A stretch of 64,000 nucleotides of DNA from Ignisphaera sp. (GTDB taxonomy: Archaea > Thermoproteota > Thermoprotei_A > Sulfolobales > Ignisphaeraceae), in assembly GCA_038892955.1 (NCBI GenBank), contig JAWASI010000001.1, positions 48,841 through 112,840 on the forward strand. The letters run 5' to 3'. The notes under the pieces are model-generated. The model searched no databases and was not told the DNA's origin. It was given only the letters and a program-made list of their open reading frames with translations. Positions 1-64,000 of the stretch are shown in pieces; positions within the stretch are counted from its first letter, which is position 1, and each line of letters starts with the position of its first letter. Made by a program: the position numbers and the translations under genes.

Positions 1-232
1 GCGGCAGAGTTTCAACATATACGTGACCATGGCCGGGGCATGCAACTCTTACATATAGATCTGCTGAAACTCCTACATAACTACCGTTTGCAAGTGTTGA
101 TACAGCAACTATTACGACATGCCTCGATTCATCGAGTATATAACCCGAGGAAATCTCAGGGCCTAAGTTTATAGAGATAAGTATTGTTATTGCAGTAATT
201 ATTGCATAAAACGTATTCTTATGTATTATCAT
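1..232 (-). CDS. 5' part of a secreted archaeal Lon-like (S16) serine protease, runs off the window
   Basis: Manual translation from ATG at 232: MIIHKNTFYAIITAITILISINLG...GVSADLYVRVACPGHGHVYVETLP. Hydrophobic signal peptide, GxGHVYVETxP-type motif, AGGTG SD upstream. Confidence 0.65.
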   Translation of the reverse strand, partial: MIIHKNTFYAIITAITILISINLGPEISSGYILDESRHVVIVAVSTLANGSYVGVSADLYVRVACPGHGHVYVETLP

Positions 233-391
233 TGATTACACCTAACTTCATCACATTAGATGCGCTTATGAATTTATATGTTGTATTTAAAATATGTTAC
301 TCACAAGGTGTTTATAAAATCTACCTCTATCTTCAGCAAAATATTTAAACAGGGTCTTGGTACTAGTATTTTCTAGATATAGGTGTAACTC

Positions 392-655
392 TTGGCTCTT
401 AATACACGTGATCGTGATAAAGTTGTTAAGTCTATTGCCCGTTGGCTTGCAGGGCTAAAACCTTCTTTTGGTGATAAACACTACTTTGAGAAGTACTCAT
501 CAGCTAAAAAAGCTGCAGAAAAACTTAACCCATACAGAGGACTAAGAATATGTCCTTTCTGTAAAAAGAAGTTTTTAAGATCTCCTGCCTTTGTATCACA
601 TCTAATGAAGAATCACATTTATGACTTAGAGAAGTTAATCGACGAAGAATCGTAA
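392..655 (+). CDS. Small C2H2 zinc-finger protein
   Basis: CPFC...HLMKNH motif; AGGTG SD before TTG. Confidence 0.75.
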   Translation: MALNTRDRDKVVKSIARWLAGLKPSFGDKHYFEKYSSAKKAAEKLNPYRGLRICPFCKKKFLRSPAFVSHLMKNHIYDLEKLIDEES

Positions 656-841
656 AGCGCTATCGAATATCTTAAAATAGTTTTGTTTACATTTAATGTA
701 AAATACTTAGGGATACACTGTAAAAAGCAATTAATTGGTGATATGGTTGTCGCTTAGTTGTAGTATAACCTTTGCTGGAATTATTTCTATAGTTTTAGTT
801 GATTCATTTTGATTTAAATGTATTCTACTTAGTTATAACTA

Positions 842-1291
842 TTGGTGATCGTTATGGTCCATATGGTCGATGTTAGTTTAAAAGAGGAAGTAAATAGAAT
901 TGCAACAGCTAAGGGTTGCATAAGATTGCGTAAAACTACTATTGAGAAAATTATTAATAAAGAGATTGAGAAAGGAGATATAATTACTGTCACACAATTA
1001 GTTGCTATCGAAAGCGCAAAGAAAACATCGCTACTTTTGCCGTTTTGCCACCCTATAAGAATAGATCATGTAGAATCTAAGGTTTGGATAGAGGAGAATA
1101 GAGTTTGTGTAGAGGTAACAGTAAAAGCTCGTGAAAGAACAGGTGTCGAAATGGAGGCATTGACAGCTGTAGCTCTAGGTCTTTTGAATGTTTGGGATAT
1201 GGTAAAGAAATATGAAAAGAACGAAGTAGGTTTATATCCGTACACCTTAATAGAGAATATAGTTGTGGTTAGTAAACAAAAACATATGTAG
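842..1291 (+). CDS. moaC: Cyclic pyranopterin monophosphate synthase MoaC
   Basis: MVDVS, LLPFCHP, TGVEMEAL and WDMVK motifs. True start may be a few codons downstream. Confidence 0.95.
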   Translation: MVIVMVHMVDVSLKEEVNRIATAKGCIRLRKTTIEKIINKEIEKGDIITVTQLVAIESAKKTSLLLPFCHPIRIDHVESKVWIEENRVCVEVTVKARERTGVEMEALTAVALGLLNVWDMVKKYEKNEVGLYPYTLIENIVVVSKQKHM

Positions 1292-1297
1292 TTATAT

Positions 1298-2026
1298 ATG
1301 GTAATCTTACTAAGGATTTTGGTGTTTATTTTGGGAGGTACTACCGAGGTATTCCTACCTTACCCACGTATAAGAAAAGAGGTTTTATCAGTTGAAGAAG
1401 CTATAGCCTATAGAAGATCTATTAGAAACTTCAAAAAAGAACCTATATCGTTAGATCACCTATCACAATTACTTTGGGCTCTCTACGGTATTACAGACCC
1501 TAAACATGGATTCTTAGCTACACCAAGCGCTGGTGCCACGTATCCTCTAGAGATATATGTTGTTGTAGGTAATAATACCGTTAAAGTCTCTGACGATCAA
1601 TACATTGATGCTGGTGTCTACAAATATGATAATTATGCTCATAAGTTAATACTCTTAGTTTCCGGCGATCTTAGGGAAGAACTATATAGAGCTTGTTTAC
1701 ATCAATCGTGGATACGTGAAGCAGCCATAAGTATTGTTATATCTGCTGTTTATGAAAGAACTACGAGTTACTATGGTGAAAGAGGTTATAGGTATGTACA
1801 TTTTGAGGTAGGCCATGCAGGGCAGAACCTATACCTCATGGCAACAGCACTTGGGTTAGGGACAGTAGCTATAGGAGCTTTTAGAGATCAAGATGTTAAA
1901 CGTATTCTGAAGTTACCACCTAGTGTAAACCCTCTTTACATTATGCCTATAGGTGTACCAGCGTATCCCTATACCATAACGGAGAGAGAACTAGCTAAAT
2001 ACATTAAGGAATACCGCATAACATAA
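1298..2026 (+). CDS. SagB/ThcOx-type nitroreductase family protein
   Basis: RRSIRNF, TPSAGATYPLEIY, EVGHAGQNLYL. Confidence 0.85.
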   Translation: MVILLRILVFILGGTTEVFLPYPRIRKEVLSVEEAIAYRRSIRNFKKEPISLDHLSQLLWALYGITDPKHGFLATPSAGATYPLEIYVVVGNNTVKVSDDQYIDAGVYKYDNYAHKLILLVSGDLREELYRACLHQSWIREAAISIVISAVYERTTSYYGERGYRYVHFEVGHAGQNLYLMATALGLGTVAIGAFRDQDVKRILKLPPSVNPLYIMPIGVPAYPYTITERELAKYIKEYRIT

Positions 2027-2126
2027 GTTTAGTTATTGAGTAGTACTTATCCAATTTTCCTTATTCATTTCTTTTTTAATATGTTAACCTTATTGATAAA
2101 ACTCAAAACATATTCTTTTAGGGTTT

Positions 2127-2768
2127 ATGTTGAGTGCTATAGTCAAGATGTACATAGATTACTTATACCAAGAATTAGGTAAAGACCTTGTAGAACAGAT
2201 TATAGAAATACCTCCTGGGGTAAAAATTCTTAAGAATGGTATAAAGAATCTATTCGAACACCCTCATGTAGTGCTTTGGCATAATTTTTTGCTTAGTTAC
2301 TTCGATCCTAAGGTGTGCGGCAAACCATATGCTATTATAATGCCTTGTTCTTCCATAAAACCCTACAGGCTTTCGCCGACGCATAAAATCCTAGACTCTC
2401 TCTTAATCAAAAATGGTGTTACCGATTATGTGCAAGTGTATATTTTATCGGAACCTATGATCTTAGTTCCACGTGAGTTAGACATATATTATCCTTTTGC
2501 AAATTATGAGTACCCTGTTCAAGAGCTTACACCACAGTATAGAGAGAAATTTATTGAATTATTGTCGGCTGTACTACCAAAACTTAAATATCATAGAAAA
2601 ATAGTTGTTGTTTTACCTAAGCATCATCTATCAGTATTTTGGGATAGTCTAGAAAGAGTTGGTGGGGAATCCAATGTAATAATAATTGAGTATGGTAGGA
2701 AAGCCTTCCAATCAGTTAAAACCGCTGCTGTAACCGTAATAAACTATGTTAAAACATTAAACCTTTGA
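2127..2768 (+). CDS. DUF5591 / ArcS-like domain protein
   Basis: PCSSIKPYRLSPTH and SEP..LVPRE....YP...YEYP motifs resemble the ArcS (TgtA2) catalytic region. Confidence 0.65.
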   Translation: MLSAIVKMYIDYLYQELGKDLVEQIIEIPPGVKILKNGIKNLFEHPHVVLWHNFLLSYFDPKVCGKPYAIIMPCSSIKPYRLSPTHKILDSLLIKNGVTDYVQVYILSEPMILVPRELDIYYPFANYEYPVQELTPQYREKFIELLSAVLPKLKYHRKIVVVLPKHHLSVFWDSLERVGGESNVIIIEYGRKAFQSVKTAAVTVINYVKTLNL

Positions 2769-2814
2769 GTATCTATAATTGCTTACCAGATGTTGGACTA
2801 TAGGGTATTGTTTC

Positions 2815-4269
2815 TCATTTTTTAGGTTCTAGAATTTCGTCAACATCTATACCTTCTCTTAATAGGATAGCCCTAGCTGCTATAACTCCTGTTGCTGCTG
2901 CTACGTTCATGCCTCTCGATAATCCCACTCCATCTCCTGCTACAAACACGTTTTTAAGATTTGTTTCTAATTCTTTTGTAACCCTTGCTTTTACGCTGTA
3001 GAACTTTATCTCTGGTGCATATAGAAGGGTTTGAGGTGACGCTATGCCAGGTATTATGGTGTCAAGACGTTTCAATGCCTCAATAATGTTTACAACAACT
3101 CTATACGGATAAGCCATAGCTATATCGCCCGGAGTCACGCTTTTAAGCGTAGGTTCTACTACGCTTCTCTCGATTCTTCCCCAAGTACTTCTTCTCCCAG
3201 CTTCTAGATCTCCAAATCTCTGTATGATAGGTTTTCCACCGCCCAGCTTTGTTGCAAGCCTAGCTATACTTTTTCCATATGCTATGGTATCCTCAAATGG
3301 GTCTGTTAACCTAACTGTTACGAGGAGCGCAAAATTGGTATTCTTTGTTTTTATATTTGTGTAGCTTTCACCGTTTACACCAACAGATCCATCTGGATAT
3401 CTTTCCTCAACAACTAACCCATAGGGATTTGAACAAAAGGTTCTTACTTTATCGTCGTAACTCTTGGTATACATAACTATCTTTGGATCTCTTACTATCT
3501 TCGTTATCGGTTCCATCACGTAAGCCGGTACTTCAACTCTTACTCCAATATCTAATGGACCAGGCTCAATATCAATACCTCTTATCTTAGCTAGATCAGA
3601 GAACCACTCAGCACCTACTCTGCCAGGTGCGATGATTACGTATTTACTCTCCAAAAAGCCCGTACTTGTTTTTAATACATATTTATATCCATTAGGTTGA
3701 ATATCTTCGACTGTATTTCGTTCTATTATTTGTATTCCTCTATCCTCTAAGAATCTGACTATATTAGCTATAACCTTGGGCATGTTGTTTGAACCTATTA
3801 ATCTCTGGGGTGTGGGTATAAATTTAGCACCAGCTTTTGCAGCTAAGCGTTCTAGCTCAGATGCTTGTTCATATTCTATCATGTACAGGTTATTTGGTGC
3901 ACCAAATTTTACAAGCACAGAATCTACGTAACGAATAAGAGCTTCTGCTTCTTCCCAGCTACCTAGCAGCTTATCAAGGTCTCCTCCTATGTCGGGCCTA
4001 AGATTCATAGTACCGCTGCTGAAGGTTATAGCTCCACCTATACCTGATAAAACATTGCATGGGTTACACATGATACACTCTTTATCTCTTACCAATCTCT
4101 TTATGTTTAGCATAGGGCATGATCTAGATGGGTTTTTAGAGCCCATCTCGAGTAGTGCTACACGAAGTTTATTACTACTGTACTGGGCTAATTCATGTGC
4201 TGCAAAAAGACCTGCTACACCACCACCGACTATAACTACATCATAACTTTTGCTCATTGTCTCCACCAT
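2815..4269 (-). CDS. FAD-dependent oxidoreductase with N-terminal Cys cluster
   Basis: GGGVAG Rossmann motif, CxxCxxC, RTFCSNP, YAPEIKFY, FVAGDG. Confidence 0.85.
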   Translation of the reverse strand: MVETMSKSYDVVIVGGGVAGLFAAHELAQYSSNKLRVALLEMGSKNPSRSCPMLNIKRLVRDKECIMCNPCNVLSGIGGAITFSSGTMNLRPDIGGDLDKLLGSWEEAEALIRYVDSVLVKFGAPNNLYMIEYEQASELERLAAKAGAKFIPTPQRLIGSNNMPKVIANIVRFLEDRGIQIIERNTVEDIQPNGYKYVLKTSTGFLESKYVIIAPGRVGAEWFSDLAKIRGIDIEPGPLDIGVRVEVPAYVMEPITKIVRDPKIVMYTKSYDDKVRTFCSNPYGLVVEERYPDGSVGVNGESYTNIKTKNTNFALLVTVRLTDPFEDTIAYGKSIARLATKLGGGKPIIQRFGDLEAGRRSTWGRIERSVVEPTLKSVTPGDIAMAYPYRVVVNIIEALKRLDTIIPGIASPQTLLYAPEIKFYSVKARVTKELETNLKNVFVAGDGVGLSRGMNVAAATGVIAARAILLREGIDVDEILEPKK

Positions 4270-5279
4270 AAACCTAGTTCTCTTCTCCTATCAATAGTAC
4301 ACAAAATATCTTCGCCTGTACTAATTAGGGTTACAGGAGTCCGTAATTCATTTTCAAGTTCTTCAATCCAGTTGCGAGCTTTGAGGGATAACCTATGCCA
4401 TTCTTTTACACAATAGTCCTCCTTAAATAAGGAATCGAGACGCGTTAATGCCATCTGCGTTGCAGAGTTAAGCATTATTGCTCTTTTCGCTAATTTTAAG
4501 TTAAATGGTGCAGCACGTCTTATTCTTCCGGTGACAGTAGCTATTTCGAGTAAACCTAGTTTCTTAGCCTCTTCTACCGATAGTTCATTCTCTAGAGGTC
4601 CTCCACCAACTCTGGTAATATATGATTTGAATACAACTATAATTTGGTCAACCTTCTTAGGGCCTACGCCTACCTCAGATAGAAATGCTGAAGCTGTTGT
4701 ATCTCTACTAGTTACATAAGGGTATGTACCATGGTAAAGGCTTAGAAATGTACCTTGAACACCTTCTATATAGACAATTTCGCCTCGGTCTATGGCTTCG
4801 TTAACTTCTAGTGCAACATCTGTCAGCATATCTCTTAATGCCTCGATATCTTTAGCAAGCTTAAGCTTTCTAAGGACCCTATCAACTGCTGCAGCACCTA
4901 CCCCTTGAAGCGTTGACCCGATGATTTTGGATAGGAATTCATCTGATTTCTCTATCTCTATATGTTTATCCTCTATAATACCTGTATGCATATCTAGTAA
5001 TAACCTACCTTTTGTCTCTGTTTCCTCCATCTCCTTGAACAAAATACTGGGGTTAACAAGCGCTCCTGCAGCAATTAATAGTTTTGTAGTTTTATTGATA
5101 AAGAACGATGGTACTATTCTGAGTTTCCAAACTTTGTTGCTGTAAACAACAGTATGACCAGCATTTACGGAGCCTACTCTAACAGCTATATTAGGTTTAT
5201 CTATGTAGCCTAGGTACCCAGCTACTTTACCCTTACCTTCATCGCCGAAGAATCCTCCAACAATTACAGCCAGAGGCAT
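4254..5279 (-). CDS. purA: Adenylosuccinate synthetase (short archaeal form)
   Basis: GDEGKGK, NAGHT, YPYVTSRDTTA, TVTGRIRR. Confidence 0.97.
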   Translation of the reverse strand: MPLAVIVGGFFGDEGKGKVAGYLGYIDKPNIAVRVGSVNAGHTVVYSNKVWKLRIVPSFFINKTTKLLIAAGALVNPSILFKEMEETETKGRLLLDMHTGIIEDKHIEIEKSDEFLSKIIGSTLQGVGAAAVDRVLRKLKLAKDIEALRDMLTDVALEVNEAIDRGEIVYIEGVQGTFLSLYHGTYPYVTSRDTTASAFLSEVGVGPKKVDQIIVVFKSYITRVGGGPLENELSVEEAKKLGLLEIATVTGRIRRAAPFNLKLAKRAIMLNSATQMALTRLDSLFKEDYCVKEWHRLSLKARNWIEELENELRTPVTLISTGEDILCTIDRRRELGLWWRQ

Positions 5280-5507
5280 TATAGCACCTTTAGAATCTTT
5301 ATTAAATTACAAACTGATCTTGAAGCGATACACAAATAGTTATTTATATTTGCTAGATATTCTATTCTATGATTATTAGCGTAGCTCTCCACAGTATCCT
5401 TTGCTTATAGTTTACCAGAAATCTAGAATTAATAAGGTTTTCTTTAAATAAACAGAAGATAGGCTAACTTTATCTTCGAAATTTTGAATATTTATTGAGG
5501 TTACACT

Positions 5508-6878
5508 ATGATCGATTACAGAAGTATAAGTGAACGAATTGATGAATATATGTCACAGCTTATTAGCGTATATGTAGAAAAAACAAAGAAAAGTAAAGAA
5601 TTATTTACCAAGGCCTTGAAGGTATTTCCGGGAGGTGTTACATACCATATAAGGTACTTCGATCCTTACCCTCTGTACGTAGTTAAAGCAAAAGGTTCTA
5701 GGGTATGGGATATCGACGGAAATGAATACGATGATTACTGGATGGGGCACGGAGCCCAAATCTTAGGTCATGCACCTGATTTCGTAGTAGAAAAAGTAAA
5801 TACTATCTCTAAACAGGGTACACATCTAGGCTTTGAAAATATTCATGCACTTGAATACGCTGAACTTTTAACAAAAATTATACCTAATGCTGAAATGATA
5901 AAGTTCTGTAATAGTGGAACAGAAGCAAATATGTATGCATTAAGGCTTGCACGGGCTTATACTAAGAAAAAATATGTTATTAAGATAGAGGGTGGATGGC
6001 ATGGATCTTTAGATCAGCTACACATATCTATTACACCACCGTTTGTAGGTCCTGAATCCCTTGGTATTCCAGAGGAATTCACCAAGTATACTATTGCTAT
6101 TCCTTATAACGATATCGAGGCTCTTGAAAGAGTGCTTAAAGCATTAGATATAGCAGCTATACTTATTGAACCTGTACCTGGAGCAGGCTTTATAGAGCCA
6201 GAACCTAACTACCTAAAAGAAGTTAGAAAACTAGCTGATACCTATGGAAGTTTGCTGATATTCGATGAAGTTGTAACAGGGTTTAGACTTGCATTAGGAG
6301 GAGCCCAAGAATATTTCAATGTTGGTGCAGACATAGTTGTACTTGGCAAAATAATTGGCGGTGGATACCCAGGAGCAGGAGCATTTGCTGGTAAAAAAGA
6401 GTATATGCAGCTCTTAGATCACATAAAGTATCCGAACCCTCGCCAAAGAGTATTTCATGGAGGTACTTTCACAGGTAATATTATAACTATGGTAGCAGGC
6501 TATACAACAATAAAATATCTATCAGATAATAGTTATCTCTATAACGAATTTAACAATCGATGGGGTAATGTAGCTAAAATGTTAGATAAAGTGTGTGAAG
6601 ATTACAACCGTATTTGTTGGATAACATCTGTAGGTAGTATGATTGGTATTCATTTTACCTTAAAGAAGCCTAGGAATGTAGGAGAAGCTTATATTATAAG
6701 GTGGAACGAGAAAGTATACAAAGCTCTACATCTATATATGATAACCAATAACATAATCTATATGACTGCTAATATGCCGCATTTAATGCCTTCGATAATC
6801 CACACAGAAGATCAAGCAAGTAAATTTATTAGCGTGTTTGAACAATTTTTATCCATTGTAACAGGAAGAAAAGTATAG
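5508..6878 (+). CDS. Class III PLP aminotransferase, glutamate-1-semialdehyde aminomutase (HemL)-like
   Basis: DIDGNEY, NSGTEA, FDEVVTGFR, LGKIIGGG, HGGTF. Exact substrate uncertain. Confidence 0.8.
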   Translation: MIDYRSISERIDEYMSQLISVYVEKTKKSKELFTKALKVFPGGVTYHIRYFDPYPLYVVKAKGSRVWDIDGNEYDDYWMGHGAQILGHAPDFVVEKVNTISKQGTHLGFENIHALEYAELLTKIIPNAEMIKFCNSGTEANMYALRLARAYTKKKYVIKIEGGWHGSLDQLHISITPPFVGPESLGIPEEFTKYTIAIPYNDIEALERVLKALDIAAILIEPVPGAGFIEPEPNYLKEVRKLADTYGSLLIFDEVVTGFRLALGGAQEYFNVGADIVVLGKIIGGGYPGAGAFAGKKEYMQLLDHIKYPNPRQRVFHGGTFTGNIITMVAGYTTIKYLSDNSYLYNEFNNRWGNVAKMLDKVCEDYNRICWITSVGSMIGIHFTLKKPRNVGEAYIIRWNEKVYKALHLYMITNNIIYMTANMPHLMPSIIHTEDQASKFISVFEQFLSIVTGRKV

Positions 6879-6955
6879 TATGTTAATCAAAAAATATACT
6901 AAAAAATACTAAAAATATTATTAGTTAAATCTAACTTGCTTGATATTATTGTTCT

Positions 6956-9900
6956 TTATTTTGCTAGGGCTCTTGATATAGCTATTGTTGCATATATAGC
7001 TGCTGCAGCTGCAATAACAGCAAATACTAGAGCTACTACAACTAATGTTCTTAAGGTTCCTACACCATCGTCGACTGATACTATCTTTGAATCAATATTC
7101 GTTAATCTACCTACTGTATCAGCTCTAAATGCTCCGAGATCAGATCTAATCGCATCGATACCTGTTCTAACATCTGTTATACTAGCTCCAACACTGTTTA
7201 CAATACTTACAACATTACCGATATCTGCTCTAACCCCTGTTACATCTGTTCTTAGACCAGATACATCTGTTCTTAATTTCTCTATTTCGCTTCTTGCCTG
7301 CGATAATGCTGCAAGTGCAGACTCTACACTACTCTTTACGTCATTTACTGCGTTCTTTACATCACCTAGAGCAGGTTCTAATGCTTTCAATGCATTTAGA
7401 GCAGTTTGTAGAGCTTGTAGTGTCTTTATGGCTTCGTCTAGATCTGATGATAGTACATCTAGCTTCCTGAGTACCTCTGATAGCGCTTGTACATCGCTCT
7501 TTGTTGCAACTACAGTTCTGAGATCACTTACAGCTACAGCTACGTTGTTTACAGCTGATGTAACTGCAGCTATAGCGGTTGTCATTGACGTGGTCAGTAT
7601 CTTTATATCTGTTTTGTTAGCCATATTAGCGGATACAAACTTGCTAAGGCTATCAATCGCTGTTTTTAGCTCAGTTGCCCTAGTATTAATTAAGTTTTCA
7701 AGCGCGGTCCTTAACGGTGCGAGTGCTTCTTGAGCACCAACTGCTGCACTGCGTGCAGCTTCTACAGCACTTGCTATGGCATCTAATCTGCTTAATATAG
7801 CACTCCTAAGTGCTTCGATATCAGATTTCGTTGCTACCTTGCTTAAGTTGTTTATAACGAATACGCTACCTGGTAATGTGCTTTTAACTTCATTTCCTAC
7901 AACATATAGGAGCTTTATCTCGTAAGCTCCTGGCTCTAGAGCAGGTATGTAGAGACCTGGCACTATATCTTTGCTGTAGGTATTAATCAGTACACCTCTT
8001 TCATCTGCACTCCATCTCTGAACCTGTGTATTGAGTACAAATGCTGCATCGGTATTATTCACTAACATACCAACGAATGATACACCTGGTCTAAAGCCTG
8101 TTCCTAGTACTCTTACGAATCCTGGTCCAACAAGTACCGGTAAGTAGTATTTGCTTAAGTCTAGGAGTAATATTTTAGGTCTAACCATAACAGGTCTTGT
8201 AATGAACCTTGTTCCATTGAAGTAGTCAGTTATTGTTATGCTACCGCTAACAGTTCCAACAGCTACTATTACATAATCGCCTTCTGGTACTGTTGGCACT
8301 ATGAAGGATACCTCAACTGTTGAAGCATTCGCTTTAACAGTTCTTATCGGTGTTCCTCCGAAGTATATTGTGAATGTTTCTCCAGGTGAAGCCCCTGATA
8401 TAACCACCTTTATTTCATCACCTAGGTAATCACAGCGTCCAACGTAAGTTACGCATTTAGCACAGTAGCTTAAGCCCACAATTGTTTCTGGACATGGGCA
8501 TACCATTACTCTCCTATTATCGTAACCTGCGCTAACTATAGGTTCCTTTGGTACTGTATATGGTGGTACTGGTACTATTGTATAGTATGCTCTAGCGCCG
8601 ATTATTATTGCCAGCGTGTATTCATAGCCCCATTTATCGACACCCCATATATAGTGTACACCGAATGTCGCATCAGACGGTATTGTTACGGTGAATGTTC
8701 TATTACCATCTTTACCTAATTTAACTGTGGCTAATCTTACTATTTTCTCCCAATACACATCTAGGTAGTTATCATCTTGTCCTGGCGGTATATGTTTCCA
8801 GAAAGCACCTGGTGCATAACCATAGGCCGCTATGGTAACTGTTTGTCCAGGTAGTACCGGTAAGGGTGTTAGAAGGACTAGCAATGGTCTTACAATATAG
8901 TATACGTTTCTGAATTCAAAGCTAGGTCCAGCAAGAGGTCTTCCTGTAACTGTTAGAGTAGCTGTTGTTGGTGTATATGTCCAGCTTATTGTCCACTCAA
9001 TCCCTGCATCTGTAAATCTTAATGTCGGTATTGTTATTGATGTATCTGTAACGCTCATGTTTGTTGGAAATACGTAGAACCTTGAGACAGTTACACCTGT
9101 ATCCCTATTCGTATATACTACTGTCAAGTTAGCTCTAGTAACTGCAAACCTCCATTCTCTTAATACTAATAGTATCTGGTTAGTATAGTTATAGAAAGTA
9201 GCCCAATACCTGTAGGCACCTGGGGTTGGAGGTGCTGTAAGGTCATAACTTAGCGGCACTATGTTAAACGACACATTAGCTGTGTAAGCATCTAGGGCAG
9301 CGTTATATGTCGTCGGAGCTGTGCCAGAGAACAATGTTACGTATGGAATAGTTGTTATATTATATAGCGAAAATCTTATCATATTTCCTTCAATATTTGC
9401 TGCTAACTGGTATATCTTACCGGCATATGTAATGTTTATTCTAAGCACTTCAGTCTTTACAAAAGCCATTCTAGATGCTGTAACTACGTAATCTAGCGCT
9501 CCATCAACAAATGAAGTAGCTCTTATAGATGCTCTAGTACCAAGCGCACCCACGATTGCTGTCTCTGATATGGTAACTGTTCCTATTGCTCTAAGAGCTA
9601 TTGTTGAGGTATTCGTTAACGTTCTAGGTAATGGTGCTTCGTAGACTATAGGTATATATAGACCAGCTGTCATGTTGGTTCCTCTTCCACCCCCAGTATA
9701 TGGTCTTAGATTTGTCAACGTGAAGTAACCATTGGCATTGGTACCAAAACCTGTTGGTGGTGTAAATGTGTATCTAACATTTGTGAAGTTGATATTCCAG
9801 AGGTCAATCCTCACTATGGCGACACTAGGACTAAAACCATAGCCAGTGATAGTTATAGCCACGAGATCGCATACAGAGGCATCGCATCTACCATTACTTT

Positions 9901-10615
9901 CCGTAGGTGTTATAACTACTTGTGGTCTTATCTCTACTGTTCCATTCTTAGCTCTCCTTAAATCAGTCGTAATAGACCCAAGACCATATACCCTATATGT
10001 TCCTCTAGGAATACCCTGTCCTGTAATTGCTAGTAGGTTAACAGATGTACTTCCGTAACCATCACCTCCTATTGAAACAGATACACCAACATTGTATGTA
10101 GCTGGACCTGCAAATACTACAGTAGTAACGGTATCTCCTGGAGCGAATCCTAGGAATTCAACGTTAACATTGTTCGCCACACCATCGTATCGTACTACAG
10201 TAGTTGAGGAAGGTGTAACTCTTATCTTTGGGGCTATGAAGAATTGTTGAGCTACTCCTCCAAATACTGTGTATACAACTACCCATCCACTCCTATAAGT
10301 TGAGTTGTAGTTTACAAGACCTGCTGGCCTCTCTGGAAGTGTTAATGTTATCGTGTATCTCCCTGCTGTTGGTGGTACAAATACTTGTTCTGCCCATACA
10401 GATGAGCATCCAGAATCATTGCATAGCCTTACTGTTACTGTTGTTGCTAAACCTATATCCATTGTTACTGCTACAGGTTCGCCTGGGTAGGCAGGTGTGG
10501 TTACACTTACTATCTGAACTGGTACTTGGGCTAACGTTACTATCATTGTAGATGCCATTGATGCTATCAATAGCGTTAGTAGTATGTATGGGGTTAATTT
10601 TTTCAGGTTAGACAT
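6956..10615 (-). CDS. Large surface (S-layer) glycoprotein with beta-rich arms, coiled-coil stalk and C-terminal membrane anchor (tetrabrachion-like architecture)
   Basis: Signal peptide, repeated Ig-like segments (RPxV/I...GxGF), many N-x-S/T sequons, ~260-aa coiled coil, C-terminal TM helix, AGGTGA SD. Confidence 0.75.
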   Translation of the reverse strand: MSNLKKLTPYILLTLLIASMASTMIVTLAQVPVQIVSVTTPAYPGEPVAVTMDIGLATTVTVRLCNDSGCSSVWAEQVFVPPTAGRYTITLTLPERPAGLVNYNSTYRSGWVVVYTVFGGVAQQFFIAPKIRVTPSSTTVVRYDGVANNVNVEFLGFAPGDTVTTVVFAGPATYNVGVSVSIGGDGYGSTSVNLLAITGQGIPRGTYRVYGLGSITTDLRRAKNGTVEIRPQVVITPTESNGRCDASVCDLVAITITGYGFSPSVAIVRIDLWNINFTNVRYTFTPPTGFGTNANGYFTLTNLRPYTGGGRGTNMTAGLYIPIVYEAPLPRTLTNTSTIALRAIGTVTISETAIVGALGTRASIRATSFVDGALDYVVTASRMAFVKTEVLRINITYAGKIYQLAANIEGNMIRFSLYNITTIPYVTLFSGTAPTTYNAALDAYTANVSFNIVPLSYDLTAPPTPGAYRYWATFYNYTNQILLVLREWRFAVTRANLTVVYTNRDTGVTVSRFYVFPTNMSVTDTSITIPTLRFTDAGIEWTISWTYTPTTATLTVTGRPLAGPSFEFRNVYYIVRPLLVLLTPLPVLPGQTVTIAAYGYAPGAFWKHIPPGQDDNYLDVYWEKIVRLATVKLGKDGNRTFTVTIPSDATFGVHYIWGVDKWGYEYTLAIIIGARAYYTIVPVPPYTVPKEPIVSAGYDNRRVMVCPCPETIVGLSYCAKCVTYVGRCDYLGDEIKVVISGASPGETFTIYFGGTPIRTVKANASTVEVSFIVPTVPEGDYVIVAVGTVSGSITITDYFNGTRFITRPVMVRPKILLLDLSKYYLPVLVGPGFVRVLGTGFRPGVSFVGMLVNNTDAAFVLNTQVQRWSADERGVLINTYSKDIVPGLYIPALEPGAYEIKLLYVVGNEVKSTLPGSVFVINNLSKVATKSDIEALRSAILSRLDAIASAVEAARSAAVGAQEALAPLRTALENLINTRATELKTAIDSLSKFVSANMANKTDIKILTTSMTTAIAAVTSAVNNVAVAVSDLRTVVATKSDVQALSEVLRKLDVLSSDLDEAIKTLQALQTALNALKALEPALGDVKNAVNDVKSSVESALAALSQARSEIEKLRTDVSGLRTDVTGVRADIGNVVSIVNSVGASITDVRTGIDAIRSDLGAFRADTVGRLTNIDSKIVSVDDGVGTLRTLVVVALVFAVIAAAAAIYATIAISRALAK

Positions 10616-10765
10616 AGTTTTAATTCACCTATCCTATGTCTTGGTTAAGCATTGTTCACCTATATAAGGTGAGTGCCTACACACGTATACACGGGTTATA
10701 TACATTTGTATACATTTGTGTTCATCTGAATCCTCTTTTTAGCTATGCTCTATATGGGGTGAGCT

Positions 10766-11227
10766 ATGCTTAGAACCAGCACATTCATGTACTTAAAAGG
10801 TGTTTCAGGATTCATTGCTTTTACTGTACTACTTGTGATTTCATCTGCTCTAGCTCTCTATATATACACCTATTCATCAAACCTATACCTTGTGTATAAA
10901 CCTAAGCATAGTTACGTCTATGGATATGCTCTATGCTATAATGTATCAGCATTAAAACTAGTAATCGAAGATGGTATCGAGATATGTGGAAACATCTATA
11001 GAACTCCAGGTGATGTTAAGCTTAGTAGTACTAAGTACTTATGTATATTTAGAGTTGGTAAATCTATCAATTTAACTATCGTATATGAAAACTTCGTAGA
11101 AGTTTTATACATAAACAGGAGTTGCCTCTATCTTTCTAACAGTATTCCTTTAACTGTCCATGGATATAATGGAAACTCTGAAGTAGTAGTCCTTGAGGTA
11201 AAAACGTATGATCCGTGGACAAAGTGA
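10766..11227 (+). CDS. Pilin/archaellin-like protein with class III signal peptide
   Basis: LKG|VSGFIAFTVLLVISSALAL at the N-terminus. Confidence 0.55.
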   Translation: MLRTSTFMYLKGVSGFIAFTVLLVISSALALYIYTYSSNLYLVYKPKHSYVYGYALCYNVSALKLVIEDGIEICGNIYRTPGDVKLSSTKYLCIFRVGKSINLTIVYENFVEVLYINRSCLYLSNSIPLTVHGYNGNSEVVVLEVKTYDPWTK

Positions 11228-12377
11228 ATACATAGGAGCTGTTGTTCTGGCAACATTAACCATAATCGTGGTTTACGTCGCATCGGAATGGCTAAGCCTT
11301 ATACATAGTGTCTCTAAAAATGCTGTAGAAGTTGTTGAAAATATGAAGGAAGTTATAGATGTTGCTTTTAATGACGGAAACGTTACTATTTTCAATAGAA
11401 GTCCTAGGAAGAGCTATATTGAGTTAATGTATGTAAAGTTATTGAATGGCACCATAGTCATTAAAAAAGTTGATACTTATGTAGCTCCAGGAAAATCTAT
11501 TGATTTCTATTTAGGCTACAAATACGACAATGCTTATTCCGTTTGTATAGAGACCGCTAACGGTAATGTATTCTGTGGCTATAAAACACACTATACAGCT
11601 TATTCACATATAGAGTACTGGAGCTACGAAAGGTTGCCACCTACTTATCTAAGCTTTGATCCTGTAAACCATGTTCCTTATAGAGCGAAAAGAGTTATAG
11701 CACCTAATACCTACTTCTACGTATATGCTGTACCTGTTAACCATGTAGCTATAGCGACAGCTGAAGACGAGATGCTTCAAGCGTTTAATATATACGTAAA
11801 CACAGATTTTAGCGACATAAACGAAGGTAAGTATATTATTATACTTGCAAACAACGGGGTTAAAATTAATAACTTATCCAATCTAGTTGATCACAACGAC
11901 TATACTTCTGCTCTTTACTGGGATATTACAAAAAATGACTATGTTTTGGATGTATGTATAGATTTAAGCGAAATTGAAACAGGGTGGTTCTACATACACT
12001 ATATCCCCAAAGGTGGGTTAAGAGGAGAATATTCCTCCTATATGTTCATAACAGTATCGAACAATTCTTGCAAAGATCATCAAAACAACAATAAAACAAT
12101 ATACTTCAGGTTTTGGCAAGGTGAATCGCGAACCAGGGTATCTGCTGTATGGCTAGTTACAGCTAGAAGCATAAGGGTATATTCCTACCAATACACTATA
12201 GACCTATATTCGCTAGAGTTCTATCCATACAATATAACAAGAAATATTCTAGGCTTTCCTTCGTCTATCTATAGAAACCCTATTGCAACAACGTTATCCG
12301 TATTTGTGTTAAGCAATACTCATATACAAATACTAGAGCTAACCATGGTCCCTAAACTAGATGACACCAATAATTAA
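11208..12377 (+). CDS. Large pilin-like (class III signal peptide) secreted protein
   Basis: MIRG|QSEYIGAVVLATLTIIVV followed by a beta-rich domain with sequons. Confidence 0.6.
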   Translation: MIRGQSEYIGAVVLATLTIIVVYVASEWLSLIHSVSKNAVEVVENMKEVIDVAFNDGNVTIFNRSPRKSYIELMYVKLLNGTIVIKKVDTYVAPGKSIDFYLGYKYDNAYSVCIETANGNVFCGYKTHYTAYSHIEYWSYERLPPTYLSFDPVNHVPYRAKRVIAPNTYFYVYAVPVNHVAIATAEDEMLQAFNIYVNTDFSDINEGKYIIILANNGVKINNLSNLVDHNDYTSALYWDITKNDYVLDVCIDLSEIETGWFYIHYIPKGGLRGEYSSYMFITVSNNSCKDHQNNNKTIYFRFWQGESRTRVSAVWLVTARSIRVYSYQYTIDLYSLEFYPYNITRNILGFPSSIYRNPIATTLSVFVLSNTHIQILELTMVPKLDDTNN

Positions 12378-12391
12378 TGGTGAGCTGCTGC

Positions 12392-12447
12392 CTTCAGCCA
12401 AAGGGGTCCCATCATCTTCTCTCCTAGGCCTGCGTTAATCATCATCT
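12392..12447 (-). ncRNA. C/D box sRNA candidate
   Basis: ATGATGA-TTAACGCAGGC-(degenerate D')-...ATGATG-GGACCCCTTTGG-CTGA, ~55 nt, intergenic. Confidence 0.7.
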
Positions 12448-12547
12448 ACATCAGTAAATATAACAGGTATTTTTAAGTTAAGTTAGTCCATCACCTGAAT
12501 TTTGGTAACAACATTCTATACTACAGCTAAACAAATTAATTTAGATA

Positions 12548-12621
12548 TGGGCCCGCGGGGATTCGAACCCCGGACCTCCGCCTCGTGAGGGCGGCGTCCT
12601 ACCAGGCTAGACGACGGGCCC
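12548..12621 (-). tRNA. tRNA-Val(CAC)
   Basis: Cloverleaf GGGCCCG...CCGCC CT-CAC-GA GGCGG...TTCGAAT...CGGGCCC A. Confidence 0.97.
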
Positions 12622-12895
12622 ACTAGAGGATGTATAGCTCTAGACATTTTACGCATCATTGCTTAGCTCAGTTTACACCATCTGCTTCTTATGTTGTTAT
12701 TCGCTATGTTTTAGTAGTATTGAGGATTTAAATTTATTTGCAATATCCCTTTATTAGCTTGCTGAATAATGCTTCTTCAACTCTTCTAAAAATTTTAATT
12801 ACGTACTCTATTCGTGGTATTTATTGTACAGCTGAATTAATTGTGATTTTCGGTTGATGTATTTAATAGTATTTAGATATGAGTTGTGTCTTAAT

Positions 12896-13486
12896 TTACT
12901 CTTTGTGATGTAGAATCATTTTATGTAGTAACTCAATTAGCTTTTTATTTCCTAAGGAGTTTCTATCGATGTTGAATAATTTTATTTGAGCTAACTCTAT
13001 TTCTTCATCTGTTAATGCTTTTGCATATTCCTCTAGTTTATCTCTATTCAATGCAATAAATTGTTCACCCCACCTAAAGCTACCTAGAACCTCTAATGCT
13101 AATCCTCTAAAGTTTACTATATACAAAGTAGCCGCAATTGCTTCTACTGTACTTAGTTTAAACGGTTTTCCATAGTTAACAGGGTTCGCTGCTATTAATA
13201 GAGGTAGTACTCTTTGAACTCCTCGTTTAATTGACTTAAGCATACCAACACCTTTTCTCCACGAAACATCTACAGCCGTCACCCCACATTTTTCTATGTA
13301 AACTCTATCGCTATATTTAACATAGCTTTCCGCAAATGGATTTAAGACTATGCTACAAGGTGGTATTTCTTTTAATCTCATTATACGGATTGCTAGACCT
13401 TTCTTAATGAGTTTTTCAGCTGTACACATATCCGGTAAATCTTCACCTTTGGTTAACACATATATCTTGATCTCCATGTCTATCAT
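12896..13486 (-). CDS. tsr3: 16S rRNA aminocarboxypropyltransferase Tsr3
   Basis: D.SW, R.LP.L.AANPVNYGKP.KLSTVEA, F.WG..F. Confidence 0.93.
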   Translation of the reverse strand: MIDMEIKIYVLTKGEDLPDMCTAEKLIKKGLAIRIMRLKEIPPCSIVLNPFAESYVKYSDRVYIEKCGVTAVDVSWRKGVGMLKSIKRGVQRVLPLLIAANPVNYGKPFKLSTVEAIAATLYIVNFRGLALEVLGSFRWGEQFIALNRDKLEEYAKALTDEEIELAQIKLFNIDRNSLGNKKLIELLHKMILHHKE

Positions 13487-13562
13487 TCACAGAGTTTATG
13501 CTCTTTCTCGTCAGCTGTATACTCAACTACGTTTTTATACCCTATACAACGTATAACCTTGG

Positions 13563-13820
13563 GTGCATAGCGCATTGCCGAAGGCATTAATACTGGTAAA
13601 TACTGAGGTAGGAGCAGAAGAAGAGGTATTTGAGACTATAAAAAATTTAGAAGGGGTTAAAAATGTTAGCTTAGTTTATGGTATATACGATCTGTTCATA
13701 GAGATAGAGTCTGATAATGTTGAGAAACTCAAGGATATAATAACCTCAAAGATTAGGAAAATCCCTAAGGTTAAATCTACAATAACTATGATAGTGGTTT
13801 CAACAGACGTTAAAGCATAG
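13563..13820 (+). CDS. Stand-alone Lrp/AsnC ligand-binding (RAM) domain protein
   Basis: ALILVNTEVG...VYGIYD...IRKIPKVKSTITMIV. Likely TTG start at MPKA. Confidence 0.85.
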   Translation: MHSALPKALILVNTEVGAEEEVFETIKNLEGVKNVSLVYGIYDLFIEIESDNVEKLKDIITSKIRKIPKVKSTITMIVVSTDVKA

Positions 13821-13827
13821 CATAATC

Positions 13828-15231
13828 ATGACAACCTCTAGCGAAGAAAAATGCGTAGTTCATATAGGGTTAGACGACTTCGACCTCTATCTCTATGGCT
13901 GTACTACACATGCTTCAACATATCTTCTTAACGAATTAGCTAAATATATACCGCTGCATTTACTTGATTACCCAAACTTAGTAAGATTGAATCCTTCTAT
14001 TCCTTGGAAAACGCGTGGTAATGGAGCTATAGCACTACGGGTAGAAATCCCTTGTACTTACATAGATAAAATAATAGAATTAACAGAAAAAATATTAATG
14101 GGTTACTACGAAAAACTAAGCACTACATTAAACATAGAGGTAAGTGAGCTAGGAGTTAACCCTGGCGTTATTATAGCTTTAGATCCTTTGCCTAACGTAT
14201 TCCACAAAATATATATACTAGCTTTAACCGATGTTATACCCTATGATATTGCATTAAGTAGAATAAAAAACCAAAACAATGTATTCATTGTTGAGTCGTT
14301 TTATGGAAGAGGGATAGTAGGGGCAGCCGCCGCAATAGGCTGGATCAAACATGATTCTGACTACACCTACGAATTAATTACATATAGATCAACTCAACAA
14401 TACCTAGAACCTCGTTGCTTAGACGTTAAGTCGGTTATAAAATTAGATGAATTACTACATACATCAACTTTCAATAACATAGACCCTGAAACAGGTAAAA
14501 TACTTATAGCGCCTCATAGCTTTGATCCTGTACTCTACGGTATAAGAGGAGATTATGTAGATGAATTAATTAAAGCACTAAACATTGTAAAAACATGTGA
14601 ACCTATTACTGCATGGACTTTATTCAGGTCTAATCAAGCTACAGATGCACATGCAATAGTTAGAAATGTAAATGAGTTAAGAATGTATAGAACAGCAAAA
14701 CTTAAAATAAGGGTGCTTAGTAGACCTGTTATAATTCATGGAGGACATGTTATCCTAAGAGCTGGTGATACAACTGGGTCCATAGACTTAGTATTCTTTA
14801 AACCTTCTAAGTTAGATAATATAGCTAAAAAACTTACCATAGGCGATGAAATAGTTGTGCAAGGACATGTAAAACCATGGAAAGATGTGCCATGCTTTCA
14901 TGTAGAAAAACTTGTTATTGTTAAGCTATCCAAATTATATCAATGCAACGCACCTCGTTGTCCATTGTGCAGTAAAAGAATGACAAAAAGCGGTTTTGGC
15001 AAAGGTTATAAATGTCCATATTGTGGATATACGTCATATTCGCTGCAACCAGAATGTAGAGAAATAATGCGAATGATTGATAAAAGACTTTATTTACCTC
15101 CGCCATCAGAGCAAAAACACCTAATTAAGCCTCTTCAACGATATGGAAAAGAAAAAATATCGCATCCACATCTTAAACCAAAACCGCTAAGCGTGGTCTC
15201 CAAAATTATTGAACCCCGTTGGTTCCTGTAG
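13828..15231 (+). CDS. tiaS: tRNA(Ile2) agmatinylcytidine synthase
   Basis: IGLDD...GCTTH, LVRLNPSIPWKTRGN, NQATDAH, C-terminal Zn ribbon, HLIKPL.RY. Confidence 0.95.
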   Translation: MTTSSEEKCVVHIGLDDFDLYLYGCTTHASTYLLNELAKYIPLHLLDYPNLVRLNPSIPWKTRGNGAIALRVEIPCTYIDKIIELTEKILMGYYEKLSTTLNIEVSELGVNPGVIIALDPLPNVFHKIYILALTDVIPYDIALSRIKNQNNVFIVESFYGRGIVGAAAAIGWIKHDSDYTYELITYRSTQQYLEPRCLDVKSVIKLDELLHTSTFNNIDPETGKILIAPHSFDPVLYGIRGDYVDELIKALNIVKTCEPITAWTLFRSNQATDAHAIVRNVNELRMYRTAKLKIRVLSRPVIIHGGHVILRAGDTTGSIDLVFFKPSKLDNIAKKLTIGDEIVVQGHVKPWKDVPCFHVEKLVIVKLSKLYQCNAPRCPLCSKRMTKSGFGKGYKCPYCGYTSYSLQPECREIMRMIDKRLYLPPPSEQKHLIKPLQRYGKEKISHPHLKPKPLSVVSKIIEPRWFL

Positions 15232-15527
15232 AGAACACTATTATCCCACTAACTTACAGACCCCTTAACTTCTTGTAGAAGTGGTGTAACAATATACGAT
15301 ACAATTTTATATTCAATTATAAAATTAAATCCGTTTAATAAAATTTTCAAGATATATTAGTATTGACCAAATAATCTTTATACAAACTGTAATACAAATC
15401 TGTATTACAGAAATCTTAATCAATATTACAAAAGTTGTGGTGGGGTCTAGAACTAAAACAACATACCATTCAATTCGATATACTGTATTTCTTCAGGATA
15501 TTACTGACCCTTGTGTTTCCTGTAGAA
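15213..15527. other. Putative replication origin (three ORB elements flanking an AT-rich unwinding region)
   Basis: Minus-strand 21-mers CTCTACAGGAACCAACGGGGT (15213-15233), TTCTACAAGAAGTTAAGGGGT (15260-15280), TTCTACAGGAAACACAAGGGT (15507-15527). AT-rich stretch ~15290-15430. Confidence 0.75.
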
Positions 15528-15539
15528 AAGTTGTTGCTG

Positions 15540-15858
15540 GAGCCCGACCCGCAATAACCCGTCTTCTGTCTTAGACAACATTAGGCTTAGCGGGTTCCCA
15601 GCCCTCATACGGATTTCACTGGGCTGGATCCTTACTCTCCAGAGGACGGCCGTTTCACTGCTCCCGCAAACCTCGTCAACGGGTTCTGTCCCCTAGTTAC
15701 CTAGGGAACCTCACCGCATCATCCTCATCGGTTCGCGGACATGTCGTTTCTGTGCCGGAGCCCAGGTATTACCCTGGCCCCTTGCGGGGCTCTGGTTCCG
15801 TACAGAGGACGGTGTTTCCTCGGAGCATAAGCTCCGTAGTTGTCTGCGGGTCGGGCTC
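15540..15858 (-). ncRNA. rnpB: RNase P RNA (archaeal type A)
   Basis: P1 GAGCCCGACCCGCA/TGCGGGTCGGGCTC; CR-I GAGGAAAC; ACAGAAAC; GTGAAACGG; CR-V ACAGAAGACGGGTTA; GC-rich. Confidence 0.95.
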
Positions 15859-15974
15859 TGGCAATATTAGATATACTCTTTATAAAATTAATAAACATTG
15901 ATATAGATCAGAGGTCTATAAGTTTAAATGTGGTAGGTGGAGAGTTCGGATGTAATTATCTACATTTATACTGT

Positions 15975-16145
15975 CTATGGTTTGATTAAAATTCTTGAGA
16001 TAAGTACAATTACTACGGTTACATATGTTAAGAGTAGTATTACATATGGCGGAATTTTTATCTTTTCTTCTACTTCTTCGTAAAATCTTACTAGACCTAC
16101 GTAGCTTGCTATAGATGGTCCCTGACGTTTTTTACGGCTCGACAT
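15975..16145 (-). CDS. secG: Preprotein translocase subunit Sec61beta/SecG
   Basis: GLVRFYEE...KIPP followed by a TM helix; GAGGTG SD before ATG at 16145. Confidence 0.9.
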   Translation of the reverse strand: MSSRKKRQGPSIASYVGLVRFYEEVEEKIKIPPYVILLLTYVTVVIVLISRILIKP

Positions 16146-16227
16146 ACGCTGGCACCTCTTCAATTTAAGGTATATACTGTAAGAGTTATTAAATTGTTTT
16201 TAACTTTTTATTTATGAGAGGTATTTT

Positions 16228-16590
16228 ATGGAGAATTTGTGCTCAGAAAATATCTTGAAAATGTTTGAGGGATATGATAGAATTTTAGAGGCTTTAGCTA
16301 AGAAGAGATTTGTTGTATTAAGTTCTCAAGGTTTAGTCGTATATGTGTTTAAGGGTGTTAAACGAGATTACATTGTTTCACCTTGTAAACTTTGTACATG
16401 CGATGATTTTGTGATAAATTACATTGGCAAATCTCGTTCAACTCCATGTTATCACGTTATTGGGTTTGAGATCGCTGAAAAACAGAATAAGCTTGTGAAA
16501 GTAGAATTGGATTATTCTACCTTAGCTAAGGTAGTAGAGGAGATAATTTTTGAGGGAGTCTCTATAATGCTTAGAAAGTTATTAAGGTAG
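16228..16590 (+). CDS. SWIM zinc-finger protein
   Basis: CTCDDF...PCYH. Confidence 0.75.
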   Translation: MENLCSENILKMFEGYDRILEALAKKRFVVLSSQGLVVYVFKGVKRDYIVSPCKLCTCDDFVINYIGKSRSTPCYHVIGFEIAEKQNKLVKVELDYSTLAKVVEEIIFEGVSIMLRKLLR

Positions 16591-16626
16591 GCTTAAATTT
16601 ACTTTATAAGTGTTGGTTAGAGCATT

Positions 16627-17379
16627 ATGAAATGGAGAGGTAGAGTTTTTAAACATATAGTTAACTTAATTGAAAACGGCGAAAAAATTCACTTTACATT
16701 AGTAGACCCAGAGAAAATACATGTTACTGAAGATCTAAAGAATATACTTAAACTTGTTGTTGATGCTGGAACAGATGCTATTTTGATTGGGGGAAGCCTA
16801 CAAGTTTATAGCGATGATGTTACAGCAATAGCTAAACTAATTGAAGAATTCGATAGACCGTCAATACTCTTCCCCGGTAGTATAGCAGGTATATCGCCTT
16901 ACGCAGATGCTATTTTATTCATATCACTACTTAATTCTGACAACATTTACTACGTTGTAGGGGCTCAAGTAGTAGCTGCCCCAATAATAAGGAGGTTTAA
17001 GCTCGAGGTTCTACCTACAGGCTACATTATAATAGGATCCTTTAATACATCTGTAAGCTTCATGGGTAGGGCTAGACCTATCCCCAGAAATAAACCAGCA
17101 ATAGCAGCAGCATATGCTTTAGCGGCCAAGTACATGGGTATGAAGTTTGTGTATCTTGAAGCAGGTTCTGGTGCACGAAAATGTGTACCAGCAGAAATGG
17201 TTTCAATGGTTAAGAAAGTTGTAGAAGACATGGTAGTTATCGTTGGAGGCGGTATTAGAGATCCAGAGAAAGCTCTAATGTTAGCAAAAGCTGGAGCAGA
17301 TATAATTGTCACGGGTACCATAGTTGAGAAGGATATTAAAAAAGCTTCAGAGATTATATCTAAGCTAAAGCATAGATAA
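16627..17379 (+). CDS. Geranylgeranylglyceryl phosphate synthase
   Basis: LVDPEK, IGGS, FPG, YLEAGSGA, VGGGIR. Confidence 0.93.
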   Translation: MKWRGRVFKHIVNLIENGEKIHFTLVDPEKIHVTEDLKNILKLVVDAGTDAILIGGSLQVYSDDVTAIAKLIEEFDRPSILFPGSIAGISPYADAILFISLLNSDNIYYVVGAQVVAAPIIRRFKLEVLPTGYIIIGSFNTSVSFMGRARPIPRNKPAIAAAYALAAKYMGMKFVYLEAGSGARKCVPAEMVSMVKKVVEDMVVIVGGGIRDPEKALMLAKAGADIIVTGTIVEKDIKKASEIISKLKHR

Positions 17380-17473
17380 CCAAGATCTGACTAGAAATAT
17401 GCGTTGAAGATAGTTAAAAGTTAAACAAAGTTAAGCGTAGCATAGCTAGAAAACATGGTACAAAAATTGTATG

Positions 17474-18535
17474 TTATTTTATGCCTAAAATTTTCTTGAT
17501 GGTTACTGTATAGGGAGCTTTAACAATACCTTTCTCGGTTATAATTGCTGTTACAAGATCTGGTGGAACTATATCGAATGAAGGGTTGTATACAGCTACA
17601 TCTTCTACTGTTATATTGATTTTCCCTAGAACTTTCCTTACTTCTTCTGGATTTCTCTCCTCTATAATTACCTTATCTACAGGGGTGTAGGGATCTATGG
17701 TTGATGTAGGTGCTACTACATAGAATGGAATGCCATGTCTTTTAGCTGCTATAGCTATTGTGTAAGTACCTATTTTATTAATTACATGTCCATCAATTAA
17801 TATCCTGTCAGCACCAACTATAACCTTATCTACTAGCCCTCTATACATTATGTATCCAACCATATTATCAGTTATAAGTGTTACAGGTATTCCTTCTTTC
17901 TTTAGCTCCCATACAGTAAGTCTAGCTCCTTGAAGCATGGGTCTAGTTTCCGTTGCAATTACCTTTATCTTCTTCCCTTTATACCAAGCTATTCGTATTA
18001 TAGCTAGAGCGGTGCCTAAGGCAACAGTAGCTAAAGCTCCAGCATTGCAGTGGGTTAGTATAGTATCCCCATCATCTACGAGTTTTTCTCCAAATTCACC
18101 TATACGTGTATTAATTTCGATGTCTTGTTGATAGATTTCGAGAGCTTTACTAATTACCGCAATCTTAAGCTCATTAACATCAGCATAATTTTTGTTGAGC
18201 ACCTCTTCCATTTGCTTTAAAGCCCAAAATAGGTTATACGCTGTAGGTCTGGTTTTACGCAGTCTATCTATAGCTTTAAATGCTAATGCTTTAACATGGT
18301 CTACGTCAGCCGATGAAGTGTTGTATATAGTTGCAGCTACGGCAAGTGCTGCTGCTACACCTATAGCTGGAGCACCTCTGATCTCCATATCTTCTATTGC
18401 TTTAGCTATTCTTTCGTAGTTGCCGCTCTCTTCATATGCTTCGATTTCGGGTAGAAGTTTTGTGTTAATCCATTTAACTTTCCCGTTAACCCACTCTAGA
18501 GCTTTAATTTTAATAGGATATAAACCCATCTTCAC
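17474..18535 (-). CDS. mtnA: S-methyl-5-thioribose-1-phosphate isomerase (eIF-2B alpha family)
   Basis: IRGAPAIG, RPTAYNL, THCNAGALAT, ETRP, GADRI, NKIGT. Confidence 0.88.
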   Translation of the reverse strand: MKMGLYPIKIKALEWVNGKVKWINTKLLPEIEAYEESGNYERIAKAIEDMEIRGAPAIGVAAALAVAATIYNTSSADVDHVKALAFKAIDRLRKTRPTAYNLFWALKQMEEVLNKNYADVNELKIAVISKALEIYQQDIEINTRIGEFGEKLVDDGDTILTHCNAGALATVALGTALAIIRIAWYKGKKIKVIATETRPMLQGARLTVWELKKEGIPVTLITDNMVGYIMYRGLVDKVIVGADRILIDGHVINKIGTYTIAIAAKRHGIPFYVVAPTSTIDPYTPVDKVIIEERNPEEVRKVLGKINITVEDVAVYNPSFDIVPPDLVTAIITEKGIVKAPYTVTIKKILGIK

Positions 18536-18666
18536 ACCCTATCTTAAACCTACGTAGAAGTTTATCCAAAGTGCAAATTAAATTCTTACTAGCTCTATAA
18601 AGCACACATAATCATATGAAGAGATAAGCTGAATACATAGTTATAAGTCAATGATAAGGGTTCGTC

Positions 18667-19158
18667 ATGATTAACAATATCGTAGCTAAGTATGTTAACG
18701 GAAAAGCTTACGCTATACGCGTTCCCCAGAGTATTGTCGAGAAATACGGATTAATTGAAGGAAGAGAAATACCATTACCCCTTCTATTTCATTTGGTTTA
18801 TACAGGTAAAGCTGAGGTATACAACGAAAGAGGTGAAAAAATATTATTTGAAGATTTGGTGAAATCCATAAATGATGTAGATGTTTTTTCAGCTTTTATT
18901 GTTTTACATGATTTGGTGAAAAGAGGTAAAAAAGTTAGTGTTGGAGAGAATAACAGAGAACTTCTGCTTACTGACGAGAAAACCAAGGTTTATGTACTCG
19001 ATGAAGACTCATACATATCTGCTGAAGACTTGTATATAATTGTAGACAAGGCTATTAAGCAGGAATATAGGTTAATTATAGCGGTAGTCGACATTAATGG
19101 CGAGATTACATACTACGAGGTAAACAAAATGGATTTCCCAAAGATTGAAAGGAGGTGA
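18667..19158 (+). CDS. tRNA-splicing endonuclease structural (non-catalytic) subunit, probable
   Basis: F.V..DL.KRG and C-terminal IIAVVD.NGEITYYE; lacks the catalytic His/Lys region. Confidence 0.7.
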   Translation: MINNIVAKYVNGKAYAIRVPQSIVEKYGLIEGREIPLPLLFHLVYTGKAEVYNERGEKILFEDLVKSINDVDVFSAFIVLHDLVKRGKKVSVGENNRELLLTDEKTKVYVLDEDSYISAEDLYIIVDKAIKQEYRLIIAVVDINGEITYYEVNKMDFPKIERR

Positions 19159-20468
19159 AATGTACGCAGATACCATATGAACCTTTACGGGGGTTCAAGG
19201 ACTATACCCCTCCTGAAAGCGAGGTACTTTCGTGGATAATACAATCGTTCGTAGATACTGTTAAAAAATTTGGTTATAAAGAGATAAAAACACCTACAAT
19301 TGAAAGTTTTCAGTTATTTGCGTTAAAGTCTGGTGAAGAAATAAGAGAGTCGATGTTTGTTTTCAAGGATAAAGCGGGGAGAGAAGTAGCACTTAGACCC
19401 GAGATAACCCCTAGTGTTATAAGGGTTTACTTAAAAGAAATGAGGCACCTGCCTAAACCAATAAGAGTTTACTATGTTGGTAATGTATTCAGGTATGATG
19501 AACCTCAGTTTGGTAGGTACAGAGAGTTTACTCAAGCAGGTGTAGAAATCCTAGGAGCAGAAGGACTTCATTACGACGTAGAGCTTATAGAAATCTTAGA
19601 AGAATTCTACGACTTAATAGGTCTTAAGGGTAGGAAATATAAGGTGAACAATATAGCTATATTTAGAGAATTAGCAAAAAGATTAAGTATAGATGGTGCT
19701 GAACTAGATAGATTCCTACACTATTTAGACAAGGGTCTATACAGCAAAGCTGTAGAACTACTAATAAATAAAGGAGCTTATGAAGAGTCTAAGGTTATAG
19801 AGGAGTTAGCCTCTATAAAGGAACCTAGCGATAAAGTTGTCGTTATGAAAGAGATTTTGGCTAGGTTAAGTAATAATTCTGAATCGCTATTAAAACATAT
19901 ACTAACTCTGGAAAGGTATTTAGACATGATTAGAGGTATAGGGGTGGATGTAGTAGTAGAGCCTGCCTTTGCAAGAGGCATAGCGTACTATACTGATATA
20001 ATATTTGAGGTAATAGTGCCAGGGTTTCCAATAAGTATTGCTGGAGGTGGCAGATACGATAATTTAACAGAAGTATATGGAGGTGAAAATCTCCCTACAA
20101 CAGGGTTTGCTATAGGTGTTGAAAGAACTATGCTGGCTTTAGCTAGTAATAGAAGTGAATTACCAGTAAGTAAGTGTATAAGAATACTTTTTCTACTACT
20201 TACAGATGAACCTCAAGTATACGCTAGGGTGTATAACTTTGTTAAAGAACTTAGAAAGAACAATATCTATGTTCAATTCGAAATAACATCGCCAACTAAG
20301 TTAAGTAAATGGCTAGAGTATGCGTCTAAGAATTTTGTAGACTACATAGTAATCGTTGGTAAGAAAGAATTAGAATCCAACGTAGCTTCCGTTAGAGATA
20401 TGAAGAAATGGACTCAAAAAGTTGTACCACTTGATACACTTTCTAAGACCCTTACCTCAGGTGGGTAA
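19155..20468 (+). CDS. hisS: Histidyl-tRNA synthetase
   Basis: LRPEIT, FRYDEPQFGRYREFTQ, RGIAYYT, GGGRYD. Confidence 0.97.
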   Translation: MKCTQIPYEPLRGFKDYTPPESEVLSWIIQSFVDTVKKFGYKEIKTPTIESFQLFALKSGEEIRESMFVFKDKAGREVALRPEITPSVIRVYLKEMRHLPKPIRVYYVGNVFRYDEPQFGRYREFTQAGVEILGAEGLHYDVELIEILEEFYDLIGLKGRKYKVNNIAIFRELAKRLSIDGAELDRFLHYLDKGLYSKAVELLINKGAYEESKVIEELASIKEPSDKVVVMKEILARLSNNSESLLKHILTLERYLDMIRGIGVDVVVEPAFARGIAYYTDIIFEVIVPGFPISIAGGGRYDNLTEVYGGENLPTTGFAIGVERTMLALASNRSELPVSKCIRILFLLLTDEPQVYARVYNFVKELRKNNIYVQFEITSPTKLSKWLEYASKNFVDYIVIVGKKELESNVASVRDMKKWTQKVVPLDTLSKTLTSGG

Positions 20469-20473
20469 GAATT

Positions 20474-21400
20474 TTGAGCATAGAGAAAGTTAAAGATGTT
20501 AAGCTTTGGAAGAATATGGATATAAACGATCTAGTGAATGTGTACAAGGATATCCATGGATTTATGGCGGGCCACGTATATGAGGCTATTCAAGTCCTCA
20601 AGGAAATGAAAGAAAGGTGCGATACAAGGTTTATCAGCTTCACCGGTAATATTGTGGCTACAGGTGTTAGAGGCATTTTAGCGCAGATGATAGAGAATAA
20701 AGTATTCAATGTCGTTGTAACTACATGTGGTGCTATAGATCATGATATAGCTAAGAGTTTCGGCGGTACATACCTTAGGGGTTTCTTTGATGCAAATGAT
20801 GTTGAGCTTCATCGTAGGAATATACATAGGTTAGGAAACATATTTATACCTGTTGAGAGTTATGGGTATATAATAGAGAAAACCATTAGAAGTACATTAA
20901 ATGAGTTAGTAGCAAGCTATCCGGGTAAGGTGTGGAGCGTAAGGGAATTACTATACGAATTAGGTAGAAGGATAGAAGATGAATACTCAATCCTTAGAGC
21001 AGCCTATAGAGCTAATATACCTGTATACGTACCGGGTTTCCTAGATGGTGCCTTTGGTACAGCGCTGTTTATGTTTAAGCAGTTCAATAAATTTGACGTA
21101 GATGTATTTGCTGATGAAAAGGAGCTAGCAGATATTGTGTTCAGGTCCAGGTGTCTAGGCGCACTTATAATTGGTGGAGGCATAAGTAAGCATCATACGC
21201 TTTGGTGGTCTCAATTCAAAGAGGGGTTAGAATACGTGGTTTACATAACCACAGCTGTAGAGTGGGATGGCTCGCTTAGTGGCGCAAGACCTCATGAAGC
21301 TATAAGCTGGGGTAAAGTTAAGGAAAAATCTAAGAAAGTTGTCATATATGCCGATGCAACCATAGTATTACCTATAATAGCTTACAGTATTATATTCTAG
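20474..21400 (+). CDS. dys: Deoxyhypusine synthase
   Basis: SFTGNIVATG, GGGISKHH, DGSLSGARPHEAISWGK. Confidence 0.96.
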   Translation: MSIEKVKDVKLWKNMDINDLVNVYKDIHGFMAGHVYEAIQVLKEMKERCDTRFISFTGNIVATGVRGILAQMIENKVFNVVVTTCGAIDHDIAKSFGGTYLRGFFDANDVELHRRNIHRLGNIFIPVESYGYIIEKTIRSTLNELVASYPGKVWSVRELLYELGRRIEDEYSILRAAYRANIPVYVPGFLDGAFGTALFMFKQFNKFDVDVFADEKELADIVFRSRCLGALIIGGGISKHHTLWWSQFKEGLEYVVYITTAVEWDGSLSGARPHEAISWGKVKEKSKKVVIYADATIVLPIIAYSIIF

Positions 21401-21556
21401 TAACTACTTAGCGTATTTACGTAAAGAAATGTTTATTTACGCTAGGCTTATAAATGTGTAGTGATCTAAGGTAACACTATTTATAGGATCTGTGAAAGAT
21501 TAGTTATTTACTTAGGTAAAAATAGCTAATATAATAGCTGTTAATGGAGTACCAAG

Positions 21557-23146
21557 ATGAGTGCAACTACCCCGGAGAAGTTTAGAAGTATAAGTCCTGC
21601 AGAATTCTTTTATCGAAATAAAGAGATAGCGGGTTTTTCAAATCCTGCGAGAGCGTTGTATCAATCAGTAAGAGAGTTAGTGGAAAATGCGCTCGATGCT
21701 ACAGATGGGCACGGGATTCTTCCTAACATAGAGATTTCTATAGATAAGCATACAGAAAAACCCTTTGTATATCGGGTAACAGTAAAGGATAACGGTATAG
21801 GTATACCTGGGGAATATATACCTGAAGCCTTTGGCAGAGTTCTTTTTAGCTCTAAATATGTATTACGTCAATCAAGAGGTCTTTTTGGATTAGGGGCAAA
21901 AATGGTCGTTCTCTATGGTCAAATCACCGTAGGTGAACCAGCAGAAATCATATCAGCTACTATAGGCTCTAAAAAGGTGTACATGTATAAAGTAGCTATA
22001 GATATAAAGGAAAACAAACCCATTATTATACACAAAGCTGTAAGTCTAAACAATACAAATTGGCATGGAACTATTGTCCGGGTATCTATTGAAGGTGATT
22101 GGGGTAGAGCTAAGCAAAAAGTAATAGACTATATAAGGAGAACAGCGATAGTAACCCCTTATGCCGATATAACCTTCAAATCACCTGAAGGGGAGATATA
22201 CGTATACCCTAGGGTTGTAGACAAAGTTCCCCCACCTCCTAAGGAGATGAAACCTCATCCGCATGGCGTAGACGTAGAGATGCTAAAGACAATGATATCA
22301 GAGACTAAGGTAAGCAATCTAGCAGAGTTTTTAGCTATAGAGTTCCAGGGAATAGGAGAGGTTACGGCACAGAGGTTCCTTCAGCTCCACGGTTTTAACC
22401 CTAATACGAACGTTAAAGATCTCACGTCTGAAGATATAGAAAAGCTGGTTAAAGCATTAAGGGAATTCAATGAGCTTAGAAAACCAAGAGCTGATCATCT
22501 TTCACCTATAGGAGCTGAATTGATAAAGATAGGTCTTAAACAGATACTCAAACCAGAGTTTGTTGATAGTGTAACTAGGAAACCTGTTGTATACGAAGGC
22601 CATGCATTGATAGTTGAGGTAGGTATTGGGTACGGAGGGGCAATACAACCTTGTGAACAACCTATACTTCTCAGATATGCTAACAAAATTCCACTACTAT
22701 ACGATGAGAAAAGCGATGTTTCTTGGAAAGTTGTATCGGAAAACATAGACTGGAGATACTACGAAATAGAGTTTCCAGCTCCAATAGCTATATTAGTTCA
22801 TGTGTGTGGAACTAAGATACCATATAAAGGTGTTGGGAAGGAGAGTATAGCCGACGTACCTGTACTTGAGCATGAGATAGAGGAAGGTATAAGGCATGTT
22901 GCTAGATCCCTAAAACAGTACTTGGCAAAGAAGCAGAGGGAAGAGGAGGCCATGAGGAAGGCATATTCAATACTAAAGTACATCCCTGAAATTGCTTCAG
23001 CATTAGCTGTTTTCGCGTCATCTAATCCGGAAAAAGTTGATGCTAGCATATTTGAGGACAAACTTTTCCAGATGGTTAAAGCTAAGTATGGAGAGGTACT
23101 CAAATCTATATCGTCTATAAGAGATATTGTTGTGTTTACTGAGTAG
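21557..23146 (+). CDS. top6B: DNA topoisomerase VI subunit B
   Basis: ELVENALDA, DNGIGI, QSRGLFGLG, RYANKIPL. Confidence 0.97.
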   Translation: MSATTPEKFRSISPAEFFYRNKEIAGFSNPARALYQSVRELVENALDATDGHGILPNIEISIDKHTEKPFVYRVTVKDNGIGIPGEYIPEAFGRVLFSSKYVLRQSRGLFGLGAKMVVLYGQITVGEPAEIISATIGSKKVYMYKVAIDIKENKPIIIHKAVSLNNTNWHGTIVRVSIEGDWGRAKQKVIDYIRRTAIVTPYADITFKSPEGEIYVYPRVVDKVPPPPKEMKPHPHGVDVEMLKTMISETKVSNLAEFLAIEFQGIGEVTAQRFLQLHGFNPNTNVKDLTSEDIEKLVKALREFNELRKPRADHLSPIGAELIKIGLKQILKPEFVDSVTRKPVVYEGHALIVEVGIGYGGAIQPCEQPILLRYANKIPLLYDEKSDVSWKVVSENIDWRYYEIEFPAPIAILVHVCGTKIPYKGVGKESIADVPVLEHEIEEGIRHVARSLKQYLAKKQREEEAMRKAYSILKYIPEIASALAVFASSNPEKVDASIFEDKLFQMVKAKYGEVLKSISSIRDIVVFTE

Positions 23147-23161
23147 CTATGGGTGTAAGCT

Positions 23162-24328
23162 TTGGCAGAAATAACGTTTACGTCTAAAGTAGATCAGAAA
23201 GCAAGGACAGCAGCAGCCGAAAGGTTGAAGGAGAGGTTTTTTGAGCTTGCAAAAACCGTATTAAACGATGAAGAGCCCCGGATGATTATACCTAAGAGAA
23301 CTTTATCTAATACAATATATGATAAAGAGAGAAAGTTACTACTTCTGGGACCCGAGGTTTTCGAAAGGAGGTTCTTAGATGTTCGCGAATCTAGGAAATT
23401 CATGCAAACACTTCTTTTAAGCAAAATCATTTACGAAGCACTTAGGAATAATGAGTACCCAACAATAAGAGATCTCTACTACAGAGGTAAACATACAATT
23501 CGTTATAGATCATATAGAAGAACCATTGAGGAAGAGAATACATGGGATGAACAAAAAGAAAGCGACGCAGTTCTTAGGGATATAGAGGTTTATGTAGGTC
23601 TTCTAAGGGAAGATATGCTTATTCTAAGTAAGGAGAAAGGTAAGGTCGTAGGAGATATGAGGATAAGGTCTGGGGATGATATTATAGATTTAAGCAAGAT
23701 GGGTCACGGTGCGTACGCTATAGAACCTACACCTGATCTTATAGAGTTCCTAGATGTAAACGCAGAGTTCGTATTAGTTGTAGAAAAGGATGCTGTTTTT
23801 CAGCAATTACATAGAGCAGGTTTTTGGAAGAAATACAAAGCTATATTAATTACGAGTGCAGGTCAACCGGATAGAGCTACGAGGAGATTTTTACGTAGAC
23901 TAAGCGAAGAATTGAAGCTTCCTGTATATATATTGACGGATGCAGATCCTTATGGATGGTACATATACAGCGTATTTAAGATAGGCTCTATCACTCTATC
24001 CTACGAATCTGAAAGATTGGCAACACCCTCAGCTAAGTTCTTAGGCGTTAGCATGACAGATATCTTCGGGGATAGAAACAAAAAACCGTATTTGAGTGAA
24101 GCTGAACGCAGAAACTTCATAATTAAGGCAAAGAAAACAGACTTAAAAAGAGCTCAAGAGTTACTAAATTATGAATGGTTTAAAACAGAGAAATGGGTTA
24201 AAGAGATAAACATATTTCTAGAGAAGCATAGTAAACTGGAAATAGAGGCGTTAACAGGCAAAGGTCTTTACTTCCTCATGGACACGTATATACCAACAAA
24301 AGTACAAACCAGCGACTTCATAGACTAG
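23162..24328 (+). CDS. top6A: DNA topoisomerase VI subunit A
   Basis: TIRDLYY, VEKDAVF, TDADPYG. Confidence 0.97.
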   Translation: MAEITFTSKVDQKARTAAAERLKERFFELAKTVLNDEEPRMIIPKRTLSNTIYDKERKLLLLGPEVFERRFLDVRESRKFMQTLLLSKIIYEALRNNEYPTIRDLYYRGKHTIRYRSYRRTIEEENTWDEQKESDAVLRDIEVYVGLLREDMLILSKEKGKVVGDMRIRSGDDIIDLSKMGHGAYAIEPTPDLIEFLDVNAEFVLVVEKDAVFQQLHRAGFWKKYKAILITSAGQPDRATRRFLRRLSEELKLPVYILTDADPYGWYIYSVFKIGSITLSYESERLATPSAKFLGVSMTDIFGDRNKKPYLSEAERRNFIIKAKKTDLKRAQELLNYEWFKTEKWVKEINIFLEKHSKLEIEALTGKGLYFLMDTYIPTKVQTSDFID

Positions 24329-24384
24329 AAACGCTAACGTGTAAAAAGATTTTAAATTTGCAGTAAAGTTAACACTATATGAAT

Positions 24385-24485
24385 GCCGCCGTAGCTCAGC
24401 TGGGAGAGCGCCCGGCTGAAGAAAGTTTGAAGAAGCTGGGTCGTCAGATACCGGGAAGTCGGGGGTTCAAGTCCCCCCGGCGGCA
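24385..24485 (+). tRNA. tRNA-Phe(GAA) with 28-nt intron at 37/38 (24422-24449)
   Basis: GCCGCCG acceptor stem, CCCGG CT-GAA-G[intron]A CCGGG, TTCAAGT T-loop. Confidence 0.93.
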
Positions 24486-24501
24486 CTACACCATAACATG
24501 A

Positions 24502-24608
24502 GCCGGGGTGGCCGAGAGGTCTAAGGCGGCGGGCTGCAGTGGTTTCCGGCGATCCGCTCAGCGAAGAGACCCGTTAATCCCCGGGTTCGAATCCCGGCCC
24601 CGGCTCCA
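24502..24608 (+). tRNA. tRNA-Cys(GCA) with ~29-nt anticodon-loop intron (24540-24568), encoded CCA
   Basis: GCCGGGG/CCCCGGC-T-CCA, GCGGG CT-GCA-G[intron]A CCCGT. Confidence 0.9.
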
Positions 24609-24719
24609 CTTTTAGCTCTTGATTTTCTATAATAAGTGTACAATAATAAACTCGATAAACATGTGAAGAAGCAGATAAACTTAAATCCTTGGTTATATTA
24701 TTTGCGTAGTAAATAGTGT

Positions 24720-24793
24720 GGGCCCGTCGTCTAGCCTGGTAGGACGCCGCCCTTACGAGGCGGAGGTCCGGGGTTCGAATCCCCGCGGGCCCA
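24720..24793 (+). tRNA. tRNA-Val(TAC)
   Basis: Identical to the tRNA-Val at 12548 except at the wobble base. Confidence 0.97.
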
Positions 24794-24963
24794 CTATCGC
24801 TAACTTATACACATTTATACACATTATTTTACCCTACATTACAAAAGTTATAAGGATTCAATTTGATTGTGTTTCTAAGCTTGTTACAAAGGATTCAATT
24901 TAACGAATACTACTTGGATGTACTTAGCAATTTGCAACTCTTTAGATCAACACGTGATGAGAT

Positions 24964-25524
24964 TTATATTAGTTTAACGCTTCTTAATCTATCTATTATG
25001 TAATGCTTATCCTCTTCATAAAAAGCAAGTAAACCTTCAATCAACGATTTATCTATATTTATTGAACCTTCTTCTACCATGTACTTTAACATTGATAGTT
25101 CAGCGATATCTTTGCCCGAGCCTCTGCGTGCTTTGAATACTATCCAGCATTCTGGTGCTACATAGTATACACTGGTGTTATTTATATCAATGCTTCTCTT
25201 ACATAGGTCTAGAGCTTCAATCGGTATATAGAAATCCATTATGTTTTCGTAAAGCTCTATTGTTATTTCGGTATCGTCGATATTCATAGTAATAGATGGT
25301 GTACCGAGATCCGTTGTACCTGTTAGCCATCCTTGCATATACGCTATTTGCCTAATCCTAGTTTCTTCGAGTAGTGGACTTAGAGATGTTACGAACAAAT
25401 CTATATCTCCTTCGCTAGGCCTCTCTAATATTATGTCGATGCATGTGCTACCAATTATTACACCATCTATGTTGAACGCTCTTAACTGTGTTAAAGCTTT
25501 AGCTATGTGTTTAAGCGTATACGT
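24964..25524 (-). CDS. Nucleotidyltransferase-family protein (start uncertain, frame open to 25545)
   Basis: The frame upstream of the called TTG encodes VIIGST...EGDIDLF (pol-beta NTase motif); C-terminal KARRG..KD. Confidence 0.75.
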   Translation of the reverse strand, partial: TYTLKHIAKALTQLRAFNIDGVIIGSTCIDIILERPSEGDIDLFVTSLSPLLEETRIRQIAYMQGWLTGTTDLGTPSITMNIDDTEITIELYENIMDFYIPIEALDLCKRSIDINNTSVYYVAPECWIVFKARRGSGKDIAELSMLKYMVEEGSINIDKSLIEGLLAFYEEDKHYIIDRLRSVKLI

Positions 25525-25534
25525 TTCTAAACAC

Positions 25535-25705
25535 CTAGCCTTTCTTTACAGGTAACGCCTTCTTCTTAGGTCTTAGATTATCGCTTTTACACCTTCTACA
25601 CCTAGTAGCTGAAGGTGGATTTAATGCCCCACAATTTCTGCACACCTTTTTATTAAGTAGCCTTTTTTCTACGATCTTTATTAGTTCAGGATCAGCTAAA
25701 GGCAT
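25535..25705 (-). CDS. rpl40e: 50S ribosomal protein L40e (not in the ORF track)
   Basis: [56 protein letters not shown]. Confidence 0.95.
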
Positions 25706-25852
25706 GGCATTTCACACTTTTATGCAACACTATTGCGACTTTCGTATCACTATTAGAGGACTTAAATTTATAAGCTGAACGTCTAGAAAGGCTATGTCGA
25801 GAGGAATCAAATACCTAGTAAATTGAGAAGATTGCTGGGGGACTGTAGAAGA

Positions 25853-26365
25853 ATGAGAATACCATTGGATGTTATATGTGTTAGAAGTGGTGTGTTATGT
25901 CCGAGGTGTAGAAGAATAATTGAAGGTGGGGAACATTCAGAAATAGAAGTTGATATCATGAAGCATCTTCTGGAGCTTGAGAATGATAGCAACTTTAAAT
26001 TCCTTAAAAATGCAAGTTATATTAAAAGCTATAAAGTTGATTCCGCAGTCATAGTAGTGCTAGATATACCTGAAACTGTTTCAAGGCTTAGCATAATTAG
26101 GTTAGCTAAAGCACTAGAGGAAAAATTGGGGTTAAAGATAAGAATCGTGCAAAAAACATCGGATCCCAAGTCGTTTATACTGCAACTCATATCACCTGCT
26201 CGTATACAAGGAATAGATAGTGTATGGACTCCTGATGGTTCTGTGCAACACATTGTTAGAATACCTAAATCTGATGCAAAACTATTGCCTCTAAGGATAG
26301 ATGTATTAGAAAATTTATTGAGCTCTATATATAATGAAGTATATAGAATTAAAATTAGCTACTGA
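25853..26365 (+). CDS. NusA-like KH-domain transcription factor paralogue
   Basis: MRIPLD.IC.RSG.LC.RC, LISPARIQG...VW.PDG. Confidence 0.75.
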   Translation: MRIPLDVICVRSGVLCPRCRRIIEGGEHSEIEVDIMKHLLELENDSNFKFLKNASYIKSYKVDSAVIVVLDIPETVSRLSIIRLAKALEEKLGLKIRIVQKTSDPKSFILQLISPARIQGIDSVWTPDGSVQHIVRIPKSDAKLLPLRIDVLENLLSSIYNEVYRIKISY

Positions 26366-26379
26366 CTAAAGCTACTAAG

Positions 26380-27444
26380 TTAACTTCTTGATCGTCTAAA
26401 CCATTGATCGAGTGATGTAGGAGCACTTCTTAAATATTCTCGATATGCTTTCTCAAATCGTTTTAAAGCATTTTCTACTCTATCAAGTGAAAAATCGTGT
26501 TCTTTTACCAATATCTGTACTATAGCATTCTTATCTGGGTCGTTCCATTCAAGTTTATCTACGTCTATCACGGGAGGCTTTAAGAAGTACTCCCTTATTT
26601 TAAGAGGATCCTCTGGAAATTTTGCGTTGGGTAAAATGCGTAGAGCTTTTTCAAGAGATCCATGTGTTTTTATCAGTTGTAGCGCTGTTTTAGGCCCAAT
26701 ACCTTCTACGCCATCGGGGTTATAGTCTGTGCCAATTAATATCGCTACATCTATTAATTGATCTAATGTTATTCCCAAAGCTTTAAGTATTTTATCTAAT
26801 TCTATTAATTCTGGTTTCACATCTACGTAGATATCTCTACCTGGGAGTTTCCTCTTCCCGGTTATAGTCAAATTTCGTATAAGTCTTGGGGAACCAAATA
26901 AGAGAGAATCATAATCCTGACTACCTGTAGCCCATGAAACCCCCTTTTTTGTTAAGTAGGCAGCCTGAGCTTCACCTTCGCTTAGTGCTTGCACATAGGG
27001 GATACCCATAGCATCAAGCAATCTCTTAGCATCTCTAACCATAGACTCTGTAAGGTATATTGCTTGTACAGCATATTTAGCTGCTTCATGGATTACACCT
27101 TCGCTATATGCTTTAGCCGCCATTTCAGCAGCTTTTTCTTTTCTTATACGTCTTTTCTCTAATTCTTGTTTTTTAATTTCAAGTGGTTTACCGTCAAATA
27201 CATAAACAGGTTTTATACCATTTTCTACAAGGTTTATGGTTCTATAGAATAGTCCGCTTAAGTGGCTTGTAATATTACCTTTGCTATCCATAAGAGGAGT
27301 TCCATCAAGTTGCCTTATTGCGGCTAAGAATTGATATAAAGCATTGTAAGCATCTAATGCGATGACCTTTCGTGCAAGAATTCTTAGATCATCTATTTCT
27401 TGACGACAGCTAGATGTAATTAAATCTCTTAGATTAACACCCAT
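26380..27444 (-). CDS. fen: Flap endonuclease 1
   Basis: DAYNALYQFL, EGEAQAA, SQDYDSLLFG, GTDYN, C-terminal PIP-like TSLDQWF. Confidence 0.97.
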   Translation of the reverse strand: MGVNLRDLITSSCRQEIDDLRILARKVIALDAYNALYQFLAAIRQLDGTPLMDSKGNITSHLSGLFYRTINLVENGIKPVYVFDGKPLEIKKQELEKRRIRKEKAAEMAAKAYSEGVIHEAAKYAVQAIYLTESMVRDAKRLLDAMGIPYVQALSEGEAQAAYLTKKGVSWATGSQDYDSLLFGSPRLIRNLTITGKRKLPGRDIYVDVKPELIELDKILKALGITLDQLIDVAILIGTDYNPDGVEGIGPKTALQLIKTHGSLEKALRILPNAKFPEDPLKIREYFLKPPVIDVDKLEWNDPDKNAIVQILVKEHDFSLDRVENALKRFEKAYREYLRSAPTSLDQWFRRSRS

Positions 27445-27500
27445 TAATATTCGCCACAGAGGTATTCCGTAGATTACTAATAATATTTTGCGTTAAGAAC

Positions 27501-27710
27501 CTAAAATTTTTTAAGTATGACTATGTAATCTTTGCCTTCGTATACTGTTACAATACCCTCTATTTCAAGTTGCATTAAAAGTGATAACAGTTGATTGTAA
27601 GAGATATTGAATTCCTTAGATAATAATTCATACAATTCTTTGTCTGTAGCTTTCACTTTACTTTTGAGGTATTCAATAATTTTAAACGCAATTTTTCTTT
27701 TTGTAAACAC
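27501..27710 (-). CDS. Small winged-helix protein
   Basis: wHTH-like pattern LMQLEIEGIVTV; in an operon with ef1b. Confidence 0.6.
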   Translation of the reverse strand: MFTKRKIAFKIIEYLKSKVKATDKELYELLSKEFNISYNQLLSLLMQLEIEGIVTVYEGKDYIVILKKF

Positions 27711-27722
27711 TTTACCTAGACC

Positions 27723-28004
27723 TTATGTGCTGAGCCTTGTAAGATAAATAACATCAACATTATCTATAGCATTAACGCTCTTTATAGTCTCTTCAACTAT
27801 GTCAGTACCCCCTTCTTGCTCTTCTGGCATAATTATATAGAGATCTAGGGCTTTATAGCCAAAGGCTATTTCAGATGCTTCCCACTTCATTAATGTGAAG
27901 CCTTTTTCTTTAAGTTTTGCATCTATTTCTGTTACTAGATCATCAAAATTGTTGAGGAGCTCTTTAGGATAAGCCCTTATAACTACTAAAACAGCTGCTG
28001 TCAT
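27723..28004 (-). CDS. ef1b: Elongation factor 1-beta
   Basis: IAFGYKAL, EGGTD; AGGTGA SD before ATG at 28004. Confidence 0.93.
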   Translation of the reverse strand: MTAAVLVVIRAYPKELLNNFDDLVTEIDAKLKEKGFTLMKWEASEIAFGYKALDLYIIMPEEQEGGTDIVEETIKSVNAIDNVDVIYLTRLST

Positions 28005-28017
28005 AGATCGATCACCT

Positions 28018-28221
28018 TTAAGGACCTTCAAACCCACAGTTTGGACATTTATAGGGTACATTTGATGTTCTACACCTTTGGCAACGCCATATTACTACAA
28101 TGCCACAGTTTGGACATTTAAAGCTAGTTGCCTTTTCGTAAGGTGTTATTGTTTTTTTACAACATGTACAGATTCTTATGGGTGCTGCTTCATGGATTAC
28201 TGGTAAAGTTGTTACACTCAT
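28018..28221 (-). CDS. Zn-ribbon protein (DUF1610/HVO_2753 family)
   Basis: CTCC...FKCPNCG...RCQRCR...[11 protein letters not shown]. Confidence 0.88.
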
Positions 28222-28309
28222 TATTAGTGTCACCGCCGTTTTCCATGTATATGGGGAGCGAGAATATAAGCTTGATAGAGTGTAACTCTGCAATTATTAT
28301 GGGTTTGAT

Positions 28310-28675
28310 ATGAAGAGAGAATACAAACAAATAATAGTTATTAGAACTGATATAAAGATGAGTAAAGGCAAGTTAGCAGTCCAGGTGGCACATGCTGCTG
28401 TAGAGGCCGTTATGAAATGTCTTGAGATGTCCACATGTAGAGAAAATGTATACATTTGGAGATCTCAAGGTCAGAAGAAAATAGTTGTTAAAGTTAAATC
28501 TTTAGACGAAATACTTAAGATTAAAAAGGATGCCGAGGAACTGGGCCTAGTAACAGCATTAATAGCTGATGCAGGCTTAACAGAACTTCCTCCAGGAACT
28601 ATAACTGCTTTAGCTCTTGGACCTGCACCATCAGATTTAATCGATAAAGTTACAGGGTCGTTACCGTTATTGTAA
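28310..28675 (+). CDS. pth: Peptidyl-tRNA hydrolase Pth2
   Basis: [26 protein letters not shown]. Confidence 0.95.
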
Positions 28676-28678
28676 ACT

Positions 28679-29863
28679 GTGGTTAATATGGATACAAAGC
28701 TGATTTTAACGAATGAAATCTTGGATATAGCATTGGGTATGTATGTATACACATACCCTGTAATAGGCAAGGGAATGGCAGATGTCTATGTACTGAGACC
28801 TTATGGATTCCAAGTTTACGAGATAGTCAATGGAGTAGATTTAGAGAACTTAGATCTAGATAACTTTACAGGATTTAACACAGATTACTGTAGCGATAGC
28901 AATAAGTATGTGTATGTAGTCGAGAAGATGAATTTTGATAGTTATACTCTTTGCAGATTGATGCAAAAGGTTCTTAAATGTAAGTCCTGCGAAGTATTAG
29001 GCCTTAAAGATGTTAAGGCTATAACCCGTCAAGTAGTTGTATTAAGTGTATGCTCTAAACCAAATAAAGTTATGAACATGCAATACAGAAGGAGATATAT
29101 AAAAGCTTTCTTGTGGTACTGTAATCCAGGTATTATAATACATAACGGTAATAAGTTTCGTGTAAAAATAATTACAAAAGATCTGGACTTAATCAAAAAG
29201 AATTTGAAGTTCGTTCAAGAGTACAATTATATCTTCCTTAACTTCTTCGGATATCAACGTTTTGGCACACGAAGACCTATAACACATTTACTCGGAAAAT
29301 TACTCTTAAAAAATGAATTAGACTTGTTTATGGAAATTCTATGTAATCTTAGAACTGGTAAAATAATAGAAAAACTTGAGGGAATAGTGTGCAAAAATTG
29401 GTTTGATCATAATGATGCTCTGAAATCAGTAAAAAATATTCCTAAGAACTACATACTACTATACATAAATGCATATCAAGCATACCTATTCAATTTAATG
29501 CTCTCAAAGTTATGGCTAAAGCTTCTTGAACTATACGGGTTTAAGGAAGCTTTTAAGAAGATGATTAACGAGTATAGGTATTTACCTATTGTTGGAAGTA
29601 AATTCCATGTTAATCATAAGCCCGTAAGAGAAGTACTAGATGATATCATGAGCATTGAGGATATAGATCCTAGCTATTTCCATGTTAAGATCTTAGCATT
29701 AGAGGTTAAGGGAGATATAAGGCAGGCATTAGCTCAAGCGCAAAATGTTAAAACTTATTTTGATTACGAAGGATTAGAGCTATCTTTTGTATTGGATAGA
29801 GGATGTTATGCAACATCTTTTATTCGTGAAATAATAAGAACTAATCCACTAAATTATACTTAG
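28679..29863 (+). CDS. truD: tRNA pseudouridine(13) synthase TruD
   Basis: GLKD..AITRQ, GNKF, NFFGYQRFG, RGCYATSFIRE. Confidence 0.9.
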   Translation: MVNMDTKLILTNEILDIALGMYVYTYPVIGKGMADVYVLRPYGFQVYEIVNGVDLENLDLDNFTGFNTDYCSDSNKYVYVVEKMNFDSYTLCRLMQKVLKCKSCEVLGLKDVKAITRQVVVLSVCSKPNKVMNMQYRRRYIKAFLWYCNPGIIIHNGNKFRVKIITKDLDLIKKNLKFVQEYNYIFLNFFGYQRFGTRRPITHLLGKLLLKNELDLFMEILCNLRTGKIIEKLEGIVCKNWFDHNDALKSVKNIPKNYILLYINAYQAYLFNLMLSKLWLKLLELYGFKEAFKKMINEYRYLPIVGSKFHVNHKPVREVLDDIMSIEDIDPSYFHVKILALEVKGDIRQALAQAQNVKTYFDYEGLELSFVLDRGCYATSFIREIIRTNPLNYT

Positions 29864-29895
29864 TATACTTGGAATAATTTATTTGAATAATTTAT

Positions 29896-31227
29896 TTACG
29901 GTGTCAGCCTCTTTTTATCTCTTGGAAATAGTGTTACCTCTTTTACGTTGTTCTTACCAGTCAATGGTAATAACAATCTTGCCAATCCCAATCCCCATCC
30001 AGCGTGGGGTGGCATCCCGTAGTCAAACCATCTTATGAAGTATTGAAAGCTTTCCTCGTTAAGTCCTCTGTTTTTTATTGACGCAATAAGCATTTCTTTA
30101 TCATGAATTCTGGTACTACCTGAAGCTAGTTCCAGATGCTGCCATACCAAGTCAAAGCTTTCGCTAATTTCAGGATCATCGTCTTTTGGTTTTGTGTAGA
30201 ATGCCCTAGTCTTTGTTGGAAACTCCACTATGAAGTAGAATGGAACTCCTATTTCTGATGCTAATACTCTAAGCTCAGGTGTACTAATGTCGTCGCCAAA
30301 CTTAAGCTCTATTTTTTTCCTTCTTAGGATATCTAAAGCCTCTAAATATGTTATTCTTGGGATTGGGAAAGAGACCTCCGGGAGTTGATGACCCAGGGTC
30401 TTTAGGTCTTCAGCGTTTTCTTTCTCAACAGCTTTAATTACAGCTTGTAGAACTTCTTCAAGCAAATTCATAACATCTCTATAATCCATAAAAGCAGCTT
30501 CTATATCAATGCTTATGAACTCAGATAAATGATATGGTGTATCGCTTTCTTCTGCTCTCCATGCAGGGCCTATTTCAAATACGCGTTCAAAAGCTGCTGC
30601 TAGGAGTTCTTTGTATAATTGCGGACTTTGAGCTAAGAATGCTTCTCGGCCAAAGTATATTACTGGGAATAAATTGGCACCTCCTTCAGTTGCTGTAGCT
30701 ATAATCTTTGGTGTAAAGACCTCTATAAAACCTTTAGATGTTAATATTTCGCGTATTTTTTTAATAACAGTATTTGTTATCCTTGCTATTGCCCTAGATT
30801 CAATTCTTCTTAGATCTAGTAAACGTTCTCTAAGTCTCGTATCTATGTCTGCTTTAACCTTGCCGCTTACATCTAGTGGTAATGGTGTTTTAGCTTTACT
30901 TATTATTCGAATTTCTGTTGGTATAACTTCTACTCCTCTAGGTGCTCGGAGGTCTTCTTTAACTATACCTTTAACTTTGATAACACTTTCGTAGGTAAGC
31001 TCTTCAGCCAACGTTATTAATTCGTCGGCGACCATACCTTTAGAAAGAGTTATTTGTATGAGACCACTACCATCTCTAAGTATGACGAATTTCTTTCCGC
31101 CTAGATCTCTTATTTGATGAACCCATCCAGCTAAAATAACTTCTTTTCCAGCTAGATCTCTTGATACTTCAATGCATTGATGTGTTTTATACTTTGTTTG
31201 CATATGTGGTGGCACCTCTATAGGCAT
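29896..31227 (-). CDS. aspS: Aspartyl-tRNA synthetase (probably non-discriminating)
   Basis: OB fold, [26 protein letters not shown]. Confidence 0.96.
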
Positions 31228-31422
31228 TGCATTGGTTCAAGGCACCTAATATACTTTTTTAGTCCGGTATATCCGTGAATTGAAGTGAAGCCTAAGTTAT
31301 AACTTTACATCATTATAGTGTACATTGTCTCTGTTAATTTTAACGGTTGAATATTCAGATACTGTGCACCTTAAGCTTAAATTTGTATTCGACTAATATG
31401 TAAGGTTGTATGGCGGGATAGA

Positions 31423-32367
31423 ATGTTTGTTGATAGTCTACGTGGTAAAGATTTCATATCTATTCTGGATTGTACCAGGGAAGAACTAGAGCATATAATA
31501 GGTCTTGCATTTGAGTTAAAGAATAGATACTATCAAGGAGAAAAAGTTATACCAGTGTTATCTGGCAAGATATTGGCATTAATATTTGAGAAACCTAGCA
31601 CACGCACACGTGTAAGTTTGCAAGTCGCTATGCAACAACTTGGAGGAACTTCTCTTTATCTATCTTCTCAAGAACTACAGTTAGCAAGAGGAGAACCGAT
31701 AAAGGATACGGCAAGGGTTTTAGATAAATACGTAGACGGCATTGCTGCTCGAGTCTATAAACACTCTACTTTGGTAGAGCTTGCAAATTATTCACAAAAA
31801 CCTGTTATAAATGCTCTTAGTGATTTCGAGCATCCTTTGCAAGCTCTGGCGGACATTATGACTATAATAGAGATTAAGAAAACCTTGAAACAGCTTAAGA
31901 TAGCATTTGTTGGAGATGGTGGTGACAATGTATTACACAGCATTATCTTAGCTATAGCAATGCTTGGAGGAAAACTATATATTGCTACACCTCAAGGATA
32001 CGATCCTAATGCATATATACTAAGGATTGCCAACGAATTTTCAGCTCGTAGCAATGCAGAAATAGTTATTGTTAGAGACCCCGTTGAAGCGGTTAAAGAT
32101 TCTGATGTTGTGTATACAGATGTTTGGGTTAGCATGGGTCAGGAGATGGAAAGAGAGAAAAGGTTAAGAGATTTAAAACCGTATCAAGTAAATGCTGACC
32201 TTGTTAAATATGCTAAGAAAGACTACATATTTATGCATTGCTTACCTGCACACAGAGGCGAAGAAGTTACTGATGATGTTATTGAATCGCCGAACTCTGT
32301 TGTTTGGCTTCAAGCTGAGAATAGACTACATACAGCAAAAGCTGTTTTAGCATCAATACTAAGATGA
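31423..32367 (+). CDS. argF: Ornithine carbamoyltransferase
   Basis: KPSTRT, HPLQ, SMG, HCLP. Confidence 0.95.
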   Translation: MFVDSLRGKDFISILDCTREELEHIIGLAFELKNRYYQGEKVIPVLSGKILALIFEKPSTRTRVSLQVAMQQLGGTSLYLSSQELQLARGEPIKDTARVLDKYVDGIAARVYKHSTLVELANYSQKPVINALSDFEHPLQALADIMTIIEIKKTLKQLKIAFVGDGGDNVLHSIILAIAMLGGKLYIATPQGYDPNAYILRIANEFSARSNAEIVIVRDPVEAVKDSDVVYTDVWVSMGQEMEREKRLRDLKPYQVNADLVKYAKKDYIFMHCLPAHRGEEVTDDVIESPNSVVWLQAENRLHTAKAVLASILR

Positions 32368-33042
32368 TGATTTTGATCTCTTACGTGTTTTTCTTTTCTT
32401 CTTTTTCTTTTTACTACTTTTACGCTTCTTCTTTCTTGTGGTAGCAGTCTTTGTAGTTGTGGTAGATAATGATATCCGTGGCACATTATCAAGTCTTAGA
32501 AATATTATACCTCTATCAGTTTCTAGTACTAAGGCATCAGCTTTCGATGGGTCTATAACATTTATCGGATTGAAGAATACGTATAGTTCATCGTTTGATA
32601 GATCTTGAATTATATTTGCTGAAATATTATTTTGCTGGTTTGTTATTAAATGTGGATTCTCCTCTTCTTGAGATGCTGATGTATTTAGCATTGATTCGTG
32701 TGACTTAAGTTTTTGAATTACATAGATACGTTTAATGCGCGAGATATAGGGGAAATCAATAAAATAATTTAATTTGTCGGATGAATGCAGCGCTTCAATT
32801 ATTGTACCATTAACTTTTACTGTAGCTCTAACCACAGGATAACCTTTAGAAGATGAAATATTAGAAAGCCACGAAATGAAAAAATCTTCGTTCTTTTGAA
32901 AATTATCTAAAATGTCTTTGGGTTCATAGAGAATTTCTGTGGATGCTTTCCTATATAGCGTGATAGTTACAATATCATTTAAGCGTATTTCATGTGGTAT
33001 ATAGAACTCAACTTCTATTCCTTGTGGTTCATTATTAGTCAT
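32359..33042 (-). CDS. Hypothetical protein with Lys/Arg/Ser-rich C-terminal tail
   Basis: Translationally coupled to the upstream gene; tail [25 protein letters not shown]. Confidence 0.65.
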
Positions 33043-33530
33043 TTCTTATACCCAATTCTTCTTAAAAATTCGTGCCGTTCTTTCTTATCTTCTTCTCTTT
33101 CAATTCCTAGGGGTGTATACCCGTCAACAATTCCAATAATACCTCTACCTTGGTTGGTAGTGACCACTATTATTTGGAGAGGATTCCCTGTAGCAGCATA
33201 TATTTGCACAACTTCTTGAACATGCTTCAATCTATTCAATATATTTATAGGCCAGGCATTTCTTATATATAGTACAAATGTATGACCTGCACCGATTTTT
33301 TTAGCTACTTCTATAGCTAATCTAGTTAGCTCTTCGTCATTACCTTCGTACCTTACTAACCTTTTACCGCTAGCTTCATTGAATGCTAATCCGAATTTGA
33401 TACCGGGTACACTAGTGACTAGGGCTTCATAAATATCTTCTACAGTCTTTATGAAGTGACTATGACCTATAATTACGTTACATCCTTGTGGTATCGGGAT
33501 ATCGATGACTTCAAAAGATACTTGCGTCAT
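33039..33530 (-). CDS. Adenosine-specific kinase / DUF355 family
   Basis: [30 protein letters not shown]. Confidence 0.9.
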
Positions 33531-33656
33531 GAATTTACCCCGTAGGCTATTAAATCTATTGTAGCGAGTTTATATACATTAGATGTTATTCTAAGAGAGT
33601 AGTGATAAAGTGATGCTTATATAGTTGTAGTTCACGGTTTGTTATCTCAGATATAG

Positions 33657-33902
33657 GTGATGACAATGTATTCGCAAATATGCATCGACTTAACATCTAA
33701 GTGCGTCTATGTTGCCGTGTTTGATGATGAAGGAAAGAAAGTAAAGGAATTCAATGATTGCAACATTGAGTCTATGGAAATCTCAGGTATAGTGAGGTTA
33801 ACATTTAGCGAACATATAATAAAGGACATCTTATGCTTGGTGCTAGAGTCCTTAAACATTACATTCGAACTTAAAGGTTCTACACTTAAGATTAAAGCAT
33901 GA
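33657..33902 (+). CDS. Hypothetical protein
   Basis: ORF with AGGTGA SD; fills the gap between neighbours. Confidence 0.6.
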   Translation: MMTMYSQICIDLTSKCVYVAVFDDEGKKVKEFNDCNIESMEISGIVRLTFSEHIIKDILCLVLESLNITFELKGSTLKIKA

Positions 33903-34005
33903 TAATCTATGTTTTACTAATGCTCAACATAGTGTAAACTTATACGTTTTGCAGATATAGTAAATAGCTAGCGTAGTACAGTAAACTTAGGTAGGTAAAC
34001 TTAGA

Positions 34006-34302
34006 ATGTCTGATGACGATATAATGCGAAAGCTGGCTCTGTACATTGATAAAAAGCTATATGAAATAATACAAGGATTAAGTGAAGAAGAAAAGAAAGT
34101 CCTAAGATACTTTATACAGAATATCTCTGTTGGAGGTATAATAGCGTTAAGAGAGCTGAAAGCTTTATACAAAGTTCAAGACCCTAAAACCGTCATTAGG
34201 AATCTTATAGACAAGGGCTTGCTTGAGCAAGGATTTGGATGTTATAATCTTGCTAAATCGCTACGAGAGGCTCTATTTAAGTTAATTCAAGATCGTATTT
34301 AG
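34006..34302 (+). CDS. PolB1-binding protein 2 (PBP2)-like winged helix
   Basis: YF..NISVG.I.A..EL......P..VI..LI.KGL.E.G.GCYNL matches my recollection of Sulfolobales PBP2. Confidence 0.75.
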   Translation: MSDDDIMRKLALYIDKKLYEIIQGLSEEEKKVLRYFIQNISVGGIIALRELKALYKVQDPKTVIRNLIDKGLLEQGFGCYNLAKSLREALFKLIQDRI

Positions 34303-34338
34303 TTGCACTAATGTTCTAGTTCTACATATAATTTTAGT

Positions 34339-34671
34339 TTAAGCTCGTGAAAGTGTCATAACTATACTATTCAGTTTATCCATAATACATATATCAATAC
34401 ATTCTCCATAACAATCTCCCTTTACTACTCCGTTCCCATCTTTACAGTTAATATTACATTCTCTTTCACAGCCAATAATATTAGGTTCTAAAACAATATA
34501 TTTATTTAATCTACGAACATTGAAAAAATGGATAATACCGGCAGTTCTTAGGTTTTCTAAAAGTTCTTTATCTTCATTGCTGATTATAACGAATCCATAC
34601 AGTTTAAGAGACTCAAGTATTCCATCTAATTTACCCATGTATAATACCTCATAAAATTGTTTTATTATCAT
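34339..34671 (-). CDS. Hypothetical Cys-rich protein
   Basis: CxxxCxxxC...CxxxCxxxC. Likely start at MGKLD (GAGGT SD). Confidence 0.55.
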   Translation of the reverse strand: MIIKQFYEVLYMGKLDGILESLKLYGFVIISNEDKELLENLRTAGIIHFFNVRRLNKYIVLEPNIIGCERECNINCKDGNGVVKGDCYGECIDICIMDKLNSIVMTLSRA

Positions 34672-34893
34672 TTCGTGTAAATATTTTTATCTTAGTTACC
34701 CTTTAAAGATTAAAATATTATGCAATACATTATTAGGTTATGTACATAAATTATGAAACCATATTTTTTAAACCTCTGGCATGTTAAGCTACATTGTTAA
34801 ATAGTGGGTTTATATAGGGTTTATTAATCCTGTCAATTGATTAATTATAGAAATATTTATAAATACTACTTGCATAAACTCTACTGACCTCAA

Positions 34894-35277
34894 ATGGTGT
34901 CGACAACATCAATACAAAAGAGGGTATTAGTTTATGGTAAACATGTAGTCGGGAATCTGTATGAATGTGAGCAAAATAAACTCATGGATGTGGCTTTCTT
35001 AGTAAATATTGTGAGGGAAGCCGCTACCGTAGGTAACATGGTGTTGCTAGAAGTAAAATCATGGAAAATAGGCTTAGGTGTCACAGTCTTTGGCATAGTT
35101 TTAGAAAGCCATATCTCCATTCATACTTGGCCAGAGTACTCCTTTGCTACAGCTGATGTATACACATGTGGTAGTCACACTGACCCAGAGAGAGCATTTA
35201 ATTTTATAGCAGAAAAGTTAGGAGCAAAACGAACTGAAAAACAAGTTTTCTTGAGAAATTACGAAGTGGAGATCTAA
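34894..35277 (+). CDS. speH: S-adenosylmethionine decarboxylase proenzyme
   Basis: LE|[23 protein letters not shown] resembles the crenarchaeal AdoMetDC paralogue rather than ArgDC. Confidence 0.85.
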
Positions 35278-35474
35278 TTAGAAAAAGAATAATTTTGAGT
35301 ATTTAATTTGCTGAATCTATGTTGACTATATGGAATATAAATTTACTTAGTTAACATCCATTAACGTGTATTAAGAAGTATACCAATAAGTTAAAAACAC
35401 CTTAATTACCTCATTATTCTATGTTAACAGCTTTAGTATATATATCCAAATCTACATCTTAACGGTGTTAGTTT

Positions 35475-36185
35475 ATGGAGTATCTAAATAAAGTTAAAAT
35501 ATTGGTGGTTTCAGCATCGCCTAGAAAATATGGTGCCGTAAGCTTTGTAAGGGAATTTGTAATTAAATTGTGTAAAGATATCGAAAAAGTTGATGCAGTA
35601 GCTATTGATGTATATGATTTTAATATAATGCCTTGTATCGGTTGTGTATCAGACAATGTTAAACTATGCAAACTTCCTTGCGTTATAGATGACGATATGA
35701 AGAAATTATACGAATATGTTATTCACAGTGATGGAATAATTTTTATCACACCAATATATTGGTACAATGTCCCAGGACCGTTGAAAAACTTTATAGATAG
35801 ATTAACTGTATTGGAAAATGCTATATTTACTGAGGGTAGAAGTAAGATGGAGGGCAAGGTAGCAGGGTTCATAGCAGTCGGTAGCGATGTTGGAGCAATG
35901 GCTGTAATACAAAATTTAATGGCTATAATGAACAGTTTTGGTGTAATAATACCACCGTGGGCTTTAGCATATCATGAATCAGAGAATGAACCCATCAGCA
36001 ACGAAAAATTCTTACTTGATGTAGCAAATGTGATAAGATGTGTTGTTCTTATGGCTAAGCTAGTTAAAGAAGGTAAAGAGGTTGACTATTGGTATAGAGC
36101 TGATGAAGAATACAAATTACTTATATTGTCTACCGCTAGAGAAATTTATACATCTATAGAGAACTCCCTATATATCAACGGCTAA
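35475..36185 (+). CDS. Flavodoxin-family / iron-sulfur flavoprotein
   Basis: SASPRKYG, CIGC...C..PC...DDM, TPIYW, LKNFIDR. Confidence 0.85.
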   Translation: MEYLNKVKILVVSASPRKYGAVSFVREFVIKLCKDIEKVDAVAIDVYDFNIMPCIGCVSDNVKLCKLPCVIDDDMKKLYEYVIHSDGIIFITPIYWYNVPGPLKNFIDRLTVLENAIFTEGRSKMEGKVAGFIAVGSDVGAMAVIQNLMAIMNSFGVIIPPWALAYHESENEPISNEKFLLDVANVIRCVVLMAKLVKEGKEVDYWYRADEEYKLLILSTAREIYTSIENSLYING

Positions 36186-36198
36186 ATTAATACTATGT

Positions 36199-36522
36199 TT
36201 ATGGCTGCTGAAGTTCTTGTTTTTGTTGAACAATTTTTGCTGGTTTGGTCTTCTTTGTACTAATAAGAGTGAATATCCTTTCTACAAACTTCTTTAGGTT
36301 ATCGACATTATGTTGATGTACACTACGTCTTCTGTAATCTAAAGGTATATTAAATTGTTTTGCTAATTGTATAGTAAGACCGGCTTGTTTTATCTCACCT
36401 ATACTAAATCCTCTACCAATTCTATGAGATACAACGATTCCCCTCTCCTTAATGATTTTAGGTGATTTTACTATAGGGGGTGGAATTTCAACTATTACTA
36501 CATCTTCGTTCTCCATCGTCAC
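36199..36522 (-). CDS. rpl13e: 50S ribosomal protein L13e
   Basis: RIGRGFSIGEI..AGL...LDYRRRS.H..NV. Confidence 0.9.
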   Translation of the reverse strand: MTMENEDVVIVEIPPPIVKSPKIIKERGIVVSHRIGRGFSIGEIKQAGLTIQLAKQFNIPLDYRRRSVHQHNVDNLKKFVERIFTLISTKKTKPAKIVQQKQELQQP

Positions 36523-36574
36523 ACCAACCTCAAGTCTTACCTAGGTTTAGCTTATAAGCAATCTACAATATTGT

Positions 36575-37606
36575 TTAAAATTTTAACGGTATATCGTGCT
36601 CGAATAATTTATGAGCTTTAGACCAAATAATCCGCAAATTTACACCATCCATTTTTCCTCCGAATTGTTTAGCTATACTGTCTAAGTTTATTTCGATATC
36701 TTCATCAGTATTCGGCTTAAGGGGTGCTAGCTGTATTCTTCGTAAAGGTACTCCGTAACGTAATATCAAGAGGTTAAGGTTATCGCAAGCACTATTACCT
36801 GTGTTTTTAAGTTTAATCTTTATCCAGGGATATTGGATATGCAATTCTTCAATAGTAATTAACGGATATTCTGCATATCTTAAAGCTATACATGAGAATA
36901 AATATCTTACGTTATGTAAGGGATTAGTACGTAGATGTATTGGACCTGAATAAGCTTTATCGAATATTGCTTCGACAACGTTATATCCTCTTAGTACATC
37001 AAATCTCTTTATAAAGTTGTTCTCCGTTTTTATCTCTAACCAACTAGGTGAAGAAGCTATTAGGCCTAAGCTTAAGTTCGTTTCATTAGCTTCAAATGAT
37101 GGATTTAAACTATAATACCTTGTGATATCATCGTCTATAGTGAGAGGGTCTATTTCGCATGTAATACATGTATGGAAGCCTTTATATCGCATTACAGCTA
37201 ATAACGTAGCACCATCAAGGCTTAAGTGACCCTTAGCAGAACAAGCAATTCTTATAGATACATCGTTCTTAGTCATAACCTTAGATACATCATACACAAG
37301 TATTGATTGTATATAATATTCGTTTATAGGTTTCTCTATATGCGGTTTTAACTCACGCGTTAGTATCACATCATTGAATGAGATTTTCCACTTTATAACA
37401 TCTATTTTGGTTGATCTTGTGAAAACAAGCATTAGGTATGCAGCTGTTATGTCTGTTGTAGGTAAGGATACCTTAGACTCAATAGAAGCTCTATCTTTGC
37501 TATTATTACACAGAACCTTGTCTTCAATTAGATTGTATAGATGATGTACCGCGTTTGTGTGTTCGTTTGTAATTGTTACAGCCATATACATCACTACACA
37601 AAACAA
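36575..37606 (-). CDS. Hypothetical protein with C-terminal CARDB/Ig-like domain
   Basis: Long ORF; IKLKNTGNS...LKP motif. Confidence 0.6.
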   Translation of the reverse strand: MFCVVMYMAVTITNEHTNAVHHLYNLIEDKVLCNNSKDRASIESKVSLPTTDITAAYLMLVFTRSTKIDVIKWKISFNDVILTRELKPHIEKPINEYYIQSILVYDVSKVMTKNDVSIRIACSAKGHLSLDGATLLAVMRYKGFHTCITCEIDPLTIDDDITRYYSLNPSFEANETNLSLGLIASSPSWLEIKTENNFIKRFDVLRGYNVVEAIFDKAYSGPIHLRTNPLHNVRYLFSCIALRYAEYPLITIEELHIQYPWIKIKLKNTGNSACDNLNLLILRYGVPLRRIQLAPLKPNTDEDIEINLDSIAKQFGGKMDGVNLRIIWSKAHKLFEHDIPLKF

Positions 37607-37680
37607 TACACTAATTTATACGTAATTTAGTTTTGTATTCCTAGTACTTAAGGTTATAACATGTTTAGACCTAGGCTTCC

Positions 37681-38676
37681 TCAGCCTTCATTATTATCAT
37701 TCGTGATAGTTGTGAAGTTTTTGTTGTATCTAATAAGTTCGATAAGTTCACAGAATTTACATATATTTCTATTGGGTGACGTTGGTTCACCGCATAATTT
37801 GCAGGAAGGTAGAGATACTTCTTGTATATTGATTATGTGTTCAACTAGAGTATCCAGAAACTCTAAAAGTCTTAATTGTATTCCTGGACTTATTTTCTCT
37901 ACCTCGTTTAACATCTCACGTACTTTAACCCTAAGTGTAGGCTCAGCCTCTATATAGGGACACTCAAATTCTTGGAATGGATATTTAAGTAAGTATGCGT
38001 AAAAACTCGTTTCATATTCATATAAGCTACGCATAGGTTTAATTCTCTTAATCAACTTTGGGCTATGAGTTCTACTTAGCGGATGTAACTGTATAAGCCG
38101 TACTACGTCTCCACGAAGAATGTTTATAACATAAGTTTGAACCTCATCATCTAAATTGTGTCCCGTAGCAACCTTTGTTGCCCCTAATTCACGTGCATAG
38201 ATATTTAGGATTCTTCTACGTGCAATGCCGCAGTATGTGCAAGCAGATATTGATAGATTCGCATTTCTTTTGCGTGCAACATCGAAGTAACGCTTCATAA
38301 AATCATCTACACTATATCCCAGAACTTCTCTCATTGAAACATAAACACAATCTATTCCAAGACTCGAGCATAAAGTTTTAACTGAATAATATATTTCGTT
38401 ACGGCTGTATCCGGCAATACCCTCATCTATCGTTATGCCGATGATTTTGCCTTGTGGTAATATTTGGGCTAATATATAAAGCAGTACATAGCTATCCTTA
38501 CCGCCTGAAATGCCGATGGCAATGGTATCACCTGATGATATCATTGAATATCGCTTGATTTGATCTTTCACCCTAGTAAGAATATCATGTTCAAAACAGC
38601 TGTTACATATTTTTCTACCAATATGACGTTGAAAGAATACAGCGGGGTTTACTTTACACACATCGCAAAGCAACAT
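37681..38676 (-). CDS. tRNA 2-thiolation protein, TtuA/Ncs6 (TIGR00269) family
   Basis: SGGKDS PP-loop, CTYCGIARR, TGHNLDD, terminal Zn fingers. Confidence 0.9.
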   Translation of the reverse strand: MLLCDVCKVNPAVFFQRHIGRKICNSCFEHDILTRVKDQIKRYSMISSGDTIAIGISGGKDSYVLLYILAQILPQGKIIGITIDEGIAGYSRNEIYYSVKTLCSSLGIDCVYVSMREVLGYSVDDFMKRYFDVARKRNANLSISACTYCGIARRRILNIYARELGATKVATGHNLDDEVQTYVINILRGDVVRLIQLHPLSRTHSPKLIKRIKPMRSLYEYETSFYAYLLKYPFQEFECPYIEAEPTLRVKVREMLNEVEKISPGIQLRLLEFLDTLVEHIINIQEVSLPSCKLCGEPTSPNRNICKFCELIELIRYNKNFTTITNDNNEG

Positions 38677-38818
38677 TTCTATAGCCCTTTATTGTTTTCC
38701 TAACATCATCGGTTGCTTAACATGGGCTTAATCTTAACAATATTTACAGGACTTTTATCTGTATTACACTTAAGATGCACTACTAAGGTTATTAAAAGTA
38801 TTGAGATAAGCACTTCAT

Positions 38819-39085
38819 TTACTTACTCAAAGCGTGGATTTCATCTATACTTGTTATCACTATATTGAATTCACTAAGCATTTTTGATAGATGTTCATAA
38901 TCTAAGTTGTCTCCTTCTAAGGTTAATAACAATGTTTGAGCTCTAGATGAAATCTTTTTAAACTTAATAGCAACAGATTTTACATTACTTAATTCAGTTA
39001 AATGTTTAATTAGTTTAATTGCGTCTATTGAGCCCACAGGTCTAGATACTTCAAGTACTAACTTTACTATTCTCAAGTGTATCAC
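38819..39085 (-). CDS. DUF211-like protein
   Basis: IVKLVLEVSRP...LEGDNLDY...SIDEI. Confidence 0.65.
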   Translation of the reverse strand: MIHLRIVKLVLEVSRPVGSIDAIKLIKHLTELSNVKSVAIKFKKISSRAQTLLLTLEGDNLDYEHLSKMLSEFNIVITSIDEIHALSK

Positions 39086-39456
39086 CTATTACAGTATGTT
39101 ATTATACGACTTAAATTAATTTTATTCCATGTAGAGTTAGATAAATCACATATTTCTAAACACAGTATTACTTAAAGTTCTACTGTTTAGTTGTATCTAG
39201 TATTATTGGTAAACTATATGAGTTCCTACAATTTCGAGAATAATTCTAAAGCTTAGTAGTATTTAACTTGCAATTTTATATCAGATTTAGATAATATGTT
39301 TAGATAATACATTAGTATTACACTTATATTACTTAAATTCTGTGGGAAATTTTAATCGATCATAATGCTTTCAGTATATAATTTGAATTCATTAAAAGTA
39401 TAATAGAATAGCACTCAAGCAAATCCTAATCTTAAAAGCCATAGGTTATAAAAGCT

Positions 39457-40131
39457 ATGAACCTCAGCCCTGTGGATGCAGCTGTTCTTGATGCATATCG
39501 TCGATATGGACAGAAACTCTACATAGTATTGTCTACAGCTATTAAGATTGCTAAGATAAATAAATTAAAAGGATTAAAATTACCTGGTGATTTTGAGTAT
39601 AGGAGTTTAATAGAAGAATTAGAAAAGCAAAATTTTAAGTATAACCCTTCTATGCTTCTTAGAATACTTGAAAGAGAGTACAACATAATAATGACCACTT
39701 ACAAAACTAATAATCAACATTGGTATAAGTTTAAAGATCTTGAAGAGATAGAAAGAGCTTTAAACAATTCGGTGGGGCTCTCCTTAGATATAGATGAACC
39801 CGGTATAGCAATGCTTAAGATACAGATTAAGAGCTTACAAATCAATTACTGGTCTAAGAAATTAAAACAGATGAGTATTAAAGATAAACTAAGCTCAGCT
39901 GATGTTAAGCTCTTTCAAAGATTTGCATTTAATGTATTACCAAAAATTGTGAAAATCTTACGTAAGGCGGAGGAATTTGAAGACCAATTTTATGCTGAAA
40001 TAAATCTATTAAAGGAGTTGATAAGTTTAGCAAGTATTGTAGCAGATAGAATAGACATTGATATGAGAGTTTCCGACACAATTGAATCAACCACCGAGCT
40101 TAATATTACAGACAAAAATAGTTTACATTAA
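39457..40131 (+). CDS. Hypothetical conserved crenarchaeal protein (wHTH-like N-terminus)
   Basis: GDFEYR...YNPSMLLRILEREY...TYKT.NQHWY. Confidence 0.65.
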   Translation: MNLSPVDAAVLDAYRRYGQKLYIVLSTAIKIAKINKLKGLKLPGDFEYRSLIEELEKQNFKYNPSMLLRILEREYNIIMTTYKTNNQHWYKFKDLEEIERALNNSVGLSLDIDEPGIAMLKIQIKSLQINYWSKKLKQMSIKDKLSSADVKLFQRFAFNVLPKIVKILRKAEEFEDQFYAEINLLKELISLASIVADRIDIDMRVSDTIESTTELNITDKNSLH

Positions 40132-40149
40132 CATTCCTTACGAGTTTGA

Positions 40150-40605
40150 TTATTTACGTATATAGCTATCTAGAGTTGTGTTTATTTTATTGTTAAGGTA
40201 AACTAGTAAGTCATCGGCTTGCTCTATAATTTCCTTATCTATACGTACTTTAGATGGAGAAACTTCTCTAATATGCGTTAATGGAATTGCTCTCCATGCT
40301 TGTAGTTCAGATATTTTGACGGCTACTAATGGCTCTCCTCCAGCTCTTCGTGCAAATTCCTTTATTTTCTCTATTTGATCTTTGCTTATGTATACATGAC
40401 TTAGTTTAGTTCTTTTTTTAACTTCGAATACGAAGATATGTCTATTCTTTATTGCAACGATATCTGGGTAAATACCTTTCTTAATTTTAGATCCGCTTGC
40501 TGGTCCTCTTAAAACTGCGAAACCTAGTTTCCATAATTTTACCACAAGTTCTCTTTCCGCGTTAGCACCTTTAGATTTCTTTCTATTGATATCTTTTTCG
40601 CCCAT
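40150..40605 (-). CDS. hjc: Holliday junction resolvase Hjc
   Basis: KGANAEREL, RGPASGS, PDIVA, FEVK, C-terminal TTLDSYI. Confidence 0.93.
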   Translation of the reverse strand: MGEKDINRKKSKGANAERELVVKLWKLGFAVLRGPASGSKIKKGIYPDIVAIKNRHIFVFEVKKRTKLSHVYISKDQIEKIKEFARRAGGEPLVAVKISELQAWRAIPLTHIREVSPSKVRIDKEIIEQADDLLVYLNNKINTTLDSYIRK

Positions 40606-40628
40606 CTTTACACCATTTTATGCTATAC

Positions 40629-42254
40629 TTATTGTATTCGTACTTCGATATCGTAACCCAGTTTATTTATTCTTCTCTTAACTCTTCTAATGACCTTCAA
40701 TGTTGAGGTATTGTATAAAGTCTTTGGTACACTTAATACCAGTAATTTATTTGTATCGTCTACTTCGATATCTGCATAAGGCAGGTATTTTTTAATGAAG
40801 TCAACAATTGACTGCGATGTTATTTCTTTCAGTACTTTCTTAACTGGTATTACCACTGTTTGTTCTCCAAATACGTAAATTTCATATTCAAGTTCGTTTG
40901 TTAAAAAGTCGCGAACTTCTATAACTGGGCGCGCTAAATCTGCTTCCCGTAAACCTGTAGGTAGCTTTACAGTCATCGAGACTTCGTACACTTTCGTAAC
41001 AATGCCTTTATCTATGAACATAACGGTATCGATAATACTAGGTATCATCCCTATGTCAACTCTACCAATAAATCGTTGTATAGCGTCTATCGGGGAAGTA
41101 GCATGGACAACGCCTATCATGCCTATACCGGCCAATCTTAGGTCAACATATATCTTAAAATCTTCGTCGTCCCTCATTTCGTCAAATACTGTGTAATCAG
41201 GTCTGCTAAGTAGGAGTATATCATGGAGTTCTCTAGATGATGCATAGAATTTAGAGTACTGCGATACTATGGGAGGTAGTTTCATATCTCTGGGCGATTC
41301 TATTGTTTTGACTATTCTTCCTTTTCGTGAATAGTAATCTGCTAGTGCTTGAGCAAATGTGGTTTTACCCATACCAGGCGCCCCTGCTATTAGTATACCT
41401 TCGGCTTTTTCTTCAAGCCTCTTTAACACCTTAGGCGGTAGGTTATAGTCTTCAAGTTTTAATCTAACTATAGGTCTTGTTATTGTAACCTCGTATCCTG
41501 TACCTATGGGGGGTGTAACTATGATTACCCTGTAATCGTTTAACTGAAGAAGCATTATTCCACGTCCTTCTATCTCTATAATTCCTTCACCGGCTTTAGC
41601 TCTTTTTATTATTTCTTCAACCAATAACTCTACTGCCTCCCTGGGTTGAGGTCTATCGTCAATTATTGCTAGGAACCAGCTTCCAGGTTTACCTTTCTTT
41701 GCAAGGATTGGTGCACCCTCCTTTATGTGTAAGCTTAGAGTTTGATTATCGAAATACTTCTCAAAAGGCAACTCTTTATCGGTAGAACGAGGTAGCAATA
41801 ATACATTTACATCCATAATATTACATATCATCCTTTGAATACTGTTATGTGTTAACAACTTTCCTCCAAGTTTTTTAGCTATTTCTCTAGCTATATGATC
41901 TAAATAGCCAAGATCATTAATGTAAGCTTCTTTATGGCCTGATTCCAAGATCATTATGTCTAGGTCTTCTTTTTTCCGTGCTAAATCAACAATCTCTGAT
42001 ATCTCTTGAAGACATAGTAAGCCCAAAGCGCTACCTTGGAGAGCTCTAGACTCGAAAAAAGTAAGGTACTCCTTAGGGATAACAATTTTACCTCTTATCA
42101 GCCCATCTTTTATAATCTTAGATAACGTTCTCTCAATTATTACTGTGGTATCAGGTACATATATCTCCTCAAATGCTACTTTCATCATCTTAATTACTAC
42201 CTTAACCTCATCTTTATCTAAACATCGTTGCAGAGACTTAAAACTGGATATCAT
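40629..42254 (-). CDS. PINc/VapC-family ATPase (PINA)
   Basis: PDTTVII PIN domain, GAPGMGKTT, RPDYTVFDEMR, GVVHA; adjacent to hjc. Confidence 0.9.
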   Translation of the reverse strand: MISSFKSLQRCLDKDEVKVVIKMMKVAFEEIYVPDTTVIIERTLSKIIKDGLIRGKIVIPKEYLTFFESRALQGSALGLLCLQEISEIVDLARKKEDLDIMILESGHKEAYINDLGYLDHIAREIAKKLGGKLLTHNSIQRMICNIMDVNVLLLPRSTDKELPFEKYFDNQTLSLHIKEGAPILAKKGKPGSWFLAIIDDRPQPREAVELLVEEIIKRAKAGEGIIEIEGRGIMLLQLNDYRVIIVTPPIGTGYEVTITRPIVRLKLEDYNLPPKVLKRLEEKAEGILIAGAPGMGKTTFAQALADYYSRKGRIVKTIESPRDMKLPPIVSQYSKFYASSRELHDILLLSRPDYTVFDEMRDDEDFKIYVDLRLAGIGMIGVVHATSPIDAIQRFIGRVDIGMIPSIIDTVMFIDKGIVTKVYEVSMTVKLPTGLREADLARPVIEVRDFLTNELEYEIYVFGEQTVVIPVKKVLKEITSQSIVDFIKKYLPYADIEVDDTNKLLVLSVPKTLYNTSTLKVIRRVKRRINKLGYDIEVRIQ

Positions 42255-42452
42255 AATTATAAATAGAAATTAATATATTTAACTAAAATTCAATACTTTT
42301 TAAAGGCTACTGTAATTTTCTCCTTACATCAACTAATTTATGTAAATAGTCATATCCTGTTCATAAGCAATATTTGTAATAATGTTATTGCAGATAACAA
42401 TGATTAAACCTACGCTATCAAAATAGTAATAGGTGTTTAATGTAGATAAAAA

Positions 42453-43145
42453 TCATTTTAATGAGTACATGGTTTTATAAGCAGCTTGGGCCATTTCTTT
42501 TATCACTTTCTCCGGGTCTTTAGCCTTCATAATAGCAGACGCCACAAGAACTCCTGCTGTTCCTAATTTTATTGCTGCTTCAACATCTTCAGCTGAAGAT
42601 ATACCTGCGCCAGTCAGTATTATAACATCTTTATTTATGGCTCTCACTTTTGCTACTGTATTGGTAACTATTTCGGGTTTTGCTTTCGATACAGCAATTC
42701 CTGTTCCAATGAGTTCCGGAGGCTCTACAGCTAATGCCGTAGGATTGATTGTTGCTACGGCAGCTGCTGCCGTAGGGGTATCGGCACATATTAGAGTCTC
42801 AAGATTGTACTTTTTTGCGTTCTCTACTATTGCCACAATTTCATCTAGTCTTAACCTATGCTCACTGTGGTTAACGAGCACACCTTTTACCCCTATATCT
42901 TTTAGGGCAGATACTGGTAACCACCCAGTATATGCGCCAAAATCGTAGGGATCTGCATGTTGAGCATATACAGGAATTGAAATAGTTTCAACGATTTTCC
43001 TAAGTTCTGTAGCTGGGGGAATTACTATGACTTCTATACCATATTCAATAGCAGCTTTTTCAGCATATTTGGCTATTTCAATTGCTTTTGACCCAAACGA
43101 CGTATTGTACGTTTTATAGTTTATCGCAAGCACAGGTATTTTCAT
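42453..43145 (-). CDS. tpiA: Triosephosphate isomerase
   Basis: INYKTY, NHSEHR, EPPELIGTG, GAGI. Confidence 0.97.
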   Translation of the reverse strand: MKIPVLAINYKTYNTSFGSKAIEIAKYAEKAAIEYGIEVIVIPPATELRKIVETISIPVYAQHADPYDFGAYTGWLPVSALKDIGVKGVLVNHSEHRLRLDEIVAIVENAKKYNLETLICADTPTAAAAVATINPTALAVEPPELIGTGIAVSKAKPEIVTNTVAKVRAINKDVIILTGAGISSAEDVEAAIKLGTAGVLVASAIMKAKDPEKVIKEMAQAAYKTMYSLK

Positions 43146-43234
43146 GTATTTACACCAAGGTATGTCTTGGGTATACTAGCTAAAAGTTAAAGAAGTTAAA
43201 AATATTTGTACTAGATGCCACGGTTTTTATTTGC

Positions 43235-44389
43235 TTACTCTAGTAGCTCTGTTCTAACTTTTGGCCCTTTCACTTGGTAAAGTTTAGATTCTACAAATCT
43301 ATCCTGTAGCCTCTGTAATACTTGCGGTAATGTCGTGTATTCCATTTCTTCAGGTCCTAATCTATGCGGCATGAAGGGTCCATGTCTTCTCATGTATTCT
43401 GCTACTATTTGAGCTAATCTCCTTGTTTCATCAAATGCCGGGTCATCAAATAAATCAGCTGGACCTATTAATCTTCCATTCTTTATCTGGAATCCTAGTG
43501 CTACAACCCTAGGTGGACCATCAAATCGAGTGCACCTTGCATTACGTTGACCTACGGGCATTAATGGACCGAAGTGACTACCCCTCATCCATCCAGCTAC
43601 AAGGTGTGGGAATGCGAATGCCTCAATTACTTCTCCAACTGCTGGGAACCCTGATTGCGCTCTAACAATTGCTACAGGATCGTCTTTCCCTACATACTGT
43701 CCTGCTATTAGGTTCAATCTTTCTACTGCTACAACTGCTGCGATTTCATTGTCGCTTTTCCTGAATATTCTTCTTACAACAAATCTTCCAGGTGTTCCTA
43801 TAAGAGCTAAAAGGTCATACATTTCTTCAGGAGCATTCATAACAACATATTTACCAGCTATAACGTCATAAACCTCGAATTTAAAGCCGTCGTGTAGTTT
43901 AGGATCAATAACTAAGCCGGCGGTGTTAAAGGGATCAGCGAATACTCTAAAGAGCGGTAAATTGAATGCCCCAGGTTCTGTTTTATCAGCCATGAATACT
44001 ATTACAGGTTCTGAAGGTCTTTCAACAAATTCCATCTCAGCAGCAGAAGGTCCTAATCCTCTAACGTTTCCCGAGAATGCATCTGTTAAGAGATCTTGTC
44101 CTGCAGCATAAAGTCCTAGTTCTTTAGCTATCTTAGCTGCTTCTTTGAATGCATTCCAAGCTACTTCGTGGACTTCTGGTGAGTCAACTCCTTTTCTATG
44201 CGTCATTATAAGCTCAAGGTCGTCGCCAACATGAGTAACATAGTAATCAACTATAATGCCTTTACTCTTTGCTTCAGCTAAAACCTTAGCAGCCGCCGCC
44301 ATTGTATCGGGATGTACTATATGGTGGCCCGCAAGCGAGCCTATATCTGCTTTAATAACGGATAATGTTGTTTTTAGTTTTTCACTCAT
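43235..44389 (-). CDS. fbp: Fructose-1,6-bisphosphate aldolase/phosphatase
   Basis: KADIG, GDD, GQDLL, YVGKDDP, GWMRGSH. Confidence 0.97.
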   Translation of the reverse strand: MSEKLKTTLSVIKADIGSLAGHHIVHPDTMAAAAKVLAEAKSKGIIVDYYVTHVGDDLELIMTHRKGVDSPEVHEVAWNAFKEAAKIAKELGLYAAGQDLLTDAFSGNVRGLGPSAAEMEFVERPSEPVIVFMADKTEPGAFNLPLFRVFADPFNTAGLVIDPKLHDGFKFEVYDVIAGKYVVMNAPEEMYDLLALIGTPGRFVVRRIFRKSDNEIAAVVAVERLNLIAGQYVGKDDPVAIVRAQSGFPAVGEVIEAFAFPHLVAGWMRGSHFGPLMPVGQRNARCTRFDGPPRVVALGFQIKNGRLIGPADLFDDPAFDETRRLAQIVAEYMRRHGPFMPHRLGPEEMEYTTLPQVLQRLQDRFVESKLYQVKGPKVRTELLE

Positions 44390-44497
44390 TGAGATAACCC
44401 TGTATCCTATTTCTGAATTAAATAAAAATAAATTTTGCTAATATATCGAGTTTAACTGCATATAAAAAGTTGCCCCAGTAGGTGTTATAATTTAGAT

Positions 44498-46309
44498 TTA
44501 CTCTATATAGAAATATTGTCCAAGGGATTTTTGGTATCTATCTAAATAACTATCTGGTTTATTTATCCTAGGCCTACCCGAATGGACATCTCTTCTCATT
44601 GTTATATTAAGTTCTTTTAAGAAGATATTAAAAGATTTTGCAACAGTACCTGGACTAATACCATATCCCTTAACACCGGGTAAACCCGTGAATATCATAA
44701 GCCTGTCAACCGCATAGTCTATTAAAAGCACATTGTGGTCCACTACAAATATTGATGCTTTTCTTATTCTAGCTGTTCTCTTTATTACTCTAGAGACTGT
44801 TAATTGATCCTCGACATCTATATGTGAAGAAGGTTCATCGAGCAGATATACGTCTGCATCTTTTATCAATGTATATGCTATATAAAATTTCTGAAGCTCG
44901 CCTCCGCTAAGTATTGATATTTCTTTATGTAACAATTTGTCTACTCCTAACTTCGTAATAACTTCCGTGTATAACCAATGATTCTCATTAAATGCTTCTT
45001 TATTAGATTTTTTTAAGCACTCTTCAACAGTTATACAATCAGGCATCTGTCTATGCAAATACTGTGGTTTATAGCTTAACTCAAAAGCTGCTGTAGTAGT
45101 ATACCCTTCATCAGGCTGAAGCTCGCCTGCTAAGATTCTAATAAATGTTGTTTTACCTATACTATTAGGCCCCACAATACCTATTACTTCGCCTCGACGT
45201 ATTTCCCCTGGTTCTACAGTAAGTTCAAATCCATTGATATGCTTTTTTATAGTACTCCAAGAACACATCACCTCACCTAATTCAGCCTCTACGTCTTGTC
45301 GCGATTCATGAAGTCTAAACGTGATACCTTCGTCCCTAATCCTAACATTTTCTGAAGGTAGGTACCCCTTAAGATAATGATCTATACCAGTATTTGTTGC
45401 ATAAGGGTTAGAGAACATACCGTATACCCCTGGAATACCATATGTAACAACGACGAGGTCTGCCACATAGTCTATGAATGTTAGATCATGGTCTACGACG
45501 ATCACGTATTTAGTTCTGGGTATTAGTTCATCCAACGCCCTCGCAAGAGCTAACCTTTCTCTAACATCAAGATAACTTGTAGGTTCATCAAAAATGTATA
45601 CATCGCCTTCTCTAGCTAGTGTAGCTGCTATAGCTAGCTTCTGTAACTCGCCTCCACTTAGAATAGATATATCTTTATCTACCATTCGCTCCATGTTAAG
45701 GAGCGATATAATCTCCCGAAAAATCTTACGTTCATCAACTTTAAATAGTATACTCTTAACATCCCCTTTCACGTACTTTGGTATGTACTCTATGTATTGT
45801 ATTTTATGTATTACCCTTAGTTTGTTGAAATACAAATCATTAAAGTATGTATAGAGTTGGGTTCCCTTGAATCGATTTAAGACATAGTCCTTTACCGGCT
45901 CAGAGTTGAAAACACCAAAATTAGGTATTAAACTCCCTGATAATATTTTTAAAGCTGTTGTTTTTCCAGCACCATTAGGTCCTATAACAGCAATAAACTT
46001 CCCTTTAATAGGTGTAGGTAACCCATACAATTTAAATGCATTAGGCCCGTATCTATGAATTAATTTCTCCTCTACCTCTTCTGGAAGATTTACTATACTT
46101 ATGGCTTTGAAAGGGCATTTTTTAACACATATACCGCAAGCTATACACTTATCTTCATAGATAATAGGTTTACCTTTTTTCTGCTCACCTAACTCTATGG
46201 CTTTGTACGGTTTCGTTTTATTTATAGGGCAGAATCTAATGCAGGGGATTCCACATTTATTTGGATTACAGAGCTCATAATCTATTGTTGCAACTCTAAC
46301 CATGTTCAC
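44498..46309 (-). CDS. Ribosome recycling ATPase ABCE1 (Rli1)
   Basis: N-terminal 2x[4Fe-4S] Cys motifs, YGPNAFKL, two ABC domains. Confidence 0.96.
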   Translation of the reverse strand: MNMVRVATIDYELCNPNKCGIPCIRFCPINKTKPYKAIELGEQKKGKPIIYEDKCIACGICVKKCPFKAISIVNLPEEVEEKLIHRYGPNAFKLYGLPTPIKGKFIAVIGPNGAGKTTALKILSGSLIPNFGVFNSEPVKDYVLNRFKGTQLYTYFNDLYFNKLRVIHKIQYIEYIPKYVKGDVKSILFKVDERKIFREIISLLNMERMVDKDISILSGGELQKLAIAATLAREGDVYIFDEPTSYLDVRERLALARALDELIPRTKYVIVVDHDLTFIDYVADLVVVTYGIPGVYGMFSNPYATNTGIDHYLKGYLPSENVRIRDEGITFRLHESRQDVEAELGEVMCSWSTIKKHINGFELTVEPGEIRRGEVIGIVGPNSIGKTTFIRILAGELQPDEGYTTTAAFELSYKPQYLHRQMPDCITVEECLKKSNKEAFNENHWLYTEVITKLGVDKLLHKEISILSGGELQKFYIAYTLIKDADVYLLDEPSSHIDVEDQLTVSRVIKRTARIRKASIFVVDHNVLLIDYAVDRLMIFTGLPGVKGYGISPGTVAKSFNIFLKELNITMRRDVHSGRPRINKPDSYLDRYQKSLGQYFYIE

Positions 46310-46397
46310 ACCTCAAGAAAAAATTTGTCCTGATTTTTCTTTACTCCTATGGACATTAGGATATACTAGTATTAGTAAAAATAATTCGAAATATAGA

Positions 46398-46481
46398 TTA
46401 CCATTCTTCTTCTTCCCACTCTTCCTCTTCCCATTCTTCTTCTTCCCACTCTTCCTCTTCCCATTCTTCTTCAAACATCAT
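46398..46481 (-). CDS. 27-aa acidic/Trp repeat micro-protein MMFEEEW(EEEEW)4
   Basis: AGGTGA SD 6 nt before ATG ATG, TAA stop; repeat units vary only at synonymous GAA/GAG positions. Confidence 0.75.
   Translation of the reverse strand: MMFEEEWEEEEWEEEEWEEEEWEEEEW
46401..46472. repeat. Tandem repeat, 30-bp unit x2.4 (15-bp subunits)
   Basis: ccattcttcttcttcccactcttcctcttc repeated. Confidence 0.95.
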
Positions 46482-46618
46482 ATGACTTCACCTATGTTAG
46501 CTTAGATTGCGGGGAATTAAAAATATTTCTAATAATTATCTAAAATAAAGTTAAACAAAATGAGCAACGTTCTGTATTTCTATTAAGCATATTAACAGTA
46601 TTTTTATTAATCATAAAG

Positions 46619-47155
46619 TTAACTTCTGATAAATATATCTCCACATCCTATAATTCCTAGAGATATTTTTTGGTATTTACCTATGGCGGTATCCTTATTG
46701 AGGTTTACGTTAATATGATGTTTTATTATTTCTAAGTATATATTTGAAACATCTTCGATATTAGGTTTAGGTGCAAATCTGCAGTAGACGTTATAGCCTA
46801 AGAAGCTGTTCAAGCATTCTTCAACATGGGGAGAAGCGTCATCACTATGACTTAATATTATCAACCTTATATTCGGGTGGCATCTAATGTTTGCTAAATA
46901 CTCATTTAATATATGATGTAATTGTCGTTCAGCGAAAAACCTTATGTAAAATTCAAGCTCTGGTTTTCGAGCTATGGTTTTTCTGTTTTCAATTGCTTTC
47001 AACATATTAATGAAAGCTAAAGTAAGTTCTCGCCACATAGCATTAATTCCTTGTACAAGAATACACTGGTTAATATTATGGTAACACTTCTTTAAATAGT
47101 TACATATGTTAATAGCGGGCTCTTTGTTACATAATATATAGGCTATGGTAATCAT
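46619..47155 (-). CDS. KEOPS complex Cgi121-like subunit
   Basis: KAIENRKTIARKPELEF...AERQL resembles the Cgi121 core. Confidence 0.6.
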   Translation of the reverse strand: MITIAYILCNKEPAINICNYLKKCYHNINQCILVQGINAMWRELTLAFINMLKAIENRKTIARKPELEFYIRFFAERQLHHILNEYLANIRCHPNIRLIILSHSDDASPHVEECLNSFLGYNVYCRFAPKPNIEDVSNIYLEIIKHHINVNLNKDTAIGKYQKISLGIIGCGDIFIRS

Positions 47156-47445
47156 TGTATTCCTCCATGTACTATTGGTAGAAATATTATTTCATCGCTA
47201 TTTCTTATCTTTACTTTACTAATATCACCATATACATTAATATCGATGCCATTAATTAATACAAGGTATTCGCCGGAGTACTCTGTAATATTCTTTATAA
47301 TAGTTTGGAATTCTGGATACAGGTTAACAAGTTTATCCAGGAAATTCATCAATGATTCTTCGTCTTCGATAGCTATTTCAATTTCGTTTAAACCAAATCT
47401 AGTTCTAAGATAACCTAGGAGCTTCACCTTAGCTATGATTCTCAC
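47152..47445 (-). CDS. MoaD/ThiS/SAMP ubiquitin-like sulfur carrier
   Basis: VLING, DEIIFLPIVHGG followed by IQ. Confidence 0.88.
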   Translation of the reverse strand: MRIIAKVKLLGYLRTRFGLNEIEIAIEDEESLMNFLDKLVNLYPEFQTIIKNITEYSGEYLVLINGIDINVYGDISKVKIRNSDEIIFLPIVHGGIQ

Positions 47446-47458
47446 ACCTTATAATAAA

Positions 47459-47502
47459 TTACCTATTTTACCTATTCTTTTTACCTATTTTACCTATTCT
47501 TT
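47459..47502. repeat. Perfect 22-bp tandem duplication
   Basis: ttacctattttacctattcttt x2. Confidence 0.9.
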
Positions 47503-47706
47503 GCTTTCTCGTTGTGAGTGCTGCATTATTTTTACTAAGTGTGTTACATAACCTGCTATTTGATTTCTTACTTTTTTTGAGTATGTAGTACAAAGTTTTG
47601 ATACAATTTGCTTATTATGTTCAAAATCAGTATTAAATATATTAGGATACATAGCTAAAAGTTTTCTAGCTGTACGTTTCACCAAGCTTATCCTCACCTT
47701 GCCCAC
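47494..47706 (-). CDS. rps17e: 30S ribosomal protein S17e
   Basis: MGKVRISLVKRTA...DFEHNK...SKKVRNQIAGYVT. Confidence 0.96.
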   Translation of the reverse strand: MGKVRISLVKRTARKLLAMYPNIFNTDFEHNKQIVSKLCTTYSKKVRNQIAGYVTHLVKIMQHSQRESKE

Positions 47707-47946
47707 AGTATTGCACCTTGTTCGATTTATTGCTGCATTGAATTTGTGTTAACTATAGTACCTATGTAAGGCTTTTAGCTTTAAAAGTTTACATTAAGTT
47801 GCTAATATATGGTTTACATGTATAAGCATATCATGAATAACGCTAGAATATGCATATTTAGCTATCTCATTGATAGAAGATGGTTTTGCGATTTCCATTA
47901 AGATTTATATAGAACCTCACTAAGTGAACCTGTTTTGGTGTTGAGT

Positions 47947-49614
47947 ATGGCACAGGTAGGACCATATGAAGCTACAGGTATACCCGTAATCATACTAAAA
48001 GAAGGTTCCAGTAGAACAACGGGGCGTGACGCTCTTAGAGCTAATTTGATGGCGGCTATAGCTATTACTGAAATAGTAAAAACGACGTATGGACCTAGGG
48101 GTATGGACAAGATGCTAGTTGATGCACTAGGCGACATAACTATAACTAACGATGGTGCAACAATTCTTGACAAGATGGATGTTCAACATCCTGCAGCGAA
48201 ACTACTTGTTCAAATAGCTAAAGGGCAGGATGAGGAAGCAGGTGATGGTACCAAAACTGTTGTTATAATTGCTGGTGAACTACTCAAAAAAGCAGAAGAT
48301 CTTATAGAAAAAGGGCTTCACCCAACTATTATAGTTAATGGTTATAAGAAAGCCCTTGATTATGCGTTAAAAGTTGCATATGAGTTAGCTGAAGATGTTA
48401 ATGTAGACGATCCCTTAGCTGACGAAGTTTTGAAGAAGGTTGCTGTATCCTCGTTGACCAGCAAGGCTGTTCACGGTGCAAGAGACTACTTGTCAGAACT
48501 TGTTGTTAAAGCTGTCAGACAAGTTGCTGAGAAAAGAGGTGATAGATGGTATGTTGATTTAGATAATGTACAGATAGTTAAGAAAAAAGGAGGAGGACTC
48601 CTAGATACACAGCTAGTGTATGGTATAGTTCTCGATAAAGAGGTTGTTCACCCTGCTATGCCTAGAAGAGTTGAAAACGCTAAAATAGCCTTAATTGATG
48701 CACCACTAGAAATCGAGAAGCCTGAAATAGACGCAGAGATAAGAATTAGCGATCCTACACAAATGCGCAAGTTCTTAGAAGAGAAAGAAAATATATTACG
48801 TAGTTATGTAGAAAAGATAGTTAGTATTGGTGCTAATGTTGTTATATGCCAGAAAGGTATAGACGATGTGGCGCAGCATTACCTAGCTAAGAAGGGAATT
48901 CTAGCTGTTAGAAGAGTTAAGAGAAGTGATATGGAGAAACTTGAGAGGGCTTCAGGAGGTAGGATAGTCAGCAATATAGAGGATCTATCAGAAAAAGACT
49001 TGGGTATATGTGGATTAGTTGAAGAGAGGAAAGTTGGTGAAGATAAAATGGTGTTTATTGAGAACTGTAAGAACCCAAGATCAGTAGCTATAGTCTTAAG
49101 GGCTGGCCTAGAGAGACTAGTTGATGAAGCTGAGAGGTATACAAGAGATGCCTTAAGCGCAGTTGCTGATGTATTTAGACTTCCAAAGGTTGTATATGGT
49201 GCAGGTGCATTTGAGATAGAGTTGGCTAAGCATCTAAGGGAGTACGCCAATAAAGTAGGGGGTAAGGAAGGATTAGCTGTGGAAGCTTTCGCTAAAGCAC
49301 TTGAGGGAATAGTGGAGACTCTAGCAACAAATGCTGGATTAGACCCTGTAGAAATCATAATGAAGCTTAGAGCAGCTCATATGAAATTTGATGGAAAGTG
49401 GGTAGGTCTAGACGTATTCACAGGCGAGCTTATAGACTCCAAGGAGAAAGGGATTATTGATCCACTTCTAGTTAAGATATCAGCATTGAAGGCAGGTACA
49501 GAAGCTGCAACATTAATACTTAGAATAGATGATGTTATAGCTGCTTCAAAGAGAAAAGAGGAAGAGAAGAAGAAAGAAGAAAAGAAAGAAGAGGAAGAAA
49601 AAGAGAAGGATTAA
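47947..49614 (+). CDS. Thermosome (group II chaperonin) subunit, probably beta
   Basis: [22 protein letters not shown], charged C-terminal tail. Confidence 0.96.
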
Positions 49615-49617
49615 TGT

Positions 49618-51303
49618 TTAAACTCTAGAAATTTTTATTAATATAGGTTCAGCTAGTTCAGGTATAACAAGAAAAGCTTCACCTGGTTTTAATGCTGAAA
49701 CGATCTTTTTATGTTCTTTTTTTAGAATAGCGGCTGATACTACAGCATCTATATCACTAGAAGATTTGAGCGCATGTATTATCTTGGTATTAGTATTTTT
49801 AATTACAACTGGTGCTAGCATTGAAGGTGCTTGTGTAATAATAGTGAAACCTACAAACCATTTACGGACTTCGGCTATAAGAGTTGATAAAGGGCTTTCT
49901 GTATGAAAAATATTATGGGCTTCGTCTACCACAACCAAGATTGGTTTAATCATGTTATTGTACTGTGCTTTCAAGATTATAGAGCGTATCAAAAGAGAAG
50001 ATATAATTCTTCTAACTCTCACATTAGGAATAAATGATACATCAAATATGCATATCTGTCCCTTACTTATAGAGATCTTAGATAGTTTGTTCCATTGAAT
50101 ATTTAGATATGTACTAGAAAGAGGTTTAAGTTTCCTTAATAATGATTCTCGGGATTCTGCAAACCAGCGTGCTGATGCAGAGCTATTCTGTATAACATCT
50201 ATTATGATATCTATATAGTACCCGTGGCCTGTAATTTTTTGGGCTAATATGTTCACAGCATCTTCGAGGATATGTGCTTGAGCAGGAGTTAATTCTAACG
50301 AACTTTCAAGTATTTCTACAAAAGATAGTGGTTCACGTTTTATTAATTCTTCTAGGCTCAGAGGTTCTGGTATTACCCCTTTTAGCGGATTTGTGTAAAT
50401 AACATAGTTTTTATTATTTTGTAGAAGGAAACGATACTCGCCATGCCAATCTACAATTATTATTGCATAACCTTTTTCAGCAACTTTTTCAGCTAATATA
50501 GAAGCTGTTGTGGTTTTCCCACTACCTGTTGATCCAACAACAAGTATGTGTCTAAGGATATGATCATCGCTTAATGCAGCCTTTAAATTCGGGTTTGAAT
50601 AAAGGTGACCTATAGGTATCGACCCTCTACTGAAAACAGATGAAAGGTATTGATAATCCCTAACAGTATATAGGTTATAAAATGGGGTTGTAGGTATAGG
50701 ATGCAATAAAATATCATGGTTCTGTTTTTTGCTATGGCTTCTTCTTAGAATTTGTATTAGAAAATTTATAGGAGAAATACTTTGTATTGTAAAACAATTA
50801 TTAATTACCGAAGTAACGTCCTCTACTTGGTAGCATTTTATTAAACCTTGGCTTACCGATTCAAGAATGGAACATACAATTTCAAGCTCTTTTTGTGATT
50901 CCTCGGGGCTTTTACATATAACACCTATTTTTGTGCTAAGGCTTTGCGAATTCATGCATGTTAATAAGATGTAGGTAAAGCCATTTTTTATGCTTCTGTT
51001 ACTTAAGCTATCAATGCTATTAATAAATTCAGTGCTGTAATCGTTATCGAATACAACAAGTTCTGCTAAAGCTAAATAAGCCTCATTATCATTAGATGTA
51101 AAACGCAATTTTACTGTTTTGTTTACTTTTTCAAAGATCATTCCAACATTCTTTTTAAACAGATGTATCCCTTCATAATTTAAGTGCTTAATTAAGTGTA
51201 TCAATGTCCTGTAAATTATGTTGGTAAGGCGATTATGATTTATAAAGAGTTCAAACATAAGTTTGTGATGTAAGTATGTAAGGGTCTCTAGCAGAGGGGA
51301 CAT
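49618..51303 (-). CDS. HerA/FtsK-superfamily (DUF87) ATPase
   Basis: HILVVGSTGSGKTT, DWHGEY, VVDEAH, EVRKW, ITQAP. Start uncertain. Confidence 0.8.
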   Translation of the reverse strand: MSPLLETLTYLHHKLMFELFINHNRLTNIIYRTLIHLIKHLNYEGIHLFKKNVGMIFEKVNKTVKLRFTSNDNEAYLALAELVVFDNDYSTEFINSIDSLSNRSIKNGFTYILLTCMNSQSLSTKIGVICKSPEESQKELEIVCSILESVSQGLIKCYQVEDVTSVINNCFTIQSISPINFLIQILRRSHSKKQNHDILLHPIPTTPFYNLYTVRDYQYLSSVFSRGSIPIGHLYSNPNLKAALSDDHILRHILVVGSTGSGKTTTASILAEKVAEKGYAIIIVDWHGEYRFLLQNNKNYVIYTNPLKGVIPEPLSLEELIKREPLSFVEILESSLELTPAQAHILEDAVNILAQKITGHGYYIDIIIDVIQNSSASARWFAESRESLLRKLKPLSSTYLNIQWNKLSKISISKGQICIFDVSFIPNVRVRRIISSLLIRSIILKAQYNNMIKPILVVVDEAHNIFHTESPLSTLIAEVRKWFVGFTIITQAPSMLAPVVIKNTNTKIIHALKSSSDIDAVVSAAILKKEHKKIVSALKPGEAFLVIPELAEPILIKISRV

Positions 51304-51306
51304 AAC

Positions 51307-51663
51307 GTGAACCTTGAATTCAAGTGTAACGTGTTAAATGTTGAAGACTCCTATATACCAGGTGTTAAGATACTAACAATGTATTGTGGAAGAATATCAC
51401 TAAAACTAGATATATACAAGGATTTAAACCCTGTGGAGAAAGGCGACATAGTCTATATTGGTGTTTATAAGTCATTACCGCCATATAATAAAGGCATAGA
51501 TTTTGTAGCCCAAGGATATGTTGTTACAAAAAGAAAGCAAAATGATTTAGTAAAGATATACATAAGCTTGTGGGGGTACCTAGTAATTATCTCAACAGCT
51601 GATACAGAAATAGAAAACATGTTCAATCCAATGGATAAAGTCTACGTGAAAATATGGAAATGA
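51307..51663 (+). CDS. rpo8: RNA polymerase subunit Rpo8 (RpoG)
   Basis: OB-fold pattern, DFVAQGYVV, ISLWG, DKVYVKI; adjacent to Lsm and tgtA. Confidence 0.8.
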   Translation: MNLEFKCNVLNVEDSYIPGVKILTMYCGRISLKLDIYKDLNPVEKGDIVYIGVYKSLPPYNKGIDFVAQGYVVTKRKQNDLVKIYISLWGYLVIISTADTEIENMFNPMDKVYVKIWK

Positions 51664-51754
51664 TATTTCGATAAGTAGATTCTACGCCAAAAATGTTAGT
51701 TTAACACATTGGCTTATTATTTGTTGCTTCTCTCTACCTATAAGGTGTGACAAA

Positions 51755-52195
51755 TTGAGTTATGGCCCTAGAAGTATTGCAAGCGAGCTTACGCGATTAA
51801 TAGATAAGAAGGTTATAGTAAGACTTGCTGATGGTAAGACATACACAGGTAAATTGTTATCTTACGACCCTTCGGTACTTCATGTAGTATTAGGCGATGC
51901 TGAGGGGGATAATGGTGCTAAATTTTACCGTGTAATTATAAATGGTGATAGAATTTCTGAGATACTAGTGCAGGAACAACCTTTATTCGATGCTGATGAA
52001 TTTGCATCACTACTTATGACTAAGTTAGGATTAAGATCGGATGTTATTAAGGTGTTACATGATACCAATGTTGTTATAGTCTATGACAGAATAAAAGTTA
52101 GCGAAGCAGGTGTTGAAGGCACAGGAAGCTTTGCTCAAAGAATATATGAGATATATTTAGATTACATAGAAAGTAAGAAAAAAGGTGCCAAGTAG
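51755..52195 (+). CDS. Lsm protein with C-terminal domain (SmAP3 type)
   Basis: V.VRLADGKTY.GKL..YD....VVL.DA, IING..ISEI, plus a ~70-aa extension. Confidence 0.85.
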   Translation: MSYGPRSIASELTRLIDKKVIVRLADGKTYTGKLLSYDPSVLHVVLGDAEGDNGAKFYRVIINGDRISEILVQEQPLFDADEFASLLMTKLGLRSDVIKVLHDTNVVIVYDRIKVSEAGVEGTGSFAQRIYEIYLDYIESKKKGAK

Positions 52196-52224
52196 TTTGT
52201 TTCGAGATCAAGGATATAGATTTA

Positions 52225-53808
52225 TTGGGTAGAATAGGTAGATTAAAGACTAGTCATGGAATAATAGAAACACCATATATTTTTCCTGTTGTAGATCCAA
52301 CTTTAAAACGGCAATTCGTGAGCCTAGAGGTAATTAAGAACATAGGGTTCAATGGGATTATTACTAATGCATACCTTCTAAAGAAGAATGTTAACAAAGT
52401 GGTAGATATTCACAACTATCTAAACTTTGATGGAGTTGTAATGACTGATTCGGGTGCATACCAAGTACTTAGGTATGGAGGTATCGAAGTATCTAATAGG
52501 GAAATAGTACAATATCAATGCGATATTAGAAGTGACATAGCGGTAATTCTCGATATACCAACACCTTATAATGTATCCTATGAAGAAGCTTTGAGAAGCG
52601 CAGAAATAACATATCAAAGAGCAATGGAAGTAGCCGACATAATTAATCTATGCAAGGATACACTATGGACATTACCAATACAAGGTGGAACTTATATCAA
52701 TATACTTAAAGAATATGCTAAAAAATCTGCTAATATATCAGGATATGGCTATAGTATTTACGCTCTTGGAAGTCCTACAACTCTACTAGAAAACTATATG
52801 CTGGACAAAGTTGTTGAAATGATAGTAGCTGTAAGGTTAACAATAGAACCTTCAAGTCCATTACATCTATTTGGCGCGGGCCATCCATTAATAATGCCCT
52901 TTGCTATAGCCTTAGGTGTTGATCTCATGGATTCGGCTAGCTATATTCTATACGCAAGAGATAAACGGTACATGACTAAACGTGGAACATACAAAATTAC
53001 TGAATTACGGTACCTTCCTTGTTCATGTCCTATATGTTCTAAGCATACTGTGGAGGAGATGATGAAAATGACCAACGAGGAATTAACAAAGCTTTTAGCA
53101 CTACACAACCTATATGTACTTTACACAGAGTTAAAGGAGATAAAAGAGTGTATACGTGAGGGTAGACTATGGGAGTACTTAGAAGAAAGAGCAAGAGCAC
53201 ATCCAGCAACTAAAAGAGCCTTCGACGTCATCAAAAAATACCTTGAACATATTTACTCACGGAGTCCTTATAAAAAGCCTAGAGGTAAAGGAGTATTTAT
53301 CTTGTCGGATGATTCTATCTACAACCCTAAGATTATGATTCCTAGAAGAAAAATCTTAATAGAAATAACGCCGAAGAGAACTTGTGTTGTTTTTGTACCT
53401 TTAACTAAGTTCTCTAATGCTCGTTTTAATGTACATTTACATTATACAAGCATACTTAATGAAGTAAACAAAATCTATGAAAGCAAGGTACAACCATGTG
53501 ATATGTATTTATACCATCCTATAATAGGTATAGTGCCCAGCGTTCTATTAGCAGCTTATCCCTTTTCGCAATTTGAATCATATACAACGTATTCGCCTAC
53601 GTCTATAAAAACCCTGGTATACACCCTTATAGAATATATAATAAGGATAACTAAAGATTGTAATGTTGATAAAAATGTGGTACTCATATATGATTACATT
53701 GAATGGCAGTATGTATTCGGAAACCTTTTAGAGGCTTATATTAACATTTTAAAATCCAAAAACATAGATATAGAAATAGTAAAGATTAAGCGGGATAACT
53801 TTCTGTAA
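52225..53808 (+). CDS. tgtA: tRNA-guanine(15) transglycosylase (true start upstream, see findings)
   Basis: GRIG.L.T..G.IETP, MTDSGAYQ, HLFGAGHP, CSCPIC, HNL. Confidence 0.93.
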   Translation: MGRIGRLKTSHGIIETPYIFPVVDPTLKRQFVSLEVIKNIGFNGIITNAYLLKKNVNKVVDIHNYLNFDGVVMTDSGAYQVLRYGGIEVSNREIVQYQCDIRSDIAVILDIPTPYNVSYEEALRSAEITYQRAMEVADIINLCKDTLWTLPIQGGTYINILKEYAKKSANISGYGYSIYALGSPTTLLENYMLDKVVEMIVAVRLTIEPSSPLHLFGAGHPLIMPFAIALGVDLMDSASYILYARDKRYMTKRGTYKITELRYLPCSCPICSKHTVEEMMKMTNEELTKLLALHNLYVLYTELKEIKECIREGRLWEYLEERARAHPATKRAFDVIKKYLEHIYSRSPYKKPRGKGVFILSDDSIYNPKIMIPRRKILIEITPKRTCVVFVPLTKFSNARFNVHLHYTSILNEVNKIYESKVQPCDMYLYHPIIGIVPSVLLAAYPFSQFESYTTYSPTSIKTLVYTLIEYIIRITKDCNVDKNVVLIYDYIEWQYVFGNLLEAYINILKSKNIDIEIVKIKRDNFL

Positions 53809-53825
53809 CGTCAGAAACATGTATA

Positions 53826-53879
53826 AGATGATGAAGAAGAGCCGAATTGATTTGATGATATGATTATCCTCAGCTGATA
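53826..53879 (+). ncRNA. C/D box sRNA
   Basis: ATGATGA-AGAAGAGCCGAA-TTGA-TT-TGATGA-...ATTATCCTCAG-CTGA; first guide complementary to the 23S motif UCGGCUCUUC. Confidence 0.85.
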
Positions 53880-54717
53880 AATTTGTCACGAATGTAGCCA
53901 GATACGAGATTCATGTTTAGTGTAGAAACTGAGGACTTACCATTTATTACACGATAATCAAAATAGTGAATTATGTGTATTTATTTATTGATCCAACATA
54001 AGATAAAATTTTGTATTATTATAGTGATTCATAAAGATAATAAAAGATAATATATAACACATAATAACGATTAAAATGTCTATGAAAATACTCTATACTT
54101 AGTTAGCAAATAACAACTTTAGTATCTGATTCAGTATTTATTTATGAAAGGATTCAAACCAGTTATCGAAAAAATTTGATCAACTAAGTAATACAGACTA
54201 AGCATATTATAGCTATTAAGCATATTTACGCCCAAATCGACTATTAAATTGTTTTATGTTATAGAATTAAAGGTTATGTTATTTTCTCTAAATTAGTAAA
54301 TGTTTAAGGTAAACTTAAATATTAATTTTAATTCAAATTAGAACTGGCAAATGGTGTAGATACTTGTTGACAACTTGCATCAAGTTTTGCAAAAAGCCTT
54401 ACTCACTTATGTTACACATTGTGATAGCTAAAGAGTTCACCAAAATATGTAGCTTATTGAGATCCTCAAGAATTAACTACATAGCATACGCTCCTATTGA
54501 TACTGTCATCAGTAAAATGAAGATTAAACTATTTAAATCAATACAAAATATGAAGATTTTAAAGAGTTCTCAAAGATATGGAGTATGTAGAAGTAAATTC
54601 AGTAGAGTTTTTTACAATATTTGTCATCGTTTAATTATGAAGTGGTTTAAAATACCGAAAACATATCATTAAGTGAAGTAGCTATGAGGCTATTACTTTA
54701 ATAGAAAAGGGGTACCT

Positions 54718-55971
54718 ATGATAGATGTCAATAAGGTTAAAGAAGATTTTCCTATATTTAATGTGTATCCTGATTTGATATATCTAGATAATGCTGCTAC
54801 TACACATAAACCTATTCAAGTGATAGAAGCAATAAGTGATTTCTATTCACAATTTAATGCAAATATACATAGGGGAATATATAGGTTGAGTATTAAAGCC
54901 ACAGAATTATTTGAAGAGGCTCATGAAAAAGTTGCAAAGTTTATTGGCGCTAATAAATGGTTTGAAATAATATTTACGAAGAATAGCACAGATTCTATTA
55001 ATATACTTACTTATGCTCTTCTTGACCATCTTAGTAACGAAGATGAAATAATAATAACTTTGATGGAACATCATAGTAATATGCTTCCATGGTTAAGATT
55101 AGCAGAAATAAAGAACCTAAAGATAAAAATTATTGAAGTAACCAACGATGGGTTGTTAAGGTATGATCAACTAGAAAAATTTGTTACAAAAAAGACTAAG
55201 GTTGTAGCTTTTACCCATGTATCGAATGTCTTAGGAACAATAAATAATGTAAAGAGAATTGTTAAAATAGTTAAAGAGTTATCGGACGCTATAGTAGTTT
55301 TAGATGGCGCTCAATCAGTCCCCCATATGCCTATAAACGTTAAGGAATTAGGCGTGGACTTCATGGTCTTCAGCGGCCATAAAATGCTAGGACCTACAGG
55401 TATTGGTGTACTATGGGGGCGGGAAGATCTCCTAAAAACGTTAAAGCCTTCGATTTATGGGGGAGATATGGTTGAAAGCGTTGAAATATACGTAGAAAAT
55501 GGTTCCATAATCAATAAAAATATTAAGTATGCTTCACTTCCATGGAAATTTGAAGCAGGTACACCAAATATTGCAGCTGGTATTGGATTAGCGAAAGCTG
55601 TTGACTACCTTATACGTTTAGGAATGGAAAACGTCTATAGACATGGAAATGCATTAGCAGAATACACAATCAAACGATTGCAAGAAGAGTTAGGTGATAA
55701 CGTACTAATCGTGGGTCCTAAAGATACAAGTCTTCGAGGAAGCTTAGTATCGTTTATTATTCGCGGCGTAGACCCTCATGTTGTAGCAACACTTCTGTCT
55801 ATGAACAATATAGCTGTTAGAGCTGGATTTCATTGCGCACAACCTCTACACCTATACCTTGGTCTTAAGAAAGGTAGTGTTAGAGCTAGTTTCTATGTAT
55901 ACAATGACTATAGCGATGTTGACTCATTTGTAGAAGAACTAAAGAAGATATATATGTTAACTATGCGATAA
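54718..55971 (+). CDS. sufS: Cysteine desulfurase, SufS type
   Basis: YLDNAATT, EHHSN, SGHKMLGPTGIG, RAGFHCAQP. Confidence 0.93.
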   Translation: MIDVNKVKEDFPIFNVYPDLIYLDNAATTHKPIQVIEAISDFYSQFNANIHRGIYRLSIKATELFEEAHEKVAKFIGANKWFEIIFTKNSTDSINILTYALLDHLSNEDEIIITLMEHHSNMLPWLRLAEIKNLKIKIIEVTNDGLLRYDQLEKFVTKKTKVVAFTHVSNVLGTINNVKRIVKIVKELSDAIVVLDGAQSVPHMPINVKELGVDFMVFSGHKMLGPTGIGVLWGREDLLKTLKPSIYGGDMVESVEIYVENGSIINKNIKYASLPWKFEAGTPNIAAGIGLAKAVDYLIRLGMENVYRHGNALAEYTIKRLQEELGDNVLIVGPKDTSLRGSLVSFIIRGVDPHVVATLLSMNNIAVRAGFHCAQPLHLYLGLKKGSVRASFYVYNDYSDVDSFVEELKKIYMLTMR

Positions 55972-56010
55972 CTCTTATGAATGCTATATATGAAGTTTAA
56001 GCTTTGTGTC

Positions 56011-56571
56011 CTACTTGTCAATATCTGTGGAAGTCTTTAGCCTATAGCCTCTATTCATAAGCTTACGCATACACTTAGAGCAGAATAAATGCTTCTTTTT
56101 ATCTACTTCAAAAACAGAGTTGCTAAACTTCATAACACAGCCAGGGGTTAAGCAGTGGTTTAACCCCATTAAGTGGCCTAATTCATGTACAACTTCTTTT
56201 CTAACTCTTTGAACATAATTATTAGGATCTGTTTGCATTTGTAATCTATATGTAAATACTGCCGCTGATCTTACAGCAGGTATAGCAAGTCCGAAAACAA
56301 AATTTAAGTTAGGTACATAAGCATCAACACTAGTTAAAAGTACGACGTAACACCCTGGTTTCGAAAAAACCGAAGCTAAGTAAACAATTCCCTCAGCATA
56401 ATACTGTCTTCTACGTAAGTCGTATAGATGATCTGGTATATCTACAAGGTCCTCCACCATTTCAACATATACATCCTCAAAAATCTCATACAGTACTTCA
56501 CTACAAGATTTCAATAAACTGAGTTCTATCCCTCGAGTTCTGAGCATCAACACATTGAGTTGCACTATCAT
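56011..56571 (-). CDS. amzA: Archaemetzincin Zn metalloprotease
   Basis: LNFVFGLA, HELGHLMGLNHC...CVMKFS...FC..C. Confidence 0.9.
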   Translation of the reverse strand: MIVQLNVLMLRTRGIELSLLKSCSEVLYEIFEDVYVEMVEDLVDIPDHLYDLRRRQYYAEGIVYLASVFSKPGCYVVLLTSVDAYVPNLNFVFGLAIPAVRSAAVFTYRLQMQTDPNNYVQRVRKEVVHELGHLMGLNHCLTPGCVMKFSNSVFEVDKKKHLFCSKCMRKLMNRGYRLKTSTDIDK

Positions 56572-56630
56572 AACCTTTACCTAGGCATGCCTCCATCGAT
56601 TTAATATCATTGTATTGAATACATATATGA

Positions 56631-56684
56631 CTTCAGTAAGGGTTGAGTTCTTCATCTAATCCGAATTGGAGTCATTCATCACCC
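56631..56684 (-). ncRNA. C/D box sRNA
   Basis: GTGATGA-ATGACTCCAATT-CGGA-TTAG-ATGAAGA-ACTCAACCCTTA-CTGA; first guide complementary to the 16S motif AAUUGGAGUCA. Confidence 0.85.
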
Positions 56685-56744
56685 CAGAGCTCGATTTAAT
56701 ATATGCCTAAGTAAGCTTATTTACCTAGTAAAACATAAACATAA

Positions 56745-56826
56745 GTGATCCCGGTGGCCCGTGCAAAGGAGCCCCGTTGTACCGGGGCTATATGTGCACG
56801 GAGTGGGCCACCCCCGGCCCTTTCTT
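56745..56826 (+). ncRNA. Unassigned GC-rich structured RNA candidate
   Basis: Nested stems GGTGGCCC/GGGCCACC, GTGCA/TGCAC, AGCCCCG/CGGGGCT; TATA-like CTTATTTA upstream, TTTCTT downstream. Strand is inferred. Confidence 0.55.
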
Positions 56827-56832
56827 ATCTCT

Positions 56833-57705
56833 CTAAGATCTACATATAGTAATTATAGAGTTTTTAGAAACACCGAGAAGATCTTTTGCAGAACCTTTAT
56901 TAACAGCTAATTCTGCTAATCCGAAGCTATTTTCATATAGAACTAATGTACCTTTCGGTGCAATTGAGAATACTTCTTTAACTTCTCCAACGAATTGTTT
57001 ACCCTGAGTGTAGATATTTACTATTGAGCCTATGCTTAAATTAAGTAATTGCTTTAGTTGATCTAATTGCACAGATAATATTAGGTTACCAAATTTATCG
57101 ATGTGCACCACTTTGAGTTGTACACAATTGTCTACAATTTTCAGAAATCCTAAGCCTATGTCCAGTTCTGCTAAAGATTCTTTATCAACACTTCTACCTA
57201 AATCCTTGAAATTTGCACCACAAACTATGTGAGCTGCTACAGGCATGAATATGTCTCTACCGTGAAATGATTTAGAAATAGGTTTACGAAAGTAATATTC
57301 GTTCTCTAGCAACCTAACATCAATTATATTGTCGGTTTTTGCTGCAGTCACTAAAATGCCGTTATCAGGTCCTATGAATATATAATTCGTCGTAGCTATG
57401 GCTATAGCTCTTCTACTACTTCCAACTTCCGGATCTACTATTGCTACAAATATAGTGCCCTTGGGAAAGTATTTATATACCATGTACAGAACTAATGCAG
57501 CTGATTCTACATTAAAACTACTTATTGTATGAACTATATCCAGGATTTTTGCCTCAGGACATATACTTAAAGCCACAGCTTTCATAGCTGCAACATATGG
57601 GTCTTCTAAACCGAAATCTGTTAATATAGCTATGATACCACAAGGCTTTGGATACATTACATCTAAATTACTGCTTGATATATTAGGATATAACAATATG
57701 AACAC
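56833..57705 (-). CDS. SAM hydroxide adenosyltransferase / chlorinase-fluorinase family (DUF62)
   Basis: LTDFG, VDPEVGSSRR, GPDNG, FHGRDIF, IDKFGN. Likely start near MYPKP. Confidence 0.92.
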   Translation of the reverse strand: MFILLYPNISSSNLDVMYPKPCGIIAILTDFGLEDPYVAAMKAVALSICPEAKILDIVHTISSFNVESAALVLYMVYKYFPKGTIFVAIVDPEVGSSRRAIAIATTNYIFIGPDNGILVTAAKTDNIIDVRLLENEYYFRKPISKSFHGRDIFMPVAAHIVCGANFKDLGRSVDKESLAELDIGLGFLKIVDNCVQLKVVHIDKFGNLILSVQLDQLKQLLNLSIGSIVNIYTQGKQFVGEVKEVFSIAPKGTLVLYENSFGLAELAVNKGSAKDLLGVSKNSIITICRS

Positions 57706-57713
57706 CTAATCTA

Positions 57714-57767
57714 GTTCAGCTCGGAGAGTTTCAATCATTAACTCAGCCCGTCTTGAATTCATCACCA
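57714..57767 (-). ncRNA. C/D box sRNA
   Basis: GTGATGA-ATTCAAGACGGG-CTGA-GTTA-ATGATTG-AAACTCTCCGAG-CTGA; first guide complementary to the LSU motif CCCGUCUUGAA. Confidence 0.88.
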
Positions 57768-57881
57768 ATTTATTTCATTATTCTTTACAGTATAACAGAG
57801 CTAAAAACGTTGCTATAATCCTAGTGTTTAATAGATTTTAAATCAGCATAGCGTTAAATATGTGACATTTTAGGGGTAAAA

Positions 57882-58205
57882 ATGGAAATAAACGAAGTTT
57901 GTTTAAGGTTGAAGCGATTCTTAAGGTTATGCGAAGAATATACCAATGTAAGTGTATTGGTAGAAAGACCTGATTACTATATAGTCCGCTACTTAGTAGT
58001 AGCTCTAAGGAATCTTGCAATTATAAGACAAGAATTATATCAAGAACTTGTTGATGTATGTGGCGAAAATTTAGTTAAAGAACTAGACACTTCAGGTTTA
58101 CAGTTCCTTATCGCAAGATATAGCTGTACTAAAGATGATTACGTACTTAAGCTATTAAAGCAAGTATGTCCTTGTTTCATCAATGTTCTGAACGCTTACT
58201 GTTGA
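57882..58205 (+). CDS. Hypothetical protein
   Basis: ORF with GGGGT SD; no recognisable motif. Confidence 0.55.
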   Translation: MEINEVCLRLKRFLRLCEEYTNVSVLVERPDYYIVRYLVVALRNLAIIRQELYQELVDVCGENLVKELDTSGLQFLIARYSCTKDDYVLKLLKQVCPCFINVLNAYC

Positions 58206-58596
58206 GATTTTTCTCACTCTCTATAAGCTCTATTGCTTTAGCTAAATCACCACCAGCTTTAACTATGGCTTCCCTAGCTTTCTCCAAGGAGACATTTGTG
58301 TATTCAGCTACGAATTTTATATCTTCTTCAGATATCGTTAACGTTGGTTGAGGCGAAGGTAATATAGATTGTTCTGTGGTAGTTTTAGGTTCTTCACGTA
58401 TATTTTGACCTAATATGTAGAACATTTTCTGGTCACCAAATTCTATGACGAAGACCTCAGGATTTTCTAGTACAATTTTCTTATCACTTAATTCTATATA
58501 GGCCATCCTCGCATTCTCTATTTGATCCATCTTTATACCGAGTTTTTTCAACTGTTTCAATTGTTTTTGAAGTTCACGTGGATTTATCGGAAACAT
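58180..58596 (-). CDS. nac: Nascent polypeptide-associated complex protein
   Basis: NPREL, NAC domain, UBA-like SEEDIKFVA...GDLAKAI. Confidence 0.92.
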   Translation of the reverse strand: MFPINPRELQKQLKQLKKLGIKMDQIENARMAYIELSDKKIVLENPEVFVIEFGDQKMFYILGQNIREEPKTTTEQSILPSPQPTLTISEEDIKFVAEYTNVSLEKAREAIVKAGGDLAKAIELIESEKNLNSKRSEH

Positions 58597-58719
58597 TTTA
58601 GACCCTTATCTTTAAAAGTGTATTCTGGGTATTTATAGCATTCATAATGTTGAAATAGAAGCTATAATTGTGTCCCTAGAACTAGGTAACAAATAATTCA
58701 TTGCCAAATCCCGAATTGA

Positions 58720-60060
58720 TTACTTCTTATGTCTTTTCTTTACCTTAATGATTAATCCTCTTCGCTCTACTACCTCTATTTCCTCACCAGGCTCTATAAT
58801 TTCATCGCTTTCAGCCATCCAAAGTTCTCCATTAATCAAAACATACCCTTTGCTACTAGGGGTCAACCTATCAATTGCTTTACCAACAATTCTTTCCTCA
58901 GGTGTATACGACACTAGTTTAGGGGATCTCAAAGCCTTAATGCTTTTATATAGTATGAATAGAAACAGAGATCCTAGAGATACAACAAATATTATTAATG
59001 CGCGCCATATTGACATAACGTCGACGGCATACGAAGCTGTTGGTAACGGAGATAGTAGTACCCCTGTAATTAAAGCTATCAAGCCTGAAATGCCAAGTAT
59101 TCCAAAGCCTGGAGTAATGAAAAGTTCTACAAATAGTAGTATAGAGCCTAAGGTTACCAGCAAGATGGATACGATCCTACTGCTTATATCGCTTCCTACT
59201 AATGCTAAAAGTAAGAGTATAATAGTTATAGGTAGAAGCTCTATTTTACCTGATGTTATAAGAATAAGCGTTCCAAATATTCCTATGAAGAGCAGTACAG
59301 AGTTTACAACAGAGTTTCTAAGAAATGTCATAGCATAGATGTCTATATCAGGATTCACTTCTTCGTATTTAACTATTTCTAATCTCCATATAACACCCGA
59401 TATATTTAATTCAATTCCTTGAATTACACTAAGAACCTCATCTAATGATTCAGCAAGATAATTAGCTACACCAAATTTTACAGCTTCTTCGCCTGTTAGC
59501 ACTAGGTTTTCATAGACAAATCGCTTAACTAAAGATTTATTCCTATTTCTAAGGCTAGAGCATATTTCTAACGTTTTAATTATTGGGTTAATAACTTTAC
59601 TCTCGTTTAAAAAAACTATTTCTCCTGTGACTGGGTTTATTGTAATAGGTTGTGTAGCACCTATAACAGCAGTACGGCTCATTACAAGCACATGTGAAGC
59701 TAACGCGATTACCGTGCCCGCACTATATGCTTTACTCTTTACATAGACTATCGTAGGCACTTTGCTTTCTAGCAATAGCTTAGCAATATTAAGAGCTGGA
59801 TCAAGGTAACCACCATAGGTATCCAAGAATATTATAAGTGGAATACCTCTACTCTCAGCTATGTTAAGCGATCTGCTGACATATTCTTGTACAGGCGCAT
59901 CAATTAGTGATGTATAACCTTCAATTTTAATCAAAATAGCGTTATCGCTTATTTCCACATTTGATTGTAGACTTAATAAAGAAGGTACATAGAATATTAG
60001 GGAGGCTATGAATATGCAAAAAAATGCCAATAATTCTTTATTTCGTAGCACTTTCACCAA
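58720..60060 (-). CDS. NfeD-family membrane-bound serine protease
   Basis: LDTYGG, AYSAG, TM helices, ELFITPGFG, C-terminal G.V.INGELW.A. Confidence 0.9.
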   Translation of the reverse strand: MVKVLRNKELLAFFCIFIASLIFYVPSLLSLQSNVEISDNAILIKIEGYTSLIDAPVQEYVSRSLNIAESRGIPLIIFLDTYGGYLDPALNIAKLLLESKVPTIVYVKSKAYSAGTVIALASHVLVMSRTAVIGATQPITINPVTGEIVFLNESKVINPIIKTLEICSSLRNRNKSLVKRFVYENLVLTGEEAVKFGVANYLAESLDEVLSVIQGIELNISGVIWRLEIVKYEEVNPDIDIYAMTFLRNSVVNSVLLFIGIFGTLILITSGKIELLPITIILLLLALVGSDISSRIVSILLVTLGSILLFVELFITPGFGILGISGLIALITGVLLSPLPTASYAVDVMSIWRALIIFVVSLGSLFLFILYKSIKALRSPKLVSYTPEERIVGKAIDRLTPSSKGYVLINGELWMAESDEIIEPGEEIEVVERRGLIIKVKKRHKK

Positions 60061-60853
60061 CCTTTTTAGAATACTTAGCAGATAATGCTGATGAGATTGT
60101 TGCGGCAGAGGCTATCTCTTTTAACGATGTTTCCGTTATTACTATTAAATTCTTTTCCTTAGCTATATCTGTATATGTTTGTAGTTCTCTTAACCTTAAA
60201 GCAGATGGATGACTTTCATATATTGTTGCAGCTTCTGCTATTATTTTTGCTGCCTCTCTTTCAGCTTCTGCTTCAATAATCCTTGCTCTTCTAAGTCTTT
60301 CAGCTTCTGCCTGTTTAGCTATAGCTCTTATGAGATCTGGAGGCAATTCTATAGATTTCAGTGTTAGAAGAGAAACCTTTAAGCCCCAAGCCTCAGTAAC
60401 ATTATCTACAATAGACTGTATCATTTTTGCTACAATTTCTCTCTGAGTTAATAACATATCAAGGTCGATTTGACCTATTACATCCCTTATTGAAGTTTGT
60501 GTAAGGAGCGCTATAGCGTAATGGGGATCTTTAACCTTTAACACAGCTTTTTCGGGATCTACAATACGGTAATATACTACAGCATCAACTGTTACAGTTA
60601 CATTATCTTTAGTTATAACTTCTTGTTTTGCGACATCAATTGTTGTTAGCCTTAGGTCTATAATAATACCTCGATCTATAAAAGGTGCGAGAATCACGAG
60701 ACCAGGACCTTTAATACCTTGGTATTTACCTAACCTAAGAATTATAATTCGTTCCCACTCTTTTATAACTCTTACACATTTTGCTAGAATCGAGGAAAGA
60801 ATAATTATGACTAGCAATATCATAACAATTGTTAGAGGATCCAATTGATTCAC
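60038..60853 (-). CDS. Stomatin/SPFH (slipin) protein
   Basis: WER.IILRLG, ITKDNVTV.VDAVVYYR, QAEAER; paired with NfeD. Confidence 0.93.
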   Translation of the reverse strand: MNQLDPLTIVMILLVIIILSSILAKCVRVIKEWERIIILRLGKYQGIKGPGLVILAPFIDRGIIIDLRLTTIDVAKQEVITKDNVTVTVDAVVYYRIVDPEKAVLKVKDPHYAIALLTQTSIRDVIGQIDLDMLLTQREIVAKMIQSIVDNVTEAWGLKVSLLTLKSIELPPDLIRAIAKQAEAERLRRARIIEAEAEREAAKIIAEAATIYESHPSALRLRELQTYTDIAKEKNLIVITETSLKEIASAATISSALSAKYSKKVGESATK

Positions 60854-60980
60854 CTCTTACTCTAGAGTTTAGAAGTATGTATAAGGATTATAAGCTCATA
60901 GCCAGAGATAAAACACCTAAGATAATATACTTAGTAGTATGTATTCCAAGTTATTAACTAAATAATAGGTTGTTCTAAAT

Positions 60981-61496
60981 TTAGATTATTCGAGAACCTT
61001 TAGATTTCAATTTGAAGATCACTACTACATCACCTGTACCGGAAACTTCTATATTAGCAGTTTTAGCTATTCCTATGAGTAAATGTGTTAATACTTTTTT
61101 TACGCTTGATGTAGGTACTAGTACAAGTGAATTTCTTTGAACTATGGCAAGATCGTTTCTAAGGGCAAATCTTTCAATGAATTCTATTATGTCTATTCCC
61201 AACTCTGATAATGCTTTACCTATCTTCTCTCCTATGACCTCTGCTTCTCCGGGTTTAACCATCGTTTCAACAAGTTCGGTTGGTATATAAACGAAACCTA
61301 ATTTAGACAATACCAACTCAATTCTTTTTTCGTACAGTATTTCGGGGACGTAGTATCCAAATTTTTCAAGTTCAATTACTTCTTCTAAAAGCTTACGCAG
61401 ATAACCAACGATACTCATTCCTCGGGATTTAGATATGTTTTTCAGCTCTTCAGCTAAATCTGTGTCAAGACCTATACATCTTCTACTCTTCGACAA
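60981..61496 (-). CDS. Hypothetical protein with N-terminal ribbon-helix-helix-like motif
   Basis: RRCIGLD.DL.EELK.ISKSRGMSI..YLRKLL. Confidence 0.65.
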   Translation of the reverse strand: MSKSRRCIGLDTDLAEELKNISKSRGMSIVGYLRKLLEEVIELEKFGYYVPEILYEKRIELVLSKLGFVYIPTELVETMVKPGEAEVIGEKIGKALSELGIDIIEFIERFALRNDLAIVQRNSLVLVPTSSVKKVLTHLLIGIAKTANIEVSGTGDVVVIFKLKSKGSRII

Positions 61497-62055
61497 ATCC
61501 TTTCACCCGGGCAACAATAAATACATCTTTAATTTCTATTTCTGAGGCTTGAAGATTGTATCCCTTAATTAAGCCCTCAAATAAGCACTTGGCTATGCTA
61601 ACCACCTCTGGACCATGACCTATAAAGCTCACGATTATCTTGTATTCATTTCCTTCTATAGTCACATCTATAGACGATGTTGGTAACCATAGAGATAGAG
61701 CGCGTTTAAGTTCATCTACTGTCGTAGCTCTTTTGATTCTACTTAGTTCACCGAACCACGTGCCGATCCTAACATATTCTCTACATAAATTATCAAAATC
61801 TTTAGAACCAAAGCTATTGAGCAGTTGATTTAATATAGGCATGGGCATCATTACTCCGCCGAGCCTTTTTATATCATCTAATGCGTCTAAAGCCGATATA
61901 ACATCTAAAACATTACTTTTGTACCTCATTATCTTTAGAATAGATGCTAAAATACGCTCAATGAGAACAAGGTATGGTACACCGATTCGTTCTCCAATCT
62001 TTATGGCTTCATCTATAATCTCCTCAGATATAGGTACCATTCGTCTCCTAGGCAT
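61483..62055 (-). CDS. Hypothetical protein with N-terminal ribbon-helix-helix-like motif (probable paralogue of its neighbour)
   Basis: RRMVPISEEII.EA..I.ERIG; shared LG.V..P...G...G pattern. Confidence 0.65.
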   Translation of the reverse strand: MPRRRMVPISEEIIDEAIKIGERIGVPYLVLIERILASILKIMRYKSNVLDVISALDALDDIKRLGGVMMPMPILNQLLNSFGSKDFDNLCREYVRIGTWFGELSRIKRATTVDELKRALSLWLPTSSIDVTIEGNEYKIIVSFIGHGPEVVSIAKCLFEGLIKGYNLQASEIEIKDVFIVARVKGFVEE

Positions 62056-62325
62056 TTGAACACCCTTAAAAACGTAAGCTACATATAGATTAGGAATATG
62101 CTTGAGGGTATAAATGTGTGTACGATCTTTTGTGGAATGTTTACATTTGGATACATATGTATGTTGCTATTATTCAACAGAATAAACATACGTTTTGTTA
62201 TTAACTCCTAGTTTAATTCATTTAGATATTAACGCCATATTCATGTTGACTATAAACATTACAAGCTTTTAACTACTTAATTCCTATTACCTAGATGTAG
62301 CATCATGGGCACCATTATATTTGAA

Positions 62326-62562
62326 TTAATTCTCTTTAACAAATTTAGCTCTAATTATTTCGTTATCTTCAAAAACATCTGTTATCTTAAACTTCATTCT
62401 ATCAGCTATTATTTCTAAAATCTTAATTGAAGGTATATCATCTTTACTAACTATTATTATTAATTCTTTAGAACTTGCATCATTTAGAATTCTAACAAGT
62501 TTTACTATAGGGTGTTCAACACATGTAGTGCTTTCTTTAGTTAAATCGATAACTTTAGTCAT
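62326..62562 (-). CDS. SirA/TusA-like small protein
   Basis: IDLT....C..HP near the N-terminus, TusA-like size; divergent from moeA. Confidence 0.45.
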   Translation of the reverse strand: MTKVIDLTKESTTCVEHPIVKLVRILNDASSKELIIIVSKDDIPSIKILEIIADRMKFKITDVFEDNEIIRAKFVKEN

Positions 62563-62710
62563 GGTTTACGCCGATTCATACTAGTATGCAACAATAATTT
62601 TAAGTTTGGTGCAGAAATTAACTCTAGTTAGATGTTATTGGGTTTAGGATATTTTGTTAGACGTATTTATATGCTATTAAAGGTATTTCAAATAGAACAC
62701 GGGAATTTTT

Positions 62711-63949
62711 ATGGGTAAAAAAATAGAGAAGTTAATGAAATTAGAAGAAGCTATCGATGTCTTAGCAAAAAATATTAGGATAGAATTAAAACAAGAAACC
62801 GTAAGTATAGTAAATTCATTTCATAGAATTGTATCAAGAGATATTATCGCTGAATATGACTACCCATTTATCGATAGAAGTGCTGTTGATGGTTTTGCTG
62901 TTAGAGCTGAAGATACTTATGGAGCTTCGGAAGCTAACCCAATAAGTCTAAAGGTCGTAGGGGATACTAGATCTCGAGCTTCAATTATGGTCAAACATGG
63001 TGAAGCAGTAAAAATTTACACAGGGGATCCTCTACCCCCAGGAGCTGATGCTGTGATCATGCTCGAAGACGTTGTTGATTACGGTGATACCATATATGTG
63101 TTGAAAAGTCTGGGTAAGTATGCTAACGTTGCGTTGCATGGTGAAGATATCCAGCGAGGGAAGATAATTATTAGGGAAGGTGAAGTAATAGAGCCTAAGC
63201 ATATTGCGGCGCTAACCGCATTGGGGATGAACATTATTGAAGTTTATGAGAGAATACGTGTATGTATTCTGTGCACAGGTAACGAAGTTATAGAACCTGG
63301 TGAAGCAGATATAAAAACAGTGATGGAGAATGGATTTATATTCAATTCTACGGCTTATCTACTGTTAAGTTTCCTCAAAAATTGGCCATTTGTTGAACCA
63401 ATTTACATGGGTATTGCTAGGGATACGATAAACGAAATAAAATTAATGATAAGCAAAGCAATTGATTTATGTCATTTAGTTATAACAACAGGTGGCGCAG
63501 GACCTTCAGATTACGATGTAACGCTCGAGGCATTAGGAGGTATAGGGGGTAGATTGATTGTCAGAGGCATAGCTATGAGGCCTGGAAGACCTACGAGTGC
63601 AGGTATAGTCAACGGTAGACCTATCTTTATGCTATCCGGGTACCCTGTAGCTGCTTTGATAGGTCTTCGATATTTCGTTTTTCCGACATTGGAAAAAGCA
63701 TTAAAGATACGAATACCGAGAAAAGTTGTTGTAGCTAAACTTGTTAAGCGTATTGCTAATGTTGCTGGGTATAGAACTTTTGTTCGCGTAAACTTAAATA
63801 AGTGTCGAAGTGGTTTATGCGCTGAACCTGTTGCATCCATGGGTTCAGGTACTATATCAACACTCTTAGACAGCAATGGTATACTGATTATACCAGAAGA
63901 TGTAGAAGGATTCGAAGAAGGTCAGCTCGTAGAAGTGGAATTGCTATAA
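62711..63949 (+). CDS. moeA: Molybdopterin molybdotransferase MoeA
   Basis: RSAVDGFAV, IYTG.PLP.GADAV, TGNEV, TTGG, RPGRP, LSGYP. Confidence 0.95.
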   Translation: MGKKIEKLMKLEEAIDVLAKNIRIELKQETVSIVNSFHRIVSRDIIAEYDYPFIDRSAVDGFAVRAEDTYGASEANPISLKVVGDTRSRASIMVKHGEAVKIYTGDPLPPGADAVIMLEDVVDYGDTIYVLKSLGKYANVALHGEDIQRGKIIIREGEVIEPKHIAALTALGMNIIEVYERIRVCILCTGNEVIEPGEADIKTVMENGFIFNSTAYLLLSFLKNWPFVEPIYMGIARDTINEIKLMISKAIDLCHLVITTGGAGPSDYDVTLEALGGIGGRLIVRGIAMRPGRPTSAGIVNGRPIFMLSGYPVAALIGLRYFVFPTLEKALKIRIPRKVVVAKLVKRIANVAGYRTFVRVNLNKCRSGLCAEPVASMGSGTISTLLDSNGILIIPEDVEGFEEGQLVEVELL

Positions 63950-64000
63950 CTTAAATCTACCTTAGCTTAGTTATCTTTAGCAGGTCGCAGTATATGTCCA

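Follow-up and report, generated by a model that had tools for sequence, protein, structure and literature searches.

We conclude with high confidence that the 64,000-nucleotide stretch of DNA analysed here (the window) carries a functional RNase P RNA gene, the only one of its Ignisphaera-type hot-spring host, that this RNA is of normal archaeal type A except at the bulge of helix P4, which is A, and that the A is fixed in the genus and part of a U/A dimorphism whose state has changed repeatedly among the Sulfolobales (in the wide sense of the order) and independently in the Hadarchaeota. Structural and kinetic studies have placed a single nucleobase in the first coordination shell of the RNase P catalytic metal, the bulged U of P4. 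This U is termed 'universally conserved' in papers from 2007 (PMC1874661), 2012 (PMC3488217) and 2025 (PMC12710915); a 2024 review calls it only conserved (PMC11143913).

A cmscan search of the window matched the archaeal RNase P model RF00373 on the minus strand at 15544-15854, with 173.8 bits (E = 7.6e-50) against a gathering score of 84, and the match spans model positions 1-288, the full model. It is the only RF00373 match in the whole assembly (1.58 Mb, 89% complete), so that the gene is present as a single copy. A closing helix P1 of 13 bp extends the match to the gene boundaries given in Table 1. The gene lies inside an ORF-free gap between one flanking gene that ends at 15231 and another that starts at 16228, and no ORF of at least 70 aa runs across it. 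A TATA-like box upstream of the 5' end is a probable promoter. Profile searches of the same genome detected the genes for three protein subunits, Pop5 (PF01900, 30.2 bits), Rpp21 (PF04032, 61.9 bits) and Rpp29 (PF01868, 77.3 bits); the Rpp30 model PF01876 found no match in this genome, and the same model also misses the Sulfolobus acidocaldarius control, so that this negative carries no information. Genes for Pop5, Rpp21 and Rpp29 are expected of any archaeon, and their presence speaks neither for nor against the compensation by protein subunits that the first-pass annotation had proposed.

Table 1. Positions of the RNase P RNA gene, its P4 elements and associated features (window coordinates unless a locus is named)
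Feature	Position	Strand	Basis or remark
RNase P RNA gene, archaeal type A, ~319 nt	15540..15858	-	RF00373 match plus P1 extension read from sequence
P1 closing helix, GAGCCCGACCCGC with GCGGGUCGGGCUC	5' strand 15846-15858, 3' strand 15540-15552	-	13 bp
CR-I, GAGGAAACACCGUCCUCUG	15803..15821 (read 15821 down to 15803)	-	cmscan alignment and sequence
CR-V, ACAGAAGACGGGUUA	15555..15569 (read 15569 down to 15555)	-	sequence and cmscan alignment
P4, three-pair part, AAC with GUU	15816-15814 with 15558-15556	-	
P4, five-pair part, CCGUC with GACGG	15812-15808 with 15563-15559	-	
Bulged A of P4	15813	- (T on + strand)	aligned by cmscan to the model's conserved U in GAGGAAAgUCC
10-mer CCGUCCUCUG, first copy	15812-15803	-	
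10-mer CCGUCCUCUG, second copy	15640..15649	-	end of P10/11-P12 closing strand (GCCGUCC) and start of P7 3' strand (UCUGG)
TATA-like box UUUUAUAAAG (RNA strand), candidate promoter	15878..15887	-	~20-29 nt upstream of P1 5' end; read from sequence
3'-adjoining motif ctgacccttgtgtttcctgt (+ strand letters)	~15506-15525		just 3' of RNase P RNA gene; motif also in L011, L019, L022, L023, L026, L032
tRNA gene (Rfam)	24385-24485	+	
tRNA gene (Rfam)	24502-24605	+	
tRNA gene (Rfam)	12547-12622	-	
tRNA gene (Rfam)	24720-24794	+	
Hadarchaeota A-bulge set	loci L147, L173, L198, L206, L209; genomes G498, G542, G543, G547, G549-G553		
Bathyarchaeota C-bulge RNAs	L182:6744-7037, L189:1090-1383		214-219 bits; GAGGAAAC[C]CCGCC with GGCGGGUU

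Helix P4 joins CR-I to CR-V through a part of three pairs and a part of five, with a single A standing between the two on the CR-I strand; CR-I also holds the 5' strand of P5 (CUCU). The P4 pairing, the reading of CR-I and CR-V and the bulged A had all been proposed in the first-pass annotation, and both the sequence and the cmscan alignment bear them out in every detail. The opposite strand has only G on both sides of the bulge, and therefore no register pairs the A at 15813, which is unpaired in every one. This position is the equivalent of U69 in Escherichia coli, U52 in Thermotoga maritima and U51 in Bacillus subtilis.

The helix itself is held closely across the order. Of 137 RNase P RNAs, 136 have a canonical pair at each of the eight P4 positions, and double compensatory changes are found at pairs 2, 6, 7 and 8, the sets of exchanged pairs being A-U/G-C; G-C/A-U; U-A/C-G/G-C; and C-G/U-A/A-U/G-C. 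Identical P4 letters occur under both states of the bulge, AAC[U]CCGCC 25 times versus AAC[A]CCGCC 23 times. Selection acts on the P4 helix, and less on the bulged base.

The RNA otherwise resembles the archaeal type A RNAs represented by RF00373, such as those of Pyrococcus, Methanothermobacter and Sulfolobus acidocaldarius. It shares with them P1, P2-P3 and CR-I to CR-V, the P4 pseudoknot, in which one nucleotide bulges out after pair three, the S-domain motifs ACAGAAACGAC and UGAAACGGCC, and the presence of one gene per genome together with genes for Pop5, Rpp21 and Rpp29. It differs from the model at the bulge, where the model has U, and at the pair directly 5' of the bulge, which is C-G in 136 of the order's 137 RNAs and G-C in the Rfam consensus (GAGGAAAgUCC). 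Score, P4 with its covariation, P1, and a single copy accompanied by subunit genes all agree with membership of RF00373, the bulge U being the sole exception. Taken alone, then, the gene is ordinary and typical of its genus and lineage.

To place the bulged A among its relatives, we used 138 RNase P RNAs gathered from the same GTDB order (Sulfolobales, wide sense), in which P4 was located by complementarity. Of these, 65 carry A at the bulge and 73 carry U; with Ignisphaera set aside, the A count falls to 49 and the U count stays at 73. All 16 species of Ignisphaera have A, as do 20 of the 21 members of the window's family. Nineteen genera are A-only, 34 are U-only and three are mixed, with both states found in one genus of the Desulfurococcaceae (g42), and A is present in 10 of 13 families. 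Eight of the families are mixed, which sets an independent lower bound on the number of U/A switches. On a maximum-likelihood tree of the RNase P RNA built with the bulge column masked, a tree that is short (~310 nt) and weak, Fitch parsimony requires ~17 changes; when the labels are shuffled, the mean is 46.

These counts overturn the first-pass annotation's view of the A as a rare departure from a nearly invariant U: A is already common in crenarchaeal RNase P alignments, an outcome which that annotation had itself named as a refutation. The A-bulge is a widespread natural variant, normal for the genus and for nearly half of the order, and neither an oddity nor an error. In a scan of all species, described below, the A-bulge lineages that carry names include Ignisphaera, Acidilobus, Caldisphaera/'Hestiella', Thermogladius, Zestosphaera and Fervidicoccaceae, among others, and the Thermogladius RNAs come from complete genomes. 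One A-bulge genome of the Sulfolobaceae may, by its contig sizes, be that of Sulfurisphaera tokodaii, and the U-only families include some with genome sizes like those of Pyrodictiaceae and Ignicoccus.

When every alignment column was compared with the bulge state, each genus being represented once for each state that it has, no RNA position co-varied convincingly; a column in the P2 region came highest, at 0.22 bit of mutual information. Within CR-V, the variant ACUGAA occurs mostly together with an A bulge (10 of 12 cases); it is not required for A, and most A-bulge RNAs, the window's included, keep ACAGAA.

Beyond the order, a pattern scan of the phylum matched 148 of 401 Thermoproteota genomes, and the ~80 recognisable RNase P RNAs from Thermoproteota outside the order, on which the statement that A does not occur there is based, all have U. 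The same scan returned one GGAAACACC match (in genome G310) in a sequence unlike RNase P RNA. A second, global scan applied a stricter pattern for any non-U bulge to one genome per species in 185,579 species. It gave 65 matches, comprising 62 with A, two with C and one bacterial false positive, in Neobacillus soli, where only six of the eight P4 pairs form. Because the pattern demands fixed motifs and gap ranges, this is a partial census, and the scans do not give true frequencies.

Five of the global A matches belong to the Hadarchaeota and both C matches to the Bathyarchaeota, and the RNAs from these two groups score 165-219 bits on RF00373. Among ~36 pattern matches in the Hadarchaeota, A occurs in nine versus U in 27, and very similar RNAs differ in state, as in genomes G548 (U) and G549 (A). 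The position of the C bulge in the Bathyarchaeota is ambiguous, lying inside a run of C's. No G was seen at the bulge among the ~260 RNAs covered by the pattern-limited scans and the order set.

We also searched for the protein-only RNase P known as HARP (the Aquifex type, PF08745, PIN_5 domain), which carries out the same cellular task. The first-pass annotation had suggested that HARP might compensate for the altered base. On this view the A-bulge RNA would be catalytically crippled, and a protein-only enzyme, whether HARP or some other, would take over tRNA 5' maturation or serve as its backup. The idea has some footing in the order at large, where 43 of 151 genomes have a full-length HARP gene (180-265 bits) in addition to a normal RNase P RNA; seven A-bulge genomes have one. 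The HARP genes cluster in families with genome sizes like those of Pyrodictiaceae, Ignicoccus and Fervidicoccaceae. Each genome of the Ignicoccus-like genus also has a second, sub-threshold PF08745 match (~20-25 bits).

Above the Pfam cut-off, PF08745 has no match in this genome, in any of 14 Ignisphaera congeners, mostly at least 97% complete, or in any of seven genomes of the genus Acidilobus; the search itself works, as control genomes gave matches. Since the assembly is only 89% complete, absence from this genome is weak evidence on its own, and it is the 14 congeners that carry the argument. Across the order HARP is found in seven of 62 A-bulge genomes (55 lack it) and in 29 of 72 U-bulge genomes (43 lack it), so that HARP, if it goes with anything, goes with U rather than A, and its distribution does not track the A-bulge. 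The RNA, moreover, keeps every conserved region and shows covariation in P4, and the genes for Pop5, Rpp21 and Rpp29 are retained. On the absence from the genus and this cross-tabulation we reject compensation by HARP, and we consider a crippled RNA relieved by any protein-only enzyme very improbable.

What we favour instead is an active RNA. The A-bulge RNA is the only RNase P detected in Ignisphaera and Acidilobus, and this, with the subunit genes present in the window's genome, argues that it works. Its conservation, and the fact that the genus yielded no second kind of RNase P gene, suggest that it cleaves the 5' leader of pre-tRNA. Most likely, we are dealing with an ordinary, protein-rich RNase P in which the geometry of the bulge would weigh more than the uracil O4.

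The analysis establishes the anatomy, conservation and distribution of the RNA and the lack of HARP, whereas its activity and the role of the A at the metal site are inferred. The helix, the position of the bulge and the A-rich strands GAGGAAA and ACAGAA are shared with the bacterial RNase P RNAs of E. coli, T. maritima and B. subtilis, and the same two-metal mechanism is therefore expected. In the bacterial enzymes the uracil O4 binds metal M1 as an inner-sphere ligand and the RNA works with one protein; the window's RNA has an A, which is without a carbonyl, and belongs to a multi-protein holoenzyme. The reaction would be the two-metal-ion hydrolysis common to all RNA-based forms of RNase P, carried out in a pocket made up of the P4 major groove, the bulge and J19/4. 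Under selection, the constant elements would be the bulge itself and the phosphate oxygens of its backbone. In place of the inner-sphere contact from uracil O4 to M1, the adenine may offer a ring nitrogen or act through a bridging water, or the contact may be dispensed with, and any loss could be buffered by the archaeal protein subunits (Pop5, Rpp30, Rpp21, Rpp29 and L7Ae).

Experiments on the conserved U give this scheme both support and a caution. In the structure of a bacterial holoenzyme with tRNA, the bulged U does not stack within P4, and its O4 contacts M1 (PMC3488217). Changing the bulged U in bacteria costs an order of magnitude or more in activity, with U52C ~13-fold less active, and deleting the conserved U in an archaeal holoenzyme is reported to have a ~13-fold cost at high Mg2+ (Reiter et al., 2012; PMC3488217). 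Given such costs in bacteria, full neutrality of A is not to be taken for granted. In the conclusion of the same authors the U is 'not irreplaceable', and backbone oxygens are enough to orient and place the metal (PMC3488217), a view with which the natural U/A data are consistent. Whole genera with cultured members and complete genomes, Thermogladius for example, carry A, and no protein-only backup was found in Ignisphaera or Acidilobus; cells can thus do without the contact between base and metal, at least when their enzyme is the archaeal one with its several proteins.

Some base-specific constraint nevertheless remains, since the only base accepted besides U is A, with C turning up very rarely and G in none of the RNAs. 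A bulged C could slide along the flanking run of C's by pairing with the opposite G's. Alternatively, the encoded A might be modified after transcription, for instance by deamination to inosine, whose O6 carbonyl would replace uracil O4 as the metal ligand. Such a modification would speak to the fact that the bulge takes A and generally refuses C and G, a preference for which mere tolerance of the A does not account. An encoded G also has an O6, though, and would be expected at the bulge if a carbonyl there were what mattered, yet none was found. We think modification of the base a slim prospect and prefer the plain reading, an unmodified A accommodated by an enzyme that relies on the bulge more than on its base.

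Our search of full-text literature found no mention of a natural A at the P4 bulge; subscription-only papers, including a 2001 archaeal comparative analysis, and the RNase P Database alignments lay outside that search, and we put the chances that the U/A dimorphism has truly gone unremarked at about even. We are likewise evenly divided over the full generalisation, namely that two or more archaeal phyla show a recurrent dimorphism, U or A, at the 'universal' catalytic bulged U, with A in about half of the Sulfolobales (wide sense) and about a quarter of the Hadarchaeota, C rare and G never seen, and that the literature searched has passed it over. If it is true, the inner-sphere contact between O4 and the metal would be dispensable in a protein-rich RNase P, and nature would offer dozens of close U/A pairs, some within one genus and on an identical P4, with which to test the bulged base. 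The many independent U/A switches on identical helices form a comparative set for enzymology, in which metal specificity, temperature and protein dependence can be addressed, and they are also of use to covariance models, which at present penalise A. The wider dimorphism should be of moderate interest to RNase P specialists and is directly testable.

The 10-mer CCGUCCUCUG occurs twice in the RNA, once across P4 and P5 and once further downstream. The first-pass annotation had noted the repeat, which is real, and had thought that it allowed an alternative pairing, which the relatives do not support. In the functional version of that proposal, CR-V would pair with the downstream copy to form an alternative fold or switch. 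A direct repeat of at least 10 nt arises in only 77 of 2000 dinucleotide shuffles (3.9%), which puts the repeat marginally above chance. The exact repeat is limited to two of the 138 RNAs, those of this genome and one close relative (G011); two other relatives share 8 nt at the second site and most share 5-6 nt. Where P4 reads CCGCC, CCAUC or CCACC in relatives, the second site does not change to match, and in the Rfam alignment both copies are already partnered in conserved helices (P4/P5 for the first, P10-12/P7 for the second). On this lack of conservation and covariation we reject a conserved alternative pairing. A functional switch is very improbable, and the repeat is a chance product of sequence peculiar to the lineage.

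The window comes from a metagenome-assembled genome, and the stretch is also present in public hot-spring metagenome runs. A contig from a second sample (X2, depth 4.4) covers the entire stretch with a sole difference, at 15831. Contigs from a different study (X7), with a summed depth of ~165-174, cover 15766-15858 and hold no other letter at 15813; contigs X3 and X4 have coverage that leaves out 15804-15911. That the A is a sequencing or assembly error for a true U has practically no chance of being right, for although the source is a metagenome assembly and the X2 depth is only 4.4, the deep X7 contigs have the same base, and A stands at the matching position in every species of the genus and in 65 RNAs of the order. 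Contig agreement and conservation together rule out an error, conservation across species being the stronger evidence. The first-pass annotation had proposed read-level confirmation of this base, and with contigs of two other runs in agreement the A is confirmed as a real, inherited variant.

One X7 contig has a loose end at 15796, and its tail, GCTGCGCGGGGGGCGGTGTTTCCTCAGGGG, derives from another RNase P RNA in that hot-spring run, distinct from the window's. This second RNA likewise has A at the bulge (GAGGAAACACCGCC).

Two further observations concern the surroundings of the gene. Directly after the 3' end of the RNase P RNA, a motif ACAGGAAAC(N4-5)GGGGTYAG (RNA strand) recurs in several Ignisphaera genomes, and the conservation of this adjoining sequence across species fits a functional DNA or RNA element. 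Elsewhere in the window, Rfam finds four tRNA genes versus two by ARAGORN. The two that ARAGORN missed are ~100 nt long each and are probably intron-bearing. Two tRNA-Val genes, with anticodons CAC and UAC, are identical elsewhere in the Rfam alignment.

Follow-up and report, generated by a model that had tools for sequence, protein, structure and literature searches.

Few proteins of archaea and eukaryotes are as conserved and essential as ABCE1. In archaea, the set of its partners, which comprises aRF1, aPelota, the stalk, and the 30S subunit, is considered to be known. The window analyzed here is a 64,000-nucleotide stretch of a contig from Ignisphaera sp. (JAWASI010000001.1, positions 48,841 to 112,840). 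Directly upstream of its ABCE1 gene, the window contains a short repetitive tract, which reads on the minus strand as an open reading frame consisting almost entirely of Glu and Trp codons. The locus raises the question of whether such a tract is a gene and, if it is, whether its product takes part in ribosome recycling or its translation serves to control the expression of ABCE1. As a concrete candidate for either a new component of ribosome recycling or a new regulator of it, the micro-gene described here is open to direct tests. With its putative function, it points to an unrecognized small player in archaeal protein synthesis. A gene of 24–30 codons is below the length limits of gene callers and is filtered as low-complexity sequence, and therefore it escaped annotation.

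Organization of the ABCE1 locus

The minus strand of the window encodes, in the order of reading, a Urm1/ThiS-like protein, a 178-residue ORF, the micro-ORF, ABCE1, FBPase, and TIM. The thermosome gene is positioned upstream of this group, on the plus strand. The features of the locus discussed below are:

44498-46303, minus strand: ABCE1, ribosome-recycling ATPase of 601 residues, 47–89% identical to ABCE1 of all 40 relatives
46309-46314, minus strand: Shine-Dalgarno sequence GAGGTG of ABCE1, identified from the sequence
46318-46323, minus strand: T6 run just upstream of the ABCE1 Shine-Dalgarno sequence, conserved in Ignisphaera
46377-46381, minus strand: T5 run, candidate archaeal oligo-T terminator, 17 nt after the stop of the micro-ORF
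46398-46481, minus strand: micro-protein ORF of 27 codons and TAA, M-M-F-E3W-(E4W)4, identified from the sequence, orthologs, and a codon-position test
46488-46493, minus strand: Shine-Dalgarno sequence AGGTGA of the micro-ORF, 6 nt before the ATG
46517-46530, minus strand: BRE/TATA-like promoter element AGAAATATTTTTAA, an A-rich stretch and a TTTTTAA box (46523-46517)
46619-47155, minus strand: 178-residue ORF directly upstream of the micro-gene, without a Pfam family
47152-47445, minus strand: Urm1/ThiS-like gene of the window

The start of ABCE1 is assigned to the ATG at 46303, which aligns with the starts of the orthologs (MVRVATIDYELC), and the GTG at 46309 is the alternative. The cysteines of the Fe-S clusters and the Walker and signature motifs are invariant in the ABCE1 alignment. 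The original prediction placed the micro-ORF 88 nt from ABCE1. This distance is correct for a start at the GTG, whereas the gap to the ATG aligned with the orthologs is 94 nt. The 178-residue ORF has no detectable similarity to the 167-residue protein that neighbors the micro-gene in Staphylothermus-type loci.

The micro-ORF is composed of the codons ATG ATG TTT (GAA)3 TGG, followed by four 15-nt units of (GAR)4-TGG and a TAA stop. Reading the minus strand codon by codon at 46398-46481 confirmed the predicted unannotated Glu/Trp ORF of 27 residues and its shared orientation with ABCE1. In addition to M-M-F, the peptide contains 19 Glu and 5 Trp residues, which corresponds to about 70% Glu and a net charge of approximately −19. 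Members of the family to which it belongs have about 20–40 codons, almost only for Glu, with some Asp and three to six Trp. They typically start with M-(M/L/I/V)-(F/L/Y), end with two acidic residues and a Trp before the stop, and are located next to ABCE1 with a TATA box and a Shine-Dalgarno sequence of their own. The window ORF agrees with this description in its size, composition, start (M-M-F), end (EEEEW-TAA), signals, and position.

The Shine-Dalgarno sequence AGGTGA was found where it had been predicted, at 46493-46488, 6 nt before the ATG. Nearly all orthologs have GGTGA, GAGGTG, or GAGTGA 5–9 nt before the start. The TATA-like TTTTTAA is also present; its position is 46523-46517, and not 46518-46524 as given earlier. 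An A-rich stretch with a TTTWWA box recurs in the flanks of the orthologs at the same distance, about 30–45 nt before the ATG. When the archaeal TATA-to-start spacing is applied to the box of the window, the predicted transcript start of the micro-gene falls near 46494-46496, which would leave a leader of about 13 nt including the Shine-Dalgarno sequence.

The T5 run behind the micro-ORF is a putative terminator of the micro-gene. In 29 of 37 loci, a run of at least five T residues is found in the 70 nt that follow the stop, compared to 8% of all 70-nt windows of the same loci; the loci are related, and therefore the 29 cases are not independent. The T6 run in front of the Shine-Dalgarno sequence of ABCE1 may be either a second terminator or attenuator, or a promoter-proximal element.

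Conservation of the micro-ORF and its linkage to ABCE1

Two comparisons with different anchors were used to trace the micro-ORF in other genomes. The first was anchored on ABCE1 and not on the motif, and comprised 30 ABCE1 loci taken from 40 relatives. A Glu/Trp ORF of 24–30 codons is located immediately upstream of ABCE1, on the same strand, in 26 of the 30 loci. Its form in these loci is M-x-x-E3W...E4-6-WW-E5-W-E3-4-W-stop. All five sampled genomes of Sulfolobaceae have a more degenerate acidic/Trp ORF at the same place, and so do six further genomes.

The second comparison started from the motif, irrespective of ABCE1. A search for WWE5WE3 in a species-level genome collection identified 48 contigs from Ignisphaera, Desulfurococcaceae, Zestosphaera, and Staphylothermus, with ABCE1 immediately downstream of the motif in 43 of them. 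The more general pattern EEEEW-stop has matches in 156 of 401 Thermoproteota genomes, mostly one per genome, while the reversed pattern, which served as a control, matched about 14. Thirty of the EEEEW-stop matches were fetched, and 27 of these are positioned just upstream of ABCE1 genes, the products of which are only 42–50% identical to ABCE1 of the window. In a DPANN phylum, EEEEW-stop was found in only 3 of 301 genomes.

Both the ABCE1-anchored and the motif-anchored searches support the original claim of an unannotated, conserved gene of a polyanionic micro-protein linked to ABCE1. The expected orthologous ORFs with Shine-Dalgarno sequences are present in the relatives (26 of 30 ABCE1 loci). 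Nevertheless, synteny with ABCE1 is no proof of a physical or functional link. The family is missing, at least in a form that can be recognized, from several families of the same order and from large families of Thermoproteota (for example, 0 of 67, 0 of 63, and 0 of 24 genomes), all of which have ABCE1. Therefore, the micro-protein cannot be an obligatory partner of ABCE1 and would rather be an accessory one.

Coding signature of the micro-ORF

The tract could in principle be something other than a gene. As a homopurine repeat, it might have a role as DNA or RNA, for example by forming H-DNA, serving as a promoter spacer, or binding proteins as an RNA; it might also be a chance ORF in a repeat prone to slippage. 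The window copy has features in keeping with this, since it contains an exact 30-nt duplication and a homopurine tract of about 75 nt, in which the T of each TGG codon is the sole interruption. The variation among orthologs argues against it. We performed a codon-position test on a core of 22 ABCE1-anchored orthologs, which have 16 distinct DNA sequences. The third positions of Glu codons vary between A and G at eight of eight sites, whereas none of the 25 other sites is variable, and codon positions 1 and 2 are without any G-to-A or A-to-G change. The start, the Shine-Dalgarno sequence, and the stop are conserved, and TGG is strictly kept. All three stop codons are in use (TAG 10, TAA 9, and TGA 7 times), each of them right after the last residue. 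The lengths of the orthologs run from 24 to 30 codons, so that every insertion or deletion is one of whole codons, which bears out the expectation that the length of the repeat varies in multiples of three. In a few lineages, a transversion has replaced GAR with GAC (Asp), whereby the charge is retained.

A role of the tract as a structured leader RNA has no support from its predicted fold either. The segment 46285-46497 folds with a z-score of +0.88, which corresponds to no unusual structure, and a scan of positions 44000-48000 against Rfam gave no match. The pattern of substitutions in the aligned orthologs shows purifying selection at the level of the protein. We conclude that the micro-ORF is very probably a real coding gene, and we regard a non-coding or chance origin of the tract as extremely improbable. 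The family would thereby exemplify that micro-ORFs of extremely low complexity can be real genes.

The five other reading frames of the tract, among them a Lys/Arg-rich +1 frame and antisense frames rich in Phe, Ser, and Pro, were considered as candidates and rejected; in none of them is a start or stop kept across the orthologs.

Internal repeat of the window copy

TRF describes the repeat in the window as a 30-nt unit present in 2.4 copies with 100% identity. Such an exact repeat in the MAG assembly indicates that slippage or unequal recombination recently took place in the GAR tract. The duplication preserved the reading frame and the C-terminal end, and the Trp residues still number five. 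The original prediction emphasized that the 15-nt units differ only at synonymous positions. The observation is true as read; however, because of the recent 30-nt duplication, the synonymous differences between neighboring units amount to two differences that were copied, and the pattern within the window is weak evidence of selection when taken alone. The case for a gene rests on the other genomes and not on the repeat of the window. A pattern search for (E4W)2 in the 1.58-Mb assembly found no other occurrence.

The orthologs from Ignisphaeraceae and Desulfurococcaceae characteristically contain a central WW doublet (...E4-WW-E5-W...). Among about 70 copies from these two families, that of the window is the sole one without the doublet. 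In the closest relative (L002/L069), the ABCE1 of which is 89% identical to that of the window, the peptide reads E3W-E4-WW-E5-W-E6-W, and the promoter and the Shine-Dalgarno sequence are nearly identical to those of the window. The doublet is also missing from the members found in Sulfolobaceae and in other classes, and therefore it marks a subgroup and not the whole family. The Trp residues are separated by three to four Glu residues in the window copy and by four to eight in its relatives. The window copy is an atypical variant of the family, remodeled by the exact 30-nt duplication.

Gene order and the possibility of a leader ORF

The main rival to a gene with a trans-acting product is a cis-acting leader, in which translation of the Glu/Trp ORF would tune the expression of ABCE1. 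The position of the micro-ORF makes this worth considering, as it directly precedes ABCE1 in the same orientation in 26 of 30, 43 of 48, and 27 of 30 loci. The position in the window would fit a transcript shared with ABCE1, but the T5 run follows the stop of the micro-ORF. Furthermore, ABCE1 has its own Shine-Dalgarno sequence, as downstream cistrons in these archaea do, and the conserved T6 run is located just before it. Transcriptional attenuation at the T-run that separates the two ORFs could contribute as well.

A leader could operate in two ways. Termination at the Trp-stop might require ABCE1, in which case scarcity of ABCE1 would leave unrecycled ribosomes that reinitiate at the ABCE1 start, resulting in a negative feedback. 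Loss of Rli1/ABCE1 in yeast leads to reinitiation after stop codons, which fits this variant. Alternatively, the acidic N-terminal part of the nascent chain might destabilize the ribosome. N-terminal acidic runs are a known trigger of such intrinsic ribosome destabilization, the eukaryotic events of which bypass ABCE1 (PMC12673854), and the acidic N-terminal runs of the peptide resemble this trigger. The micro-ORF shares with MgtL-type destabilizing leaders, the trp leader, and TnaC the features of a short ORF in front of a gene, acidic N-terminal runs (PMC12673854), and several Trp codons. It differs from them in that it also occurs isolated from ABCE1, is followed by a terminator-like T-run of its own, and strictly prefers Glu over Asp.

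The gene orders in other lineages are difficult to reconcile with a leader. In Staphylothermus-type loci (L040, L048, and L070), ABCE1 points in one direction, and a zinc-ribbon gene and the micro-ORF behind it point in the other, followed by a convergent gene. In four more loci (L078, G033, G034, and G037), the micro-ORF and ABCE1 are divergent and 0.7–2.4 kb apart, and the sequence of the micro-ORF is intact. These arrangements rule out co-transcription of the micro-ORF and ABCE1 in at least seven lineages; in all seven loci, the micro-ORF precedes no co-oriented gene and yet is fully intact. Since the micro-ORF is divergent from ABCE1 or located behind the zinc-ribbon gene in several lineages, it cannot be only a leader of ABCE1.

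The loci with the common gene order provide additional arguments. The spacer between the micro-ORF and ABCE1 has a variable length of about 50–380 nt. In 22 Desulfurococcaceae-type loci, the spacer upstream of ABCE1 contains an antisense gene of a C/D box sRNA, which is located between the micro-ORF and ABCE1 in the examined loci L022, L029, and L030. A terminator-like run of at least five T residues often follows 1–30 nt after the stop of the micro-ORF. A destabilizing leader would accept Asp, whereas Glu is used almost exclusively in this order, and the positions of the Trp residues are fixed. The leader RNA also lacks a significant structure of the attenuator or anti-Shine-Dalgarno type (z-score +0.88), although some leader peptides need none. 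The gene orders, the sRNA gene in the spacer, and the lengths of the spacer favor a separately expressed peptide that would act in trans. We consider it rather unlikely that the micro-ORF, in either of the two variants, is primarily a leader; it may have an additional role in cis in lineages such as that of the window.

Putative role of the Glu/Trp peptide

We hypothesize that the tract is a stand-alone, translated micro-gene, and that its trans-acting polyanionic peptide is tied to the step of translation that involves ABCE1. Taken as a whole, this statement appears to us somewhat more probable than not. It builds on the gene signals, the purifying selection, the synteny with ABCE1 throughout the phylum, and the persistence of the gene where co-transcription is impossible. 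The transcription, translation, action in trans, target, and binding mode of the peptide are predictions from these observations.

The BRE/TATA promoter would direct the synthesis of a short mRNA, in which a leader of about 13 nt with a strong Shine-Dalgarno sequence precedes the ORF of 27 codons, and which would end at the oligo-T terminator. The product would begin with a short hydrophobic segment (M-M-F), continue with runs of Glu that separate the Trp residues, and end in a free acidic-Trp C-terminus. Because of its net charge near −19, the trans-acting peptide is expected to be intrinsically disordered and to bind only basic surfaces, cations, or polyamines. Runs of Glu would dock it on a basic surface, with the Trp side chains and the C-terminal Trp serving as anchors. 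Three features resemble anchors for a particular partner: the hydrophobic N-terminus, which is fixed, the Trp residues, and the free C-terminus with its acidic-Trp end. The variable number of Glu residues between the Trp residues (4–8) argues against a single rigid binding geometry. Since the synteny persists across the phylum, ABCE1 or its post-splitting complexes are the probable target: the peptide would bind ABCE1 itself, the post-splitting 30S-ABCE1 complex, or a factor joining that complex, and would modulate recruitment or release at the ABCE1-centered step.

A more specific version of this hypothesis, which we put forward tentatively, is that the peptide is a dedicated small subunit or regulator of archaeal ABCE1 and determines when ABCE1 is loaded onto the 30S subunit or released from it. 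For example, the peptide might cover the site used by the stalk or the basic surface of the Fe-S domain. A predicted complex of ABCE1 with the peptide scored 0.00, which is below the mark, for a partner that has fewer than 30 residues and is thus unlike the calibration set; this score counts neither for nor against binding. If the proposal is true, the peptide would be a missing recycling and initiation factor of Thermoproteota, possibly with a built-in feedback through its ABCE1-dependent stop.

It is also conceivable that the peptide is a general polyanion that acts apart from ABCE1, as a nucleic-acid mimic, a chaperone of basic ribosomal or chromatin proteins, or a buffer of cations or polyamines in hyperthermophiles, and that its position next to ABCE1 is historical. 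The composition of the peptide, with about 70% Glu and a net charge near −19, would suit such a function, and the variable spacing of the Trp residues is as expected of non-specific electrostatic binding. On one DPANN contig, a related ORF of 41 residues is positioned beside aIF1A instead of ABCE1, and many lineages that have ABCE1 are without the family. However, the synteny spans lineages with ABCE1 proteins only 42–50% identical and survives local inversions, which is difficult to account for unless the two are functionally linked. The fixed N-terminal motif of Met, a hydrophobic residue, and an aromatic residue, as well as the acidic-Trp C-terminus, also point to a specific partner. A function as a general polyanion is therefore improbable in our judgment.

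The hypothesis of an ABCE1-linked peptide is directly accessible at the bench, because relatives of the micro-gene occur in Sulfolobaceae, which include genetically tractable species, and because the peptide, with its built-in Trp fluorescence, can be synthesized.

Similarities to known acidic and Trp-containing modules

The peptide invites comparison with DSS1/Sem1, a small acidic disordered subunit of the proteasome lid, BRCA2, and TREX-2 complexes, which uses Trp residues as anchors on basic grooves of its partners. The two have in common their very small size, acidity, predicted disorder, and Trp anchors; in contrast, DSS1/Sem1 has about 70–90 residues, is eukaryotic, and has a more complex sequence. 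A Pfam scan of the peptide, the power of which is limited by the short length and biased composition of the query, returned no family, including DSS1/Sem1 (PF05160).

The acidic N-terminal motif of eIF3j/Hcr1 and the acidic/aromatic boxes of eIF5 and eIF2B-epsilon are Trp-bearing docking modules in translation. To our knowledge, archaea lack eIF3. These motifs are segments of large proteins, and the analogy with the peptide is a resemblance in composition only. On 40S complexes, eIF3j is reported to be located together with ABCE1 (PMC7780240).

In archaea, NBD1 of ABCE1 is the binding site for the C-terminal tail of the stalk protein aP1, which corresponds to eukaryotic P1/P2, and on the ribosome the tail activates the ATPase of ABCE1 (PMC6125642). 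Similarly to the peptide, the tail is flexible and strongly acidic and has a hydrophobic end. A free acidic peptide with aromatic anchors could therefore compete with the tail or mimic it. The tail is, however, part of a ribosomal protein of about 100 residues, and it binds through a Leu/Phe-rich motif at its extreme C-terminus instead of Trp (PMC6125642), whereas the peptide ends with E4-W. The likeness is limited to acidity.

The peptide might also be a helper of the Fe-S maturation of ABCE1, a counterpart in logic of eukaryotic Yae1-Lto1. In this case, an Fe-S delivery factor would read the acidic-Trp C-terminus, and the rest of the peptide would contact the Fe-S domain. We know of no archaeal counterpart of the CIA targeting complex, the eukaryotic receptor of such C-termini. 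ABCE1 of the window has two 4Fe-4S cysteine motifs. Eukaryotic Rli1/ABCE1 needs a dedicated adaptor, and the C-terminal Trp of this adaptor (Lto1) is essential (PMC4523923). More generally, CIA clients and adaptors end with the tripeptide [LIM]-[DES]-[WF]-COO- (PMC10245660), and nearly all family members end with E-W-COO-. The peptide thus resembles a helper of ABCE1/Rli1 that depends on a C-terminal Trp after an acidic residue (PMC4523923, PMC10245660). Nevertheless, its E-E-W end fits the tripeptide at positions −2 and −1 and not at −3, where it has Glu and not Leu, Ile, or Met. The peptide also lacks the deca-GX3 motif, and some members of the family end with E5 or EEF. We regard a function in Fe-S maturation as very improbable. 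Because the peptide does not have the defining features of the aP1 tail, Lto1, or the CIA clients, these are analogies and not memberships.

Searches in databases, literature, and sequencing reads

The exact peptide of the window is absent from a collection of 15 billion proteins according to an exact look-up. When ten family members were looked up in this manner, eight, including the Ignisphaera peptides, were absent, and two Sulfolobaceae forms of 34 residues were present. The only informative name of these deposited forms is 'hypothetical protein' (Sulfurisphaera javensis SJAV_12930 and S. ohwakuensis YN1HA_14170). A profile search with the 41-residue DPANN form yielded 325 word candidates, none of which scored, and the composition correction of HMMER probably removes such sequences. 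The best scores of a 30-residue ortholog in the ESM Atlas were 0.78–0.79, all to unnamed clusters, in a search that is blind to such composition. A Pfam scan of the window peptide found nothing.

Full-text literature searches found no paper describing such a family of Glu/Trp peptides, and the strings searched for in the supplements of the Sulfolobus acidocaldarius transcript atlas (PMC12817955) were not found there. The Glu/Trp micro-protein family beside ABCE1 is undescribed in the literature searched.

Three metatranscriptomes of the same study, sampled to 3–5% of their reads, contained 0, 0, and 1 matching reads, and the organism was not visible in them. The single read, from a hot-spring metatranscriptome (X3), matches part of the Glu/Trp repeat, at 46376-46479, with 95–99% identity, and continues into unlike sequence. 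It is probably derived from the ortholog of a relative and, being one read, carries no weight as evidence.

Additional elements in the window and in related loci

The C/D box sRNA gene found antisense upstream of ABCE1 has a length of about 55–60 nt. It is composed of a C box ATGATGA, an invariant guide GTGGTGACGG, a D'/C' pair, and a D box CTGA. The gene is present in L022 (3363-3425, plus strand), L029, L030, L036, L038, L041, L043, L047, and 14 more loci, and is absent from the window.

A protein of 94–95 residues with a single N-terminal zinc ribbon of the RPB9/TFS type is encoded between ABCE1 and the micro-ORF in Staphylothermus-type loci. Its Pfam matches are near the threshold. The positions of the zinc-ribbon gene are:

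L040, 871-1155, plus strand
L048, 3419-3706, minus strand
L070, 2178-2462, plus strand
L078, 659-946, plus strand

The ORF of 41 residues beside aIF1A is located at 7467-7592 on the minus strand of L062, a contig labeled Woesearchaeota. It ends with WW-E5-W-E3-W-E4-W and is positioned directly upstream of the aIF1A-like gene. An MBF1-like gene is nearby, and there is no ABCE1 within 8 kb. As the motif is rare in the phylum (3 of 301 genomes), transfer or mis-binning of this contig is possible.

Two other repeats are present in the window. Positions 47452-47502 contain four copies of ATAGGTAAAA, which TRF identified as an exact 22-nt tandem duplication. They are located directly upstream of a TATA-like box and the Shine-Dalgarno sequence of the Urm1/ThiS-like gene, and may be operator-like. 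The AAGA-rich tandem repeat at 49548-49610 on the plus strand encodes the Lys/Glu-rich C-terminal tail of the thermosome subunit and is ordinary.

Follow-up and report, generated by a model that had tools for sequence, protein, structure and literature searches.

Between positions 56745 and 56826 of the 64,000-nt stretch of Ignisphaera DNA analyzed here (the window, whose coordinates we use throughout), a GC-rich island that reads as a long interrupted hairpin stands within AT-rich DNA. What does this island encode? [quoted passage not shown]

All three stems that it drew (56753-56760/56805-56812, 56761-56765/56795-56799 and 56770-56776/56783-56789) are present in the sequence, as are the AAGG/AUAUG internal loop, the CCCGGCCC tail with a pyrimidine tract behind it, and the TATA-like box CTTATTTA upstream. 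Measured against shuffled sequences, the fold has z-scores of -2.8 and -2.9 on the two strands, and 1 of 200 shuffles folds as well as the native sequence. Comparative data, described below, show that the conserved part of the hairpin is a helix made of two segments, P1 and P2 (Table 1). This part of the drawing stood; the outermost stem, GGUGGCC/GGCCACC, turned out to be restricted to a few Ignisphaera genomes.

Table 1. Features of the sRNA gene, in window coordinates.
Feature	Position	Strand	Basis or remark
TATA-like box CTTATTTA of the sRNA gene	56716-56723	+	Direct reading; aligned in relatives
Putative transcription start and short 5' leader GUGAU	56745-56749	+	TATA ~26 nt upstream; conserved G / G-U / R / A at -4 to -1
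5' flank CCCGGUG	56750-56756	+	CCCCGGU nearly invariant in the family
P1, 5' strand; base of the putative guide hairpin	56757-56765	+	Pairs with 56795-56804, A56802 bulged; covariation
Internal loop, 5' side AAGG	56766-56769	+	A56766 is the nearly invariant A (column 17: A in 69 of 82 sequences); K-turn position in relatives
P2 (56770-56776/56783-56789) and apical loop UUGUAC	56770-56789	+	Standard pairs in 99% of cells; covariation
Internal loop, 3' side AUAUG, with invariant R-U-G at 56792-56794	56790-56794	+	U54 and G55 in 82 of 82 sequences
P1, 3' strand	56795-56804	+	Covariation with 56757-56765
Putative 3' guide GGGCCACCCCCGGCC	56805-56819	+	Antisense to 23S rRNA: junction of helices 68 and 69, 5' strand of helix 69, and loop as far as the base preceding the U1917 equivalent
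Local hairpin GGGCC/GGCCC with the UUUCUU tract behind it, overlapping the putative guide	56805-56826	+	Terminator-like site; same hairpin in family f3 and some f1 genomes

The element is present once in its own genome, and BLAST searches found homologs in 11 relatives. A covariance model (R1) that we built from eleven copies has exactly one full-length match in 96 of the 151 genomes sampled from the order, representing 12 of its 13 families, and a second model (R2) has a match in 59 of the 63 genomes of one family. With one copy per genome, a repeat or MITE is excluded. The sampled relatives presumably include Ignisphaera aggregans, Ignicoccus hospitalis, Staphylothermus hellenicus, Aeropyrum pernix, Hyperthermus butylicus and Pyrolobus fumarii. 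In the remaining family (f11), no homolog was found either with the model or with a pattern for the tail. An exact-pattern scan of genome contigs returned mostly high-GC bacteria, and was informative only for the motif in Ignisphaera MAGs.

Two sets of matches stand somewhat apart. Several genomes from two genera of family f10 (G289-G292, G317, G322, G325, G328, G329 and G116) have two model matches on different contigs, which may be paralogous H/ACA-like RNAs with a common hairpin. Beyond the order, where ~130 genomes were sampled, there is a single weak match (E = 0.0026), locus L227 in genome G180, which belongs to a different order. This locus has a P1/P2-like hairpin (CCCCG AGUCA CGGGG, ...AUGAAUGAAGG...), shares only CCGGC/GCCGG at its ends, and has neither the helix 69 guide described below nor a match to RF02803, the Rfam family of a Pyrobaculum H/ACA-like sRNA; it is probably a different H/ACA-like RNA.

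The main helix is strongly supported by compensatory changes. We counted pairs in 82 distinct sequences and found changes on both sides in 8 of the 9 pairs of P1 (one position has G-C, C-G and A-U, for instance) and in 3 of the 5 pairs of P2; for P1 and P2 jointly, 12 of 17 pairs have such changes. The observed covariation was reached in 0 of 500 shuffles and in no slid control. Outside the helices, the invariant parts are CCCCGGU on the 5' side, the A that follows P1, R-U-G ahead of P1's 3' strand and, most of all, the 3' tail. The tail has the consensus GGGUCAC(U/C)CCCGGC, usually followed by another C, and reads GGGCCACCCCCGGCC in the window copy and GGGUCACUCCCGGCC in most families.

The gene is assigned to the plus strand because of a conserved TATA box upstream, the balance of G.U and A.C pairs, and a pyrimidine-rich tail. 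In the relatives from the same genus, a TTTATATAC/CTTATTTAC box on the plus strand aligns with CTTATTTA at a matching distance, and across 85 homologs the A+T content peaks 27-41 nt upstream of the start of the model; transcription would begin ~4-10 nt before the conserved CCCCGG. The helices contain 26 G.U pairs versus about one true A.C pair (a mis-assigned linker column accounts for nearly all of the A.C counts), a balance compatible only with the plus strand. The 83 trailers that we collected are G-poor and pyrimidine-rich. A search for terminator-like hairpins with a T tract found one, at 56805-56830, against 0.2 expected; the hairpin and UUUCUU tract in Table 1 are likely to be the 3' end and terminator, and it is from such signals that we infer the ends of the RNA. 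The public reads, all of which are available as contigs, include a single RNA run with a contig on part of the neighboring gene (57002-57100), and none over the element.

Both flanking genes are on the minus strand. The gene for a SAM hydroxide adenosyltransferase (DUF62; SAM hydrolase) is convergent with the element and ends at 56833, its stop codon 13 nt away; the gene for a peptidase M54 (archaemetzincin) starts at 56571. The short distance to the DUF62 gene, the retention of this arrangement in 10 Ignisphaera loci, and the terminator-like hairpin could all be accommodated if the element were a 3'-UTR or a bidirectional terminator of that gene. However, the element is preceded by a conserved promoter of its own on the opposite strand, its G.U pairs are incompatible with a minus-strand transcript, and its sequence and structure are kept in families where it has unrelated neighbors, such as genes for a PhoU-type protein, a helicase, ABC ATPases and a GPN-type ATPase. 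Because synteny with DUF62 is confined to the genus, this reading fails, and we give it hardly any probability. Conserved gene neighbors exist only within families, and they have no functional theme in common. From the conservation, structure, strand and promoter we conclude that the element is a real sRNA gene, GC-rich, single-copy and structured, that extends from ~56745 to ~56821 on the plus strand and specifies an RNA of ~75 nt.

On the minus strand at 56631-56686 we noticed a candidate C/D box sRNA, divergent from the sRNA gene, with GUGAUGA, an internal AGAUGAA and a terminal CUGA; its Rfam matches, to sR46 and sR5, are below threshold (24.7 bits, against a gathering score of 50; E = 7e-4). 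The 3' part of this candidate (CCCUUACUGA) also adjoins the sRNA gene in other Ignisphaera genomes, where the two are on the same strand. At the Sulfolobaceae loci L225, L226, L230, L231 and L269-L272, a C/D-box-like sequence (AUGAUGU...GGGACGU...CUGA) lies 25-45 nt downstream of the RNA, so in two distant families the gene appears to have a C/D sRNA gene as its neighbor.

Several other identities can be set aside. Taking the definition of a C/D RNA to be a C box (RUGAUGA) and a D box (CUGA) flanking guides of 10-12 nt, we agree with the original prediction that the element has no such boxes: it contains no CUGA, and the C/D matches that Rfam reports in this region belong to 56631-56686. Nor is there a cloverleaf, since neither ARAGORN nor the Rfam tRNA model finds a tRNA and there is no T-loop motif; a piece of a split or permuted tRNA, for which a T-loop, a D-arm and acceptor complementarity would be expected, was likewise rejected. 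It had also been noted that a terminal ACA is missing, and neither ACA nor ANA occurs at a fixed place among the 83 trailers. A piece of SRP RNA is excluded by the complete SRP RNA elsewhere in the genome (contig 6), and RNase P RNA is encoded within the window at 15544-15854. We rejected a small ORF starting at the conserved AUG/GUG, because its codons 2 and 3 follow the covariation of the helix, one relative has a 1-nt deletion, and the stop codons are not conserved. A canonical H/ACA pocket in the loop between P1 and P2 was dismissed because this loop is too variable between families for a conserved target. A resemblance of the element to the 5' and 3' ends of 16S rRNA (CCGGUUG and GGxUCAC) was dropped as an explanation, because complementarity to helix 69 accounts for the tail. 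The Rfam search of the window copy that had been suggested gave no match at the gathering score or at E <= 10, and literature searches with exact sequence strings gave no match.

What, then, is conserved in the tail? In other families the 5' leader (GUGA or GAGUGA) pairs with the tail, and this pairing shows compensatory changes at loci L211 and L162: GCAGACCC stands opposite GGGUCUGC in one genome, and a second genome has GCGGACUC opposite that same tail. Family f3 and the clade of the window copy have a local hairpin in the tail instead, GGGCC-ACCCCC-GGCCC. The sequence of the tail is therefore kept while its partners within the molecule change, which implies an external partner. When five complete genomes were searched for stretches complementary to the tail, a single site recurred, in the rRNA operon. 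It is the 23S segment GGCCGGGAGUAACUC. Compared with the helix 69 19-mer of E. coli, this segment covers the junction of helices 68 and 69 together with the 5' strand of helix 69 and the loop as far as position 1916.

A scan of the tail against rRNA and tRNA had been recommended along with the original prediction; the conserved target is helix 69 of 23S rRNA. The original prediction had itself pointed to complementarity with the 5' region of tRNA-Cys. This 9-nt match is real (24505-24513), but it is not kept in the relatives, whose tail is GGGUCACUCCC, and so the complementarity to tRNA is incidental. The tRNA concerned (GCCGGGGUGGCCGAG..., 24502-24605) is one of two intron-containing tRNA genes on the plus strand (the other is at 24385-24485) that are found by Rfam and missed by ARAGORN.

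We found no rRNA in the assembly to which the window belongs (56 contigs, 89% complete), in which the 16S rRNA gene is undetectable, so we read the target from a complete genome of the same genus, presumed to be Ignisphaera aggregans. Its 23S segment is GGCCGGGGGUAACUC; at the tail position that is U in other families, Ignisphaera has C. The window guide pairs with this segment at 13 of 15 positions, the exceptions being the adjacent C56808 and C56809, which face AA in the target. At two loci, L237 (genome G043) and L238 (genome G070), what looks like an rRNA intron interrupts the 23S gene right after CUCUUAA, ~8 nt past helix 69; the presumed Ignisphaera aggregans genome has no insertion at this position.

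We collected helix 69 sequences by a pattern scan from 77 genomes of the order and from additional genomes of one family, and in 52 genomes both guide and target are known. The 23S stretch has only one variable base (A or G), and this base co-varies with the opposing base of the tail (U or C). Thus GGGAG in 23S rRNA goes with CUCCC in the tail, and GGGGG goes with CCCCC or, in two genomes, with CUCCC through a G.U pair; none of the 52 genomes has an A.C clash. In 47 of the 52 genomes, swapping the target gives a less stable duplex than the genome's own. Tail insertions, UCUAC and UCUUAC, add U pairing with A residues of the target. Among shuffled tails, only 3% reach an equally good match to rRNA. 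Since there may have been only two or three independent A/G switches in 23S rRNA, we regard the covariation between guide and target as supportive but not overwhelming. One could suppose that the RNA is a conserved regulatory or protein-binding sRNA whose tail matches helix 69 by chance: 3% of shuffled tails match rRNA equally well, and the tail also takes part in intramolecular pairings that differ by lineage. We think this very unlikely, because the sole variable base of the target faces the main variable base of the tail and the two change together, the insertions in the tail lengthen the pairing, and there are independent published genetics for an RNA of the same design (sR148, see below).

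The position of the duplex suggests what the pairing is for. The paired segment, GGCCGGG(A/G)GUAACUC, stops one base before the uridine equivalent to E. coli U1917. Because the first guide base pairs just 5' of this uridine, the uridine would sit at the foot of P1. The first five bases of the guide (GGGUC, or GGGCC in the window copy) can in addition pair with GACCC (or GACUC) on the 5' side of a uridine six bases downstream. This geometry is that of a pseudouridylation guide with a 3' guide arm only. The 5' flank may be a vestige of the 5' strand of a lower stem together with a minimal 5' guide, its CCGG pairing with the CCGG at the 3' end.

We therefore consider it quite likely that the element encodes an atypical H/ACA-like pseudouridylation guide for helix 69 of 23S rRNA, the Ignisphaera ortholog of sR148 and a relative of Pyrobaculum sR205. 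In the mechanism that we propose, 56745-56821 would be transcribed as a stand-alone RNA consisting of P1, a K-turn-type internal loop, P2 and a single-stranded 3' guide. The guide would pair with 23S rRNA from the junction of helices 68 and 69 across the 5' strand and into the loop of helix 69; the U1917 equivalent, at the foot of the hairpin, would be presented to Cbf5-Nop10-Gar1, perhaps with L7Ae; and pairing of the first five guide bases with GACCC would bring in the second uridine as a further site. Binding by Cbf5 and the pseudouridines themselves we infer; a Cbf5-type TruB_N protein, Nop10 and Gar1 are encoded in the same genome. Among the three original readings it is the atypical guide RNA that is retained. 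The RNA is novel only in the sense that it was unannotated, its kind having already been published, and the 3'-UTR element is discarded.

The K-turn differs between copies. The 3-nt spacing to P2 is found in 70 of the 82 sequences and the U-G is invariant, and a full tandem G.A occurs in 12 of the 82. The window copy and several other Ignisphaera copies do not have the tandem G.A, which makes binding of L7Ae by the window copy uncertain. Genomes that we presume to be Saccharolobus contain a member of the family whose K-turn is canonical, with GUGA ahead of the distal stem and a 3-nt bulge followed by GAUGA behind it, and whose guide is GGGUCCCC.

The degenerate K-turn of the window copy bears on a further alternative, in which an sRNA antisense to rRNA would clamp the 5' strand of helix 69 during assembly of the large subunit, or block subunit joining, with no modification and no Cbf5. 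The length of the duplex, 13-15 bp (-26 to -33 kcal/mol), would suit such a clamp better than H/ACA pairing, for which the introduction of PMC11077068 gives 3-10 bp, and helix 69 is an inter-subunit bridge. We nevertheless consider a clamp quite unlikely, because the duplex stops one base short of a uridine whose pseudouridylation in S. islandicus is directed by an RNA of the same design, and because relatives of the window copy have canonical K-turns and resemble RF02803.

If the RNA is a pseudouridylation guide, the alternative pairings of its tail raise one more possibility, which we put forward tentatively and regard as doubtful. The leader-guide pairing, and the local hairpin in Ignisphaera, might be a conserved form of self-masking, the guide becoming exposed once the free 3' CCGGCC nucleates on nascent 23S rRNA, with copies that lack a canonical K-turn assembling without L7Ae. 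If true, this would be RNA-guided pseudouridylation in a gated, minimal form that has so far not been described.

To our knowledge, boxless H/ACA-like guides were known before 2024 only from Pyrobaculum, and function has been shown only in Sulfolobus islandicus. The window RNA does not represent a new class, and it reveals nothing new about mechanism. What is new is the near-universal presence of the RNA in the order and its covariation with the target. A putative guide for helix 69 is now found in almost every family of the order that includes Sulfolobus, Desulfurococcus, Ignicoccus, Pyrodictium, Aeropyrum and Ignisphaera, and the guide-target covariation gives independent support for the pairing. 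The analysis also fills a gap in annotation, as no Rfam model reaches these genes and our alignment could seed one.

Among known systems, we took the class of atypical or H/ACA-like guides to comprise Pyrobaculum sR203-210 and S. islandicus sR109, sR136, sR148 and sR563. Like the members of this class, the window RNA has a single hairpin without a stable lower stem, the only traces being the 4-bp CCGG/CCGG vestige or a lineage-specific leader pairing, and a guide beside the base of the hairpin that can pair with rRNA up to a pseudouridine site (in 52 genomes, at a site that is modified in S. islandicus). Canonical H/ACA guides are a more distant comparison. One of them, sR-h45 of Haloferax volcanii, has its sites in helix 69. 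It guides three pseudouridylations of 23S rRNA (PMC7075261). Such guides share with the window RNA the 23S rRNA as target and, presumably, the enzyme system. In contrast, the lower stem, two-sided pocket and ACA at 14-16 nt from the target that PMC11077068 describes for canonical guides are all absent from the window RNA.

Closer to the window RNA is Pyrobaculum H/ACA-like sRNA 205 (PyrR205, RF02803). In a relaxed Rfam scan this model matched exactly at the loci of the family in six genomes, with a best score of 34.3 bits against a gathering cut-off of 35.6; none of the 151 genomes has a match at or above the cut-off, and the window copy has none at E <= 10. The consensus of PyrR205 has ...AUGAGC... 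on the 3' side of its hairpin, its 3' part, CGGGUUACCCCGGCC, is nearly identical to the tail of our family, and it too is classed as an H/ACA-like guide without a lower stem. It differs in ending with an AUA box, whereas ANA or ACA is not conserved in the window family.

The closest counterpart in design is sR148, one of the Cbf5-bound RNAs isolated from Sulfolobus islandicus by Li, Wu and Ye in 2024 (PMC11077068). It is described there as an atypical H/ACA RNA without a lower stem or ACA and with a single 3' guide, which targets U2060 (E. coli 1917) and U2066 of 23S rRNA, the second substrate duplex being 6 bp long; both pseudouridines are lost when sR148 is deleted. The same source states that a lower stem, where one forms, has to be unwound for the substrate to bind, and by analogy this requirement would apply to the leader pairing and the local hairpin that bury the guide in our family. 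The window RNA differs from sR148 in having a guide of 15 nt instead of ~8, a degenerate K-turn, and a local terminator-like hairpin that overlaps the guide. It resembles sR148 in its one hairpin, in the absence of a lower stem and ACA, in its single 3' guide, in its helix 69 target, and in a second site 6 nt downstream with a duplex of ~6 bp. We take the family member with guide GGGUCCCC in the presumed Saccharolobus genomes to be sR148, a match made by design and genome, and the proposed orthology between sR148 and the window RNA rests on their matching design together with this homolog.
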